A stretch of DNA of 64,000 bases, taken from UHGV virus genome UHGV-0370399; one strand, written 5' to 3'. The position numbers were made by a program, and so were the translations under genes. The DNA comes from a virus. Under the pieces are notes generated by a model that saw only the letters and a list, made by a program, of their open reading frames with translations, was not told where the DNA came from and did no database searches. Each line of letters opens with the position of its first letter. The first letter of the stretch is position 1. This document shows, piece by piece, positions 1 through 64,000 of this stretch.

Positions 1-254
1 ACCCAACGGCAGACCCTACAGCAAATAAGGTTACTCAGCCAGTGGCTATTTATTTTTCTGAACCGGATAATGGCTTAATTGCCTCAGAAGATACAGTTAA
101 TATTACTGTTCCAGCTTCTGCAACGGTCTCACACTATAGCTTGTGGGATGCTAACGATAAATGCGTGGCAACTGGTGCTCTTAGCAAACCTCAATTCTTC
201 GCTGAAGAAGGTATCTATGTTATCTCTTCAGTCTCTGTAGATTTAAACAAATAG
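1..254 (+). CDS. 3' end of an upstream structural gene (partial; possibly portal protein by position)
   Basis: Frame is open from the window edge to TAG at 252-254; lies immediately upstream of the protease/scaffold gene. Confidence 0.4.
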   Translation, partial: PTADPTANKVTQPVAIYFSEPDNGLIASEDTVNITVPASATVSHYSLWDANDKCVATGALSKPQFFAEEGIYVISSVSVDLNK

Positions 255-265
255 GGTGAGTAAAA

Positions 266-1612
266 ATGAGTTCGAATATCTTCAGACTTGCTGATAGATT
301 ATTCAACCAACCTTTACTAGCCACTGAATCATTAGCTCACTCAGCAGCAACTTATGTGAATAACAGATTGCTGGGTGATGTCCAAGCAGCAGTAAACTTT
401 GATAAACCCAAAGGTGAAGCAAGAAGTCTTTTAAAAGTGAAAGATGACATTGCTATTATCCCTATTATGGGTGGTTTAACCCATCGTATGACATTCATTG
501 ATGCAATGTGTACAGGTGGATTAAGCTCTTATGAAGGTTTGCGTAGAGGCTTTGACGAAGCTTTAGCAGATGAGTCAATCAAGACTATTGTTCTGCACAT
601 CGATTCTGGTGGTGGTGAAGCTTCAGGTTGCTTTGAATTAGCACGTCACATTATGGCTTCAAGAGGCCAAAAGAAAATTATTGCTTATGTAGATGAGTTC
701 GCTTGTTCCGCTGCATACGCTCTTGCATCTTCTGCTGAAGAAATTATTGCATCACCAGATGCAGATGTTGGTTCTATCGGTGTAATCATGGTTCATCAGG
801 AATTAACTAAGGCATTTGAAAAGAATGGCGTAACAATTAACGTCATCAAAGCTGGTGAGTTTAAAGGTATGGGTTCACCATTCCAAGCACTCTCAGAAGA
901 AAGCAAAGAAAGACTTCAAAAGAGAATTAATGATACCTACGCAACCTTTACAGGTTTTGTAGCTGAATCTCGTAATCTCTCTGAAGAAGCTGTAAAGAAT
1001 ACTGAGGCGAATGTTTATTCTGCTCAGGAAGCTCTTGAACTTGGTTTAATTAACTCAATCATGTCTCAAGATGATTTCTTAAATTACTTACAAGGTTCTG
1101 AAGAGGCTCCTGTAAGTTTAAACGTTAACAATTCAGGTGAAGAAATGACTGAACAAGAAAAGCAAGAACTAGAAGCTTTGCGTCTTCAGGTTGCTCAAAT
1201 GAAAGCTAAAGAACAGGAAGCTGCTTTGTCAGATTTGACTAATAAGATTTCTGCTTCTGCTGAAGCTTTTGGATTTGATGCAAAAGAAGCTGCAACGACT
1301 ATTTTAGGTGCTGGTCTTGATAACCCTCTGAGTGTTCTGTTTATGAATGCTATGGAAGGTGCTAACCAGAAACTTAATGAAACTATCGCGTCCCATGCTT
1401 CTGCAATGGAAGAAAAAGAATCAGAAATTACCAAGCTGAAAGAAACTGCTGGTGCTGTTCTTGAACATTCTAATGCTATGGAAGAAATGGGTAATGACGG
1501 CGAAGCTGATTTGGTTGAAGAAGAAAAAGAACCAGCTAAGAATGCTTCCGAAGACACCGCTGAACAACGCAAACTGGCTCTCCAGAATGCTCTAAAATCT
1601 CTTATCAAATAA
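266..1612 (+). CDS. prohead protease / scaffold fusion (S49/ClpP-like serine peptidase N-terminus, acidic coiled-coil C-terminus)
   Basis: ATG with SD agggtgag; motifs HIDSGGGEASGC and ACSAAYALASS resemble the S49 peptidase core; C-terminal half is E/K/A-rich and helical like scaffold domains. Confidence 0.8.
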   Translation: MSSNIFRLADRLFNQPLLATESLAHSAATYVNNRLLGDVQAAVNFDKPKGEARSLLKVKDDIAIIPIMGGLTHRMTFIDAMCTGGLSSYEGLRRGFDEALADESIKTIVLHIDSGGGEASGCFELARHIMASRGQKKIIAYVDEFACSAAYALASSAEEIIASPDADVGSIGVIMVHQELTKAFEKNGVTINVIKAGEFKGMGSPFQALSEESKERLQKRINDTYATFTGFVAESRNLSEEAVKNTEANVYSAQEALELGLINSIMSQDDFLNYLQGSEEAPVSLNVNNSGEEMTEQEKQELEALRLQVAQMKAKEQEAALSDLTNKISASAEAFGFDAKEAATTILGAGLDNPLSVLFMNAMEGANQKLNETIASHASAMEEKESEITKLKETAGAVLEHSNAMEEMGNDGEADLVEEEKEPAKNASEDTAEQRKLALQNALKSLIK

Positions 1613-1623
1613 GGAACACAATA

Positions 1624-2001
1624 ATGGCATATCAAGGTTTTACTAAGTTAGGTAACAGAGAACCTCTGAATGATATCATTCTTTGGGAACAGATTACCCC
1701 AACAGGCCACTCTCGTAAAGAGTACACTCCACAGGCATCTACAGAGTATCGTGTAGGTGAAGTTCTGAAAGCAGATGGTACTAAGGTACAAGCTGGAGAA
1801 GAAGCCCAAGCAGACTCTGTATGTATCGTTAATTTCTACGCAGACCTGCAACTGTCTTATCATGGTCAGTTGAAAGTAGTAGGTATCCACCGTGATGCAG
1901 AACTGAAAGACCTGCTAACTCTTGAATCAAGAGTTGATGCTACTAAAGTCAAGAAAGCTCTGGCTGCTAAAGGTATTGATTTCGTACCAACTGGCCTGTA
2001 A
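1624..2001 (+). CDS. putative head decoration or accessory capsid protein
   Basis: 125 aa ORF between protease/scaffold and major capsid genes; call is by position only. Confidence 0.35.
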   Translation: MAYQGFTKLGNREPLNDIILWEQITPTGHSRKEYTPQASTEYRVGEVLKADGTKVQAGEEAQADSVCIVNFYADLQLSYHGQLKVVGIHRDAELKDLLTLESRVDATKVKKALAAKGIDFVPTGL

Positions 2002-2034
2002 TAACAATAATAAGACATTCTGGAGAATTTTACA

Positions 2035-3141
2035 ATGTTGACTAATTCTGAAAAAAGCAGATTTTTCCTTGCTGACCTGACTGGTGAAGTCCAGTCTATC
2101 CCAAATACTTATGGGTATATTTCCAACTTAGGTCTGTTCCGTTCAGCACCAATCACCCAAACTACTTTCCTTATGGACTTGACTGATTGGGATGTTAGCT
2201 TGCTTGATGCGGTAGACCGTGATAGCCGTAAAGCAGAGACTAGCGCACCTGAGCGTGTTCGTCAAATCAGCTTCCCAATGATGTACTTCAAAGAAGTTGA
2301 AAGCATCACTCCTGATGAAATTCAGGGTGTACGTCAGCCAGGCACTGCAAACGAACTGACTACTGAAGCTGTAGTACGTGCTAAGAAGCTGATGAAGATT
2401 CGTACCAAGTTCGATATTACTCGTGAGTTCCTGTTTATGCAAGCTCTGAAGGGTAAAGTTGTTGATGCTCGTGGTACTCTGTACGCTGACCTGTACAAGC
2501 AGTTCGACGTTGAGAAGAAGACTATTTACTTCGACCTTGACAATCCTAATGCTGATATCGACGCTTCTATTGAAGAACTGCGTATGCACATGGAAGATGA
2601 AGCTAAGACTGGCACTGTAATCAACGGTGAAGAGATTCACGTAGTTGTTGACCGTGTATTCTTCAGCAAACTGGTTAAGCATCCTAAGATTCGTGACGCT
2701 TATCTTGCACAGCAGACTCCACTGGCTTGGCAACAGATTACTGGTTCTCTGAGAACTGGTGGTGCTGACGGCGTTCAGGCTCATATGAATACTTTCTACT
2801 ACGGTGGTGTTAAGTTTGTCCAGTACAACGGTAAGTTCAAAGACAAGCGTGGTAAGGTTCACACTCTGGTTAGCATTGACAGCGTAGCAGACACTGTTGG
2901 TGTTGGTCATGCTTTCCCTAACGTAGCTATGCTGGGTGAAGCTAACAACATCTTCGAAGTTGCATATGGTCCATGTCCTAAGATGGGTTACGCAAATACA
3001 CTTGGTCAGGAACTGTACGTATTCGAATACGAAAAAGACCGTGACGAAGGTATTGACTTCGAAGCTCACTCTTACATGCTGCCATACTGTACTCGTCCTC
3101 AGTTGCTGGTAGATGTTCGCGCTGACGCTAAAGGCGAATGA
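2035..3141 (+). CDS. major capsid protein
   Basis: 368 aa ORF with SD ggag directly after protease/scaffold and decoration-like genes; size and order typical of HK97-fold capsid proteins. Confidence 0.7.
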   Translation: MLTNSEKSRFFLADLTGEVQSIPNTYGYISNLGLFRSAPITQTTFLMDLTDWDVSLLDAVDRDSRKAETSAPERVRQISFPMMYFKEVESITPDEIQGVRQPGTANELTTEAVVRAKKLMKIRTKFDITREFLFMQALKGKVVDARGTLYADLYKQFDVEKKTIYFDLDNPNADIDASIEELRMHMEDEAKTGTVINGEEIHVVVDRVFFSKLVKHPKIRDAYLAQQTPLAWQQITGSLRTGGADGVQAHMNTFYYGGVKFVQYNGKFKDKRGKVHTLVSIDSVADTVGVGHAFPNVAMLGEANNIFEVAYGPCPKMGYANTLGQELYVFEYEKDRDEGIDFEAHSYMLPYCTRPQLLVDVRADAKGE

Positions 3142-3162
3142 TATTCTTAAGGAGGGTTATGA

Positions 3163-3612
3163 ATGTGTTATACAGGCGACCCAGCCAATAACCCTCTTGA
3201 TAGAGTAAGAATCCTCTGCACAGACACCAATAATGATGAAATTCTTATTGAACAGTCTGTGCTAGAGTGGTTCTATCTAGAATCTGGAAAGGATGAAAAG
3301 AAAGCAGCCATCAAAGCTCTTAAATATTTACTCTTTCAAGTAGCCAAGATGGGAGATGAGAAGGTTGGTGGTGTTTATTTACGTAATTCTTCCAGATTCA
3401 AATCTCTGAAAGCTGTTTATGACGACCTTGTTAAAAGCTCTGTTTCAGGACTACCCTATGCAGGTGGTATTAATCAGTGTGATATTGACATGCGTCGTCA
3501 GAATCCTTGCTCTGTCAAGAAATACACAGAATATGGTGATGCTGCCAGATACGAAGGCAGAGATTACTGCAACCGTGTTAATGGCGTATTTATTATCGAG
3601 CGAGATGAATAA
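3163..3612 (+). CDS. hypothetical head completion / head-tail joining protein
   Basis: ATG 3163 with SD aggaggg; position between capsid and tail genes. Confidence 0.3.
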   Translation: MCYTGDPANNPLDRVRILCTDTNNDEILIEQSVLEWFYLESGKDEKKAAIKALKYLLFQVAKMGDEKVGGVYLRNSSRFKSLKAVYDDLVKSSVSGLPYAGGINQCDIDMRRQNPCSVKKYTEYGDAARYEGRDYCNRVNGVFIIERDE

Positions 3613-4094
3613 TGGTTAAAAGGGTTATTCACCCCGCGAGAGCAAAATTAGTCGGGGCTATGAAGAACTTGCAAACGGCTAATGCTCAAGTTGGGTATTT
3701 TCAAGAACAAGGTCAACATAGCTCTGGTTTTTCTTATCCTGCTTTAATGTATTTACAAGAAGTTATTGGGGTTCCTTCAGCTTCTGGTAAAGTATATCGT
3801 AGGTTGTTTGAAATCACTATGATGCTAAACAAACAGACCTTGTTAGAGCAGACTAAGAAGAATCTATATAAGCAACTTAGCAGTCTCAACACAGACCCTT
3901 CAAATACCTTAGAAGCATTTGCAAAGAATGCTCAAAAGGCAATTAAAAGAGGTTTTGGTAATTCTGCTATCCTCCCTCCTAACGCACCTTCCACAGTCAA
4001 GAAAAAAGGCTTTAACGCACCTCTTGTTGAGACAGGTGACTTAAGAGATAACCTTGCTTATAAAATTTCTACTAAGAAGGGTATTAAAAAATGA
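3612..4094 (+). CDS. hypothetical head-tail connector protein
   Basis: ATG overlaps the upstream stop (translational coupling); structural module position. Confidence 0.3.
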   Translation: MVKRVIHPARAKLVGAMKNLQTANAQVGYFQEQGQHSSGFSYPALMYLQEVIGVPSASGKVYRRLFEITMMLNKQTLLEQTKKNLYKQLSSLNTDPSNTLEAFAKNAQKAIKRGFGNSAILPPNAPSTVKKKGFNAPLVETGDLRDNLAYKISTKKGIKK

Positions 4095-4492
4095 GACTCT
4101 TAAACAGACACAGCTTTGTAGTAAAGCGTAAAGTCTCTGAAGATGGTTATTATAATGCTGATGGTGATTGGGTAGCTTCACAAGATATTGTAGAGGTTAA
4201 CTGTAAAGGTAATATTCAGCCATATATCAAAGGTTCTGTAAAGAATGGTACACAGATTGCTTTACCGGAAGGTATTAGGCTTACCGATACAAGAATCCTG
4301 TATACCACATATAAACTTAGAACTTCAGATGATGTAGAGTGGAATGAGTCTGATATTGTTATGATTGATGGTCATGAGTATGAAGTATTTATGACTATGG
4401 ATTGGTCACAGCAATTAGCCCATACGTCCCATTATGAATATATCATTATTAGAAGGGATAAAATGAATGCAGTTAGAAACAGCAGAACTTGA
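4091..4492 (+). CDS. hypothetical tail completion protein
   Basis: ATGA overlap with upstream gene; structural module position. Confidence 0.3.
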   Translation: MRLLNRHSFVVKRKVSEDGYYNADGDWVASQDIVEVNCKGNIQPYIKGSVKNGTQIALPEGIRLTDTRILYTTYKLRTSDDVEWNESDIVMIDGHEYEVFMTMDWSQQLAHTSHYEYIIIRRDKMNAVRNSRT

Positions 4493-5066
4493 AAAAGGTC
4501 TAGTTAGAACCTTAGTGGATGTTATTGGTCACAGACTAGCTCGTGATAAAAATAATAGACCAAATGTAATTAGAGCTTACCCTTCTGATAACTCAAATGA
4601 CAAAGGTTTAAAACCTGACCAGCCATTTATTACCGTATATTGTCAAGATGCTGCAACACCTTATGGTTGGGTTCTTGATAAGTTTGTTGAGGATGATGTA
4701 GTTTGCTACAGAATTGCTTTTCAGATTCCAGTATTAATTACGGTGAATGGTAAAGGTGCTCACAGTATTATGCTTGAGCTTAAACAACGATTAGAGATGA
4801 GTTCAGTCAGGGATTTAATTCTTGAAGAGACAGGAGCTACAGTACTAGACACTGGAGCCATCCCAAATGACTACACTTATCTCAATACAGATTTCGAAAA
4901 TTCTGCGCCTCTTGTTGTAACTCTTGTAAAAAATTCAGTCCTGAAAGATGAACGTGGAAGTATTATTGAGCGTGTCATTGTTGATGGTGAGTTGGTTTAT
5001 GAAGAAGGACAAGAGCCACCAGAATATACTATCCATCTAGATGTAGACTCCAAAGGGGTAAAATAA
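4467..5066 (+). CDS. hypothetical tail completion / sheath terminator protein
   Basis: ATG 4467 with SD aggga; lies directly before the sheath-like gene. Confidence 0.3.
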   Translation: MQLETAELEKGLVRTLVDVIGHRLARDKNNRPNVIRAYPSDNSNDKGLKPDQPFITVYCQDAATPYGWVLDKFVEDDVVCYRIAFQIPVLITVNGKGAHSIMLELKQRLEMSSVRDLILEETGATVLDTGAIPNDYTYLNTDFENSAPLVVTLVKNSVLKDERGSIIERVIVDGELVYEEGQEPPEYTIHLDVDSKGVK

Positions 5067-6419
5067 ATGTGGAATCCAATTGTTAATGTAGATATTACAT
5101 TGAACACCGCAGGAACTACAAGAGAAGGTTTTGGTTTGCCACTATTCTTAGCTTCAACAGATAACTTTGAAGAAAGAGTCCGTGGTTACACTTCCTTAAC
5201 TGAAGTTGCTGAAGATTTCGATGAAAACTCTGCTGCATATAAGGCTGCTAAACAACTTTGGAGTCAGACTCCTAAAGTAACTCAGCTTTATATTGGTAGA
5301 CGTGCTATGCAGTACACTGTATCAATTCCTAATGCCGTTGCTGAAAGTACAGACTACTCAATTACTGTAGCTGCTGGCGGTGGAATTTCTCAACCATATC
5401 AGTATACAGCGCAAGCTGAAGACACTGCTGAAAACGTGTTGCAACAGTTTAAAACACAGATTGAAGCTGACCCAACAATCAAAGATAAGGTTTCTGTGAA
5501 CGTAACTGGTAGCAATGGCTCTGCCACAATGATTATTACCAAAGCTGGTGATAATGACTTTGTGAAAGTAACAACTACAGCACAGACTGTGTATATTGCA
5601 AGTACAACTGCCGATACAGCATCAACTGCTCTGGCAGCTATCGAAGCTTACTCTACTGACTGGTATTTCATTGCAGCAGAAGACAGAACTCAACAGTTTG
5701 TCTTAGCAATGGCTTCTGAGATTCAGGCTCGCAAGAAAATCTTCTTTACAGCTAACTCCGATGTAACAGCCCTGCAAGGTACAGAATTAGCCAGTGCAAA
5801 TGATGTTCCAGCACAGCTTGCTAAGAGTATGTACACTCGTACAGTTTGCTTGTGGCATCACGCAGCAGCAGAAGACTACCCAGAGATGGCATACATTGCT
5901 TATGGTGCTCCATATGATGCAGGTTCAATTGCTTGGGGTAATGCTCAGCTAACTGGTGTAGCAGCTTCTCTACAACCATCTAATCAGAGACCTCTGACAA
6001 GTATTCAGAAGTCTGCTTTAGATGTACGTCACTGTAACTTTATTGACCTTGATGGTGGTGTTCCAGTGGTTCGTAGAGGGATTACTTCTGGTGGGGAATG
6101 GATTGATATCGTCCGTGGCGTTGACTGGTTAGAATCAGACCTGAAAACTTCTCTGAGAGACTTGCTAATTAACCAGAAGGGTGGTAAGATTACTTATGAT
6201 GATACTGGTATTACCCGTATTCGTCAAGTCATTGAAACCTCTCTACAAAGAGCAGTCAACAGAAACTTCCTGTCATCTTACACAGTTAATGTTCCTAAAG
6301 CCTCTCAAGTTGCTTTGGCAGACAAGAAAGCTCGTATCCTGAAAGATGTTACCTTCGCAGGTATCTTAGCAGGGGCTATCTTGGATGTTGACTTGAAAGG
6401 TACAGTGGCTTACGAATAA
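5067..6419 (+). CDS. putative tail sheath protein
   Basis: 450 aa ORF immediately upstream of a 148 aa tube-like gene, chaperone pair and tape measure gene, the canonical contractile-tail order. Confidence 0.5.
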   Translation: MWNPIVNVDITLNTAGTTREGFGLPLFLASTDNFEERVRGYTSLTEVAEDFDENSAAYKAAKQLWSQTPKVTQLYIGRRAMQYTVSIPNAVAESTDYSITVAAGGGISQPYQYTAQAEDTAENVLQQFKTQIEADPTIKDKVSVNVTGSNGSATMIITKAGDNDFVKVTTTAQTVYIASTTADTASTALAAIEAYSTDWYFIAAEDRTQQFVLAMASEIQARKKIFFTANSDVTALQGTELASANDVPAQLAKSMYTRTVCLWHHAAAEDYPEMAYIAYGAPYDAGSIAWGNAQLTGVAASLQPSNQRPLTSIQKSALDVRHCNFIDLDGGVPVVRRGITSGGEWIDIVRGVDWLESDLKTSLRDLLINQKGGKITYDDTGITRIRQVIETSLQRAVNRNFLSSYTVNVPKASQVALADKKARILKDVTFAGILAGAILDVDLKGTVAYE

Positions 6420-6434
6420 TAGAGGTAAATTGGA

Positions 6435-6881
6435 ATGGCTATGTATCAGCAATATTCCCCTAAAGACGTTGTATGTAGCTGGAATGGTATTGCCATTGAA
6501 GGCTTTGCCCCAGATTCATTCTTGCGTCTACAGAGAACATCACCGCTTGTGACACCAGTTGTTGGTGCAGGTGGTCAAGTTGCTCTGACAAGAAATGCAG
6601 ACAAGACAGGTACTATTGAGATTGAGTTAATGCAGACTTCTCTCTCTAACCAGATGCTTTCTGCAATTCAAGCTAAACAAGACAATATGGAACTTGAAGA
6701 AGATATCTCTTCTAACTTCGTAATCTACGACCCATCAGGCTCTGTTCTGGCAACTGGTATTAATGCTTGGTTGCAGGAATTACCACAGATTGAACTTGGT
6801 CGTGACCAGAACTCTAAAACTTGGATTTTTGGTTGTGAGAAGCTAGACTACACTTCTACAATTCCAGCGTCAAGTGTTTAA
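6435..6881 (+). CDS. putative tail tube protein
   Basis: 148 aa ORF after the sheath-like gene; followed by a strong intrinsic terminator. Confidence 0.5.
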   Translation: MAMYQQYSPKDVVCSWNGIAIEGFAPDSFLRLQRTSPLVTPVVGAGGQVALTRNADKTGTIEIELMQTSLSNQMLSAIQAKQDNMELEEDISSNFVIYDPSGSVLATGINAWLQELPQIELGRDQNSKTWIFGCEKLDYTSTIPASSV

Positions 6882-6893
6882 TAAATCCTATAA

Positions 6894-6925
6894 GGGGGAG
6901 ACTTTAAAAGGTCTTCCCCTTTTTT
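6894..6925 (+). terminator. intrinsic terminator after the tail tube gene
   Basis: GGGGGAGAC ... GTCTTCCCC stem (one G-U) with 8 nt loop, followed by TTTTTT. Confidence 0.8.
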
Positions 6926-6954
6926 GTTTCTTTTAAAAGTATTAAGGAATCACA

Positions 6955-7353
6955 ATGAAAACAGAATCTAGAGTAATTAATGGTAAGAAAGTAAATATCG
7001 TTCTGCTTGGGGCAAGAGATGGTATTAAGATGTCTATGAAGTTGGGTAAAATTGTTGTTCCAACTTTTGCACAGATGCTGTCAAGTCTGACTGACAAGGG
7101 TAAGAAAGAAGCTCCAATGGTTCCATTTAAAGAACTTGTTGAAGCTTGTTTTGACAGAATTGAAGAAATTAACCTTGAAGAAATGGCTACCCTGTTATTT
7201 CAAGGAGCAACTGTTGATGACTTCCCACTTAATATTGATACATACTTCCAAGCAAACTATGGTGAATTTATTGATTACTTAGCATTTGCGCTGGAGGCAA
7301 ACTTCGGAAGTTTTTTCGAAGCAAGCATTTTCAAAAGCCTAACTTCTCAGTAA
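6955..7353 (+). CDS. tail assembly chaperone (upstream frame)
   Basis: 132 aa acidic ORF directly upstream of the tape measure gene; SD aaggaa. Confidence 0.5.
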   Translation: MKTESRVINGKKVNIVLLGARDGIKMSMKLGKIVVPTFAQMLSSLTDKGKKEAPMVPFKELVEACFDRIEEINLEEMATLLFQGATVDDFPLNIDTYFQANYGEFIDYLAFALEANFGSFFEASIFKSLTSQ

Positions 7354-7594
7354 ACATGGGTAACACTCTACAGACACCACTGACTGATGCTGCTGTAGAG
7401 GCAACCTATGAAGAAGCAGACGAGATGAAATTTGTGCTTGCTATTTATGGTATGGAAGGGTGTAAAGAAACACTTGACCAACTCTTTGCTATGACATTCT
7501 CTGATTTATTATCATTGAGACAATTTCTTGAAATTCAGAGGTCGTATAAAGAGGAAATTGCTTACAACGAACTTAGAAGAGCAGGAAAAATGTA

Positions 7595-7595
<1 letters not shown>
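7275..7595 (+). CDS. tail assembly chaperone -1 frame extension (expressed as fusion by programmed frameshift)
   Basis: The -1 frame is open from 7275 to 7595 and overlaps the 3' end of 6955-7353; slippery heptamer T TTT TTC at 7311-7317 in the zero frame; the ATG at 7356 has no SD. Confidence 0.45.
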
Positions 7596-15611
<8,016 letters not shown>

Positions 15612-15613
15612 TA

Positions 15614-16801
15614 ATGGCGGTAGGTGAAATTCAAATTAGTGCCTTGCCTCAAGCAGCCTTACCAATTGACCTTAGTGATATCTTCCATCTTAAGCAGGGT
15701 ATTGAGGATAAGAGATGTACTCTTGAGCAATTACTTGCTCCACACTCAAGCCTAAGAAATAACCCTCATGGTGTTACTAAAACACAAATTGGTTTAGATA
15801 ACGTTATCAATGCTCTTCAGTTAGTTGCTGCAAATAACTTATCAGACGTTACTAATGTAGCTCAGGCAAGAGCAAATCTACAGATTATGTCTTCAGAAGA
15901 GGTTAATAATCTTGTTCAACAGCATATTCAGGACAAGAGCAACCCACATAATACAACTAAGGTACAGGTAGGATTGAGTAATGTTCAGAACTGGACAACA
16001 TCTAACCTTTATAACGAAGATGCAGATAAGTATGCTACAGCAAGAGCAGTAAATAACTTGTACAAGGCTGTTCAGGCTTCCTATCCAGTAGGTACTATCC
16101 ATCTTTCCATGAACTCTGCAAACCCTTCTACATATTTAATTTGTGGAGGAACTTGGGAGTTAGTTTCAAAAGGTAGAGCATTGGTTGGTTATGACTCTGA
16201 TACAAGACCAACAGGCTCTGTATTTGGTGCTTCAACTGTCACTTTGTCAGTTAATAACATGCCACAACACTCACACTCTGTGTCTCTTAGTGGTGGTGGT
16301 CACACCCATAATGCAACGGTGTCAATTTCAGCTTTTGATTATGGAACTAAGACTACCAACTCTTTTGACTATGGAACAAAGACCACTAACACGACTGGTA
16401 ACCACAACCATGTGGGCAGTGGGTCAACAAATGCGGCTGGTGCTCACAACCATAGATTGACCTATGAAGCAGGTGGTGGTTTATCGGAAAGACCTGCAAT
16501 GGTTTGGTCTACAAGGAATGACCAATCATGGTACTCAGCAGATGCTGTCTGTGAAGTCGCTGGTTCACACACTCACTCTTTCAGTGTTACCACTAACACG
16601 ACTGGTAACCACAGCCACACGGTTGGTATTGGTGCTCACAGCCACACGGTTGGTATTGGTTCACATACACACAATGGTACTGTAACAGTTTCTTCTTCTG
16701 AGCATACGCATAGCGGGAACACTAACAGTATTGGTGGTGGACAAGCTTTTAACATTGAGCAGCCATCCTTCGTACTGTATGTATGGCAGAGAACAGCTTA
16801 A
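15614..16801 (+). CDS. tail fibre protein with His-x-His repeat tip
   Basis: C-terminal 200 aa carry eight H-x-H motifs (SHTHSFS, GNHNHVG, GAHSHTV ...) and end VLYVWQRTA, paralogous to the C-terminus of the next gene. Confidence 0.7.
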   Translation: MAVGEIQISALPQAALPIDLSDIFHLKQGIEDKRCTLEQLLAPHSSLRNNPHGVTKTQIGLDNVINALQLVAANNLSDVTNVAQARANLQIMSSEEVNNLVQQHIQDKSNPHNTTKVQVGLSNVQNWTTSNLYNEDADKYATARAVNNLYKAVQASYPVGTIHLSMNSANPSTYLICGGTWELVSKGRALVGYDSDTRPTGSVFGASTVTLSVNNMPQHSHSVSLSGGGHTHNATVSISAFDYGTKTTNSFDYGTKTTNTTGNHNHVGSGSTNAAGAHNHRLTYEAGGGLSERPAMVWSTRNDQSWYSADAVCEVAGSHTHSFSVTTNTTGNHSHTVGIGAHSHTVGIGSHTHNGTVTVSSSEHTHSGNTNSIGGGQAFNIEQPSFVLYVWQRTA

Positions 16802-16811
16802 TTTCTTTACA

Positions 16812-16831
16812 GGGGCTTGATAGCCCCTTTT
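16812..16831 (+). terminator. intrinsic terminator between the two fibre genes
   Basis: GGGGC ttgata GCCCC followed by TTTT; preceded by TTTACA as in the B-type cassette modules. Confidence 0.6.
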
Positions 16832-16847
16832 AAGAGGAAAATTTATA

Positions 16848-19235
16848 ATGGCAGATTACAAGTTGAGTGAATTAAACTCAATCAATACAATCCGTTCAGA
16901 TGACCTTCTTCATGTCAGAGTTAAAAAGAGACCTGAAATGCTGGGTGATGAAGACCGTCGAATGACCTATCAAGACTTCTTAGCATCTTTTAAACTTGAA
17001 AGGTTTGTTCAGATTGCTGGTAGCACTATGACGGGTGACTTAGGAATTGTTAAGTTACTTTATGGTGGTAAGGTAGTATTTAACCCAACAGGCTCTTCTG
17101 AGATTACTATTGGGGATGTTTTAAAGACTTTTAAAATCAACGCAAACGGCCTTAGATTAACTATTGCAGATGCTTCAAGGTCGGCAACTGTTTATCATAC
17201 TCTGAATAAGCCAAGCCCTAATGAGCTTGGGATGAGAACTAATGAAGAGAATGATGCAAGATATGCAAGGTTGGCTGTAAATAACACCTTTAGAGGCACT
17301 CAAGCTATTCTCTCTGACAATGAAGCTCTTATTGCTAAGAATATTACACAAGGGATGCCACTCTATATTCGTGGTCAAGATGCAGATGGTACTAACAGGT
17401 GGTATCTAGGTAATGATAACAAGGGTACAGACAATCTTGTTTTAAAAAACGTTAAATCTGGTGCATATGTAGCTATTTTAGCTAACCTAATCTCCGTGAA
17501 CAAATCAATCCAAATCACTGGGCAAGTTCAACCTTCTGATTGGACTAACTTAGATGCTAGGTATTTTACTCAGACAGCAGCTAATCAGAGGTTTGCACAG
17601 TTAGCTGGTAATAATACCTTTAGAGGCGTGAATACATTTAATCAAATCCTATCAATTAAGACGAATAGTGCAGCCTTAAGGTTAAAAAACACTGTAGCTA
17701 ATGGTGCACTGTACATTAAAGCCGAAGCTAATGATGGCTCTGGTAAGTGGTATGTAGGTAATGGTGATAATACACCTGCTGTATTAATCCACAACTATAC
17801 GTATGGTTCTAATCTTAGACTCGACAATGGTTATGTTGAGGTTAATAAGCAACTTAAAGTCGTTGGTCAAGTTCAACCTTCTGATTGGACTAACATTGAC
17901 TCTAGATATATTCCGGCAGGAACTTTGAGTAATCTTGCCAAGCTGAGTGATGCAAACACTTTCAGGTCTACACAGGTTATCAATCTGAATGGCTCATTGT
18001 TACAGCTAAAGAACACTACACAAGACAGAGAGCTTTACTTTGCTGGCCATAATGCTGATGGTGTTAGAAGGTGGTACATCGGTAATGGGGAACCATCCAA
18101 CCCAACAAGATTTACTATCCGCAACGACAGAACTGCAACTACGCTTTATATGCAAGACGATTTCTTGTTGGATAAAACTGTCAGAATTACTGGTCAAGTT
18201 CAACCTTCAGATTTCTCTAACTTAGATGCTAGATATTTCTTAAAAACAAAACTGTTAAACCAATCTTTAATGACAAGGACAGCTAATAGACTGGATGACC
18301 CATCATCATTCAACAAAGATTGTTCAGGGTTTGTAAGAAACAACGCTATTGAGCAGGGTCTGAAAGATTTAGCCATCCATGTAGCACATTCTGCTGGTAT
18401 TGCTCATGCCAGAGGTATTGCTTTTACATATGGGTCTAAAGGTCTTGATGTCTTCACATACGCTTATGGGTCAGATGGAGCATATGTTGGAGAGGCACAG
18501 TTGTATTCAACGGCATTTAAACCAACCCCTTCAGGTATTGGTGCATATACTAAAGCTGAAACTGACCAGAAGATTGCACAGGCAGTAAGTGACTCTACAG
18601 ACCTTAATAAAATCTATCCAGTAGGTATTGTGACATGGTTTAACAGCAATGTTGACCCTAATACAGCACTTCCTGGTCTAACTTGGACGTACCTGAACAA
18701 TGGTGTTGGTAGAACTATCAGAATTGCAGCAGCAAACGGTTCAGATGTTGCTACAACTGGTGGTTCAGATTCTGTAACGTTATCTGTTGGCAACTTACCA
18801 TCACACACCCATAGTTTCTCTGCTACCACTTCATCTTTTGATTATGGTACGAAGAACACTAATAGCACTGGTGGTCATACTCACTCTGTAAGTGGCACAA
18901 CAAGTGCTGCTGGTAAACACGCTCACCACTTAGGTCTGCTATTGGTTAATGGTGGTGATGCTCAGTACGGTTATACAACTGTTAGCAATAACAAGACGAG
19001 AACTCTTGACTGGCTTGACAGAACTGATAACAAGTTCCCTAACACTAACACAACTGGTAACCATACACACACATGGTCTGGTACTACAAGTAACACTGGT
19101 GCTCACACCCACTCTGTAGGTATTGGTGCTCACACCCATACAGTTAGGGGTAACACTGGTGGTACAGGTTCTGGTTCAGCATTTAGTGTCACTAACCAGT
19201 TCTACAAGTTGATGGCTTGGGTGAGAACTGCTTAA
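16848..19235 (+). CDS. long tail fibre protein with triplicated internal repeat and His-x-His tip
   Basis: 795 aa; three repeats of about 110 aa each ending [16 protein letters not shown]; C-terminal H-x-H motifs; ends KLMAWVRTA. Confidence 0.75.
17521..18238 (+). repeat. three direct repeats inside the long fibre gene (period about 330-345 nt)
   Basis: ggtcaagttcaaccttctgattggactaac recurs at 17521, 17865 and 18192. Confidence 0.8.
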
Positions 19236-19242
19236 TTCCTTG

Positions 19243-19271
19243 TTGACTGATTGTTAAGATGGTGTTAATAT
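19243..19271 (+). promoter_or_regulatory. sigma70-like promoter upstream of the post-fibre membrane protein genes
   Basis: TTGACT, 17 bp spacer, TAATAT. Confidence 0.5.
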
Positions 19272-19314
19272 TCTTTATGGGTATTCTCACCATCTTGGCT
19301 GATGAGGTGATTAA

Positions 19315-19512
19315 ATGCCTACAATCCTAGCAATTCTTCTAAAAAATCTAGGTAGCTTCTTCTGGAAACTCATTTTATCCCTTCTAAGTGAATACATGAT
19401 TGAGAAAGTGTTCTTTAGGCTTGCAAGATACCTTGCGAGTAAAACAGACACACCTATTGATGATGAGTTCGTAGATAACTTAGAAAAAGCTTTTAAGGGG
19501 GAGAATAAATGA
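19315..19512 (+). CDS. small hydrophobic protein (possible holin-like membrane protein)
   Basis: 65 aa with hydrophobic N-terminal segment; SD gaggtga. Confidence 0.3.
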   Translation: MPTILAILLKNLGSFFWKLILSLLSEYMIEKVFFRLARYLASKTDTPIDDEFVDNLEKAFKGENK

Positions 19513-19880
19513 AGTGGCTAGAGGAAGCTTTTAAAAATAATATTGGTGCAATTGTAGTTGGTATTTTTAGTGTTATTGGGATGTTTACCACGATGCAAGT
19601 TTCAAGTGGTAAACAAGAAGTGTCTGTCACAACAAAGTTACAGCAGCTAGATAATTATTCCAAAAGTAACTATTCAGCTATTCGTGATTTACAGTCTGAC
19701 ATGAGACTGATTCAGCTAGGGATGGAGAACCAGAAAGTTCAGTTAGAGAATGTTAAGGGTGAAAACGCAAAACTTACCAAAACTCTTGATAAATTCTCTG
19801 ACAGTGTGAATAATCTGGCTCAATCAGTATCAGCCCTCCAAGCTATTACTGAAAAGAACACAAAGAATACTGAAAAATAA
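19509..19880 (+). CDS. membrane-anchored coiled-coil protein
   Basis: N-terminal transmembrane segment GAIVVGIFSVIGMF then helical Q/K/E-rich domain; SD aggggg. Confidence 0.35.
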   Translation: MKWLEEAFKNNIGAIVVGIFSVIGMFTTMQVSSGKQEVSVTTKLQQLDNYSKSNYSAIRDLQSDMRLIQLGMENQKVQLENVKGENAKLTKTLDKFSDSVNNLAQSVSALQAITEKNTKNTEK

Positions 19881-19886
19881 AGTTTA

Positions 19887-19913
19887 AGGCTCCTTTTTAC
19901 GGGAGCCTTTTTT
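19887..19913. terminator. bidirectional intrinsic terminator between convergent operons
   Basis: AGGCTCC ... GGAGCCT perfect stem flanked by an A-run and a T-run, between 19509-19880 (+) and thymidylate synthase (-). Confidence 0.8.
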
Positions 19914-19917
19914 GTTT

Positions 19918-20817
19918 TTACTTGCCTACTGACAGAGGTGCTTCAATCTTTCCTGCATGTTGGTAGTTGTTAATGCCACCAATAAAATCACTTGCAGTAA
20001 GATGTTTCAGGTCACTTAAAGTATTAAGTGGTAGACCAATCTCAAAAGTTGGTGCATGGAACTCTTCATTGTTCAGTAGTTCATAAACCTGTTTCATGTG
20101 GTTCTGATAAATCTGAGTATCTCCAAAGACACCTATCAAGTACCGTGGAGTGTATCCAGTCATCTTACAAAGAACTTCCAGAATAAAACCATAAGATGCA
20201 ATATTAAACGGGAGTCCTAAAAAGGTGTCTACTGAACGCTGATACCATTGTAAGTCAACTTCACCCTCGTTAGTGATATAAATCTGAAACAGAACATGAC
20301 AAGGTGCTAAAGCCATTGAGTTTGCTGCAATATCTGCTGCATTCCAAGCATTAACAAGCATGTAACGGTCTGTGATATCACCCTTCATCTTCGTTACTAA
20401 GGTCTCTAGTTGGTCTACAACACAGCCATTATGACCTTCAAAGTTTCTCCACTGAACCCCATAGATTCTTCCACCTGCATCCTCTAACCAATCTTGTTCA
20501 GAAGAATAATTAGAGCTTAACCAGCGTTTAAAATCATCTGACCAGATAGTCCAGCGTTCTCCGTCATTTTCACCCCAAGTACGGTAACGAAGTTCACCAA
20601 GCTTATTCTCGCCATTCAGGAACCATAAAGCTTCCCCAATAACTTGCCGTGTAAACACCTGTTTAGATGTTAAGAGCGGGAAACCAGTTCGCATATCAAA
20701 ACGAAACTGAGGTGGAGCAAATGCAGATATAACATCTCCAGTTCGTGTAGTACGCAGTTCACCAACGGATAAAACATGGTTCAGGATATTTTTGTAACTT
20801 GTATCTGCTTGTGACAT
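19918..20817 (-). CDS. thyA: thymidylate synthase
   Basis: Active-site signature LAPCHVLFQIYI and FLGLPFNIASYGF match the ThyA family. Confidence 0.9.
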   Translation of the reverse strand: MSQADTSYKNILNHVLSVGELRTTRTGDVISAFAPPQFRFDMRTGFPLLTSKQVFTRQVIGEALWFLNGENKLGELRYRTWGENDGERWTIWSDDFKRWLSSNYSSEQDWLEDAGGRIYGVQWRNFEGHNGCVVDQLETLVTKMKGDITDRYMLVNAWNAADIAANSMALAPCHVLFQIYITNEGEVDLQWYQRSVDTFLGLPFNIASYGFILEVLCKMTGYTPRYLIGVFGDTQIYQNHMKQVYELLNNEEFHAPTFEIGLPLNTLSDLKHLTASDFIGGINNYQHAGKIEAPLSVGK

Positions 20818-20818
20818 A

Positions 20819-21364
20819 TCAAAAGTGTCCTTTCACTTGTGGAACATAAATTTCAAAAGTTGCTTTACCATCCTCTGATGGTTTTGACTGTACCTTTGTA
20901 AATACACGGTTATCATACAGCTTCTCAAAGAAGTTTTCAAAAGGTAAATGCACAGTGGCCTCTTCAGTAACTTTATGGAAAACTGTATGGAAAACTACAC
21001 CAGCATACGGTAAAGCATTGACAAGGACACCTGCACCACCAATTACAAAGACATCTTCATCAATAGAGCTATCAAGATAGTTCAAAAATGCTCCAAATGA
21101 CTCTTTACTGGCTTTAGCATACATTACATCATCTTTGCCAAAGTCTATACCTAAGTATGGTACAGAATTTGTTAAGATGAGGTTTGCACGTTCTGGTAGA
21201 GGTTTACTACCCAGAGTCTTAAAAGTCTCATTACCCATGACTACTAAGTTATTTTTAGTGAGTCTCTTAAACTCTTGCATGTCCTGTTTATGTCGAGGCC
21301 ACGGCATACCAGTTGGAGTACCAAACTCCCCATTTTCACCACTTGCAAAGATTAATTTAATCAT
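20819..21364 (-). CDS. folA: dihydrofolate reductase
   Basis: MIKLIFA..G.PW.., LVVMG..TF..L motifs typical of DHFR; adjacent to thymidylate synthase. Confidence 0.85.
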   Translation of the reverse strand: MIKLIFASGENGEFGTPTGMPWPRHKQDMQEFKRLTKNNLVVMGNETFKTLGSKPLPERANLILTNSVPYLGIDFGKDDVMYAKASKESFGAFLNYLDSSIDEDVFVIGGAGVLVNALPYAGVVFHTVFHKVTEEATVHLPFENFFEKLYDNRVFTKVQSKPSEDGKATFEIYVPQVKGHF

Positions 21365-21621
21365 TTTGTAAATCCTTTCTTAATGAACCAGTTGATAACA
21401 TTCTTCACAGCTTTATTGCTATGGTAGATTAAGTGTGGTGTAGGTTGGTATGAACCATAAGCCCAGAAAGCAATGATTTCATTACATCCTGTACACCTTG
21501 TACTCTCTTCAGCAATATGACCGTTGACTATTTCACTTACCTCGCCTTGTAAGTCTGTACACCCACAATGTGGACATCGGATAGGTGTTCCATCAGACTC
21601 ATAGCAGTGTTCAATTTTCAT
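21361..21621 (-). CDS. small zinc-ribbon protein
   Basis: 86 aa with CPHCGC and CTGCNE Cys pairs; ATGA overlap with DHFR. Confidence 0.4.
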   Translation of the reverse strand: MKIEHCYESDGTPIRCPHCGCTDLQGEVSEIVNGHIAEESTRCTGCNEIIAFWAYGSYQPTPHLIYHSNKAVKNVINWFIKKGFTK

Positions 21622-22137
21622 CTATTTAACCTCAAAAACTGGCTCAAGAACCAATATAAAGTCTACACAGTCATCTTCTTCATCCAGAATACCATCAAAG
21701 TTCTTAGGAACGAAGTCGAAGAGGCTCATCACAAAGCAGTCAGAAGTGACCTTGATAGTTCCTCCCATGTTCTCTACAGTTAACACTGTACGACTTTCTT
21801 TTACCTCCCTCAGAAGATTACCCACAAAGTCATCTAAGAAGTACTTCATCAGTGACTTAAAACCTTTAGGATAATCTGTACCAGAGTATGTTTCAATCTG
21901 AGGCACAAGCTTAACATTTATACTAGTCTTTGTTAAGAACGTGTTAGAGAACATACTATCAGGTAACTTACAAACACTCTTTCCAGTACCTTCATGTTCA
22001 ATCTCAACAAAACCAGCTTCGTCGCCACATGTAACTATTTTAAAAGATGCTTCATTCTCATACTGTGAAGCCATAAACTTTTTAAGCATCTCTTTAAGGA
22101 AATCTGCATGAGCATCTTGTAAGTAGATATCAATCAT
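21622..22137 (-). CDS. hypothetical protein
   Basis: 171 aa ATG-initiated ORF in the leftward operon. Confidence 0.4.
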   Translation of the reverse strand: MIDIYLQDAHADFLKEMLKKFMASQYENEASFKIVTCGDEAGFVEIEHEGTGKSVCKLPDSMFSNTFLTKTSINVKLVPQIETYSGTDYPKGFKSLMKYFLDDFVGNLLREVKESRTVLTVENMGGTIKVTSDCFVMSLFDFVPKNFDGILDEEDDCVDFILVLEPVFEVK

Positions 22138-22150
22138 AGTTAATCACCTA

Positions 22151-22510
22151 TTATGGGAACAAACACTTAATGTCATCGTTTTTGAAAACGAAACTTGTGT
22201 AGTTATGACCATCAACATCCAACCAAACAGCCTGAACATCTACACCATCAAGATTCTGGTAAAGCTCTTTGATGAAGTGGTCTTTCACAATCTGGCTACT
22301 AGTGGTTTCCAGCTTGATGTTTGAGATTGCTGAACCTACAGCCATATAGCCCATGACACGTTTCTTCTCAGTATGCTTAATCTTACCATCTTTGTAAGCC
22401 ATAATGAGATTGGAAAGAATCTTTACACCATAATACTTTTCAAGGTGAGTAGGTACACCATAAAAGCCTAATGCGAAGTTTTCAGAGTGGATAATGTTTT
22501 CACGTTTCAT
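22151..22510 (-). CDS. hypothetical protein
   Basis: 119 aa ATG-initiated ORF in the leftward operon. Confidence 0.4.
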   Translation of the reverse strand: MKRENIIHSENFALGFYGVPTHLEKYYGVKILSNLIMAYKDGKIKHTEKKRVMGYMAVGSAISNIKLETTSSQIVKDHFIKELYQNLDGVDVQAVWLDVDGHNYTSFVFKNDDIKCLFP

Positions 22511-22511
22511 A

Positions 22512-22811
22512 TTAGTCTGCCAACCTTAAATTGAAATTAACACCAAATTTTTCACATACTTCCAACATATACTCAAGGGAAACATTACCAGTGAGGTGGA
22601 TTATGTTGGATACACGAGCCTGAGAGATACCACAAATTTTAGCAACTTGCTCTTGAGAAAGACCTCTGGATTTAATCTCTCTCTTAAAACGATGTGCAAC
22701 GAAGTCTCTCATTTCGTCTACATCCATTGGACAAATATAACTCTCCATTTCAGCCTCTCTATCAGCCTCCCAATCATCTTGTGGGGCATAAGGGTCAAAA
22801 ACCTCATTCAT
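22512..22811 (-). CDS. helix-turn-helix (XRE/Cro-type) DNA-binding protein
   Basis: GLSQEQVAKICGISQARVSNI is a classic HTH; ORF-track start is TTG, moved to ATG at 22811 which overlaps the upstream stop (ATGAATGA). Confidence 0.55.
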   Translation of the reverse strand: MNEVFDPYAPQDDWEADREAEMESYICPMDVDEMRDFVAHRFKREIKSRGLSQEQVAKICGISQARVSNIIHLTGNVSLEYMLEVCEKFGVNFNLRLAD

Positions 22812-23016
22812 CTTTCTTCTTCCGTTTGCGTGAAGTGTCAATCAATGAATCTATGTTTGTAGCCCTAACCTTTTCACGTTCATCATTAAGATAATCATCA
22901 AGAGCCTTTTCAATCTGTGAATCATCTTGACAGATAACTGTAAAGACTGTAAATCCGTCTGTATCGTCAATTATCTTACCATAACCGCTTCTGGGATGTA
23001 ACTTTTTAAGAGCCAT
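22804..23016 (-). CDS. small acidic protein translationally coupled to the HTH gene
   Basis: 70 aa, acidic core, basic tail; stop lies inside the HTH start region. Confidence 0.4.
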   Translation of the reverse strand: MALKKLHPRSGYGKIIDDTDGFTVFTVICQDDSQIEKALDDYLNDEREKVRATNIDSLIDTSRKRKKKDE

Positions 23017-23017
23017 A

Positions 23018-23401
23018 TCAAATACCTGTGCAGCTTCTGTTTTCTAAGAAATACTCCACACCATACATAGCTTTTTGCATCAAATCTTCTTTAAACTGGA
23101 TACGGTGGTTGAGCATCGCCTGTACATCAATATCGTCATGGTGTTTCTCTTTAATGTTTGCAGATTGCAGGAAATACTCTGCAAGAACACGATACTGGTA
23201 GTCAGTCACCTTATCAGTCATCTCTGTCAAAGACTCTTCAGAGATGGGTTTCAGTAGCTCACCATTAGCTAGAGCAACACCTTTTACAATCTGGCAAGTA
23301 TCTTCTGGAACACCTGACAAGTCCACATTTGGGAGTTCTGTTGCATTGACTGGTAAATTCATTGCCATAACCATTGCAGCAGCTAATAAAATCTTTTTCA
23401 T
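23018..23401 (-). CDS. secreted or periplasmic protein with signal peptide
   Basis: MKKILLAAAMVMAMNLPVNA signal-like N-terminus; SD gagg; first gene after the large noncoding region. Confidence 0.45.
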   Translation of the reverse strand: MKKILLAAAMVMAMNLPVNATELPNVDLSGVPEDTCQIVKGVALANGELLKPISEESLTEMTDKVTDYQYRVLAEYFLQSANIKEKHHDDIDVQAMLNHRIQFKEDLMQKAMYGVEYFLENRSCTGI

Positions 23402-23518
23402 AATGACCTCAAAGTTATATTAAATTTTGTATTACATTGAGTATAAAAATAAGCTATAACACCTGACTTGTCAACAGATTTTATAGCTTATTTGGCAGAT
23501 TTTTTATAAGGCTACTGC

Positions 23519-23734
23519 CATCCTTCCATACCAAACCTCACCTGACCTCGCCTAACCCTACCTTACCCCACCATACAGCACCTTATTAAAACACCCTGTT
23601 TAAAGACCTTTTAAAAAGGTAAGTCTCATTTTAATGTAGCTGAGACTAACTACCCATACCGAACCTCACCGCACCATACTACACCTGACACCACCTTACA
23701 CCACCGCACCATACCTGACCGAGCTACACATCAC
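23519..23734. repeat. two G-free CA-rich repeat blocks flanking a hairpin
   Basis: Blocks about 23519-23583 and 23651-23734 share ccataccRaacctcacc, caccatac and acctgac motifs; inverted repeat GTCTCA/TGAGAC at 23623-23646 between them. Confidence 0.7.
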
Positions 23735-24009
23735 TTAAAAACCCTTTTCAAAGACTCTTAAGTGATGCTGGTGAGTACCCGTTGGTTTATGCTGCTCAGC
23801 ATACTCACCAAATTTTCTATGTCAACAACTTTCTAATAAAGTTTTATGAAGATTTTGCTTAACAACCCGCCTCACATGCCTGTGCTCTTTCTTAATAAAG
23901 AGTGACCTCTTCTTGATAGAGCGCCTATTCTTGTAAGTATTACTAGGATACTTATCATGAACCGGACAACAGCTACCCGGATTGGTAAACTTGATAATCT
24001 CTCTTTTCA

Positions 24010-25110
24010 CTATTCATAATCCCTAATAACTAACCCGACAGGGAACTGTAAAGAACCCTTACGAGTCATCTTCTGAAACTGAACCGTTAAAGGCTTCCCG
24101 ATAAACTCTTCAGGATGTTCAGCAAGATACTGTTTCTTCTCGTGTGTAGTCTTCCATGAGACATCTACAAAGACGTTAGGAAGCGTCTCTACAACGAACT
24201 TACCATGACCACGTTTATCGGTCTTGACACCAGTAACTTTAAACTCTTCAGTGTGCATCTTCTTGTGCTTAATCAAGAAGTATGAACGGTGACTACACTC
24301 GTAGAAAGATTCTTCAGAGATTGAACGGTACATTGCACCTTCAAACTTAGCTTCAACCCACTTATCATGGGCTTCATCAAACTCTTCCCAAGAATTTACA
24401 CGGATAGTCTGTACAGGAACAACTCTACAGGTATCCCCAAGCTCAACAATTGGTGAATTATCAATAACTTCACGACGCTCAGGCCAAGTTTTTGAATTGT
24501 CGCAGATATCATACCAGTAGAATTTAAGAAGGTGACGGTCTGGATTGTCAGCATTCTTAATCATAGATACAATATCTTCTAAGTCCCAACCATGAGCATA
24601 AATCTCTCCATCAAAGTCTTCCACTTGCGGATGTAATTTAAGCAACAAAAGCAAATCTGGGATTAGTTCTGTTGGAACGTTGTAAACAGTATTCTCACGA
24701 GAATAGGCTGTGAAACTAACTGAATCAGCATCTCTTGAAATCCTACAACGTACACCATCAAGTTTTGGTTGAGCATCAGCAGGGAACTTCAGATACTTTG
24801 CATGGCTAACCTTTGCAGCATCATGAGCAAGCTGTACACCTACCTTCTCAGTATTCTGTGCAGATTCTTTTGTATAAGCATAACCTTTACGGTCAACTTG
24901 CTTTTTATACTTAGCAGCAACTTCAAAGAGAGCTTGCTGTTCAGCGTTACGCTCATTCTTTTTACCGATGTTCTTAGGCTCTGCTGTATACTCTTCAAAC
25001 ATCATCTTGCCATTCTCTTTACCGTAGGTTGTAATAACTTTGTCACCTACAGCAACACATGACCAGACGTTAAAAGAGCCGTCTTTATTTTGTTTGTACA
25101 GAATTGTCAT
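24010..25110 (-). CDS. ATP-dependent DNA ligase
   Basis: Adenylation motif KLDGVRC (KxDG) and size about 366 aa typical of phage ATP ligases. Confidence 0.85.
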   Translation of the reverse strand: MTILYKQNKDGSFNVWSCVAVGDKVITTYGKENGKMMFEEYTAEPKNIGKKNERNAEQQALFEVAAKYKKQVDRKGYAYTKESAQNTEKVGVQLAHDAAKVSHAKYLKFPADAQPKLDGVRCRISRDADSVSFTAYSRENTVYNVPTELIPDLLLLLKLHPQVEDFDGEIYAHGWDLEDIVSMIKNADNPDRHLLKFYWYDICDNSKTWPERREVIDNSPIVELGDTCRVVPVQTIRVNSWEEFDEAHDKWVEAKFEGAMYRSISEESFYECSHRSYFLIKHKKMHTEEFKVTGVKTDKRGHGKFVVETLPNVFVDVSWKTTHEKKQYLAEHPEEFIGKPLTVQFQKMTRKGSLQFPVGLVIRDYE

Positions 25111-25313
25111 TTTCTCTTACCACCAATCTCTACGTCGATAACTTGAACATCGCCAGCAACATCAAACTTATGTATGATGCTTTCCACAGTATAAGTCCAA
25201 CCATCAATGCGAACCATCTCACCTTCTCGTGGAACTATTGGATTACGTTGAGCTACAGTTGTAGTGGAGTGAACAACATCATAACGATAGATATAGTTTA
25301 CTAGGACTTCCAT
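25107..25313 (-). CDS. hypothetical protein
   Basis: ORF-track start 25412 is TTG; the ATG at 25313 has SD gagtgagg and avoids overlap with the lipoprotein gene; start is uncertain. Confidence 0.3.
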   Translation of the reverse strand: MEVLVNYIYRYDVVHSTTTVAQRNPIVPREGEMVRIDGWTYTVESIIHKFDVAGDVQVIDVEIGGKRK

Positions 25314-25323
25314 CGTGAAAACC

Positions 25324-25560
25324 TCACTCAATAACCGTAGTATGTGATTGTCCATTTTTGCCATAGCTGTAAGATGTTGTTGTTTGAGAGTTTGGACATC
25401 TGACAACAACAATATCTCTGCTTATAGCATCACCATGTAACTTGTATACTCTGCAATCTTGCATCTCTGGTGGGAGGCTATAAGAAGCATTTTTATCTTC
25501 ATAAGAAGGGTTGCAGCCAGATAGAAAAATAACACCAAGCGCAATTACCACTTTCCACAT
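25324..25560 (-). CDS. small lipoprotein
   Basis: MWKVVIALGVIFLSGC has a signal peptide with lipobox LSGC; SD aggag; ORF-track GTG start replaced by the ATG at 25560. Confidence 0.45.
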   Translation of the reverse strand: MWKVVIALGVIFLSGCNPSYEDKNASYSLPPEMQDCRVYKLHGDAISRDIVVVRCPNSQTTTSYSYGKNGQSHTTVIE

Positions 25561-25573
25561 AACACTACTCCTA

Positions 25574-25729
25574 TTACTGTTCACGATGTTCTACTTCTCT
25601 GTACGTTCGTCGATAGTATATAATAAGCTGTGCTAACTCGTTGCTTTTAACATCTGAACGTAGCAGTTGCCAATCAAAACCTTTACCGACTCTTCCATAT
25701 AAACTAAACAGTTTTACTTTGCGTTTCAT
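25574..25729 (-). CDS. hypothetical small basic protein
   Basis: ORF-track start is TTG; first in-frame ATG is at 25729. Confidence 0.25.
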   Translation of the reverse strand: MKRKVKLFSLYGRVGKGFDWQLLRSDVKSNELAQLIIYYRRTYREVEHREQ

Positions 25730-25745
25730 TTTGGTATACCAATAC

Positions 25746-25958
25746 TCAGAAGTCAATATTAATACGTTCGCCCTTAAGGACTCCAGTACGGTCTCTTGCA
25801 ATCTTGCCGTCAACAATAAGGATATGTGCAGCCCTTAAAGAGTCACTATTAAAAGCTTTTACGAACTTACTAGGCATCACTACAATGGGCATCTCCTGAA
25901 TCAACTCTGGAGTATAGCAATTGTCGTGAAGTTGCTGAATAACGTCTGCAAGTGTCAT
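25746..25958 (-). CDS. hypothetical protein
   Basis: ORF-track start is TTG; ATG at 25958 has SD ggaga. Confidence 0.3.
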   Translation of the reverse strand: MTLADVIQQLHDNCYTPELIQEMPIVVMPSKFVKAFNSDSLRAAHILIVDGKIARDRTGVLKGERINIDF

Positions 25959-26164
25959 TTTTGATGTCTCCAATACTCAATGTCAATAAGTTCTTGTGCA
26001 ATGCTTTTAAGGTTACCTTTCAAGAAAACCTTCTCAGAACCTGAAAGAGATGAATTGTCAATTAACCTGTTCATTCTCTCAAACAACTTCTGCTTACGAT
26101 TTTTGATAGTCTCCTTTGAAGCACCTTTCATCATTGCTGCATGGGTTCTTCCACGATGGCTCAT
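25955..26164 (-). CDS. hypothetical small basic protein
   Basis: ATG with SD aggaggg; 69 aa, K/R-rich. Confidence 0.35.
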   Translation of the reverse strand: MSHRGRTHAAMMKGASKETIKNRKQKLFERMNRLIDNSSLSGSEKVFLKGNLKSIAQELIDIEYWRHQK

Positions 26165-26215
26165 AATCCCTCCTATACAAGATGTAGTATAAGGTACTCT
26201 TCCCTGAGCACCTTG

Positions 26216-26740
26216 TCAACTTAGTTTTGCAAACTCTCCGTGGAGTTTAATAGCAGCTTCACAGTAAGCTTTATGGGCTTCTTCTGGTGTGTCAAACATA
26301 CCAAGATGATAGTTTTTACCTTGTAAACGTATCATTGCTCGAAACCTTTTACTTATCTTCTGTACACCTTTTGGCAACCCAGATGGGGACTTTCTTGACC
26401 GATTGCAAGAGTTTTGTGAAGCTGTACAAACCCTTAAATTCAAGTACCTATTGTCCCAACCGTCCCCATTCTTATGGTCAACCTGTAAGTTTTTATCAGG
26501 CAGGTATCCATCCACATATAGTATTGCTAGACGGTTAGCTTGGTAGCCTTTACCATCAAGCAATAACTGAACAGACTTGTGACCATCTGTGTTTATCCTA
26601 TAATTTCCTGCCTTTTTACCTCCAAAACGAGAGTTGAAGTTCTTATTGCCTCGTGATACCGGCTCTCTAAACTTCCAAGTAAAGACCCCTGTTTCGGGGT
26701 CGTAGTCCAATAGCTCCTTAAGACGAATTTCTGTAATCAT
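26216..26740 (-). CDS. HNH homing endonuclease with AP2-type DNA-binding domain
   Basis: YDPETGVFTW, HKNGDGWDNRYLNLRVCTASQN (HNH) and GKNYHLGMFDTPEEA (AP2-like); paralogue of 36343-36843; sits immediately 3' of the DNA polymerase gene. Confidence 0.8.
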   Translation of the reverse strand: MITEIRLKELLDYDPETGVFTWKFREPVSRGNKNFNSRFGGKKAGNYRINTDGHKSVQLLLDGKGYQANRLAILYVDGYLPDKNLQVDHKNGDGWDNRYLNLRVCTASQNSCNRSRKSPSGLPKGVQKISKRFRAMIRLQGKNYHLGMFDTPEEAHKAYCEAAIKLHGEFAKLS

Positions 26741-26750
26741 TTCAACACCA

Positions 26751-29450
26751 TCAATGTACTTCCAACCAGCTCTTACCAACCTTACCTGTGCCAGTTACAA
26801 GCGTCTCACTCTTCAAACCTAAATTCTTAGATGCCTGACCATACATCCAGTCAGTTATGGCTTTCACTTCTTGAGTCATACTTTCTGGACATTCCCAACT
26901 GTTTTCATCGTGGTATGCCAGCAAAAGCCTAGCACCAATTGCTGGTTTTCGTCCATTTAATTTTGTCAACCCTTCTTCACATGCTCTTCTACAAGCAAGG
27001 TTAATTGCCTCATTTTGAATCTGAGCCTCCGAACCCATGAGCAAATAATTCAATAACTTATGTGGAGATTTACACCACAACCAAGCTCCAGCAACCTTTA
27101 CAAAACCCCCTTTAGAGATTGCAGCAGTCTTACCAAACACCTCTTCAAGTGCCTTTTTAGTTGCTTTGTAGTCAGCTTCCAAGTCATCTAACAGCTTCTT
27201 AATTTTAGGCAAACGGATAAAGTAAGTCTGTTTAGTCAGCGCACCTTCCTGAGTAGTTGCAGCCTTAATCGTCTTAGCAAACTTCTCATCACCTGCACCG
27301 AACAGCAGTGCATAGATACCATTCTTAGCTTTCTTACGGCCTTTGCTAATCTCATGAAGAAGATTCTCATCCTGAGTAGCTCGACAAGTCAAGATATCCT
27401 GCTCATCATTCAAGCTAAAGTAAATACTGTTCAATGTATGTGCATCAGTCCCTGAATAGACAACGTACAGGTCATTCTCAGAGTCATAGCGAAGGTACTT
27501 ATCAATCTCTGGGTTGAGGTACTCATCAAAATGTTTGCAGTAATAGCGTCCATCTTCTTGACGAATGAACTCAATTTCTTCTTTACCTTGCGTTACCGCT
27601 TTGGTGAAGTCTTTATCACCCATAAAGTTACAAAGAAGAACTAGCTGGGCTGAGTTCATATCTACAGAGACAACGTTAGTACCTTCCTCACAAATCCATA
27701 CTGCCCTCATTGGTTCTCCATAGACAGCAGCACCAGACGGTACGTTTACAATACCATACTGTGTCATACGTCCAGTTGAAGTACCAAACACCATTGCACC
27801 AGCACTAAGGCGACCATCAGGACGAATCTGGTTAAGCCAACCTTTTTCATCATCCTTTGAGTTCTCAATAGTTCTGCGTCGGTGCATCAAAGTATAGTAC
27901 TTAGCAATCTTCTGTCCAAGCTCACCTTCAATCGTATCATAAGATGATTCAGTAAGTTTTGGTGAAGTACGGATTAAGCAAGGTTCAAGCAAATCTGTGT
28001 ATTTCTTCACAGACCAGTTATGCTCGATGTACTGTACACCTTCATGTTCAACATAACTCAAACCACACCGCTCAACCATTTCCTGCCACTTAGGATGCTT
28101 TGTAATCATCTTTTTATTGTCTTTGAAACGACAAACTTTGACAGGGCGACCATCTGAGTCTTTCTTGTAATTCCAGTCATCTGGAACCCAACCAACTGAT
28201 TTCAAGTAGTCTTTAACAACTGCTACCTGAGTCATACGAGAAACTTCAAACTCAATTGGTGTATATGGCGCATCAATCAAACCTGTGTAGCGACTTGACT
28301 CAAGTTCAAAGTGGTTAACAACGTGGCTGTTATAGTACTTCACAGTTTTGACTGTTTTTACTGGTTTCCAGTCTTTGCATTTCTTACCAATCTTTGCGTT
28401 CAACTCATTGCAAATTGCACGAGCATCCTTCATTGCTACAAAACCCTCCTTGTACTCTTCACCAGTTACAGAGTTGGTTGGTGTATAGCAATTTCTCTTT
28501 TCAATGTTAAAAATCTTTGTAGTTGGCTTACCAAATGGTTTGATTTCATAAGTCTGCATCTCACCATTACGCACCTGCTGACGATACTTCGTCTTAGGGT
28601 ACTTGGTAATTCTTTTCAGTCCATCTGCATGACCAAATGCTTCAACATACTCATTCCAAGCTTTTGCAAACTCTTCTCCAGTGACTTTACCTTTGGTCTT
28701 AATAGTTGGAGGTAGATGCGGTTCAACTTCTGAAGCAAGCTCATTAGTCAACTTGTCAAGTTCCTTTACATGGAACTCCATAAGCTCTTTATCAGCTTTC
28801 CAGCCATTGATAGCTTGTTGACTCATCCAGAAAGATGTTTCTTTAGCTCGCATGTAGGTTTCATAAGTGTCTATGCCACACTTCTTAAGCTTGAGATATT
28901 CATTATCAAGTGCCCGTTTAGTTTTGGCGTTAATACGGATATCTTCTACAACACGAGTGAAGATTTCTGCATTCCACACACCCCAATGTTCAATCTCTGG
29001 TTTACGAACACCAACACGAGCACCCCATGCAGCCAAACCATGAGCACCTTTATAGCCCTTTGGAGTTGGTCTATCCATCCACTGAACACGAGACTGGATA
29101 AGAGAATCCTGAAAGAAATTACTCCACGGTTTACACTTTGGATTATCAAAGTTCCATAAATCAGGTGCAATGTGATTGAAAACCCACCAGTCATAACCGA
29201 GACCATTATGGATGCAAAGACGTTTTGCCTTTAACGCAAACTCAATGCCTTCACGTAAGCCACCCTTAATGTACTTGGTATACTTGTGACCGAGGATAGG
29301 CTCATCTGTAAAGACCCATACAGGCGGCTCTTCATCGTCAGATTTATAGTCTGCGAAAGCCATTACGTGCACTTTAGTGAACTCAAGGAGTAAACCATCA
29401 GTTTCTGTATCACCAACTAAATGTAAGTTTTTAAAATCTACGTTTTCCAT
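26751..29450 (-). CDS. family A DNA polymerase with 3'-5' exonuclease domain
   Basis: Exo motif VGDTETDGL near the N-terminus; polymerase motifs DMNSAQL, K..YG and YHDE; start placed at the ATG with SD gagggag (ORF-track start is 10 codons upstream). Confidence 0.9.
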   Translation of the reverse strand: MENVDFKNLHLVGDTETDGLLLEFTKVHVMAFADYKSDDEEPPVWVFTDEPILGHKYTKYIKGGLREGIEFALKAKRLCIHNGLGYDWWVFNHIAPDLWNFDNPKCKPWSNFFQDSLIQSRVQWMDRPTPKGYKGAHGLAAWGARVGVRKPEIEHWGVWNAEIFTRVVEDIRINAKTKRALDNEYLKLKKCGIDTYETYMRAKETSFWMSQQAINGWKADKELMEFHVKELDKLTNELASEVEPHLPPTIKTKGKVTGEEFAKAWNEYVEAFGHADGLKRITKYPKTKYRQQVRNGEMQTYEIKPFGKPTTKIFNIEKRNCYTPTNSVTGEEYKEGFVAMKDARAICNELNAKIGKKCKDWKPVKTVKTVKYYNSHVVNHFELESSRYTGLIDAPYTPIEFEVSRMTQVAVVKDYLKSVGWVPDDWNYKKDSDGRPVKVCRFKDNKKMITKHPKWQEMVERCGLSYVEHEGVQYIEHNWSVKKYTDLLEPCLIRTSPKLTESSYDTIEGELGQKIAKYYTLMHRRRTIENSKDDEKGWLNQIRPDGRLSAGAMVFGTSTGRMTQYGIVNVPSGAAVYGEPMRAVWICEEGTNVVSVDMNSAQLVLLCNFMGDKDFTKAVTQGKEEIEFIRQEDGRYYCKHFDEYLNPEIDKYLRYDSENDLYVVYSGTDAHTLNSIYFSLNDEQDILTCRATQDENLLHEISKGRKKAKNGIYALLFGAGDEKFAKTIKAATTQEGALTKQTYFIRLPKIKKLLDDLEADYKATKKALEEVFGKTAAISKGGFVKVAGAWLWCKSPHKLLNYLLMGSEAQIQNEAINLACRRACEEGLTKLNGRKPAIGARLLLAYHDENSWECPESMTQEVKAITDWMYGQASKNLGLKSETLVTGTGKVGKSWLEVH

Positions 29451-29511
29451 TTTTACTCCCTCTAAAATCATTAACCTCATACATTACTGCAAAAAATTAT
29501 AAAAAGCAAGT

Positions 29512-29540
29512 TGACAATGCACTTGACAAGGTGTTAATCT
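29512..29540 (+). promoter_or_regulatory. sigma70-like promoter in the divergent control region
   Basis: TTGACA, 17 bp spacer, TAATCT; a second TTGACA lies 12 bp downstream. Confidence 0.4.
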
Positions 29541-29645
29541 TTGCGAAGTGGGTTTTTACTTAAAAGGTTACTTAACAGTTTAACTATACAGATACTTTAA
29601 AACTCTTAAAAGATTATTTAATAGCTTTTAAAAAGCTTTAAAGTA

Positions 29646-29664
29646 TAACGTATAGAATACGTTA
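29646..29664. promoter_or_regulatory. perfect 8-3-8 palindrome, operator-like
   Basis: TAACGTAT aga ATACGTTA centred on a TAGAAT -10-like hexamer, 45 bp upstream of the ATG at 29708. Confidence 0.5.
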
Positions 29665-29707
29665 AGATAAAAGATTAAAACTTAATAGTTACTTAAAAGA
29701 GGCTTAC

Positions 29708-30130
29708 ATGCAGAAAATGTTTGTTCACCCAGACATAGCTGACTTTGTTAGAGCTTTGCAGAAGTTGGAAGAACTTGACATTGCTGCTCAACGGGAATAT
29801 GCTCACCATCACAGGAGAATGGTTGATATACAACATGAAATAGAGTTGTCTGAAAACTATGAAGATGACTTAAAATGCTCTGTATTTGAGCATATGAAAG
29901 ATGTTGCTACAGCTAGACGTAAAGCTAAAGACACAGTTGCTTTACTAGATTCTCTTAAAAAGAGGTTGCAAAGTGGTACAGACTTGTGTAATCTAGCGTC
30001 ACTGATTAACGATGTTGAAACTTCTTGGGATAGGCACTATTATCCACGTTCTGAAAAGACACTTGACTTTTCTTCATCAGAAAACTTAAAATGTTCTAGA
30101 AAGAAACTTAACCAACTGAGAGAGAAATAA
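29708..30130 (+). CDS. hypothetical early protein
   Basis: 140 aa ATG-initiated ORF, first gene of the rightward block. Confidence 0.4.
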   Translation: MQKMFVHPDIADFVRALQKLEELDIAAQREYAHHHRRMVDIQHEIELSENYEDDLKCSVFEHMKDVATARRKAKDTVALLDSLKKRLQSGTDLCNLASLINDVETSWDRHYYPRSEKTLDFSSSENLKCSRKKLNQLREK

Positions 30131-30131
30131 T

Positions 30132-30932
30132 ATGAATATCAATGTAGAAAAGATGCTTGAAGAAAAAGGTATTAACGAAGCATTTTTAATCAATGCCGTA
30201 GAAAGCATGGCTATGATTCTTCGTGGGAACAACTACACAGAACAGTTTATGCCTGCAAGCTACAACTTGCCTGAAGACAAGTCTGATAACGGTGCTTTTG
30301 CAGAACAGGTCAACATGATGCTTTGTGACAAAAAACTTGCTTTAGCATCTATTGTTGTAGGTGTCGATGCTCTTGCAGAGTTCATTTTTTATGAGATGCA
30401 GAAAAATGACTATATTGCCATGACCTCTGAAGAAAAAGACTCACTACTGCTCTTAGATAATAATGAGCTAATTGACCTGTTAATTTCGTCAACGAGTGCT
30501 GTTATGGCTGCGCTTGAGAAGCGCATGGAAGAGAAACTTTCACGATATGAAAAACTTGATTGGGGCGTAGAAGAATTAAACCCACGAATCAAAGAGATTA
30601 TACAGCAAACTAAAGAGTCTTTGGAAGAAGCTGTTGAAAATGACTCTGTAGCTGATATAGAACCACTTCAGGTGAAAGTTACACTGATGATTCCAGCTAT
30701 CTCCACGATGATGAAAATCGTTGCACTAATCCAACTTTCACAGATGATGGGTGTGAGTATTGAGTTAATTGAGGAGATGACTGGTGGCGTTAGTATGCAA
30801 GCAATCAATGATGTTTTGGTGAACATTGGTGCTTCAATCATTGAAGAGAAACTACGCATTAACTTCGGTGATGATTTTGTGAAGCAAATCTCAGCTATGG
30901 CTGAAAAAGAGTCTGCTGAGCAACTGCACTAA
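30132..30932 (+). CDS. hypothetical acidic protein
   Basis: 266 aa, coupled to the upstream ORF, followed by a terminator. Confidence 0.4.
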   Translation: MNINVEKMLEEKGINEAFLINAVESMAMILRGNNYTEQFMPASYNLPEDKSDNGAFAEQVNMMLCDKKLALASIVVGVDALAEFIFYEMQKNDYIAMTSEEKDSLLLLDNNELIDLLISSTSAVMAALEKRMEEKLSRYEKLDWGVEELNPRIKEIIQQTKESLEEAVENDSVADIEPLQVKVTLMIPAISTMMKIVALIQLSQMMGVSIELIEEMTGGVSMQAINDVLVNIGASIIEEKLRINFGDDFVKQISAMAEKESAEQLH

Positions 30933-30950
30933 GTCTTTATAAATCTTACA

Positions 30951-30974
30951 AGCCTCCTTAGTTGGGGGCTTTTT
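30951..30974 (+). terminator. intrinsic terminator
   Basis: AGCCTCC ttagtt GGGGGCT (one G-U) followed by TTTT. Confidence 0.6.
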
Positions 30975-30993
30975 AGTAATTAAGGGAGATAAA

Positions 30994-31737
30994 ATGAGTA
31001 ATATTATCGCATTTACTGGAAAGGCACGTTCTGGAAAAGACACCTCATGTTCTATTGTGAAGAACATCTTAGAGGATGAGTATGGCTACAATGTTGCTGT
31101 AATGGCCTTTGCAGACAACCTTAAACTATCTGCATCAAAGATATTTGACTTGACTTGGAATGACCTGTACGGTGAAACTAAAGAGACTCCACAGGTTTTT
31201 GACTTATCATACTCTGAACTGATGTTTAAAGTTACGGAAGCTATGGAGTTCACCTTCAGAGATGAACGTTACCATATGGACTTCAAGCTTATGTCAGAGT
31301 TAACCGGACGATTAATCATGGAGCTTAAGAAGGTTGCTAAACCGACTCTATTGACACGTCTGGGGTTTAGTAAAAAGTATAAATTCTCATCAAGACAAAT
31401 TCAACAGATTTGGGGTACTGAAGTTGTCCGTAAAGTAATGGGCGACAAGTTCTGGTCTAAAGACCTTGAAAAAAGAATGGTTAGATTCCATGAAATGTGC
31501 TCACTTAGAAATCAATATGGTTTTGTCTTAATCAGTGATTTAAGATTTGACTCTGAAGCTGAATGGCTGAGTAGATTTGCACACCAAACTATTGAAGTAA
31601 AAAGAGACAATGTGGACAAAGTTTCATCACATGTTTCAGAAAATGGGATTTCTACAAAATATGAGCGTGACATTATTCATAATAATGGTACTCTTGCAGA
31701 CCTTGAGAACAAGCTAAGAGCCATCATTAAAGTTTAA
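30994..31737 (+). CDS. deoxynucleoside monophosphate kinase-like P-loop kinase
   Basis: N-terminal FTGKARSGKDT P-loop and overall layout recalled as similar to T4 gene 1 dNMP kinase; SD aagggag. Confidence 0.6.
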   Translation: MSNIIAFTGKARSGKDTSCSIVKNILEDEYGYNVAVMAFADNLKLSASKIFDLTWNDLYGETKETPQVFDLSYSELMFKVTEAMEFTFRDERYHMDFKLMSELTGRLIMELKKVAKPTLLTRLGFSKKYKFSSRQIQQIWGTEVVRKVMGDKFWSKDLEKRMVRFHEMCSLRNQYGFVLISDLRFDSEAEWLSRFAHQTIEVKRDNVDKVSSHVSENGISTKYERDIIHNNGTLADLENKLRAIIKV

Positions 31738-31745
31738 AAGAGAGA

Positions 31746-31946
31746 ATGAAGATGAGAGTAAAAGACAATTTTAAAGTTATTGACCACCGTTTAGTGGAAC
31801 TCTCATCTCTTTCCAATGAGGTAATGATTGAACGTCTTAAGAGAGTTGAATCACGAAGGAAAGAGATTGCAGATGAAATTCATGAACTGGACAAGATTGA
31901 AAATGGATTGAAGGCAGAACTACAACGAAGAGGTGCTAATGTCTAA
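31746..31946 (+). CDS. hypothetical small coiled-coil protein
   Basis: 66 aa ORF overlapping the primase-helicase start. Confidence 0.3.
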   Translation: MKMRVKDNFKVIDHRLVELSSLSNEVMIERLKRVESRRKEIADEIHELDKIENGLKAELQRRGANV

Positions 31947-33924
31947 AGGTCGTAAATTGAAAGAGGCTGGTCAGTTTGTTGGTCATTGCGCATGTCCACG
32001 TTGTGGTTCATCAGATGCTGGTTCAATCTATCATCATGACGATGATTCTTATTCAATGACTTGCTTTAGTTGTAACAAAGGTTTCCCAGAGTGGGATTTT
32101 GATAAAGGACAAATCGTGAGCACTTATTCTACTGGTTCAGACAATAAAAACCGTACTTTCCGTGGAATGGATTTAGACGATGTGAAAGAAAACCTTGAAG
32201 CAATGGACTTAAAGGATAGGAAGATTCCTGCAAAAGTCCTTGAACGCTTAGGTATCAAGGTTGACATTGACAGTGACGGTGAAATTGATGCGCACTTCTA
32301 TCCAACTTACAAACGTAATGAAGATGGTAAGCTAGAACATGTTGGCTACCGTGTTCGTCACCGTTACCCAGAAGACCATCCAAAAGAGCACCTACGTGGT
32401 AAGTTAAAAGACTTTTCTGGTGGTGTTGGAGACATTAAAGGTGAACTAGCAATGTTCGGTTCATGGATTGCTCCAGAAGGTGGTAACCGTCTATTCATCT
32501 GGGAAGGTGAGATGGAATGTGCGACAGCAATCTATATGACTTCTCTTGCGATTAAGGACAAGTCTCGTCGTAAGAATTACTGTCACGTATCTGTTCCATC
32601 AGGTGCAAACATTAAGTCTATCAAAGACAACTATCAGTACATCACATCATTTGATGAGATTTACTTGTGCTTTGATAACGATGAAGCAGGTGCTAAAGCT
32701 ACCAAAGAGGCTGCTGGTATCCTACCTATTGAGAAGGTTCGCTTATTCCAGTATCCAGAAGGTGTAAAAGACCTTAACGAGTGGTGGACAAAGTTCTATA
32801 AAGAGAAAGATACAGTTCTGGAAGGATTTAAGCAGCGTATCTACAATGCACCTCGTTACTGTCCTGCTGGTATCAAGAACTTTGCAGACGGTTTTGAGGC
32901 AATGAAGAATCGTGGTCAGATTCCATTGATTCCTTTCCCAGAATCTTTCGGGGATTTGAACAGGCTGACTTATGGTGGTTACGGTTTAGGTGAGATTACA
33001 ACTCTGGCAGCACCATCTTCAGTGGGTAAATCTGCATACACTCGTGAAATGATTTATACTGCTTGGAAGGAAACCGATTACAATATTGGTGTAATTCCAG
33101 TTGAAGATACCTATGAAGAGTTGATGGAGATGCTCTGTGCAATTCACCTGAGCAAGCAGATTTCTGAGATTCCTTATGACGAACGTGATTGGGATGAATT
33201 GAAGGAAGCACACGCAGAACTATCTAAAGGTCGTCGTATCCACATCGTAGACCATCAAGGGGCAATTGACCAAGATAACTTGCTGGAGTTTGTTGACTAT
33301 CTTGTTAATAGTTTAGACTGTAAGATTATTATTCTTGACCCTATTACATTGGCCCTGTCACGTTCAGATACGGATGAAGAGGAAGTTTTATCTGAGCTAT
33401 TGCGTCGTTGCAAACGCTACCAGTACGCACAGGTGAACGTCTGTCACGTTCGTAAGAGTGCAGGTGGTCAGAAGGCTAACTCCGAAGGTGGAGATATCTC
33501 TGAAGAGGATATTAAAGGTTCTGGTGCGTATTTCCAGATTTCTATGAACAACATTCTGTTAATGCGTAACAAGGTTGACCCAGACCCTGTTAAGAAAAAC
33601 TTGACAAAAATCAAGTTAACTAAGTGTCGTCGTCATGGTAAGTCAACAGGTATTGCTGGTCATACTTGGTACAATCCAGATACAGGACGTCTTATCAAAG
33701 CTTCTGGATGTGGTGTTGATATTGATGGTGCAGCAGAAAATATTCGCCAGCAGTTTGGTATTGGTGAAGCTGAAGACCATTACGATGACTCTTTGCCACA
33801 TTATGAGGACGAAGTGTTTGACCGTGAGACTGGTGAAGTCTATACTGAAGAGCAGCGTCAAAGCTCAACGATTCCACCTGTATTAAGTGAGGATGCAGAT
33901 GACTGCCCGTTCGAAACTGAGTGA
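31939..33924 (+). CDS. DNA primase-helicase (zinc-finger primase plus DnaB-like helicase)
   Basis: N-terminal CACPRCG...CFSCN zinc ribbon; Walker A AAPSSVGKSAYT and Walker B IIILDP; start moved from GTG to the ATG at 31939. Confidence 0.9.
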   Translation: MSKGRKLKEAGQFVGHCACPRCGSSDAGSIYHHDDDSYSMTCFSCNKGFPEWDFDKGQIVSTYSTGSDNKNRTFRGMDLDDVKENLEAMDLKDRKIPAKVLERLGIKVDIDSDGEIDAHFYPTYKRNEDGKLEHVGYRVRHRYPEDHPKEHLRGKLKDFSGGVGDIKGELAMFGSWIAPEGGNRLFIWEGEMECATAIYMTSLAIKDKSRRKNYCHVSVPSGANIKSIKDNYQYITSFDEIYLCFDNDEAGAKATKEAAGILPIEKVRLFQYPEGVKDLNEWWTKFYKEKDTVLEGFKQRIYNAPRYCPAGIKNFADGFEAMKNRGQIPLIPFPESFGDLNRLTYGGYGLGEITTLAAPSSVGKSAYTREMIYTAWKETDYNIGVIPVEDTYEELMEMLCAIHLSKQISEIPYDERDWDELKEAHAELSKGRRIHIVDHQGAIDQDNLLEFVDYLVNSLDCKIIILDPITLALSRSDTDEEEVLSELLRRCKRYQYAQVNVCHVRKSAGGQKANSEGGDISEEDIKGSGAYFQISMNNILLMRNKVDPDPVKKNLTKIKLTKCRRHGKSTGIAGHTWYNPDTGRLIKASGCGVDIDGAAENIRQQFGIGEAEDHYDDSLPHYEDEVFDRETGEVYTEEQRQSSTIPPVLSEDADDCPFETE

Positions 33925-33994
33925 TAGCTATAAAAGAGAGGGGTTCACACCCTTCTTTGAAGAAAAAAGTTTAAATAAATTTCATGAAGAGTGT

Positions 33995-34023
33995 TTGACA
34001 AAGATTGATAGGTTCTATAGAAT
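33995..34023 (+). promoter_or_regulatory. near-consensus sigma70 promoter
   Basis: gtgTTTGACAaag, 17 bp spacer, TAGAAT. Confidence 0.55.
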
Positions 34024-34333
34024 GCTCCACATGAAATGCGATGGAGAAGTTGAAATAGAACAACAGTTCCATCAAAGTATGATTACAGTCATCATTACAC
34101 TGCCTCAGCATAATATTGGTTGGCTGTTTATAATGAAAGAAAATGTGTTTGAATATCAAGTATATCGGAGAATATCATGAAACACTCTAAAGCATTTGAA
34201 AAAGTTTTTGGGGATTCCTTAAAAGCCACTGCTGGAAAACCAGCAAAATACTATGAAGAAAAACGTGTAAGAACTGGAAAAACTGCACGTAAAGCAGCTT
34301 CTAAAGATAAGCACAACTTCCAGTAATTAGTAT

Positions 34334-34362
34334 TTGACAATAGAGTATCAACAAATTAGAAT
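34334..34362 (+). promoter_or_regulatory. near-consensus sigma70 promoter upstream of the SSB-like gene
   Basis: TTGACA, 17 bp spacer, TAGAAT, 36 bp before the ATG at 34399. Confidence 0.6.
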
Positions 34363-34398
34363 TGGTACTCTTCATAAATTGAGATAGAGGTTTAAATA

Positions 34399-35256
34399 AT
34401 GTCTAAAGTTGTTAAAATGAAAGCTCCGGTAGAGAAGTACAACGGTACTGAACGTCAAACTCTGCGTTACCTGCTGAAAGATGTCTGGTTTTATTACCTG
34501 AACACTTCACCACGTCCGGGTAAAGGTAAATCTATTGACAAGAAATTCCCAGGAAAAGATTGTAACTACAGCGTATCAATTCTGGCAGAAGACGGTAACA
34601 AACTCTTTAAAGAGTTTACTAAGTCTAAGAAGAACCCAGAAGGTTGGGATAAAGTTACTACTGAAGCAGTTGATGCAGATGACTTCGAAGAGAAGTTTGG
34701 TTGCAAACCACCTTTTGAAGCAGACACTTACTACATCTTGAAAGTAAGTCGTGCAGCAGCTTATAAAGATGGTGCTGTATGGACAGCTAAACAGTCATTC
34801 CCTGTTATGCTTATTGAAGAAGTAAATGGTAAGCGTGTAGCTGTTAAACAGCCGATGAAGAAAATTAAAGCTCAAGCATCTGATAAACACGAAGATGACA
34901 AGAACTATGATGTAATTCATCCAGATATTGCAGTTGGTAACGGTTCTTTTGGTAGTGTGATTCTTTCTACTCACTTCTACACTTTTGAGAACAATGTTCT
35001 GACAAAACCTATTCAGGAACAGTTTATCATTGATACTCTTGTACCTTACACTGGTGGTAACGGTGCTAATGGTGAACCTGAACTGGATGAAGATGAACTG
35101 GCTATGCTTGGTCTTGATGGTGTTGAAGATAACGGTGAAATCACTGAAGAAGACGCAACAGACCATAAATCTTCGAATGATTCTGATGATGGTGATGATG
35201 AAGACTTGCCAGACCCAGATGACGAAGAAGATGAAGACTTCGATACAGAAGACTAA
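34399..35256 (+). CDS. putative single-stranded DNA-binding protein
   Basis: 285 aa with very acidic C-terminal tail (DEDLPDPDDEEDEDFDTED), as in phage SSBs; located between the helicase and flap endonuclease genes. Confidence 0.5.
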   Translation: MSKVVKMKAPVEKYNGTERQTLRYLLKDVWFYYLNTSPRPGKGKSIDKKFPGKDCNYSVSILAEDGNKLFKEFTKSKKNPEGWDKVTTEAVDADDFEEKFGCKPPFEADTYYILKVSRAAAYKDGAVWTAKQSFPVMLIEEVNGKRVAVKQPMKKIKAQASDKHEDDKNYDVIHPDIAVGNGSFGSVILSTHFYTFENNVLTKPIQEQFIIDTLVPYTGGNGANGEPELDEDELAMLGLDGVEDNGEITEEDATDHKSSNDSDDGDDEDLPDPDDEEDEDFDTED

Positions 35257-35276
35257 TCTCTAAAAGTTACTTTAAA

Positions 35277-35304
35277 GCCCTGTACTTAGTATGGGGCTTT
35301 TTCA
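35277..35304 (+). terminator. putative intrinsic terminator
   Basis: AAGCCC ... GGGCTT stem with 13 nt loop followed by TTTT. Confidence 0.5.
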
Positions 35305-35318
35305 TATGGAGAGCCATA

Positions 35319-36365
35319 ATGGAGAAGTACACATTAACAAAACTTCCCGATTCAGTTACACATGTTTTTATTGACTCTGACAGTATTGCCTATAAAGGCG
35401 CTTGTGTAGTTGAGAAAGCAAAATATAAATATGTCAATAAACTCACAGCAGAAGAATCTGAATCATTTGATAATGCAAAAGATGCTGCAAGATGGTTAGC
35501 AGACCAGAGAATCCTTGTGGAAGAGCTTGGCCTGACATTTGATGAAGATGAATGGGAAAGACAGACTTGGAAAGAAGCTAAGAGTGAAAAAGAAGCTATC
35601 ATGGCTACTCAACAGGTGCTTCAGGAATGGCTTAAGATTGTTGGTAAAGAGAGAACTTGGGTAGGTTATTTAACAGAGAAAGGTGTGCATAAACATAAAG
35701 ACATTAAAGGTCTTGAGCACCAATATCAAGGTAACCGCAAAGATGCTGTCACACCAACACACTTAGTTGCTTGTCGTGAGTATCTTCTGTCAAGACCAGA
35801 GTTTAAATTGATTCTTGATGGATTTGAAGCTGACTCTATCGTTATCGCTAAAGCTGAAAAGATGGGAAAAAAGGCTGCCTTAATGAGTATTGATAAAGAC
35901 CTTCGCCAAGCTGAAGGTACTTACTGCATTGATATGACCTATGAAAAATCACCTTTAATTTTCATTGCTGATAACAACGTTGGTGAAATTTGGGATTGTC
36001 CAATAAAATCGACACCAAAAGCTAAGAAGACAGTTGGTGTAGGTTTTAAATTTCTTTGTTATCAAGCTGTGGCTGGTGATAATGCGGATAATTACTTTGG
36101 TTTAAAGGGTGTTGGCAAAGCTGCTGTGATGAAGGCTCTTGAAGGGAAAACAACTTACAAAGAGTGTCTTGATGCAATTTACGAGCTATATGCTAAGAAA
36201 GACTCCTACACTTATGTATCATGGGATGGTCAAACAATTACCAGAACACCTTTAGAATTAATGCAGCAACACTTTTTCTTAGCTTATCAGGAAAGAAATA
36301 AAAAAGACGATTTTACTTTTGATAAGTATGGGTGGACACCAAATGTTAACTCAACAAACTCTTAA
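35319..36365 (+). CDS. 5'-3' exonuclease / flap endonuclease
   Basis: N-terminal VFIDSDSIAY PIN-like motif and GDNADNYFGLKGVGKAA helix-3-turn-helix motif typical of the FEN / Pol I 5' exonuclease family. Confidence 0.85.
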   Translation: MEKYTLTKLPDSVTHVFIDSDSIAYKGACVVEKAKYKYVNKLTAEESESFDNAKDAARWLADQRILVEELGLTFDEDEWERQTWKEAKSEKEAIMATQQVLQEWLKIVGKERTWVGYLTEKGVHKHKDIKGLEHQYQGNRKDAVTPTHLVACREYLLSRPEFKLILDGFEADSIVIAKAEKMGKKAALMSIDKDLRQAEGTYCIDMTYEKSPLIFIADNNVGEIWDCPIKSTPKAKKTVGVGFKFLCYQAVAGDNADNYFGLKGVGKAAVMKALEGKTTYKECLDAIYELYAKKDSYTYVSWDGQTITRTPLELMQQHFFLAYQERNKKDDFTFDKYGWTPNVNSTNS

Positions 36366-36843
36366 AGAATACCTGCACTATGACCCCGAAACAGGGGTCT
36401 TTACTTGGTTAGTTGGTAGAAGAGGTAAGGCCAAAGCTGGCTCAGTAGCAGGTCTTAAACACCATAGTGGTTATATCTATATAAAACTCTTCGGAAAAAG
36501 ATATGCAGCACACAGACTGGCAGTCTTGTATATGAAAGGCTACCTCCCAAAATTTGTTGACCACAAGAATGGTATCAGGCACGACAACTGGTTCGACAAT
36601 TTGAGAGAGTGTAGCAGGTCAGACAACAACTGCAATGCAGTCAAAAGAAAAGATAATAAGTCTGGTGTGAAGGGTGTATATTACCACAAGCAAAGAGGTA
36701 GATGGGCTGCACAAGTCAAGCATAATAAAGTATGCTACCATCTAGGTTTATTTGACTCTATCACTGAGGCTGAATCAGTTGTCAAAAAGAAAAGAGAAGA
36801 ACTACATAAAGAGTTTTCAAATCACGGAGAAGCTTATGAATGA
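36343..36843 (+). CDS. HNH homing endonuclease with AP2-type domain
   Basis: YDPETGVFTW, HKNGIRHDNWFDNLRECSRSDN and GVKGVYYHK..GRWAAQV; ORF-track start is TTG, ATG at 36343 (or 36328) is more likely; overlaps the 3' end of the FEN gene. Confidence 0.8.
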   Translation: MLTQQTLKEYLHYDPETGVFTWLVGRRGKAKAGSVAGLKHHSGYIYIKLFGKRYAAHRLAVLYMKGYLPKFVDHKNGIRHDNWFDNLRECSRSDNNCNAVKRKDNKSGVKGVYYHKQRGRWAAQVKHNKVCYHLGLFDSITEAESVVKKKREELHKEFSNHGEAYE

Positions 36844-37337
36844 AGATTAAAGGATTTGGCAATTGCCCTACCTATGGTCATTGGGTGTCTTTATGTGGGG
36901 AAGTTGACCCCACTAAACATTTTGGCTTTGTCTATTTAGTGCACTGTAAGAAGACTGGACAATATTATATCGGAAAGAAACAGCTTAACAGTGTGACCAA
37001 AAGAAAAGTTGCTGGGAAGACTCGGAAGAAGGTAGTCACTAAGGAAAGTGATTGGATGACTTACGAAACCTCTTCTGAGTATATTAAAAAAGATATTGAG
37101 AGCTTTGGAAAAGAATTTTTTGACTTTTACATTATCCAAACCTACTACACAAAAGGTGGCCTAGTCTATGGTGAAGCAAACCTTCAACATAAATTCGATG
37201 TAATGACAAAAAGGATTGACTCTAAGCTCAGACTCTTCTACAATGCCAATATTGCAGCAATTAAGTTTATTACTAAAGAAACTTATGAAGATGCTGAAAA
37301 AAGAATCCATAAGGTAATGAAAGCAAATTGTGCTTGA
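36840..37337 (+). CDS. putative GIY-YIG endonuclease domain protein
   Basis: FGFVYLVHCKKTGQYYIGK resembles the GIY...YIG motif pair; ATGA overlap with the preceding HNH gene. Confidence 0.5.
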   Translation: MKIKGFGNCPTYGHWVSLCGEVDPTKHFGFVYLVHCKKTGQYYIGKKQLNSVTKRKVAGKTRKKVVTKESDWMTYETSSEYIKKDIESFGKEFFDFYIIQTYYTKGGLVYGEANLQHKFDVMTKRIDSKLRLFYNANIAAIKFITKETYEDAEKRIHKVMKANCA

Positions 37338-37358
37338 TAACTATTGAGAGAGAATAAA

Positions 37359-37589
37359 ATGTTTAACAAAAGCAAAGCTGTGAGTCATGTAGCAAAAGTT
37401 GACAGTAAGATTGAAGAACTTGAGCGCATTCTTGCAAATGCTAGAGAGTCAATAATTAAAGAAGTTGAAGCTGTTGAATCACAAATGCAGCATCTAATAC
37501 TTAAACGCCAAGAGCTACGTGAGCATCTGGAATATATTGAAACACGAGAGCTAAAGGTTAACAGATTTTTAAGGAGTCCAAATGTTTAA
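37359..37589 (+). CDS. hypothetical coiled-coil protein
   Basis: ORF-track start is TTG; ATG at 37359 has SD gagagag. Confidence 0.35.
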   Translation: MFNKSKAVSHVAKVDSKIEELERILANARESIIKEVEAVESQMQHLILKRQELREHLEYIETRELKVNRFLRSPNV

Positions 37590-38337
37590 CTCAAGAGAAG
37601 CAGTAAAAAACTGGAATCTTCGTTGTGGAAACACTCAAAAGCAACCTTACAGTGATGAGTATTGGGAATCTTTAAAATCCCAGTCTCTGTGTATGCTGGA
37701 AGAAGCAAAAGAGCTTGTAAAAGCAATTGAAGAGAAAGACCCCATTGAGACACTGGATGCTCAGGCAGATTTGCAATATGTTCTTGACGGTTTGATTTAC
37801 CTGTCACAACATGACCATAACGGTGCTATGAAAGCTGTTTGCCGTAATAATGACCTGAAGTACACAGATGACTATGAAGAAGCTTTAAAACGTCTTGCAG
37901 ATATTGAGAAGCGTACTGGTCAAGAGTGTATTATCAGAATGTCAGTAGTTGATGGTAAAGAGTGGTATGCCATTGTTCGTGCAGCAGATGGGAAGATTAT
38001 GAAGCAATCGAATCTCCCTAAAGTACAGCTTGGTGAATACATTGTAGAACTTGAAAGCCAAGAACTTTTTGTGGTAGTATCTGAGACATGCGTTATCTGC
38101 AAAGGTATTGTAGATAGTTTAAAGGATTTAGGTGTAGATGGTTTTGTAGAAGTTAATCCAATTACCTCTAAAGCAGATAAAGACTTCTGTAAAGAGAATG
38201 GACTATGGATTGCAGACATTATCTACTATGATGGTGAGCAGTTCCATGTAACCTCATACCCGAAACTGAATTATGATGCTAATAACCTGAAGTGCTGGTT
38301 AAAAGGGGTTGGTTATAATGGATTCACAGAACATTAA
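37582..38337 (+). CDS. hypothetical protein with MazG-like N-terminus and CxxC thioredoxin-like C-terminus
   Basis: EEAKELVKAIEEKD...DLQYVLDGL resembles the MazG pyrophosphohydrolase EExxE/D motifs; C-terminal VVVSETCVICKG; SD aaggag. Confidence 0.4.
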   Translation: MFNSREAVKNWNLRCGNTQKQPYSDEYWESLKSQSLCMLEEAKELVKAIEEKDPIETLDAQADLQYVLDGLIYLSQHDHNGAMKAVCRNNDLKYTDDYEEALKRLADIEKRTGQECIIRMSVVDGKEWYAIVRAADGKIMKQSNLPKVQLGEYIVELESQELFVVVSETCVICKGIVDSLKDLGVDGFVEVNPITSKADKDFCKENGLWIADIIYYDGEQFHVTSYPKLNYDANNLKCWLKGVGYNGFTEH

Positions 38338-38641
38338 TAAAGAGGGTGTGGCTCAGAAGAGCCACTTCTCAAACTACAATATTTCTATGACGGTGTTTAT
38401 GAATGACCCGTTACTAGAAAAATATGGTGAGACTCCAGATACACTTCTGGACAATGAACAAGTTTTAAAAGCAGTCCTGTACAAATACGGGATTGATATT
38501 GAGAAAGAATATTCCTTTGAAATCTGCCAACACAGGAATACTTTCGGTAAAGTTGTGATGGCTCCACTCTTTATGGGTGTAGAAAGGACTGACTATGGTT
38601 GGTTGTATCTAAAAAGAAACTTGGAGAAATACCGTGTCTAA
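38318..38641 (+). CDS. hypothetical protein
   Basis: ORF-track start is TTG; ATG at 38318 has SD aagggg. Confidence 0.3.
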   Translation: MDSQNINKEGVAQKSHFSNYNISMTVFMNDPLLEKYGETPDTLLDNEQVLKAVLYKYGIDIEKEYSFEICQHRNTFGKVVMAPLFMGVERTDYGWLYLKRNLEKYRV

Positions 38642-38972
38642 AGCAAAAAAGCTATCTTATGATGATATTGTCTCAGGTGCTAAGTTAGGCGTTGACAGCC
38701 TCGGACAAGATGTTAAGCACGGGGACACAGTTATGTACTGTGATGACCGAAGAGGTAGAAGTGCAATCTTGTTTGGAAGAATTGTTTGCAAGATGCGAGG
38801 CAATTACGTTGTTGCAGACATGGATGTGAACGTTACACAAAAACTTGAAACACTTATGGATGATAATACATCATCATGGTTCTCCCTGAATTGTATGCAC
38901 ACTTCTTCAGTCACAAAAGTAAGTGATAAGTTTTACGATATGTGGCAGAATGAGCAAATTTTCAAGATTTAA
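38634..38972 (+). CDS. hypothetical protein
   Basis: GTG start with SD ggag; followed by a strong terminator. Confidence 0.35.
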   Translation: MSKAKKLSYDDIVSGAKLGVDSLGQDVKHGDTVMYCDDRRGRSAILFGRIVCKMRGNYVVADMDVNVTQKLETLMDDNTSSWFSLNCMHTSSVTKVSDKFYDMWQNEQIFKI

Positions 38973-38977
38973 ACTAG

Positions 38978-39000
38978 GGAGCCTCTTCGGAGGCTCTTTT
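38978..39000 (+). terminator. intrinsic terminator with UUCG tetraloop
   Basis: GAGCCTC ttcg GAGGCTC followed by TTTT. Confidence 0.85.
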
Positions 39001-39018
39001 CATCTGTAGGATTCAAAA

Positions 39019-41253
39019 ATGATTAAGACAATTAAAAAATCAAACGGTACAGTAGTAAGCTTTGACCCAGAAAGACTGAATAAGTGGGCATCATGGGCAG
39101 ATAAACGTGGAATTATCTGGTCAGAAGTCACTATGGAAGCTATGAAACGTGTCTATGAGGGTTGCACTACAAAAGAGATGCACCAAGCCATGATTGATGT
39201 TTGTGTTGATAAACAAACTCAAGAGTACTCAGATATGGCTGGACGGCTACTTCTAGGAATTATCTACAAAGAAGCCTTTGGAGGCTTTACTAAGGTTCCT
39301 ACGCTGGTTACCTTCGTTAAAAATATGGAGAGAGCAGGACTTTGGGAGAAGATGGACTATTCCCAGGAAGAGCTTGAATACCTGCAAGGGTACATTGTGC
39401 ACTCAAAAGATATCTCTTATGGTTATGCAGTCCTGAAACAGTTCAGAGACAAGTATGGTATCCGTGATATTAAAACGGGAAGACTTTTTGAGTCACCACA
39501 GTTTATGTTTATGGGTATGGCTATGAAAGCCTTTGAGAAGCAACCAAAGCACCGTAGACTGCAAGATGTTATCAAGCTGTACACTTACCTATCTGACCTG
39601 AAGATTAACGCTCCTACGCCTTATTTAAACGGTTTGAGGGCAACTAAATCAGGTTATGCGTCATGCTGCTTGATTAAGGCAAACGATACTGCTGAATCAC
39701 TTGGTATTGCTGCAAAGGTTGCTTATGATATGACTACAAAGCAAGCTGGTATCGGTATGCTGATGGAGACTCGCACTATTGGTGATGGTATCCGTCAAAA
39801 CACTATCGAACACATGGGTAAACTGCCTTATTACAAGCTTGTACGTTCATCTGTAGAGGCAAACAAACAGAAGAGTCGTGGTGGTTCAGCTAATAACTTC
39901 TACACTGCTCTAGACCCGCAGATTGAAGATTTACTGCGTTTGAAGCACCCTACAACGGTTCCTTCTAAACGTATTAATGAGATGGACTACTCATTCGGCA
40001 CAAACGATTATTTCTGGCAGTGTGTTCAGTATGATACAGATTGGTTGCTATTCTCTTACAAAGATGCACCAAAACTCTATGACATGTTCTACACAGCATC
40101 TGCTGATGAGTTTGCTATGGCAGTTGGTCACGCAGTACATTCAGGAGTTAAGCACAGACGAGTCAAGGCTCGTGAAATTGCTAAGCTGTTTATTCAACAG
40201 CGTTATGCTACAGGTCGTGTGTATCCATTCTTCACTAACAACGCAAACACACATACACCATTTAAAGAACCATTGAAGATGTCAAATCTTTGTATGGAAA
40301 TTGTATTGCCAGTGTATGGTTTTGAGAAAGAGACAGACCTTTACAGAGACGATGCTGTGAAAGAGGATGGTGAGGTGGCTCTTTGCTTCCTAGCTAGTTT
40401 GGTTGCAGGGAGAATTTCAGAAGATGAATACGCTGACGTTGCTTATTATGCTCTTGCAATGGTTGACTCCGTTATTGACCTTATGGATTATCCGTATCCG
40501 TCGATGCGTAACCATGTTCAGAAGCGTCGTTCTGTTGGGATTGGCCTTACAAATGTGGCTCATTACCTTGCGAAGAACTACGTGAACTACTCTTCACGAG
40601 CAGGTAAAACGAAACTCCATGAACTGGCAGAGATGCACTCTTACTACTTACACGAAGCTTCTTTAAGACTTGCTAAAGAACGTGGTGTACCTGAGTATAT
40701 GCAGTTCACTAAGTACCCTGAAGGTTGGGTTCCTCCAAAGACAGCCAACAAGAAGATTGATGAGAAGCATGATGCAAAACTAAGATATGATTGGGATGAC
40801 TTAGCACAACGTATCAAAGAAAATGGTGGAATCCGAAACTCTGTATTAGAAGCTTACATGCCTAATGAGAGTTCTTCACTAGCAACTAATACGACAAACG
40901 GCTTGTACCCAATTCGTGACTTTATTTTAACTAAAAAGTCTGCAACTGGTAACGTGCTGTTTATTGTTCCAGATTATGAAGAGTTGAAGTATGTATATGA
41001 AATTGCTTGGGGTATTGACACCTTTGACCTGATTGATTGTTATGCAATTGTTCAAAAGTTCACTGGTCAAGCTATCTCTTCAGATTTCTATGTTGACTAC
41101 GCAAAAGCTAAGAAGGTATCATTGGCTCAAGCTTTGAAGTACATGATTTATGCCAACTCGGTAGGTATGAAAACCATGTACTACCTTAACAGTCGCATTG
41201 GTGTAGGTAAATCTGCACTGCAAGATGCTTATTGCGAGGGTTGTGGTGTTTAG
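39019..41253 (+). CDS. nrdA: ribonucleotide reductase class Ia large subunit
   Basis: N-terminal ATP-cone-like region, 744 aa, C-terminal Cys pair CEGCG; followed by the nrdB and nrdH genes. Confidence 0.9.
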   Translation: MIKTIKKSNGTVVSFDPERLNKWASWADKRGIIWSEVTMEAMKRVYEGCTTKEMHQAMIDVCVDKQTQEYSDMAGRLLLGIIYKEAFGGFTKVPTLVTFVKNMERAGLWEKMDYSQEELEYLQGYIVHSKDISYGYAVLKQFRDKYGIRDIKTGRLFESPQFMFMGMAMKAFEKQPKHRRLQDVIKLYTYLSDLKINAPTPYLNGLRATKSGYASCCLIKANDTAESLGIAAKVAYDMTTKQAGIGMLMETRTIGDGIRQNTIEHMGKLPYYKLVRSSVEANKQKSRGGSANNFYTALDPQIEDLLRLKHPTTVPSKRINEMDYSFGTNDYFWQCVQYDTDWLLFSYKDAPKLYDMFYTASADEFAMAVGHAVHSGVKHRRVKAREIAKLFIQQRYATGRVYPFFTNNANTHTPFKEPLKMSNLCMEIVLPVYGFEKETDLYRDDAVKEDGEVALCFLASLVAGRISEDEYADVAYYALAMVDSVIDLMDYPYPSMRNHVQKRRSVGIGLTNVAHYLAKNYVNYSSRAGKTKLHELAEMHSYYLHEASLRLAKERGVPEYMQFTKYPEGWVPPKTANKKIDEKHDAKLRYDWDDLAQRIKENGGIRNSVLEAYMPNESSSLATNTTNGLYPIRDFILTKKSATGNVLFIVPDYEELKYVYEIAWGIDTFDLIDCYAIVQKFTGQAISSDFYVDYAKAKKVSLAQALKYMIYANSVGMKTMYYLNSRIGVGKSALQDAYCEGCGV

Positions 41254-41308
41254 TTTTAACAATTATGAGGGTCGTAAAAGACCCTCTAAAAATAACTTTG
41301 GAGAGACC

Positions 41309-41566
41309 ATGAAAGATTTAATAGAAAAACATGAGCGACCTATATACTTGCTCCACAAGCCTCGGAAAACGATGTACTATGTGAGTAGCACAGACATGAT
41401 GATAAAACAAAATGATGACTCATGGGTTGCTGGTATCTCTTACATCTCTACAGCAGATGGTAAAATCTACGCAAGACCTTATGAGATGTTTAACAAAGAA
41501 AATTGGGAAGTTTTAGACAGAAAACAAGCCTTAGAAATGATAAAGAAAGGAGAAATCACGCTATGA
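41309..41566 (+). CDS. hypothetical small protein between nrdA and nrdB
   Basis: ATG at 41309 with SD ggagag; stop overlaps the nrdB ATG; preceded by perfect hairpin GAGGGTC/GACCCTC at 41267-41286. Confidence 0.35.
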   Translation: MKDLIEKHERPIYLLHKPRKTMYYVSSTDMMIKQNDDSWVAGISYISTADGKIYARPYEMFNKENWEVLDRKQALEMIKKGEITL

Positions 41567-42636
41567 TTAACCAGCACCCAATCTTTTTAGGTGGTGAGAG
41601 AAAAACTTTTGACTCACTTAATAAACACTACCCAAAAATCTTTGAACTTTATAAACAACAAAAAGCACAAGACTGGTCAGAAGATGAGTTTCCTTTTGAA
41701 CAATCACGTCTTGATTTTGAGAGTGTTCCAGCATCAATGTCAGGTGTAATGCTTGAGATTCTTAAGTGGCAATGGGAAGCAGACACTCAAGTTGCTAAGA
41801 GCTTGGCATTTGCCTTTGCACCTTTTATCTCTGATGACATTTATGCAACTGCAATTATGAAGCAGTCTGAGATTGAAAACCTACATGCTCTTACTTACTC
41901 AGAGATTGTAAGACAATGTATTAAAAACCCTGAAACAATCTTAGATGAGATTAACCAGAATGTTGCTGTGCAAGACCGATTAAAAACTGTGAATCGTGTT
42001 CTTGAAGAATTACTGGATGAAGGGATAAACTACCGACTGAGTTATGTCCGTGATTCACTTCTGGACAAAGACCCTTTACACTTCCATAAAGTGATTTTAA
42101 AAGGTCTATTTGCAGTGACTGCACTTGAAGGTATATCTTTTATGGCATCCTTTGCATGTACTTTTGCACTTGATGCTCAAGATAAATTTCAGGGTATTGC
42201 TCAAGCTGTCCAGAAAATTATGCTTGACGAAATCCTTCACACTAAAATTGATATTGAAGTTTTAAAAGAAACTTTAAGAGATGATGAGTGGCAGAAAGCT
42301 TTTCAACAAATTCTTCCAGAGATTAAAGTAATCTTAGATGAAGTAGTTGAAAGTGAAGAGAAATGGTCGTATTATATCTTCTCCGAAGGACGTGCTGTAG
42401 TTGGCTTAAATACAAAGCTTCTCCATGAGTGGGTTTACTATAATGCTGCCCCACTGTATGACATGTTTGGCATTCCCAGAGATTTTGTAGCTCCTAAAGA
42501 ACCACCTTTGAAGTACATGATTAAGAAGATGGAAATTGATAAAGAGCAGAATGCTAATCAGGAGCAACAGAACGGTGCGTACCTGTTGAATACTGTTGTA
42601 GATGATTTGAATAGTGGATTTTTAGAGGTTCCTTAA
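41563..42636 (+). CDS. nrdB: ribonucleotide reductase class Ia small subunit
   Basis: 357 aa directly after nrdA; start moved to the ATG at 41563 with SD aaggag. Confidence 0.9.
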   Translation: MINQHPIFLGGERKTFDSLNKHYPKIFELYKQQKAQDWSEDEFPFEQSRLDFESVPASMSGVMLEILKWQWEADTQVAKSLAFAFAPFISDDIYATAIMKQSEIENLHALTYSEIVRQCIKNPETILDEINQNVAVQDRLKTVNRVLEELLDEGINYRLSYVRDSLLDKDPLHFHKVILKGLFAVTALEGISFMASFACTFALDAQDKFQGIAQAVQKIMLDEILHTKIDIEVLKETLRDDEWQKAFQQILPEIKVILDEVVESEEKWSYYIFSEGRAVVGLNTKLLHEWVYYNAAPLYDMFGIPRDFVAPKEPPLKYMIKKMEIDKEQNANQEQQNGAYLLNTVVDDLNSGFLEVP

Positions 42637-42878
42637 TGACTTATGTAATTTACTCCAAAACTGGATGCCCTCAGTGTGAGACTGCAAAGAATTTTGCAAA
42701 AGCTCGTGGTATTGACCATGTTGTGAGAATGTTAGGGCAGGACTATGAACTATCAGACCTGATGGATATTGCACAGATGCCAGTTCGTCAGATGCCGTTC
42801 ATCATGAAAACTGATGGACAAAACCTAAAACCTGTTGGGACGCTACAGAATTTTATGGCAGAGGTGAATAATGCTTAA
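42636..42878 (+). CDS. nrdH: glutaredoxin-like protein (NrdH-type)
   Basis: 80 aa with CPQC active site near the N-terminus; ATGA-coupled to nrdB. Confidence 0.75.
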   Translation: MTYVIYSKTGCPQCETAKNFAKARGIDHVVRMLGQDYELSDLMDIAQMPVRQMPFIMKTDGQNLKPVGTLQNFMAEVNNA

Positions 42879-43077
42879 ACGCATTTGGGAAGGTTTGGTT
42901 GTCGATGCACCAGCTATTGTGATTGGTATGCTGATTGTTAACCTATTTACTGATTTTGAACAAGGTTCATTGTTTGGGGCCATGTTACTATGGGTTATCT
43001 TTGAAATATTAGAGATACAGCTAGGCATCACTGAAAAACTGAGAAAACTCGTTTCTAAGTTTTCTAAAAAGATTTAA
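42871..43077 (+). CDS. small two-helix membrane protein
   Basis: 68 aa with two hydrophobic segments; followed by a terminator. Confidence 0.3.
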   Translation: MLKRIWEGLVVDAPAIVIGMLIVNLFTDFEQGSLFGAMLLWVIFEILEIQLGITEKLRKLVSKFSKKI

Positions 43078-43084
43078 AATGAAA

Positions 43085-43106
43085 GGGTCTCTTCGGAGAC
43101 CTTTTT
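43085..43106 (+). terminator. intrinsic terminator with UUCG tetraloop
   Basis: GGTCTC ttcg GAGACC followed by TTTTT. Confidence 0.85.
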
Positions 43107-43125
43107 AGCATGTAAAGGGGCAATA

Positions 43126-45270
43126 ATGAACAAAGTACAGATTATTAAAAAGAATGGCTCACTTGAAGAACCTAATATCAAAAAAGTTTTAGCAGCAGTC
43201 ACAAAGTCAGCTAACAGAGTTGGTTATAAAGAGCTTCCACCAGATGTTACTCAAGCTCTTGAGTCAGCATTTATGAGGATTCTGGTAAAGTCCACTAAGC
43301 AGAATAATTTGCTAATTTCGGTAAATGATATTCACAGTATTGTTGAGGGTGCTTTGGCAGAAGTCAATCACGAGATTTATGAGTCTTACTCAACATATAG
43401 AAATTACCGTAAAGAGGTTGCTCAAAATTGGGATGAGCTTTACAAAAAGACTAGAGACACGCTCTTCTTAGGTGACCGTGAAAACGCTAACTTTGACAGC
43501 AGTTTAATTTCTACAAAAGGTTCAATTATTCGTGGTTACCTGACTAAAGAAATCTTTAAGCAGTACCATTTAACACCAGAGGAACTTGAAGCCATTGAAA
43601 AAGGGTTTATCTATATCCACGATTTAAGAGACCTGATTTTTGGCGGCATTAACTGTTGCTTGTTTGACATTGGTAAAGTACTGAAAGGTGGCTTTGAGAT
43701 GTCTGGCATCGAATACTGTGAACCGAAGTCTGTGCTGTCAGCCTTACAGGTTATTGGTGATGTAGTTCTTTCAGCAACTGCACAGCAATTTGGTGGATTT
43801 ACTTTAGCAGAGATTGATAAGGTGCTTGTACCGTATGCTAAAAAGTCTCTACGCTACCATGCTGAGAAAGCAGCATCTTACGGTATTCCTAAAGAACATT
43901 ACCACAATTATGTCATGGAGCAGCTACAGCTTGAATTAACTCAGGGTTTCCAGTCACTCGAAATGAAACTGAACACTGTACCTTGTAGCCGTGGTGATTT
44001 TGCATTTACAACTTTGACATTTGGATTACTTGACTCAGATATGTCTAATGAAGACAACCGACTGCAATACATGATTGCAAACACCATTCTTGATGTTCGC
44101 ATGAATGGACAAGGTAAGAGTAAGAAGCCTGTTGTATTCCCTAAACTGGTTTATATTCATGACCAGAAGAGACACGATGAGAATATCTGTCAAGGCCAAC
44201 TGTACAGCAAAGCTATTGAGTGTTGCTCTAAAGCGATGTATCCAGATTTCTTAAGTGTATCTGGTCATGGTGCTGTAGCAGAAGCTTTTGAGCGTTCTGG
44301 CAAGGTAATTTCACCGATGGGTTGCAGAGCTTTCTTATCCCCATATCTTAACGAGAATGGAGAAGAGTTCTACGTTGGTCGTGCTAATATTGGTGCTGTA
44401 TCTTTGAACTTACCAATGATTTACCAGTATTCTAAAGAGAATGGTTTAGATTTCTGGAAAGAGCTTGATAAGTACCTAGAAATGATTCGCAGCTTCCATA
44501 AGAAACGTTACGAAATGATTGCCAATATGCCAGCAAGTTCTAACCCTCTTGCATTCACACAAGGTGGTCTGTATAAAGGGACTAAGAAGCCTACTGACAA
44601 GGTTGGTTGGGATATTGTGAAGTCCTTCACAGCTTCTTTTGGGGTTACTGCTCTTGATGAGTTATCTGTTCTTGCTGAAGGTAAACGACTTCATGAAGTT
44701 GGAAGTTCCAGTTTTGCATACGATGTTCTGGCATACATTAACATGAAAACTGAAGAGTTTAAGAATGAAGATGGCTTCCTGTATGCAGTATATGGCACTC
44801 CAGCAGAGTCATTGTGTGGAACTCAGCTAAAACAGTTCAGAGATATGTTTGGTGTTATTAAAGGCGTTTCTGACAAGGAATACTTTACAAACAGTTTCCA
44901 TATGAATGTTGCAGCAAACATCTCACCATTTGAGAAGCAGGACTTAGAAGAGCCATTCTTCCATATCTGTAGAGGTGGCAGAATCCAGTATGTAAGGGTA
45001 GCTAACCCAGAAAACTTACCAGCACTTAAAAGTTGTATTACCAGAGGGATGTTGAAGGGTTTTTATCAGGGGCTTAACTTTGACTTAGCAATCTGTGAAC
45101 ATTGTGGTAACAGACCAAAGGCTGATGTTGAAGAATGTGAGGTTTGTCATTCACATGATATCTCTGTGATTAACAGGGTGTGCGGATATCTGGGATGGAC
45201 TAAGATTAAAGGTGAATCCCGAATGAACGATGCAAAAATCGCTGAGATTCGTGATAGAATATCTATGTAA
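43126..45270 (+). CDS. nrdD: anaerobic ribonucleoside-triphosphate reductase (class III)
   Basis: C-terminal glycyl-radical motif NRVCGYLG preceded by Cys cluster CEHCG...CEVCH; 714 aa. Confidence 0.9.
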   Translation: MNKVQIIKKNGSLEEPNIKKVLAAVTKSANRVGYKELPPDVTQALESAFMRILVKSTKQNNLLISVNDIHSIVEGALAEVNHEIYESYSTYRNYRKEVAQNWDELYKKTRDTLFLGDRENANFDSSLISTKGSIIRGYLTKEIFKQYHLTPEELEAIEKGFIYIHDLRDLIFGGINCCLFDIGKVLKGGFEMSGIEYCEPKSVLSALQVIGDVVLSATAQQFGGFTLAEIDKVLVPYAKKSLRYHAEKAASYGIPKEHYHNYVMEQLQLELTQGFQSLEMKLNTVPCSRGDFAFTTLTFGLLDSDMSNEDNRLQYMIANTILDVRMNGQGKSKKPVVFPKLVYIHDQKRHDENICQGQLYSKAIECCSKAMYPDFLSVSGHGAVAEAFERSGKVISPMGCRAFLSPYLNENGEEFYVGRANIGAVSLNLPMIYQYSKENGLDFWKELDKYLEMIRSFHKKRYEMIANMPASSNPLAFTQGGLYKGTKKPTDKVGWDIVKSFTASFGVTALDELSVLAEGKRLHEVGSSSFAYDVLAYINMKTEEFKNEDGFLYAVYGTPAESLCGTQLKQFRDMFGVIKGVSDKEYFTNSFHMNVAANISPFEKQDLEEPFFHICRGGRIQYVRVANPENLPALKSCITRGMLKGFYQGLNFDLAICEHCGNRPKADVEECEVCHSHDISVINRVCGYLGWTKIKGESRMNDAKIAEIRDRISM

Positions 45271-45280
45271 AACTTGACAA

Positions 45281-45318
45281 GGTGATGTAGGTCTTGATAG
45301 GCTTACATCACCTTTTTT
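45281..45318 (+). terminator. intrinsic terminator after nrdD
   Basis: GGTGATGT ... ACATCACC stem followed by TTTTTT. Confidence 0.7.
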
Positions 45319-45424
45319 ATTGGATGTTAGATATGGCAGAGAGTATTATTGGATTGTTCATAGGTTCTGTCTTACTAGGGTTCTTTTTAGGACTCTCTTA
45401 TTGTGAATTGAAAGGTAAGTTAAA

Positions 45425-45625
45425 ATGTTTAAGATATCAAAAGCGTTGATATACATACTCCATATTCTAGTCTTCTTCTTTGGGGTTAGCGTTATGGTAT
45501 GGGGCTTTTCAGACCCACAATGGGGTTTCTCATATCATGGTCAGATGGATTTATGGTCATGCTTCAAACCATTTTTAGGGTTAGCTATAGCATTCAGTGC
45601 ATTACCAACTAAGGTGAAATTATGA
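45425..45625 (+). CDS. small membrane protein
   Basis: 66 aa with hydrophobic segment ALIYILHILVFFFGVSVMVWGF. Confidence 0.3.
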   Translation: MFKISKALIYILHILVFFFGVSVMVWGFSDPQWGFSYHGQMDLWSCFKPFLGLAIAFSALPTKVKL

Positions 45626-46017
45626 TTAAGTTGAGCCAAAAACAGTTAGAGTGGATTAAAGATTACGCCTCAGAGTGTGGCTCTTGCGAAAAGAATCACG
45701 TAAGATACTCAACATTCCACACGACCTTCACATTGTATATTGGCGACAATGTTCTAAGTGATTCTGTAGAAGATGGCGTAGCATTGCCTAACGAATTGCT
45801 TGACAAATTAGCTGTAGTCACTGGAACTTGGTCTGAAGAAGACGGTCATGAACTATCTAATGATATTGTCTTCTACAGTCTTGAAAACATTATGAATCCA
45901 GAGTACATTATGCTAATGACTTGTGCACAAGACTGTGTGCCATTACAAAGCTTCATTAAAGAGCACTGCGAAGAGTTTATTACTAAACAGGTTCCCTGTC
46001 AGGTGGTGTTTGAATGA
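45622..46017 (+). CDS. hypothetical Cys-rich protein
   Basis: 131 aa, coupled ATGA overlap. Confidence 0.35.
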   Translation: MIKLSQKQLEWIKDYASECGSCEKNHVRYSTFHTTFTLYIGDNVLSDSVEDGVALPNELLDKLAVVTGTWSEEDGHELSNDIVFYSLENIMNPEYIMLMTCAQDCVPLQSFIKEHCEEFITKQVPCQVVFE

Positions 46018-46313
46018 GTAAAACAATTCGAAGAAAAGGTTTAAAGAACGTTCATGGACTCTATGAGTGGAGAAATGAGGTACGTAACAGAGAAAATGCT
46101 TCAGATGTCTACTTCCATTCTGATATGATGTCCAGAAAAGGTGGCTCTTACGACTTCACAAGCCAGCCTTGTAGAGAGATTAAGAAGGCCACTAAACGTC
46201 TTACAAGAACACAAATAAGGCAGCTTTCTAAGACATCCTTCTTAGATGAAGACTTTGATATTGATAGCAAGTCTCCAAAGAAAGCCGCTAAGAACACTTA
46301 TATGTATTGGTGA
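46014..46313 (+). CDS. hypothetical basic protein
   Basis: 99 aa, coupled ATGA overlap. Confidence 0.35.
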   Translation: MSKTIRRKGLKNVHGLYEWRNEVRNRENASDVYFHSDMMSRKGGSYDFTSQPCREIKKATKRLTRTQIRQLSKTSFLDEDFDIDSKSPKKAAKNTYMYW

Positions 46314-46322
46314 GGTAACTAG

Positions 46323-46808
46323 ATGAATTACATGGAGATTAGGCCATTTGACACAGCTAATGGTGAAGGGGTTCGTGTAAGCCTCTTCGTAGCTGGTTGT
46401 AAGCATCACTGTGAAGGCTGCTTTAACAGGGAGTCTTGGAAGTTTAATGCTGGTAAAGTATTTACTTATGCAAACCTCTACGGCATCATTAAGCTAATGG
46501 ATGATGAGGCCATCAGTGGGTTGTCAATACTTGGTGGGGAGCCTCTGGATGATAGAAACATTCAAGAGGTCACCAACATATGCAAGCGTATTAAAACTGT
46601 TTATCCAGAAAAGTCTATATGGCTTTGGACAGGTTTTCAACTGCACGAAAAAATCCACTTAGATGTGATGAAATATGTTGACGTGGTGATTGATGGTAAG
46701 TATGATTCATCTAAACCAACAGTTAAACCATATCGTGGTTCTGATAACCAAAACCTCTGGAGAAAAGAGTATGGGTGGCAAGGTGATTGCCAATGGCGAG
46801 CAGAATGA
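46323..46808 (+). CDS. nrdG: anaerobic ribonucleotide reductase activating protein (radical SAM)
   Basis: CKHHCEGC is a CxxxCxxC radical-SAM cluster motif; size 161 aa; same block as nrdD. Confidence 0.85.
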   Translation: MNYMEIRPFDTANGEGVRVSLFVAGCKHHCEGCFNRESWKFNAGKVFTYANLYGIIKLMDDEAISGLSILGGEPLDDRNIQEVTNICKRIKTVYPEKSIWLWTGFQLHEKIHLDVMKYVDVVIDGKYDSSKPTVKPYRGSDNQNLWRKEYGWQGDCQWRAE

Positions 46809-47046
46809 TTATTCTGGTAAGTGGACTTATGACATCAACAAGTTAGATGCCTGGATGATTTATACGAGAGAAAAATTTGGTGCACGTTCATTATGTGCTC
46901 TTGCAACGATGGTGAAGAACGTTACCTTTGAAATTCATGAATCAGATAAGTTTGGAGACTTCTACAGGATTCAAAACATCAGAGAAGGTATAACTCCAAT
47001 CGGTATCACTGAAGAAGAACTTCATAAGTTCTGTATTAAACTTTAA
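46771..47046 (+). CDS. hypothetical protein
   Basis: ORF-track start is TTG inside nrdG; ATG at 46771 has SD ggagaaaagag. Confidence 0.3.
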   Translation: MGGKVIANGEQNDYSGKWTYDINKLDAWMIYTREKFGARSLCALATMVKNVTFEIHESDKFGDFYRIQNIREGITPIGITEEELHKFCIKL

Positions 47047-47060
47047 TGAGAGAGACTAAA

Positions 47061-47327
47061 ATGGGAATTTTAGGCAATATTAAAGCTGGCTTTTTGAAGG
47101 CACTGGCAAAAGCAGCAGCAATCATTTCTATGACTGGGAAGCAGGTTGGTGTAGATGCTTCAGCAATTGCACAGGTTCTTGCAAGCCAAATTGAACAGCA
47201 GCCTTACATCCACGTTGGACGTGGTAAAGGTGGTAAAAAACAAGCACATCGACCAACTGGTGCAGCAGCAATTAAACGTGCAGCTAAGAAAGCTCGTAAC
47301 CGTAAACGTAATAAGAAGGCTAAATAA
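47061..47327 (+). CDS. small highly basic protein
   Basis: C-terminus KRAAKKARNRKRNKKAK; ATG at 47061 has SD gagagag (the upstream ATG at 47046 has none). Confidence 0.35.
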   Translation: MGILGNIKAGFLKALAKAAAIISMTGKQVGVDASAIAQVLASQIEQQPYIHVGRGKGGKKQAHRPTGAAAIKRAAKKARNRKRNKKAK

Positions 47328-47329
47328 TC

Positions 47330-47641
47330 ATGAGCAAAGTTTATAACACTCGTAAGATTCAGATTGCAGTTCTGTGTCAGTTTATGGTTGAGCAACATAA
47401 CGCACATTATTGTGGTACGGGATTTCTAACCTTTGGTGGCGAACACATCCCATTTAAGAAAGCTGTGAAGATGTACAACGAATCTCTTGATGGTAGTAAA
47501 GAGCTAGAACAGCTTAAACTAACTTACAATAAGAAAGACAAGAAGATTGTATGTCTAAACCACTCTATTAAACCTACAAATTACATTATAAGCAACATTG
47601 GCGAAGAAGGCTTCCTCAAAGTGTTGAAAATCTCACAGTAA
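47330..47641 (+). CDS. hypothetical protein
   Basis: 103 aa followed by a terminator. Confidence 0.35.
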   Translation: MSKVYNTRKIQIAVLCQFMVEQHNAHYCGTGFLTFGGEHIPFKKAVKMYNESLDGSKELEQLKLTYNKKDKKIVCLNHSIKPTNYIISNIGEEGFLKVLKISQ

Positions 47642-47654
47642 TATTATATGATTA

Positions 47655-47678
47655 GGGAACTGTAAAGGTTCCCTTTTT
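47655..47678 (+). terminator. intrinsic terminator
   Basis: GGGAAC tgtaaag GTTCCC followed by TTTTT. Confidence 0.8.
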
Positions 47679-47692
47679 ATTTTGGAGATAAC

Positions 47693-48208
47693 ATGTATCT
47701 GTCAAACCTGAAACGTTCGGCTGCAATGTCAGTTCTAAGACTCAGCTTTGAGGAACGTCAAGAATTTATAGACTCCCACAAATATGACCCTTCAAATTCT
47801 AATCACATGGTTCTTTGGAATCGTGATAACTTCCGTGAAAGAGCACTTGTCCGTTATTACCCACACTACACAATAGATAACCTGTATGAATGGTGTGTTG
47901 TGAAGAACACCATTGCAACACTGAACAATCTTTGCAGGTATACGGGTAAGCAAACATTTACACTAGGCCACCACAAACCTGTTACAAAAGGTGGTGAACA
48001 TCACTGTGCGAACTGGTTTATCCAAACTAAAGCTGATAACCAGAAGCAAGGAGATAGCCTCCTAAGTATCCCTAAGATGACCTATGAAGAGCAAGAGAAA
48101 TATATCAAAAATAATATGCCAGATGTGCTTGACAACAACTATACAGATTTGGCAATATCTCTCCTGTTGAAGTTCGAGACAGTTTATAGGGCAACTTATA
48201 ATGGCTAA
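47693..48208 (+). CDS. hypothetical protein with HNH-like nuclease motif
   Basis: LGHHKPVTKGGEHHCANWFIQTKADNQKQGD resembles the HH...GG...N...N core of HNH nucleases; SD ggaga. Confidence 0.4.
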   Translation: MYLSNLKRSAAMSVLRLSFEERQEFIDSHKYDPSNSNHMVLWNRDNFRERALVRYYPHYTIDNLYEWCVVKNTIATLNNLCRYTGKQTFTLGHHKPVTKGGEHHCANWFIQTKADNQKQGDSLLSIPKMTYEEQEKYIKNNMPDVLDNNYTDLAISLLLKFETVYRATYNG

Positions 48209-48479
48209 AGAAAAGTGGGAGATTTTACCATTAGTCAGTGAAGGAGGTAATGGTTGTGAAATGTACATGATACGTGGTCATGTTCCAGAGCCAATTGCAC
48301 TTGAGATGGTAAACAACTTTACAGATGGTTCTTACAAAGACTTAGGCGAACCAACTGTCAAGCAACAATGGGTTAAACCTGTACCAGACAGCACAGGTAA
48401 CTGTAGTGTACTTTATCACGTTGTAGACCCTGCAAAATGCAAATCTGCAATGGCAGTAACAAACGTAACTTTTGATTGA
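48201..48479 (+). CDS. hypothetical protein
   Basis: 92 aa ATG-initiated ORF. Confidence 0.35.
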   Translation: MAKEKWEILPLVSEGGNGCEMYMIRGHVPEPIALEMVNNFTDGSYKDLGEPTVKQQWVKPVPDSTGNCSVLYHVVDPAKCKSAMAVTNVTFD

Positions 48480-48490
48480 GAGAGAAAACT

Positions 48491-48826
48491 ATGAAAATCA
48501 AAGAGATGAACATCAACATTGTCTTAGAAGAACGTTGGGAGAACATCAAGAAGCCTGAAGATGGCCATAAGTTTCTTAACAAAATTTTAGTAGCAGCTAA
48601 AGAAGAACTAACTGGCAAGGTCGCAGCAGCAATTACAATAAAGGTCTGTGTAAAAGGTCTTCCAGATAATCACCAATTTGCACTTGACGAGTTTAAAGAA
48701 AGCTTCTACAATCCAAACAAACAGATGCTTGAAAGTAACTTTGCAGTGTCTACAAGTATCGTCCATGACAGAAGCTTTATCCTTTACAAGAATATGAGAG
48801 GTGAGTCATGCAAGCATATTGGATAG
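48491..48826 (+). CDS. hypothetical protein
   Basis: ORF-track start is TTG; ATG at 48491 has SD gagagag. Confidence 0.35.
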   Translation: MKIKEMNINIVLEERWENIKKPEDGHKFLNKILVAAKEELTGKVAAAITIKVCVKGLPDNHQFALDEFKESFYNPNKQMLESNFAVSTSIVHDRSFILYKNMRGESCKHIG

Positions 48827-48984
48827 AAATTTTACTGTCACTTGGTAGTGTAGCAGTATTTGTCTACCTCCTTTGTAAGTACTTTGCAGAGCACAAAAAA
48901 TGTGACTACTGTAATGGAGAGGGGTACATAAGGGCAGGTTGTTGCCCTATGTGTGGTGGTTCTGGTAAAATGTTTAATAAGTAA
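48808..48984 (+). CDS. small membrane-anchored DnaJ-type zinc-finger protein (absent from the ORF track)
   Basis: 58 aa: hydrophobic helix then CDYCNGEGY and CPMCGGSG (two CxxCxGxG motifs); SD gaggtga. Confidence 0.4.
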   Translation: MQAYWIEILLSLGSVAVFVYLLCKYFAEHKKCDYCNGEGYIRAGCCPMCGGSGKMFNK

Positions 48985-49012
48985 TTTAACAGTAAACTAA
49001 GAGGAAAGTATT

Positions 49013-51379
49013 ATGCGCATGGTAAACGACCACGCAGAAGTGATTAAGAGTTCAACTTCTTTAGAGACGTCTCAAGCACAGATTACAATGACACCTGAAA
49101 TGTTCAGCCTTTTGAGTTCCGGTGTATACACATTTAAAGAAAGGGCAGTGATTCGTGAACTGTCATGTAACGCAGTAGATGCTCAAAAAGAAGCTGGAAA
49201 AGAGAACATCCCGTTCCATGTGCATTTACCTACTCGATTTGAGCCTTACTTTGAAGTCCGTGACTTTGGAACTGGTTTAACCCATGACAAAGTAATGAGT
49301 TTGTATCTGAACTATGGGGCTTCTACGAAGAATGACTCTAATGACTACATTGGTGCAATGGGTATCGGCTCAAAGTCACCGTTTGCGATTGCTCAGTCAT
49401 TCACAGTGTCTAGCTATGTTGATGGTGTTGTTAATAAGTACTCTGTTTACCTTGAGAATGGTATTCCTCAAGTAACTAAGCTTACTACTAACCAAACAAA
49501 TGAACCTAATGGTTTAGCTGTACGTGTGGCAGTTGCTGACCACCGTATTTCAAAGTTCTTTGAAGAGGCTGGTAATGTATACTCATACTTTGCTGTAAAA
49601 CCAGAGAGTAATGTGGAGTATAATGATATATTAGCAGATATGGATGTGATTGCTCGTGAAGAAGGTGTCTATGATGCCATGACTCATAAGCATAGCTGGC
49701 GTTCAAGCAGCAATAGAACAGAGTTTAACGTGGTTATGGGTAATATTGCCTACCCAGTTAATATGGAGGTATTACTTGGTGATGATTTCTTCAAAGTATT
49801 ACCAGAATTTTTCCGCAGGAGCATAGACCTTGTAAACATCTACATGCCTATTGGTTCAGTTGCTTTTGCAGCTTCTCGTGAAGCATTGCAGATGAATGAC
49901 ACGACAAAAAATGTTATCATCGAGGCTACTAAAAAGATAACTGAAGCAATTACAAAGGATGTTATCAAGAAAGTTAATAGTCAACCTACACTCATGGATG
50001 CTGCACAGGCTTATGCTGAGTTACGCTTGAACTCACGAGAGATGTTTAATGTTGTGTGTCCAAAGCTAGAGTGGGGAGGTGTTAAGCTTGATTCTCTGGA
50101 AGAAGAATTACTAAACATTCGTTGTGGAATTATCTACGCAGAGGACGGCTCAGTCATCTATGAACGTGACGGCAAAGGTAATATTAAGGTTGACAGTAAA
50201 GGAAACAACATTCCTAAAGTGGACTACCTATACAATCCAGTTGCTTATGTTAAGTTCAACTCTTTAGAGAGTAAGATTCGTGCAACAGCACTTTCCTACA
50301 CTCAAGAGGCGAGCATGTTCAATATCTTTGGTGCAATGCGTAAAAGCCAAATTGAACAGTTTTTGTTCGTGATTAATGACCGTCGCAATAAAAACGGTAC
50401 TGAAAAGACTGTAGGCCGCAATCAGATTCTGCGTGATGCATGTCGAGACTACGCCAGTGAGTCAAGTCTGTTTCACAGATATAATGGTATTGTGTTTGTA
50501 TTCTCGACTGAAAAAGAGTTAGACGACCTAATCAATCTACACAAACTTGATAAAAGCTTGTTAAAGATTGTGAAGATGTCTGATAAGGAACATTACTATC
50601 AGCGTAAAGAAGCTGTAAGGGGTGTTGTAAAACTCTGGAAAGCTGTTCCAGCAGAAGGTGTAGCTTCCTATAAAGAGGTTTCAGAGGACTTCGATACAAT
50701 TGAAGAACCTCAGCTTTACATTAAGGCAGTTGGTGATACAGTTGATGGCGAATGTTTTTGCTCATCTCCAGAAGATGTAGCCAAGTCAGTTGCTAATGTT
50801 ACAGGGAAGACAGTCTATGTTTTCCGAAAAGCAAATTGGAAAAAGATACCAGAAGACTGGATTGAAGTAGATGAGAAGCTCTTGAACGACAGCTTAACTG
50901 ATGTTCACTGGATTAATCATAACAGGTATATGACACGTATCTATATGAATGGTGTTCTTGACCTTACAAGCAGTTGGATTATCGCCAGAAACTTTACATT
51001 CAATAACAGGAAGATTTCTCGTGGTTATTGCTATTCACGAGATACTAACAAAACTATCTTCCTAGAAGGCAATGAAGATGCTGTAGAGGCAATGTTCGGT
51101 AAAATCCAATACGTTGCTGCACCATTTGCATACACTTATACTGTTAGTGTATTGAAAACTTTGAAAGACTGTCTTGACAATGATACAAAGCTTTACAAGA
51201 AAATTAAGAAAGCTGGTGACCGCATGGTCATTAAGGTGACAAACTACCTTTCAAAAAGAAAACAAGAAAACTTCTTGCTTTCTCATTTAGATTGGAATAA
51301 AGTGTCACCTATCGAAGTGAGTAAGTTCTTAGGCTTTGATGTGAAGTGTGTTCCAGAAGGGACTACAATTTACGATTAA
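49013..51379 (+). CDS. rIIA: rIIA-like protein with GHKL-type ATPase N-terminus
   Basis: ELSCNAVDA (ExxxNxxD), RDFGTGL (DxGxG) and GAMGIGSKS (GxxGxG) are Bergerat-fold ATPase motifs; 788 aa followed by an rIIB-like gene. Confidence 0.65.
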   Translation: MRMVNDHAEVIKSSTSLETSQAQITMTPEMFSLLSSGVYTFKERAVIRELSCNAVDAQKEAGKENIPFHVHLPTRFEPYFEVRDFGTGLTHDKVMSLYLNYGASTKNDSNDYIGAMGIGSKSPFAIAQSFTVSSYVDGVVNKYSVYLENGIPQVTKLTTNQTNEPNGLAVRVAVADHRISKFFEEAGNVYSYFAVKPESNVEYNDILADMDVIAREEGVYDAMTHKHSWRSSSNRTEFNVVMGNIAYPVNMEVLLGDDFFKVLPEFFRRSIDLVNIYMPIGSVAFAASREALQMNDTTKNVIIEATKKITEAITKDVIKKVNSQPTLMDAAQAYAELRLNSREMFNVVCPKLEWGGVKLDSLEEELLNIRCGIIYAEDGSVIYERDGKGNIKVDSKGNNIPKVDYLYNPVAYVKFNSLESKIRATALSYTQEASMFNIFGAMRKSQIEQFLFVINDRRNKNGTEKTVGRNQILRDACRDYASESSLFHRYNGIVFVFSTEKELDDLINLHKLDKSLLKIVKMSDKEHYYQRKEAVRGVVKLWKAVPAEGVASYKEVSEDFDTIEEPQLYIKAVGDTVDGECFCSSPEDVAKSVANVTGKTVYVFRKANWKKIPEDWIEVDEKLLNDSLTDVHWINHNRYMTRIYMNGVLDLTSSWIIARNFTFNNRKISRGYCYSRDTNKTIFLEGNEDAVEAMFGKIQYVAAPFAYTYTVSVLKTLKDCLDNDTKLYKKIKKAGDRMVIKVTNYLSKRKQENFLLSHLDWNKVSPIEVSKFLGFDVKCVPEGTTIYD

Positions 51380-51384
51380 AGTGT

Positions 51385-51414
51385 TTGACAAGGGGCTTCA
51401 AAACCCCTTAGAAT
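51385..51414 (+). promoter_or_regulatory. sigma70-like promoter with hairpin in the spacer
   Basis: TTGACA, spacer aaGGGGcttcaaaaCCCCtt, TAGAAT. Confidence 0.5.
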
Positions 51415-51458
51415 AGCATCACAAAATGATTTATTAACTAACAAGAGAGAGTAATAAG

Positions 51459-52568
51459 ATGACTACCAAAACTAAAGCACAGATTGACGCAGAAATTTAC
51501 AAACTGGTTAAAGAAGGTAAGTTGACTAAAACAGCTATTGCACAGAAATTTAATACTTCAACCCGTTCAGTCGGTCGTGCTGTAGAGCGTCATGAAGCAA
51601 CCTTAAAAGGGAATAAGAAGGCAACTTCTACACCAGCTACGAAGACTTTGAAGCAAGTTGCTAAGACCTTTAAAAAGAAAGCTGACAAACCAGTTGAAAA
51701 GGTTGTTAAAGATGCTGTACAGAAAGCTCCGGTAAATAAACTGCATGAAGCTATGCAGAAAGATGACAAGATTGAGTACATGATTACTGGTGACTCTGTA
51801 ATTATGACTTATGGTTCAGAATCTGAAATTGTTGAGTCTACTCATCCGAACTATCAAGAGATTGTAGTTCATGTTGTGAAAGGTGAGTTCAAAAAAGCCT
51901 TTGAATTGATGAACATTCGTAAGTCTATCGAAAACTTCACTCAGGGCGCTATCACAATCAAAGGTGACAAGTTATTCTACGGTGCTGTTGAGATGCGTTC
52001 TACTCTGGTTGACCGTATTCTTCACATGATGAAGACTGGAGATAAAGGTTTCGAACGCCTTGTGATGTTCTTCGAAAAACTGATGGAAAACCCATCTAAA
52101 GACTCTGTAGAGCAACTTTGGGGCTTCGTATCTCACCTTGATGTTGAAATTGATGAAGAAGGCTACATCATTGGTTGGAAGAAAGTATCTACTCGTGAAG
52201 GCAAGCTGGTTGACTCCCACACCTACAGAGTACCTAATGATTTGGGTAACATTGTAGAAATGCCACGTTGGATGGTTGATAATAACCGTAACGTGACTTG
52301 CTCTCAAGGTCTTCATGTTGGTGCTTGGGATTATGTTCGTTGCTTCTCAGGTGATACAATTCTGAAGGTTCGTGTCCATCCACGAGACGTTGTATCCGTA
52401 CCAACTGATTACAACGATATGAAGATGCGCTCGTCTCGTTATGAAGTTGCAGCAATCGTTGATAATCAACGTAAAGTACTGAAAGCATGGGATGGCAAGA
52501 CTGAAGCTTTGCATGTCATCGTTGGCACTGCTGGGGAACTTATCTCTCAGCGTAAACGTGAAATCTAA
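51459..52568 (+). CDS. rIIB: rIIB-like protein
   Basis: 369 aa directly after the rIIA-like gene; N-terminal HTH-like segment laid out as in T4 rIIB. Confidence 0.6.
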   Translation: MTTKTKAQIDAEIYKLVKEGKLTKTAIAQKFNTSTRSVGRAVERHEATLKGNKKATSTPATKTLKQVAKTFKKKADKPVEKVVKDAVQKAPVNKLHEAMQKDDKIEYMITGDSVIMTYGSESEIVESTHPNYQEIVVHVVKGEFKKAFELMNIRKSIENFTQGAITIKGDKLFYGAVEMRSTLVDRILHMMKTGDKGFERLVMFFEKLMENPSKDSVEQLWGFVSHLDVEIDEEGYIIGWKKVSTREGKLVDSHTYRVPNDLGNIVEMPRWMVDNNRNVTCSQGLHVGAWDYVRCFSGDTILKVRVHPRDVVSVPTDYNDMKMRSSRYEVAAIVDNQRKVLKAWDGKTEALHVIVGTAGELISQRKREI

Positions 52569-52584
52569 TAAGTAATTTCTTAAA

Positions 52585-52607
52585 AGGCTGCTTCGGCGGC
52601 CTTTTTT
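52585..52607 (+). terminator. intrinsic terminator with UUCG tetraloop
   Basis: GGCTGC ttcg GCGGCC (one G-U) followed by TTTTTT. Confidence 0.75.
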
Positions 52608-52609
52608 AT

Positions 52610-52637
52610 TTGTATTTTGTGCAGAGTGCTGTATAAT
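52610..52637 (+). promoter_or_regulatory. sigma70-like promoter
   Basis: TTGTAT, 16 bp spacer, consensus TATAAT, 31 bp upstream of the ATG at 52669. Confidence 0.5.
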
Positions 52638-52668
52638 TGTTTTCACGATAAACTAAACAGGAGAACCA

Positions 52669-53217
52669 ATGAAGAAATTGATTCTAGGTTTGTGCTTAAT
52701 GTTTACAGCACACTTATCTTATGCAGTTGACTGCCCAGAGCTATCAATTAGCCAAAAAGTAAACATGTTAAAAGCTTACCAGTATGGTGAGAATAACATG
52801 GGTAAAGGTTGGGGTATCACTCTAGCTGCTATAGCCTTACAAGAGTCAGAGTTAGGTCTGAAGGTAGAGAATAAAAAGACCCATGACTATGGTATCTTCC
52901 AGAATCACTTGAAGACTGTTGTAAAGCGTAACAAAATTAGTCCTAATGTGGCTAAAAAGAAACTCTTAAAAGACTTTGACTATGCTGCGAAGGAAACTCA
53001 CAAAGAGCTTGAGTTTTGGACAAAGGTGCATGGTCAGCCAAAGTCAAAGAAGACTTTACAAAAAGTTTTAGCATCATATAATGCTGGGTATTCGTACAGA
53101 ATCCCTAAAGCTAAGAAATATTCTCAAGATGTCTATAACAACATGAAAGTTATTGCTCAATGTGAATTTGCAACAAACATTTCTAAGGTAAACCATGAAA
53201 AAATTAAAAAAGTCTGA
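52669..53217 (+). CDS. signal-peptide lytic transglycosylase (SLT domain), endolysin candidate
   Basis: N-terminal MKKLILGLCLMFTAHLSYA signal; catalytic-region motifs QESE, YGIFQ and AYNAGY match the SLT family. Confidence 0.55.
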   Translation: MKKLILGLCLMFTAHLSYAVDCPELSISQKVNMLKAYQYGENNMGKGWGITLAAIALQESELGLKVENKKTHDYGIFQNHLKTVVKRNKISPNVAKKKLLKDFDYAAKETHKELEFWTKVHGQPKSKKTLQKVLASYNAGYSYRIPKAKKYSQDVYNNMKVIAQCEFATNISKVNHEKIKKV

Positions 53218-53890
53218 TGAAGTACTGTGTCATGCTTACGACTTACATCCTCATGAGTTAGGTCTTGATTCCTGTGTATGGACTCCAGAACAGTGTAGGG
53301 ATTTTGAAGACACTGCAAGAGAAGTTGTATGTTCACTCGAAGAGTTCCACACATCAGAACCAATTGTGAATGTTGTAGATAAAGAGACTGGACAAACTAT
53401 AGGTGTAAGTCGTGATAGCTTAGTCATAGTCAATAAAGACCTTGTAGAAAAAGGGAATCTCATCTTAGCAGATATTGATGGTGTTCTTACAAATTTTAAT
53501 CACGAAGATTGTTCAACGGAATTGACTGACGGTTCATTCTCGCAGTACACTAATCTTCTTGACTCTGTAAGAGCAAAACCAACGTATGTTTTCAATATCA
53601 TTGATGCAATTGCTAATCATGCTGCTGTTGGACTCTTGACAGCGAGAGGTGAATCTCAGAGAATACCTACTGAGATGTTTTTAAGGCATAACACAGAGCA
53701 TGACTACATGCTTTTTATGCGTGGTTTTGGGACTAACTCTATAAGCGCAGAAAGTTTGAAAGTGAGGATGATTCAGTCTTGCATTCTGCCTTACTTTAAT
53801 ATAGTATGTTTTATAGAAGACACAGAGAAGAATGTGCAGAAGGTGAACAGAATCCTTCCACACATTAAAACCATGTTAGTTAAACATTGA
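53195..53890 (+). CDS. HAD-superfamily phosphatase-like protein (5'(3')-deoxyribonucleotidase-like)
   Basis: DIDGVLTNF matches HAD motif I as in NT5C-type nucleotidases; LLTARGE and FIEDTEKN fit motifs II and IV. Confidence 0.45.
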   Translation: MKKLKKSDEVLCHAYDLHPHELGLDSCVWTPEQCRDFEDTAREVVCSLEEFHTSEPIVNVVDKETGQTIGVSRDSLVIVNKDLVEKGNLILADIDGVLTNFNHEDCSTELTDGSFSQYTNLLDSVRAKPTYVFNIIDAIANHAAVGLLTARGESQRIPTEMFLRHNTEHDYMLFMRGFGTNSISAESLKVRMIQSCILPYFNIVCFIEDTEKNVQKVNRILPHIKTMLVKH

Positions 53891-53900
53891 GAGAAAACTT

Positions 53901-54365
53901 ATGAACAATATCATTACGGTAGCACTGGACGATACGGTAAACAAATCTGCAATAGTTCGTAAAATGATTCAAGGTAACTTTGAAGGTAAAATTTTTCGTG
54001 CTGTTAATGTAAAAGCTGATGGCAGCATTCGTGAATATCGTGCATTATTGAATGTTAAAAAACACGTAAAAGGTGCTGGTTCAACGACTGCACACAAAGA
54101 AAACCTGATGACTATCTATGATATGGGTAAGGCTTCAGAGTTAGGTGCTGAAGGTATCGTTAAAGAAGGTGCTCCGTATCGCTCTTTCAATCTGGAAACT
54201 ACTCTTATGCTTTCCTTTACAAGTGGTTCTAAAACAATCACTTATCTCTTTACTGATGCTGCAACGGTATCTGCTATTAAGGATAGCACTGTCAAAGCTG
54301 GCGTAGTTGCTGCTGCAAAAGCTTCTTCGATGGCTGCGAATATCCTTGCTAAAGTCCTCGGTTAA
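53901..54365 (+). CDS. hypothetical protein
   Basis: 154 aa; SD gagag; followed by a strong terminator. Confidence 0.4.
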   Translation: MNNIITVALDDTVNKSAIVRKMIQGNFEGKIFRAVNVKADGSIREYRALLNVKKHVKGAGSTTAHKENLMTIYDMGKASELGAEGIVKEGAPYRSFNLETTLMLSFTSGSKTITYLFTDAATVSAIKDSTVKAGVVAAAKASSMAANILAKVLG

Positions 54366-54376
54366 GGTTAAGATAC

Positions 54377-54398
54377 AGGCTCCTTCGGGAGCCTTTTT
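54377..54398 (+). terminator. intrinsic terminator with UUCG tetraloop
   Basis: AGGCTCC ttcg GGAGCCT followed by TTTT. Confidence 0.85.
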
Positions 54399-54417
54399 CA
54401 TTTTAGGAGATTGTTAA

Positions 54418-54765
54418 ATGACATTTAAAGAGTTCTGTCAAGCTACTTTCATAATTGTTTTCTTAGTTGGTGCAGGTGTCTGGGGAGGATACTCTTACAG
54501 AGACTATCAAGTTGCTGAAACTGAGCTAAATAATGAGAAACTAATAAGTGTTGCTAAAGATGCTTATCAGGAAGGTTTAGCCACACTCAGCACCAATTAC
54601 AAAAATGATTTGAAAGATGTGCTTGCTAAGAATAAGCATACAAAAGAGGTACTAACATATGAAAAAACTAAGCCAGAGTTTTATAATGTTTGTGTTACTG
54701 ATAACTATGTCAGGGTGTTCAACGAACAAAGTGAGCAGTACATTCAAAAACTCCCAAGTAAGTGA
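54418..54765 (+). CDS. putative i-spanin (Rz-like)
   Basis: N-terminal transmembrane helix FIIVFLVGAGVWGG then helical periplasmic domain; SD aggaga; the lipoprotein gene is overlapped in its 3' end. Confidence 0.45.
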   Translation: MTFKEFCQATFIIVFLVGAGVWGGYSYRDYQVAETELNNEKLISVAKDAYQEGLATLSTNYKNDLKDVLAKNKHTKEVLTYEKTKPEFYNVCVTDNYVRVFNEQSEQYIQKLPSK

Positions 54766-54928
54766 GAGTGATAAGTACACCCAAGAAGAATCACGGTATA
54801 TCATCAAAGGCAACACAGGCAGCGATGTAGCAGCAGCCCTTGAGTTCTATCGTGACGGCTTTTACCAGTGCACAATCAAAGCTAACAACCTTATTGACAT
54901 GATTTTATTAGGGAATAAGCAGCAATGA
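54659..54928 (+). CDS. putative o-spanin (Rz1-like lipoprotein) in overlapped architecture
   Basis: MKKLSQSFIMFVLLITMSGC has a signal peptide with lipobox-like MSGC; starts in the +1 frame inside 54418-54765. Confidence 0.45.
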   Translation: MKKLSQSFIMFVLLITMSGCSTNKVSSTFKNSQVSESDKYTQEESRYIIKGNTGSDVAAALEFYRDGFYQCTIKANNLIDMILLGNKQQ

Positions 54929-55194
54929 CAGAGAATCAAGATACTTTTTACGTAGAAGGGTACTTACTGTTACCACGACCAAAAGAGACTTATATGCGAA
55001 TTGATTTCTCACCAACCATTATGGATAATGTGATGTGCCATATCTTTATGCAAGGTGTCACAGCACAGCTTAAACATGTTGGTAAAGAGTGCAAAATAAA
55101 GGTTGACACTCATCCAGAAATCAAAGAGAATCACTACACATGGTTCTTACCAGATTCTAAAGAAATCTTAGCAGTTCTTAAAACGAGGAAGTAA
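54925..55194 (+). CDS. hypothetical protein
   Basis: 89 aa, ATGA-coupled. Confidence 0.35.
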   Translation: MTENQDTFYVEGYLLLPRPKETYMRIDFSPTIMDNVMCHIFMQGVTAQLKHVGKECKIKVDTHPEIKENHYTWFLPDSKEILAVLKTRK

Positions 55195-55196
55195 CT

Positions 55197-55518
55197 ATGC
55201 AGATTAATGGAAGAGACTTTGTAGCCGTTTACTATGAGAAAGGTAAAGAAGTTGGCGTAGCATAAGTATCTTATGGCAATGGTAAGTGGCTATATGGAAC
55301 AATCGCAGTAGTAGGAACAAGAAGTGATACAAAAACCTTTAAAGATTGTGTTGACCTTCTTGAAGAATCCATCCAGAATCATTGGTGTCTGATATGGATG
55401 ACTGACAACGAAGTGATAGAACGTTTCAAAAAGGTTGATATCAACATTGACAGTATTGAGCATGTTGATTTATATGAACTAACCGAAAAGGTAAGCTATG
55501 AAAGCTCTAGAGGTAATT
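55197..55518 (+). pseudogene. ORF interrupted by an in-frame TAA at codon 23 (possible nonsense pseudogene or readthrough gene)
   Basis: ATG at 55197 with SD gaggaag; TAA at 55263-55265; the same frame then stays open for 84 codons to TGA at about 55516 with no ATG/GTG/TTG until 55398. Confidence 0.3.
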
Positions 55519-55725
55519 GATAAAGACACTGGAGAAGTTACATCAGCATGTGTTTTCGTTAGTAACGACACAGTGATACCATTTTACAATCTCGATAGTT
55601 TTAGTTTTACAGGGATAACTCCAGAAGAATACTTTGAAGACCTTACCTTTGCCAGAATTTCTATAGATACATTCTATAAATGCTTCTATGATGAAGGTAA
55701 AGAATTACGAGAAACTGAACTATAA
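55498..55725 (+). CDS. hypothetical acidic protein
   Basis: 75 aa, ATG-initiated. Confidence 0.35.
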   Translation: MKALEVIDKDTGEVTSACVFVSNDTVIPFYNLDSFSFTGITPEEYFEDLTFARISIDTFYKCFYDEGKELRETEL

Positions 55726-55737
55726 GGTGTATATGAT

Positions 55738-55938
55738 ATGGCTGACTTCTGCAAAGACTGTTCTATCGAAATGTTCGGACGTGATACAGGTGACTTAAAA
55801 GGTCTTATCACTGAAGATGACTTTAAAGCTGGTTATGCAATGCCAGTAATCTGTGAAGGTTGTGGATGTATCTGGGTAGACCACGAAGGGCAACGTGTAA
55901 AGCCTTCAGAAGATAAAGAATCTTGGGAGAGATGTTAA
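55738..55938 (+). CDS. small zinc-ribbon protein
   Basis: CKDCS ... CEGCGC Cys pairs; SD aaggtg. Confidence 0.4.
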   Translation: MADFCKDCSIEMFGRDTGDLKGLITEDDFKAGYAMPVICEGCGCIWVDHEGQRVKPSEDKESWERC

Positions 55939-56724
55939 ATGGGTATTGTAAAAATCATCAATGGCGATATCTTTGCTGCATTTGATAAAGGTAAGTTTGA
56001 CATCATTGGTCATGGTTGTAACTGCATGAACCTAATGGGTGCAGGTATCGCTGACAAGATTTCTAAACTTTACCCAAAAGCATATGAGACCGATACAGAA
56101 GTTTATCTCTATGCAGGTGGTATAGGTCATAAACCCTGTGAGAATTTACTAGGTAATTTCTCTGTAGCACGCTTAAAACAAGGTCGTATAGCTAACCTTT
56201 ACACTCAGCTTAAGACTGGTAAAGATGCCCGATACAGTGCTTTAGAGTCATCTTTGAAGCAACTTAACAGATACTGTGAAGTTAATCAGTTGAAGAAAGT
56301 TGGTTTACCTATGATTGGTGCAGGTATCGGTGGACTTGACCCTCAAGCCGTCACAGTTATCATCAATCAGGTGATGAAGAGTGTAGATGTTTATCTATAT
56401 GTCTATGAAGGAGAGATGTACCACAAGTTACTCTCAGGTTGGAAGAACTACTGTGAACCAGAATACTTTGCAGGTGTAGCAGTGTTCACAGATAACGCAG
56501 TTACCCTCTTCAGACGAAGAAAAGGTAAGATACATCAAAGTAACCCTCCGGTTGAAAAGATGTCTCTGAGTAACGCTCTAGTTACCCACCTGTCGAAGAG
56601 CAATCACAGGATTGCAGTAACATTTGGCAGTGATGCAGATACTTATATCTATGCAAGAACTGATGAGGATATCGAGACAGTTTTCTCTTCACCAGAAGTT
56701 ACCTTCTTAGACGCAAAGAACTAA
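55939..56724 (+). CDS. macro-domain (ADP-ribose binding/processing) protein
   Basis: GDIF...DIIGHGCNCMNLMGAGIA and VGLPMIGAGIGGL parallel the macro-domain VNAAN..L.GGGV and glycine-rich loops. Confidence 0.6.
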   Translation: MGIVKIINGDIFAAFDKGKFDIIGHGCNCMNLMGAGIADKISKLYPKAYETDTEVYLYAGGIGHKPCENLLGNFSVARLKQGRIANLYTQLKTGKDARYSALESSLKQLNRYCEVNQLKKVGLPMIGAGIGGLDPQAVTVIINQVMKSVDVYLYVYEGEMYHKLLSGWKNYCEPEYFAGVAVFTDNAVTLFRRRKGKIHQSNPPVEKMSLSNALVTHLSKSNHRIAVTFGSDADTYIYARTDEDIETVFSSPEVTFLDAKN

Positions 56725-56791
56725 GAAACTCTGTAGGATATTCACAATAGCCTAAGCCTTTCTTATCTGGTAAATTTTTCAGGTAAGGAGG

Positions 56792-56975
56792 GCTTTTTCA
56801 TTTCAGAATTGTGCAGGTAGAGTTCTGTAGAGAAATCTGTAGAGAGAATTTTGAACTCCAAAGAGAAAATTCATTTTCAAACTGTGCAGATAATCTCCAA
56901 AGAGCTTTTTCATTTTCAAAACGTGCAGACCACACTCAGGTCGGGCAAGAAAAATCATTTTAGGATTGTGCAGGT
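56792..56975. repeat. four iteron-like copies of a 20 nt motif
   Basis: tcattt(t)cA(g/a)AAtTGTGCAG at about 56799, 56871, 56911 and 56956; tandem tctgtagaga x2 at 56821-56848. Confidence 0.7.
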
Positions 56976-57000
56976 AGGTTTTTATAGAGAGCCAGACCAA

Positions 57001-57031
57001 ACCCTCTCCCCCTCTTACTCCCCCTCTCCCC
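57001..57031. repeat. polypyrimidine C/T mirror-repeat tract
   Basis: accctctccccctcttactccccctctcccc, pure pyrimidine on the + strand. Confidence 0.7.
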
Positions 57032-57153
57032 AAAAGTCAAGAGAAAAATTTGTAGCGGATTGAAAAATAATTCTTGATTTGTGTTCTGTTTTGTGGTAGT
57101 CGTGTGCGCCCGTTTCATTACAGTTTTGCCAAAAATATTTTTAAAATTTTTTC

Positions 57154-57245
57154 TTGACTCTTTGAACGTGGTTATCTAGTATTTGCATCAACGGGGAGGG
57201 AATGACCTTCCCCACTAAATAAAGTCCTAAACTGGAGATTCAAAA
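57154..57245 (+). promoter_or_regulatory. cassette module A1: promoter, 5' stem-loop and RBS
   Basis: TTGACT-17-TAGTAT, then caacGGGGAGGGaatgaCCTTCCCCactaaataaagtcctaaactGGAGattcaaaaATG. Confidence 0.65.
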
Positions 57246-57629
57246 ATGGCATATCGTGCACCTAAATTCATCAACAAAGACAACTTTCGCAACGCACTGG
57301 AGAAGTCACTTGATGAGAATTTTAAAGGGAATAAAATTGTTGTTCACGCATTCAATTTTAAGTATGATATCAACGGGAATAAAATCAACCACTACACGGC
57401 AACTATGATAGATGGTACGCTTTCAAGCGAAAAAACTATTCTCAATGCACTTGCTGGACGTGGGAAAAACCTGATAAGATGCGATAAGAGACGTTATCAG
57501 GGCGGCGCATATGGTTATGATGATGCTGTCTATCATCTTGAAAATATGGGCTATTCAGTAGAAAAAGTTGGAGCGTCGCAAATCATCGGTAGTGATGGTT
57601 ATGTAACAATCCTCAAAATTAACAAATAA
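57246..57629 (+). CDS. cassette gene 1, hypothetical protein
   Basis: 127 aa; preceded by module A1; last codons (LKINK) lie inside the next module. Confidence 0.5.
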   Translation: MAYRAPKFINKDNFRNALEKSLDENFKGNKIVVHAFNFKYDINGNKINHYTATMIDGTLSSEKTILNALAGRGKNLIRCDKRRYQGGAYGYDDAVYHLENMGYSVEKVGASQIIGSDGYVTILKINK

Positions 57630-57715
57630 AGTACTTTACAAGGGGCTTATAGTTCGATAAAGTAAGCCCCAGATAAAGAGCTTTACCACTAAATCCTAAA
57701 TTGGAGAACTTAAAA
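57630..57715 (+). promoter_or_regulatory. cassette module B1: hairpin overlapping promoter, plus RBS
   Basis: aagtacTTTACA then GGGGCTTA-13 nt-TAAGCCCC hairpin (57642-57670) containing TAAAGT, then agataaagagctttaccactaaatcctaaattGGAGaacttaaaaATG. Confidence 0.6.
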
Positions 57716-58009
57716 ATGGCTATTATCAAAAACGTTGTAATTACCGCAAAGACTCGTGATGACGCTCGTATCATGGCTAAAAAGTTATGCGGGAAAGTGG
57801 TTGACAACGGAAAACAATCTGCTGTAAGGTGGGGCGTGAAGGTTGATAAACAGTTGAAGTTAAAAAATTCACCGATAAACCTTTTTACATGTGTAAACAC
57901 TATCGGGAAGACAAATGTATACACGAAAAAGGCATATATTAGACGCGTAGCATTAACATCCCCCATTCGCACAATGAGAAGTTATGCAAAGCTGAAAATT
58001 AACAAATAA
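57716..58009 (+). CDS. cassette gene 2, hypothetical basic protein
   Basis: ORF-track start is the TTG inside the module; ATG at 57716 follows the conserved GGAG; ends KLKINK. Confidence 0.5.
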   Translation: MAIIKNVVITAKTRDDARIMAKKLCGKVVDNGKQSAVRWGVKVDKQLKLKNSPINLFTCVNTIGKTNVYTKKAYIRRVALTSPIRTMRSYAKLKINK

Positions 58010-58094
58010 AGTACTTTACATGGGGTTTAAAAGTTGATATCTTAAGCCCCAGATAAAGAGCTTTACCACTCAATCCTAAACTGGAGATTCAAAA
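58010..58094 (+). promoter_or_regulatory. cassette module B2
   Basis: TTTACA, hairpin GGGGTTTAA ... TTAAGCCCC (58022-58050), conserved RBS segment. Confidence 0.6.
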
Positions 58095-58607
58095 ATGAAA
58101 ACTGTAGACGCTACCTTTGAAGTTGTAAAAGAAAAATTCACCATTATCTATGAAGCTGTTAATTGCTTTGAAGCAAGTCATAATCTTGACAATTGGAAGT
58201 TTACAGATGACCATCAAGGCGGTGTAACTGTTAAAAATCCTAACTGCCAGCATAATGAATTTAAATATGCAATCCCTTTACATTACAGCCTTAAACAGCT
58301 TTCTAGTGACTATGCAAAACAAGGCCGGGAAAATCCATCAAAAGAGGCTTACGCAAGCTTACAGAAAGAACTAGAAAGAGATTTAGAGGCGTCAGAGTAT
58401 AACCTTGCCGCGAAAGTTGTGGATGCAAACGGTAGCACGGTTTTAGAAAGTTTTTATCTTGGTTATGCTTTCGATTGGTGCTATCGTGACGGCGATGATT
58501 TAGAAGATAGACTAAAAGAAGAGGTGAACAACGCAGACGCAGAATCTGAAGTATTAGAACGTTTGGAATCGTTGAAAGACTCAGTGATGAATATCTTTAA
58601 GAACTAA
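58095..58607 (+). CDS. cassette gene 3, hypothetical acidic protein
   Basis: 170 aa after module B2. Confidence 0.5.
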   Translation: MKTVDATFEVVKEKFTIIYEAVNCFEASHNLDNWKFTDDHQGGVTVKNPNCQHNEFKYAIPLHYSLKQLSSDYAKQGRENPSKEAYASLQKELERDLEASEYNLAAKVVDANGSTVLESFYLGYAFDWCYRDGDDLEDRLKEEVNNADAESEVLERLESLKDSVMNIFKN

Positions 58608-58699
58608 ATAGATTTCTTTACACGGGGTTATCAAGCTGGTATGATAGCCCCAGATAAAGAGATTTATCAAATAAAGCCCTTAAACTAGGAGATTCTAAA
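58608..58699 (+). promoter_or_regulatory. cassette module B3
   Basis: TTTACA-17-TATGAT with hairpin GGGGTTATCA ... TGATAGCCCC (58624-58651); stem sequence covaries relative to B1. Confidence 0.6.
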
Positions 58700-58996
58700 A
58701 TGAAATTATCAAATCAAGTGCGTGAAAATCTAAGCAAATTACTCAACAAAATTGATTTCATTGAAACATCAAGGAATAGTCATGATGTTATGGAATGGTT
58801 ACACGGCAAAATAAAAGGTCGTCGTGTAGTGATTTGCTTATGGAATAGTTGTAGGGAATATAAAAAACCTGTATTGCAAGTCAATATTTATGATGATACT
58901 TTTAAAAGTCCTGTAAAGTCTAAAAGCGATTTATTAGAATCCTATGAGATAACTGTAAATGGCAAAGTATCACGTAAAGAGAAAACACCATGTTAA
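58700..58996 (+). CDS. cassette gene 4, hypothetical protein
   Basis: 98 aa after module B3. Confidence 0.45.
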   Translation: MKLSNQVRENLSKLLNKIDFIETSRNSHDVMEWLHGKIKGRRVVICLWNSCREYKKPVLQVNIYDDTFKSPVKSKSDLLESYEITVNGKVSRKEKTPC

Positions 58997-59322
58997 TGAT
59001 GGGTATCACTGCAATCATTGCCATTATAGCACTTTACAAGGCTTATAGCGCATATACTTTGGCAAGTAAGGCAATCACGCAACAGGTTAACAATAATCTC
59101 GTGATGAGCTTTCTAGAGCGTTTAAGTGATGAGCAAATAAAACGGTTAGAAATGAGCTTCAGATTCCAATCAAAAACTTATCAAATCAGCGACATTTTCA
59201 AAGATGATTTCCAGTTAGTCGATGATTATAACTCTCTGATAAATGCTTTAAATATCAGTGATTTAAAAGATTATCATGCTGTAATTGTTCAAGAATTGAG
59301 CAAACGAAAACAAAACTGTTGA
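58990..59322 (+). CDS. cassette gene 5, membrane-anchored hypothetical protein
   Basis: N-terminal hydrophobic helix; coupled to gene 4 with no module between; stop TGA lies inside the next TTGACA. Confidence 0.45.
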   Translation: MLMMGITAIIAIIALYKAYSAYTLASKAITQQVNNNLVMSFLERLSDEQIKRLEMSFRFQSKTYQISDIFKDDFQLVDDYNSLINALNISDLKDYHAVIVQELSKRKQNC

Positions 59323-59413
59323 CACTGATTTCTAGATAGATTAAATTACTAATCAACGGGGAGGGAATGACCTTCCCCACTAAATAAAGTCCTTAAACTA
59401 GGAGATTCAAAAA
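59319..59413 (+). promoter_or_regulatory. cassette module A2
   Basis: TTGACA-17-TAAATT then the conserved stem-loop leader and GGAG. Confidence 0.65.
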
Positions 59414-59686
59414 ATGTATACTACTAACAACGGTCGCACCTTAAATGTCACCTTGCGTCACTATGTAGACGGTGTGATGTGCTTTGAAGATTTACGGGCT
59501 GAGCAACACATCTTAAATTGGCAAGTTGCAGGACTCCAAAAAACTGCTACCGGATACGGTAAAAAGATTCCAACTAGCTGGAAAGTATACTACGAAGGCC
59601 GTTTGCGTAGAATTTATCAAGATGTACACAGCAATAGCGCAACAAGTTACATCATGGTAAAAGGTAAAAAGCTGCATTTAGTATAA
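59414..59686 (+). CDS. cassette gene 6, hypothetical protein
   Basis: 90 aa after module A2. Confidence 0.45.
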   Translation: MYTTNNGRTLNVTLRHYVDGVMCFEDLRAEQHILNWQVAGLQKTATGYGKKIPTSWKVYYEGRLRRIYQDVHSNSATSYIMVKGKKLHLV

Positions 59687-59772
59687 AGTACTTTACAAGG
59701 GGCTTATAGTTCGATAAAGTAAGCCCCAGATAAAGAGCTTTACCACTCAATCCTAAATTGGAGAACTTAAAA
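59687..59772 (+). promoter_or_regulatory. cassette module B4 (near-identical to B1)
   Basis: About 86 bp direct repeat of 57630-57715, hairpin 59699-59727. Confidence 0.6.
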
Positions 59773-60177
59773 ATGGCTATTAATAACCGTGAATTATCAA
59801 CCTTAAAAGCACGTTTGACCGTTAATCGAATCAACATTATGACATCATCAGCGCCTGATGAGACATTGCACAACATTATCGGAAAGATTCAAAGCGTTAT
59901 TTTAGACGTTGAAAACGTAAAAAATTCATTGGCTGACGTTGCAGCAGGTATCACGCTAGACGGTGCGCAATATGAAATGTCCGACATGTTAGGCAAATCT
60001 AAGGTAATGAATAAAGAGTTAGATTTGAAAATGTTCCGATTTGCTGTTAAAGTGTGGCTATCTGTCGAGTATGATGCTAACTTTGCAATCGCTGACTTTT
60101 TCGCCACTTGGTTGCAGCGTAATTTGACTAATCATGACTTCCGTAATATCTGTGATGCAATTTATGCAGAACTTTAA
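59773..60177 (+). CDS. cassette gene 7, hypothetical protein
   Basis: ATG at 59773 (ORF-track start is the TTG inside the module); N-terminus MAI as in genes 2 and 9. Confidence 0.45.
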   Translation: MAINNRELSTLKARLTVNRINIMTSSAPDETLHNIIGKIQSVILDVENVKNSLADVAAGITLDGAQYEMSDMLGKSKVMNKELDLKMFRFAVKVWLSVEYDANFAIADFFATWLQRNLTNHDFRNICDAIYAEL

Positions 60178-60186
60178 AAAATTTTG

Positions 60187-60278
60187 TTGACACTGATTTT
60201 TAGATAGGTTAAATTACACATCAACGGGGAGGGAATGACCTTCCCCACTAAATAAAGTCCTAAACTGGAGATTCTAAA
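60187..60278 (+). promoter_or_regulatory. cassette module A3
   Basis: TTGACA-17-TAAATT then the conserved stem-loop leader. Confidence 0.65.
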
Positions 60279-60527
60279 ATGATGAATTTTTTAAATATCC
60301 CTGATACTTGCCGACTGTTGACGCAACCAGAAAATTTAGGCAAACCTTTCCTGTACCATATGCCAGACAATACACCAAAAACATATAGCTACACGGTTAA
60401 CCGCTTTACGGGTTACGCTGCAAAAAACGGTTACAAGGTTACTACTCAAAAAGTAACACTATTTACAAATATCGAAGAGCTTCCAACAATCGCTGTAAAA
60501 CTAATATTTACGAAGAAGACGCAATAA
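60279..60527 (+). CDS. cassette gene 8, hypothetical protein
   Basis: 82 aa after module A3. Confidence 0.45.
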   Translation: MMNFLNIPDTCRLLTQPENLGKPFLYHMPDNTPKTYSYTVNRFTGYAAKNGYKVTTQKVTLFTNIEELPTIAVKLIFTKKTQ

Positions 60528-60613
60528 AGTACTTTACAGGGGGCTTGGAAGTTGATATCTTAAGCCCCAGATAAAGAGCTTTACCACTAAATCCTAAACT
60601 GGAGAACTTAAAA
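60528..60613 (+). promoter_or_regulatory. cassette module B5
   Basis: TTTACA, hairpin 60540-60568, conserved RBS segment. Confidence 0.6.
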
Positions 60614-60817
60614 ATGGCTATTATCAACGGCTTACACATTGAAACAACTCACATCAAAGATATTAAAGTTGGTGATGTAGTCCTTTCCCACGGCGTAGAG
60701 AAAACTGTCACTGCAAAGGATATTAAAGAGGATTCTTTCATGGGTAGGACTCTTTTCGGTGATTCTTATTGCTTAGGTTACCTTGCAGTTTTAAAAGTTG
60801 TCAAAAATAACAAATAA
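60614..60817 (+). CDS. cassette gene 9, hypothetical small protein
   Basis: 67 aa; starts MAII; ends KNNK inside the next module. Confidence 0.45.
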   Translation: MAIINGLHIETTHIKDIKVGDVVLSHGVEKTVTAKDIKEDSFMGRTLFGDSYCLGYLAVLKVVKNNK

Positions 60818-60902
60818 AGTACTTTACAAGGGGCTTAAAAGTTGATATCTTAAGCCCCAGATAAAGAGCTTTACCACTAAATCCTAAACTGGAGATTCAA
60901 AA
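60818..60902 (+). promoter_or_regulatory. cassette module B6
   Basis: TTTACA, perfect 9 bp hairpin GGGGCTTAA ... TTAAGCCCC (60830-60858). Confidence 0.6.
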
Positions 60903-61445
60903 ATGAAATGTTTTCACGGTACTACTCAAGAAAATTTCCTCAACCTGATTAATAACGGTGATAAACCATCAGGCGCATGGAATTGTTCGGATATGGACGG
61001 CAATTTTTACGTGTATCCAGAAAATAAAATCTATGGCGACGATGAGGAAGAAATAATCTCTGAAGGTATCCAGCAAGCTCTTGGCAATGCCACTATAACG
61101 GCAGCTTTTCAGATGAAAACTCAAAATATTGTTATCTTGGAACTTGATATTCCAGAGGATGAGTTGAATGATGATTATTCTTGTGATAATATGTCGAGCG
61201 TGGCAAGTTTTACAGAGTATTTTGATATAAGCTGGATTAAAAAGGTTTACATCACTGAATTTAATGCCATGTTTTCACCTTTTTGTCTTCCTTCATTGGA
61301 TAACCCAAATTTAAATTATCTTGATGAGTCTCTGGAGCTTCTTGCTAAAAGTGTTCAACAGTCGGACAGTATTCAGGTTTTTTGTGACATCATGGATACA
61401 CTAACAGGAAACATCACAGAAGAAGATTTAAAGAGCTTTTTCTAA
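60903..61445 (+). CDS. cassette gene 10, hypothetical acidic protein
   Basis: 180 aa after module B6; followed by a terminator. Confidence 0.45.
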   Translation: MKCFHGTTQENFLNLINNGDKPSGAWNCSDMDGNFYVYPENKIYGDDEEEIISEGIQQALGNATITAAFQMKTQNIVILELDIPEDELNDDYSCDNMSSVASFTEYFDISWIKKVYITEFNAMFSPFCLPSLDNPNLNYLDESLELLAKSVQQSDSIQVFCDIMDTLTGNITEEDLKSFF

Positions 61446-61477
61446 AAACCTATGCAATCACCTTATAAACACTAATC

Positions 61478-61497
61478 AGCCCCTCACAGGGGCTTTT
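61478..61497 (+). terminator. intrinsic terminator
   Basis: AGCCCCT cac AGGGGCT followed by TTT; same element as 63577-63598. Confidence 0.6.
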
Positions 61498-61511
61498 AGG
61501 GGGCTTAAATC

Positions 61512-61745
61512 ATGCTAACAACCATTTATCTCATCCTCTCAATTTGTAATGGCCATTCATGTGATTTTAAAGGGCTTGAGGAGTTCACAGGAAGTAAAGA
61601 AAATGCTATTCAAGTTTGCCAGATAGCAAGGCAAGACTACCCCGCAAGTGATGATATTCAGTGTTACTTTAAGACAGAAGATGACGACGGAATCTATTTC
61701 GATAGTGTTGATGGTCAGTATGAAATTATCATTGAAAAAGACTAG
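61512..61745 (+). CDS. cassette gene 11, small protein with hydrophobic N-terminus
   Basis: 77 aa; SD aggggg; stop TAG forms the first bases of the next -35 hexamer. Confidence 0.4.
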   Translation: MLTTIYLILSICNGHSCDFKGLEEFTGSKENAIQVCQIARQDYPASDDIQCYFKTEDDDGIYFDSVDGQYEIIIEKD

Positions 61746-61835
61746 ACAAGCCTGATAAAAATCTGTAAATTGTCAATCAACGGGGAGGGAATGACCTTCC
61801 CCACTAAATAAAGTCCTAAACTGGAGAATCTAAAA
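61743..61835 (+). promoter_or_regulatory. cassette module A4
   Basis: TAGACA-17-TAAATT then the conserved stem-loop leader. Confidence 0.6.
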
Positions 61836-62177
61836 ATGGCTTATGTAACCGTAATTACCGATAAAGCTGGCGCATCTTGGTCAACTCAGGTCAGTGATAA
61901 GATGTCACCTATGCAGTGCCTAAAATACTTTGAACAGTGGAATAAAGGCGAGGACACAAGCCCCTTTCAAGTGATGCAGATTATCCATGTAGACAATGAA
62001 GGGAATAAAACGACACTGAATAGTGAGTACTATGCAAGCCGTTTTGAAACGAGAAGTAAAACAATGAAACTTTTACGTGAATCCGGTTATGCCCATATCG
62101 CCGCGTTAATCTGGGATGACCTGCTAAAAAGTCAGCGTATCAGCTATGTAAAGCCTGAAAAAATATTCATCAGTTAA
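61836..62177 (+). CDS. cassette gene 12, hypothetical protein
   Basis: 113 aa after module A4. Confidence 0.45.
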   Translation: MAYVTVITDKAGASWSTQVSDKMSPMQCLKYFEQWNKGEDTSPFQVMQIIHVDNEGNKTTLNSEYYASRFETRSKTMKLLRESGYAHIAALIWDDLLKSQRISYVKPEKIFIS

Positions 62178-62209
62178 TCAATAACTTATAAAAAACTTTT
62201 AAAAAAGTG

Positions 62210-62238
62210 TTGACAATACCCATTGACATTGGTAACTT
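62210..62238 (+). promoter_or_regulatory. orphan sigma70-like promoter
   Basis: TTGACA-17-TAACTT with a second TTGACA inside the spacer; no ORF before the next module. Confidence 0.45.
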
Positions 62239-62307
62239 TGTTCGAGGGGGTTTATCTAAAAGGGATTCACTTAAAAGATTTCTTTATAGATAAGCTTAAA
62301 AAATTGC

Positions 62308-62429
62308 TTGCAATCAGATATCAAAACAAGTAAATTACTAATCAATGGGGAGGGAATGAACTTCCCCACTAAACAAAGCCCTTAAACTAGGAGATTCTAA
62401 AATTCAACTACATCCGTTCAATTCATGTC
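62308..62429 (+). promoter_or_regulatory. cassette module A5 (degenerate; start codon displaced)
   Basis: TTGCAA-17-TAAATT with stem-loop variant GGGGAGGGaatgaaCTTCCCC; the usual ATG position reads aaaattc and the gene ATG is 30 nt further. Confidence 0.5.
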
Positions 62430-62915
62430 ATGTCAAAGCCTGTTAAAGATACCTATGAATTCCGTTGTAATGGGGTACACTTTGCAACCATCACTAAGTC
62501 AGAAAACGGGGCTTATTATGTACATCGTCGTAATGTTGCAACCGTTGTAGTCTCTCACTTTATGCAAGCTGTAGCGGAATTATTACCGTTATTCTTAGAG
62601 ATTTACTTAGATGAGTGTAAAAACGTTCACAACCACGTTAAAAACCTTTTAAACGGTTATAAAATGGCTTATGAACGTTCTATTAAGTCACTGAATAAGT
62701 TTTACAATGCACCTGCAAATACTGTTTCAATGGCTTATGATGTAAACGGTGAGTTAGTTAGCCTCTTCGAAGTGGAAGGAATTAAGCTGTATAATTTACG
62801 TCCTAGCGGTTACTCTAAGACTCTTGGTGAAGGTTTATCCTTTAATATCAAGAACTTAGAAAAAACTTTAAAAGACATTGAAAAAGATATTGACGAGACA
62901 CTTAAAAGTCTGTAA
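62430..62915 (+). CDS. cassette gene 13, hypothetical protein
   Basis: 161 aa; ATG far from the module SD; stop TAA lies inside the next -10 hexamer. Confidence 0.4.
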   Translation: MSKPVKDTYEFRCNGVHFATITKSENGAYYVHRRNVATVVVSHFMQAVAELLPLFLEIYLDECKNVHNHVKNLLNGYKMAYERSIKSLNKFYNAPANTVSMAYDVNGELVSLFEVEGIKLYNLRPSGYSKTLGEGLSFNIKNLEKTLKDIEKDIDETLKSL

Positions 62916-62981
62916 ATTGTCAATCAACGGGGAGGGAATGACCTTCCCCACTAAGTAAAGTCCTAAACTGGAGTTATCAAG
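62890..62981 (+). promoter_or_regulatory. cassette module A6
   Basis: TTGACG-17-TAAATT then the conserved stem-loop leader. Confidence 0.6.
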
Positions 62982-63245
62982 ATGGAAAACGTAGAATTAA
63001 CCACACTTTTACAAATTGCAACCGACAAAGAAAACGTAGCTTTATTTCACCGCATCGAAAGTGATTTGTTCAATGGTGAAATCATCAAAGAGTCTTACGA
63101 GGTTGTTGGATTCAAAGATGGTAAAACATTTGGATTCTTTGACCTCGAAAAAGGCAACGCTGTTACAAAATATGATGTTTTATCTTGTGAGATTCTTACA
63201 AAATACAATGAAAAAAGGCTTGCAACATACGCCAATATGCAGTAA
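62982..63245 (+). CDS. cassette gene 14, hypothetical protein
   Basis: 87 aa; stop TAA coincides with the -10 TAAATT of the next module. Confidence 0.45.
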   Translation: MENVELTTLLQIATDKENVALFHRIESDLFNGEIIKESYEVVGFKDGKTFGFFDLEKGNAVTKYDVLSCEILTKYNEKRLATYANMQ

Positions 63246-63311
63246 ATTACTAATCAACGGGAGGCGATAACCTCCCCACTAAATAAAACCCTTAAACTAG
63301 GAGATTCAAAA
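63220..63311 (+). promoter_or_regulatory. cassette module A7 (stem-loop with compensatory changes)
   Basis: TTGCAA-17-TAAATT; leader hairpin GGGAGG cgataa CCTCCC replaces GGGGAGGG aatga CCTTCCCC while keeping base-pairing. Confidence 0.6.
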
Positions 63312-63725
63312 ATGGCAACTATCCGCGCTACTGTTAACGAGTTCGGTTTTTCCTCTCTGGATGTTAAATTTGACATTGCAGGCACTGATAACGCCTTTGA
63401 AATGGTGAAAGGTCTTATCAGTCAGACCATCAAAGACTATAATCCTTCTGATGAGTTCTGGAAAGAAACAAAACAGGAAGTTCTCAAAGAGGGTTATTCT
63501 TATCACTATTGGGGTGAAAAAATTGTCTCTCTGTACTACGACAAAGAAGGCACTATAGCCTCAGATACCTTTATACAGCCCCTCATAGGGGCTTTTTTAC
63601 GTCTATCCAATCCTTATACAATCCCTTTCCCTCACCTTTCCAGAATCTTATCAGACCTTAAAAGCAATAACTCTATAGTCTACTCTATAACCTCTTATCA
63701 AATCAACTTAAATAAAAGCCAATAA
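63312..63725 (+). CDS. cassette gene 15, hypothetical protein (3' end uncertain)
   Basis: 137 aa ORF after module A7; a terminator-like hairpin lies inside it about 130 nt before the stop. Confidence 0.4.
   Translation: MATIRATVNEFGFSSLDVKFDIAGTDNAFEMVKGLISQTIKDYNPSDEFWKETKQEVLKEGYSYHYWGEKIVSLYYDKEGTIASDTFIQPLIGAFLRLSNPYTIPFPHLSRILSDLKSNNSIVYSITSYQINLNKSQ
63577..63598 (+). terminator. terminator-like hairpin embedded in the last cassette ORF
   Basis: AGCCCCT cat AGGGGCT followed by TTTTT. Confidence 0.5.
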
Positions 63726-63943
63726 CCCCAGAAAGGGGATGGCCCATTTAAACGCTCTATAAAGCTCTATAACAGCCTTATCAACCTAACTTAAGGGATT
63801 GCATTAACCTATCTTAAAAAGCTCTTTACAGGGCTTTATAGAGGCTTAAAAGAATCTTATAAGGGTGTAAGCTTATAGGCTGGTTAGTATCTTGTGAATG
63901 GTTAAACAACCCCCTTGCTAGTCACTAAAAAGCATGTTATAGG

Positions 63944-64000
63944 GGCTATAAAGTTACTTCAAAGTTACGTAAAAAAGGCTATAAAGTTACTTCAAAGTTA
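63944..64000. repeat. tandem 33 bp repeat truncated by the window edge
   Basis: ggctataaagttacttcaaagtta at 63944 and 63977 separated by cgtaaaaaa; CTATAAAG-like motifs also at 63764-63784 and 63834-63845. Confidence 0.7.

Follow-up and report, generated by a model that had tools for sequence, protein, structure and literature searches.

The making of exact short direct terminal repeats (DTRs) has been well studied only in phages T7 and T3, in whose type of packaging the DTR is duplicated. The ends of the T7 genome were checked in sequence for this work: the 160-bp terminal repeat was confirmed, NCTAAAG heptamers at a spacing of 13 bp were located at 175-340 in the left unique region, and related copies were present to the left of the right repeat. 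These heptamer arrays were reportedly named SRL and SRR by Dunn and Studier in 1983, and to our knowledge the function of the arrays flanking the T7 ends is unsettled. In other packaging systems, known sites include cosB of phage lambda, with its R sites and IHF bend, and pacL and pacR of phage SPP1.

In the genus Felixounavirus, DTRs are already published and deposited in GenBank, and the published reports give the length and position of the repeat only. PhageTerm determined a DTR of 613 bp in vB_EcoM-Ro111lw (PMC6454146) and of 581 bp in vB_EcoM-Pr103Blw (PMC8303462), and a direct terminal repeat was also assigned by PhageTerm in D4 (PMC11737134). These three relatives come from two independent laboratories, and PhageTerm boundaries can err by a base or two. 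Earlier, the Felix O1 genome paper had inferred "short terminal repeats" from genome size, without a location, and the wV8, AYO145A, Mijalis, Bas63 cryo-EM, PHEIGES and PhageMaP papers are silent on the region. No description of a phased array or of TGTTAR arrays was found in the literature searched, the UAB_Phi87 genome-ends paper (PMC4837284) lying outside that search. Here, a 64,000-nt stretch of viral DNA, hereafter the window, was analyzed with emphasis on a 33-bp tandem repeat that runs off its right edge.

Results

Identity of the phage and setting of the gene-free region

On the basis of sequence comparison, the window was assigned to a Felix O1-like myophage of the genus Felixounavirus (Ounavirinae). 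Its last 700 bases matched 206 phage records, nearly all of them Felix O1-like (best match 92.6% identical), and the closest relatives were ~93% identical across the last few kilobases. PHROG matches in the window included head protease, major head protein, sheath, tape measure and DNA polymerase, together with primase/helicase, ribonucleotide reductases and rIIA/rIIB. The window begins at the head protease, the terminase genes being located outside it, and toward its other end the gene order of gp22, gp23 and a gene-free region agrees with that of Felix O1 and Barry.

The last 440 bases of the window open this gene-free region, the length of which is 1.6-1.7 kb as judged from Felix O1 and Barry. 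In both phages it sits between gp23 (plus strand) and gp24 (minus strand), that is, where two gene blocks converge. In the 1.68-kb gene-free region of Barry, ORFs did not exceed 43 aa, and a strong terminator was found at both of its edges. A hidden gene in the region was rejected, as the small ORFs annotated in GEC_vB_NS7, E9 and Sl26 are not conserved. Sigma-70-like sites were not in excess, either in the tail of the window (5 versus 5.8 +/- 2.9 expected) or in the whole gene-free region of Barry (8 versus 5.1 +/- 2.8 expected). No Rfam match at E <= 1 fell within the homologous Barry region, and two weak Rfam matches in the Barry locus lay elsewhere or over the far terminator. The predicted DNA fold of 63900-64000 was no more stable than that of shuffled sequences (z = 0.34), and a structured noncoding RNA was rejected on these two results. 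When the repeat junction was searched as an exact pattern, 0 matches were returned from viral, metagenome and genome contigs.

Last gene, terminator and motifs upstream of the array

The last early gene before the gene-free region is a homolog of Felix O1 gp23 (ORF23), and its conserved part was placed at 63312-63557 on the plus strand by translation and synteny, the translation of this interval matching residues 1-81 of Barry gp24. The open reading frame itself extends over 63312-63725, since the stop codon of the gp23 homolog was lost via a deletion of ~22 bp, and it reads through a terminator hairpin at 63577-63593. The original prediction had taken the DNA behind this reading frame, from 63726 onward, to be noncoding; the tail is indeed noncoding, and by homology its start would have to be moved back to ~63558, where gene-free DNA probably begins. 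Immediately behind the conserved part, an intrinsic terminator on the plus strand (63577-63599) was recognized by a 7-bp stem, 5 of its pairs being GC, and a subsequent TTTTTT. The Barry and Mordin records list the homologous element as a terminator, and it closes the rightward early transcription unit ahead of the gene-free region.

Motifs in both orientations had likewise been predicted in the tail. Four CTATAAAG sites were found there on both strands, at 63757 (+), 63834 (-), 63946 (+) and 63979 (+), a few bases away from the predicted positions; of 9 copies in the whole window these make up 4, and 2.6 copies would be expected in all 64 kb. The forward arm of the CTATAAAG-type motif consists of GCTCTATAA(A/C), which occurs twice, 10 bp apart, at 63748-63773 on the plus strand (63749-63772 in TRF) and includes CTATAAAG at 63757 and CTCTATAAC at 63765. 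An inverted copy of the CTCTATAAAG motif occupies 63834-63848 on the minus strand, with the minus-strand match at 63834-63841, and the inverted pair formed by 63760-63772 and 63836-63848 is 85% complementary. A genome-wide regulatory motif was considered and rejected, as the other CTATAAAG and AAAGTTAC copies in the window share no flanking context and are mostly inside genes.

Alignments revealed a conserved noncoding block at 63845-63943 (CTTAAAAGAATCTTATAAGGG ... TATCTTGTGAA ... GCATGTTATAGG), which leads directly into the array. Compared with the coding sequence of gp23 (67-76% identity), the noncoding interval 63726-63943 showed 82-99% identity to IMGVR_4167, LF110P4, SUSP2 and Mordin. 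The respective values for flank and gp23 were 82% and 67.5% in IMGVR_4167, 85% and 76% in SUSP2, and 84% and 74% in Mordin. The noncoding flank is thus at least as conserved as gp23 in divergent relatives, which argues for selection on the DNA itself.

A 33-bp tandem repeat built of 11-bp modules

The first unit of the tandem repeat, GGCTATAAAGTTACTTCAAAGTTACGTAAAAAA, is 33 bp long and occupies 63944-63976 on the plus strand. It is composed of the three 11-bp modules GGCTATAAAGT, TACTTCAAAGT and TACGTAAAAAA. The second unit, on the same strand, runs from 63977 to the edge of the window at 64000, so that the last 57 bases read GGCTATAAAGTTACTTCAAAGTTACGTAAAAAA followed by GGCTATAAAGTTACTTCAAAGTTA. 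A repeat finder reported 63944-63967 and 63977-64000 as a pair identical in 24/24 bases at an offset of 33 nt, with 1.73 copies visible. In a shuffle control, in which the last 500 nt of the window were shuffled 300 times and the longest close direct repeat was scored, the mean was 7.8 nt and the maximum was 11 nt. The second copy that had been predicted to run from 63977 to the window end was therefore verified, at 24/24 bases against a shuffle maximum of 11 nt. Comparable close repeats elsewhere in the 64-kb window were restricted to coding repeats at 16.3-16.7 kb, and no further copy of the 33-mer was found in the window with up to 3 mismatches allowed.

A period of 11 was assigned to the array by TRF (63950-64000, 4.6 copies), and in the 11-nt register the array reads GGCTATAAAGT TACTTCAAAGT TACGTAAAAAA GGCTATAAAGT TACTTCAAAGT TA. 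The 33-bp unit is hence a higher-order repeat of three diverged 11-bp modules with the consensus NNCTNNAAAGT. Each 11-mer closes with an A-tract plus G(T), and the AA-dinucleotide periodicity near 11 bp over 63944-64000 ranked in the top 0.2% among equal-sized segments of the window. The unit also contains an 8-bp palindrome, TTACGTAA, at 63966-63973, of which 1 copy occurs in the remaining 63.5 kb of the window.

Genome ends and junctions in relatives

The two end copies of the DTR were identical with 0 mismatches in Ro111lw (613 bp), Pr103Blw (581 bp) and D4 (581 bp), and the GenBank record of Pr103Blw lists repeat_region 1-581 and 87841-88421. In all three, the DTR starts just past the homologous array, at ...AAAGTTACGTAAATGCTA^GCCCCCTTAACA or ...ACGTAAATGCTA^GCCCCCTTAACA (a caret marks the boundary), and ends at ...GGGCTACC^AAGCAG. 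For Ro111lw and Pr103Blw, the start was read as ...ATAAAGTTACGTAAATGCTA^GCCCCCTTAACATTTTCTTAACAA and the end as ...GTTAAGGGCTACC^AAGCAGATATAC. Other records point to the same position: those of E9, I14.1 and H12, which belong to a common study with D4, begin at the junction or at most 1 base off, and that of SPJ41 begins at or within 1 base of the left junction in reverse orientation. The assembly of BPS15Q2 breaks within the array. The window is alignable with its relatives up to 63990, 10 nt before its edge, on the upstream side of the junction. The homolog of the window array is the sequence immediately left of the cut, that is, the sequence preceding the right-hand DTR copy in the records. 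The suggestion that the repeat might lie near a genome terminus or packaging site was thereby supported by homology.

The comparison was extended to 19 relatives from three genera (Felixounavirus, Suspvirus and Mooglevirus). The left junction was conserved in all 19: the array ends with AAAGT(T/A)ACGTAAA(T/A)G(C/T)TA(G/A), followed by CCCCCTT(A/T)AC, and stops 3 nt before the cut site TAG^CCCCCTTAACA. The right junction, TGTTAAGGGCTACC^AAGCAGATA or TGTT(A/T)AGGGCTACC^AAGCAGATA, was conserved in all relatives checked. The module consensus CTNNAAAGT was kept in the three genera, in which the surrounding DNA is only 74-77% identical. In 15 of the 19 relatives, the palindrome TTACGTAA was present in the terminal module ACGTAAATGCTAG^, and two more carried AACGTAA; the last copy of TTACGTAA ends 8 nt before the DTR start, counted to the G of GCCCCC.

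Across these relatives, the array length ranged from ~1.5 to 5 units in 11-bp steps. Arrays of ~1.5 units were found in bumzen, UAB_Phi87 and SUSP2, the common arrangement was 33+22, and longer forms were represented by Si3 (33 bp x4.5, TRF score 242) and GEC_vB_NS7 (22 bp x5). The shortest arrays consisted of one full module and the terminal module. The distance from the anchor GTATGTTATAGG to the cut was 47, 58, 69, 102 or 157 nt in 15/19 relatives, and all of these distances equal 3 mod 11. The second unit of the window is of the long type and has an extra 11-bp module compared with the relatives with published DTRs. In BPS17W1 and IMGVR_4167 the long unit can be terminal and is then directly followed by CGTAAATGCTAG^CCCCC. 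The repeat had been proposed as the possible start of a longer tandem array, which was not supported: by comparison with relatives, the array is predicted to be short and variable in copy number and not the start of a long satellite, as the 19 arrays comprised only ~1.5 to 5 units and ended 3 nt before the cut.

Other repeats of the terminal region were analyzed in Barry. TGTTA(A/G) occurred 28 times in forward orientation in ~1 kb, compared with a background of 0.93 per kb in the window, and CTTGTTAG occurred 10 times versus 0.04 expected. The TGTTAR sites are spread over the DTR and the adjoining DNA on its right side, and many follow each other at 11 bp. Only 3 copies were in reverse orientation (CTTAACA x3, 11 bp apart), immediately inside the left end of the DTR, and the copy number of this CTTAACA array varied from 3 to 5 among relatives. 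The two DTR ends are mutually inverted, the left one carrying CCCTTAACA and the right one TGTTAAGGG, and ~130 bp of repeat-free, AT-rich DNA lie past the right boundary (L001 7330-7460). A partner 33-bp unit outside the right DTR boundary was sought and rejected, only 22/33 bases matching (TTCCTTCAAAGACCCTAAAAAATGACTTGATAG); similar weak matches to the 33-bp unit are scattered over the region, which indicates shared module composition and no specific partner site. The Erwinia phage Tian (Kolesnikvirus) shows nucleotide similarity over just ~75 nt near the right boundary. Tian shares the design of a gene-free region between converging blocks, with TGTTAA arrays and the CTAAGCAGATATAC motif, and its upstream arrays carry another motif, TTCTAAG.

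Discussion

Our comparison suggested that the last ~440 bases of the window would be unique sequence that flanks, on the outer side, the left boundary of a DTR of ~0.6 kb. Most likely, the left genome end would lie ~11-12 nt (or 33n more) beyond the edge of the window. The simplest predicted continuation is cgtaaatgctag^ccccc, giving two units in all, and by homology the first base of the DTR is predicted at ~64012 (or 33n further), at TAG^CCCCC or G^CCCCCTTAACA. Here, the terminus of the window phage is predicted from relatives whose overall identity to it does not exceed 93%. The sequence comparison established the repeat with its 11-bp substructure, how it is conserved, and that in relatives it lies beside the DTR boundary; the same terminus would be expected in the window phage, and the array may act there as a recognition or bending element. 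That the array lies beside the left DTR terminus is, judged from these homologous junctions, highly probable; that it is the element by which the terminase recognizes or bends DNA for the left cut is a tentative proposal with somewhat less than an even chance. For the joint reading, terminus position together with array function, we estimated a probability of roughly 0.55.

The following mechanism would be compatible with these features. Replication would yield concatemers in which successive genome units are separated by one DTR copy. A curved or protein-wrapping platform could be provided by the array of phased A-tracts on the outer side of the DTR, with a contribution from the inverted CTTAACA repeats at the start of the DTR itself. 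The terminase or an accessory DNA-binding protein might bind this platform and be positioned for the cut at the left boundary, the right boundary being marked by a second conserved site, TGTTAAGGGCTACC^AAGCAGATA (GGGCTACC^AAGCAG). The DTR would then be duplicated during packaging in T7-type fashion. Slippage may add or remove module copies 11 bp at a time, so that the helical phase would be preserved.

In a different explanation, the array is a neutral by-product, a slippage-prone spacer next to the cut, and only the last ~20 nt (AAAGTTACGTAAATGCTAG^CCCCC) matter. Replication slippage predicts length changes by whole 11-bp modules, and quantisation in 11 bp is also expected from plain slippage between 11-bp-periodic repeats without selection. 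The number and type of units vary freely between close relatives (Si3, GEC_vB_NS7, bumzen, UAB_Phi87, SUSP2), and most of the array may be dispensable, as copy number is free and the shortest arrays retain one full and the terminal module. T7 tolerates insertions at most loci near its genome ends (PMC11482910), so that by analogy the flanking arrays would be individually non-essential. Pure neutrality is nevertheless disfavoured by a module consensus preserved in three genera despite the divergence around it, by a whole flank conserved like coding DNA, and by a phased-array design that recurs with another motif in a Kolesnikvirus and also in T7. We considered a neutral by-product unlikely, while giving it serious weight. 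It was given a slim chance that the phased direct repeats are origin iterons which bind an initiator, with unwinding in the AT-rich stretch past the right DTR boundary. Direct repeats in phase, 11 to 33 bp long, together with dense, unidirectional TGTTAR arrays do resemble iteron origins, in Barry a repeat-free segment of ~130 bp beyond the right DTR boundary is AT-rich, and the region is gene-free and insulated from transcription. Against this, an adjacent initiator gene is absent in Felix O1 and Barry, the GC skew of the window tracks gene orientation with no origin-type switch here, and the array is locked to the cut, 3 nt away in 19/19, as predicted by a terminus function and not by an origin.

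Two further readings were regarded as very improbable. The CTATAAAG-like motifs are similar to TATAAA-type -10 elements and could belong to phage promoters or regulator sites; CTATAAAG is enriched in the tail (4/9 window copies) and TAAAG-type motifs also occur in early intergenic spacers. However, the 1.6 kb downstream are gene-free and the next genes lie on the opposite strand, sigma-70-like sites are not in excess, an Rfam match and a stable fold are both absent, and the other CTATAAAG and AAAGTTAC copies in the window are mostly inside genes without a common flanking context. It was equally hard to credit that the extra 11 bases of the second unit arose by mis-assembly at the DTR coverage step. 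Assemblies do break or collapse at this spot, for example in BPS15Q2, and the second unit is short in the closest relatives, but long terminal units and multi-unit arrays are present in the independent genomes BPS17W1, IMGVR_4167, Si3 and GEC_vB_NS7, and the window version keeps the 11-bp register.

Beyond the terminus-flanking element preferred here, the whole gene-free region of 1.6-1.7 kb, conserved across Ounavirinae, is a candidate for a dedicated "phage telomere" module, a doubtful proposal with a small chance of being right. Its parts would be the phased CTNNAAAG modules outside the left cut, the three inverted CTTAACA inside it, the ~28 unidirectional TGTTAR across and beyond the repeat, and the conserved motif of the right-hand cut. 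A putative phage DNA-binding protein would polymerise on the arrays and set both cuts, hence the DTR length, and it might also couple end duplication with replication. If true, the module would represent a type of terminase-recognition architecture as yet undescribed in myophages.

As DTRs have already been reported for Felixounavirus, the present result refines the earlier picture and is no surprise. It would locate the physical genome end for the window phage and for many Felix O1-like records with arbitrary start points. Felix O1-type phages serve in Salmonella and E. coli typing, in biocontrol and in cell-free rebooting, and each of these applications depends on correct ends. The result also offers compact, conserved candidate cis elements for how a myophage makes exact short DTRs, namely the 11-bp phased array outside, CTTAACA inside the left end and TGTTAR across the DTR.

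The published Felixounavirus DTRs (Ro111lw, Pr103Blw, D4, E9, I14.1 and H12) represent the locus homologous to that of the window. Among other known systems, the iteron origins (lambda ori, P1 oriR and plasmid iterons) are similar in their phased direct repeats of 11-33 bp with an AT-rich segment nearby, and differ in that the present locus is without an adjacent initiator gene and its array is locked to the cut, not to an unwinding element. Several short, helically phased sites beside the cleavage site are also a feature of lambda cosB and SPP1 pac, where bending, intrinsic or induced, has been proposed to wrap DNA on the small terminase; such a role is a candidate here. These phages make cohesive ends or a headful series instead of an exact DTR, and there is no sequence similarity between their sites and the array. 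The closest parallel is T7, a podophage to which the present myophage is unrelated. The period is 11 bp here compared with 13 in T7, the DTR is ~600 bp compared with 160, and the 33-bp higher-order unit exists only here. Unlike in T7, a second motif family (TGTTAR, ~28 copies) fills the Felix O1-like repeat, and T7 has phiOL and phiOR, whereas phage RNA-polymerase promoters are not evident here. Common to both are a short, exact, non-permuted DTR, as in T3 (known here from relatives), gene-free flanks, a TAAAG-type motif in one orientation repeated at about the helical turn, here CTNNAAAG every 11 bp, and the location of the array in unique DNA just outside the repeat boundary. The array is thus probably an instance of the terminus-flanking phased repeats of a short-DTR phage, of the kind familiar from T7.

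Repeat arrays around the cut site

The copy number of the repeats on the two sides of the cut site was compared among the Felix O1-like relatives. Just inside the left end of the direct terminal repeat (DTR), the CTTAACA array contained five copies rather than three in GEC_vB_NS7 (L019, ~800-905) and Si3 (L011, 4635-4849). The most expanded outer arrays, the 11-bp-phased repeats just outside this boundary, were also found in these phages (5 x 22 bp in GEC_vB_NS7 and 4.5 x 33 bp in Si3). The two arrays may therefore co-vary across the cut site in this small sample of two relatives.

An 11-bp AA periodicity nearly matching in strength that of the 33-bp repeat at 63944-64000 (power 2.08) was detected in two further stretches of the window, 62600-62900 and ~34150-34450 (power 1.9-2.0), of which the former was located in the early gene 62430-62915 and the latter near 34.2 kb.

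Genes and spacers to the left of the array

The gp23 homolog at the window end (63312-63725) carried a deletion of about 22 bp compared with Barry, by which the stop codon was lost, and the open reading frame was 137 aa in length, compared with 82 aa without the stop loss. The extended frame read through the terminator hairpin at 63577-63593. The resulting 55-aa non-homologous tail might be of consequence, since Felix O1 gp23 has been reported as a member of the virion proteome (PMC3185647).

The intergenic spacers of the small early genes (58010-63311) fell into two repeated families, both with hairpins: type 1, agtactttacaNggggcttaaaagttgatatcttaagccccagataaagagctttaccact, at 58010, 59687, 60528 and 60818, and type 2, attactaatcaacggggagggaatgaccttccccactaaataaagtcc, at 59323, 60178, 61746, ~62330, 62916 and 63246. 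They resembled the 57-bp and 39-bp repeats which were recorded in the Felix O1 paper. Shuffling of gene cassettes could be driven by these spacer repeats.

No tRNA genes were found by ARAGORN in window 1-64000. Felix O1-like phages have about 17 to 26 tRNA genes. The ~22 kb of the genome outside the window must hold this tRNA cluster as well as the genes for terminase and portal.

Terminal regions in other records

The linear GenBank record of BPS15Q2 (KX405003.1; L025/L026) started with TTACGTAAATGCTAGCCCCC and ended with ...GTATGTTATAGGGG. Its assembly break is within the outer array, and array units were probably lost there. A Felix O1-type terminal region, with 85-92% identity to the coliphage relatives, was also present at 135358-137078 of the 147-kb GenBank record GU169904.1, labelled Staphylococcus phage SA1, which is probably chimeric or contaminated.

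Erwinia phage Tian (Kolesnikvirus; L022, 1019-2414) exhibited the same gene-free architecture between converging gene blocks as the Felix O1-like phages, and shared with them the TGTTAA arrays and the CTAAGCAGATATAC motif. Differently, its upstream arrays carried TTCTAAG in place of the CTATAAAG of Felix O1-like phages, and this replacement suggests co-evolution of motif/protein pairs across Ounavirinae.
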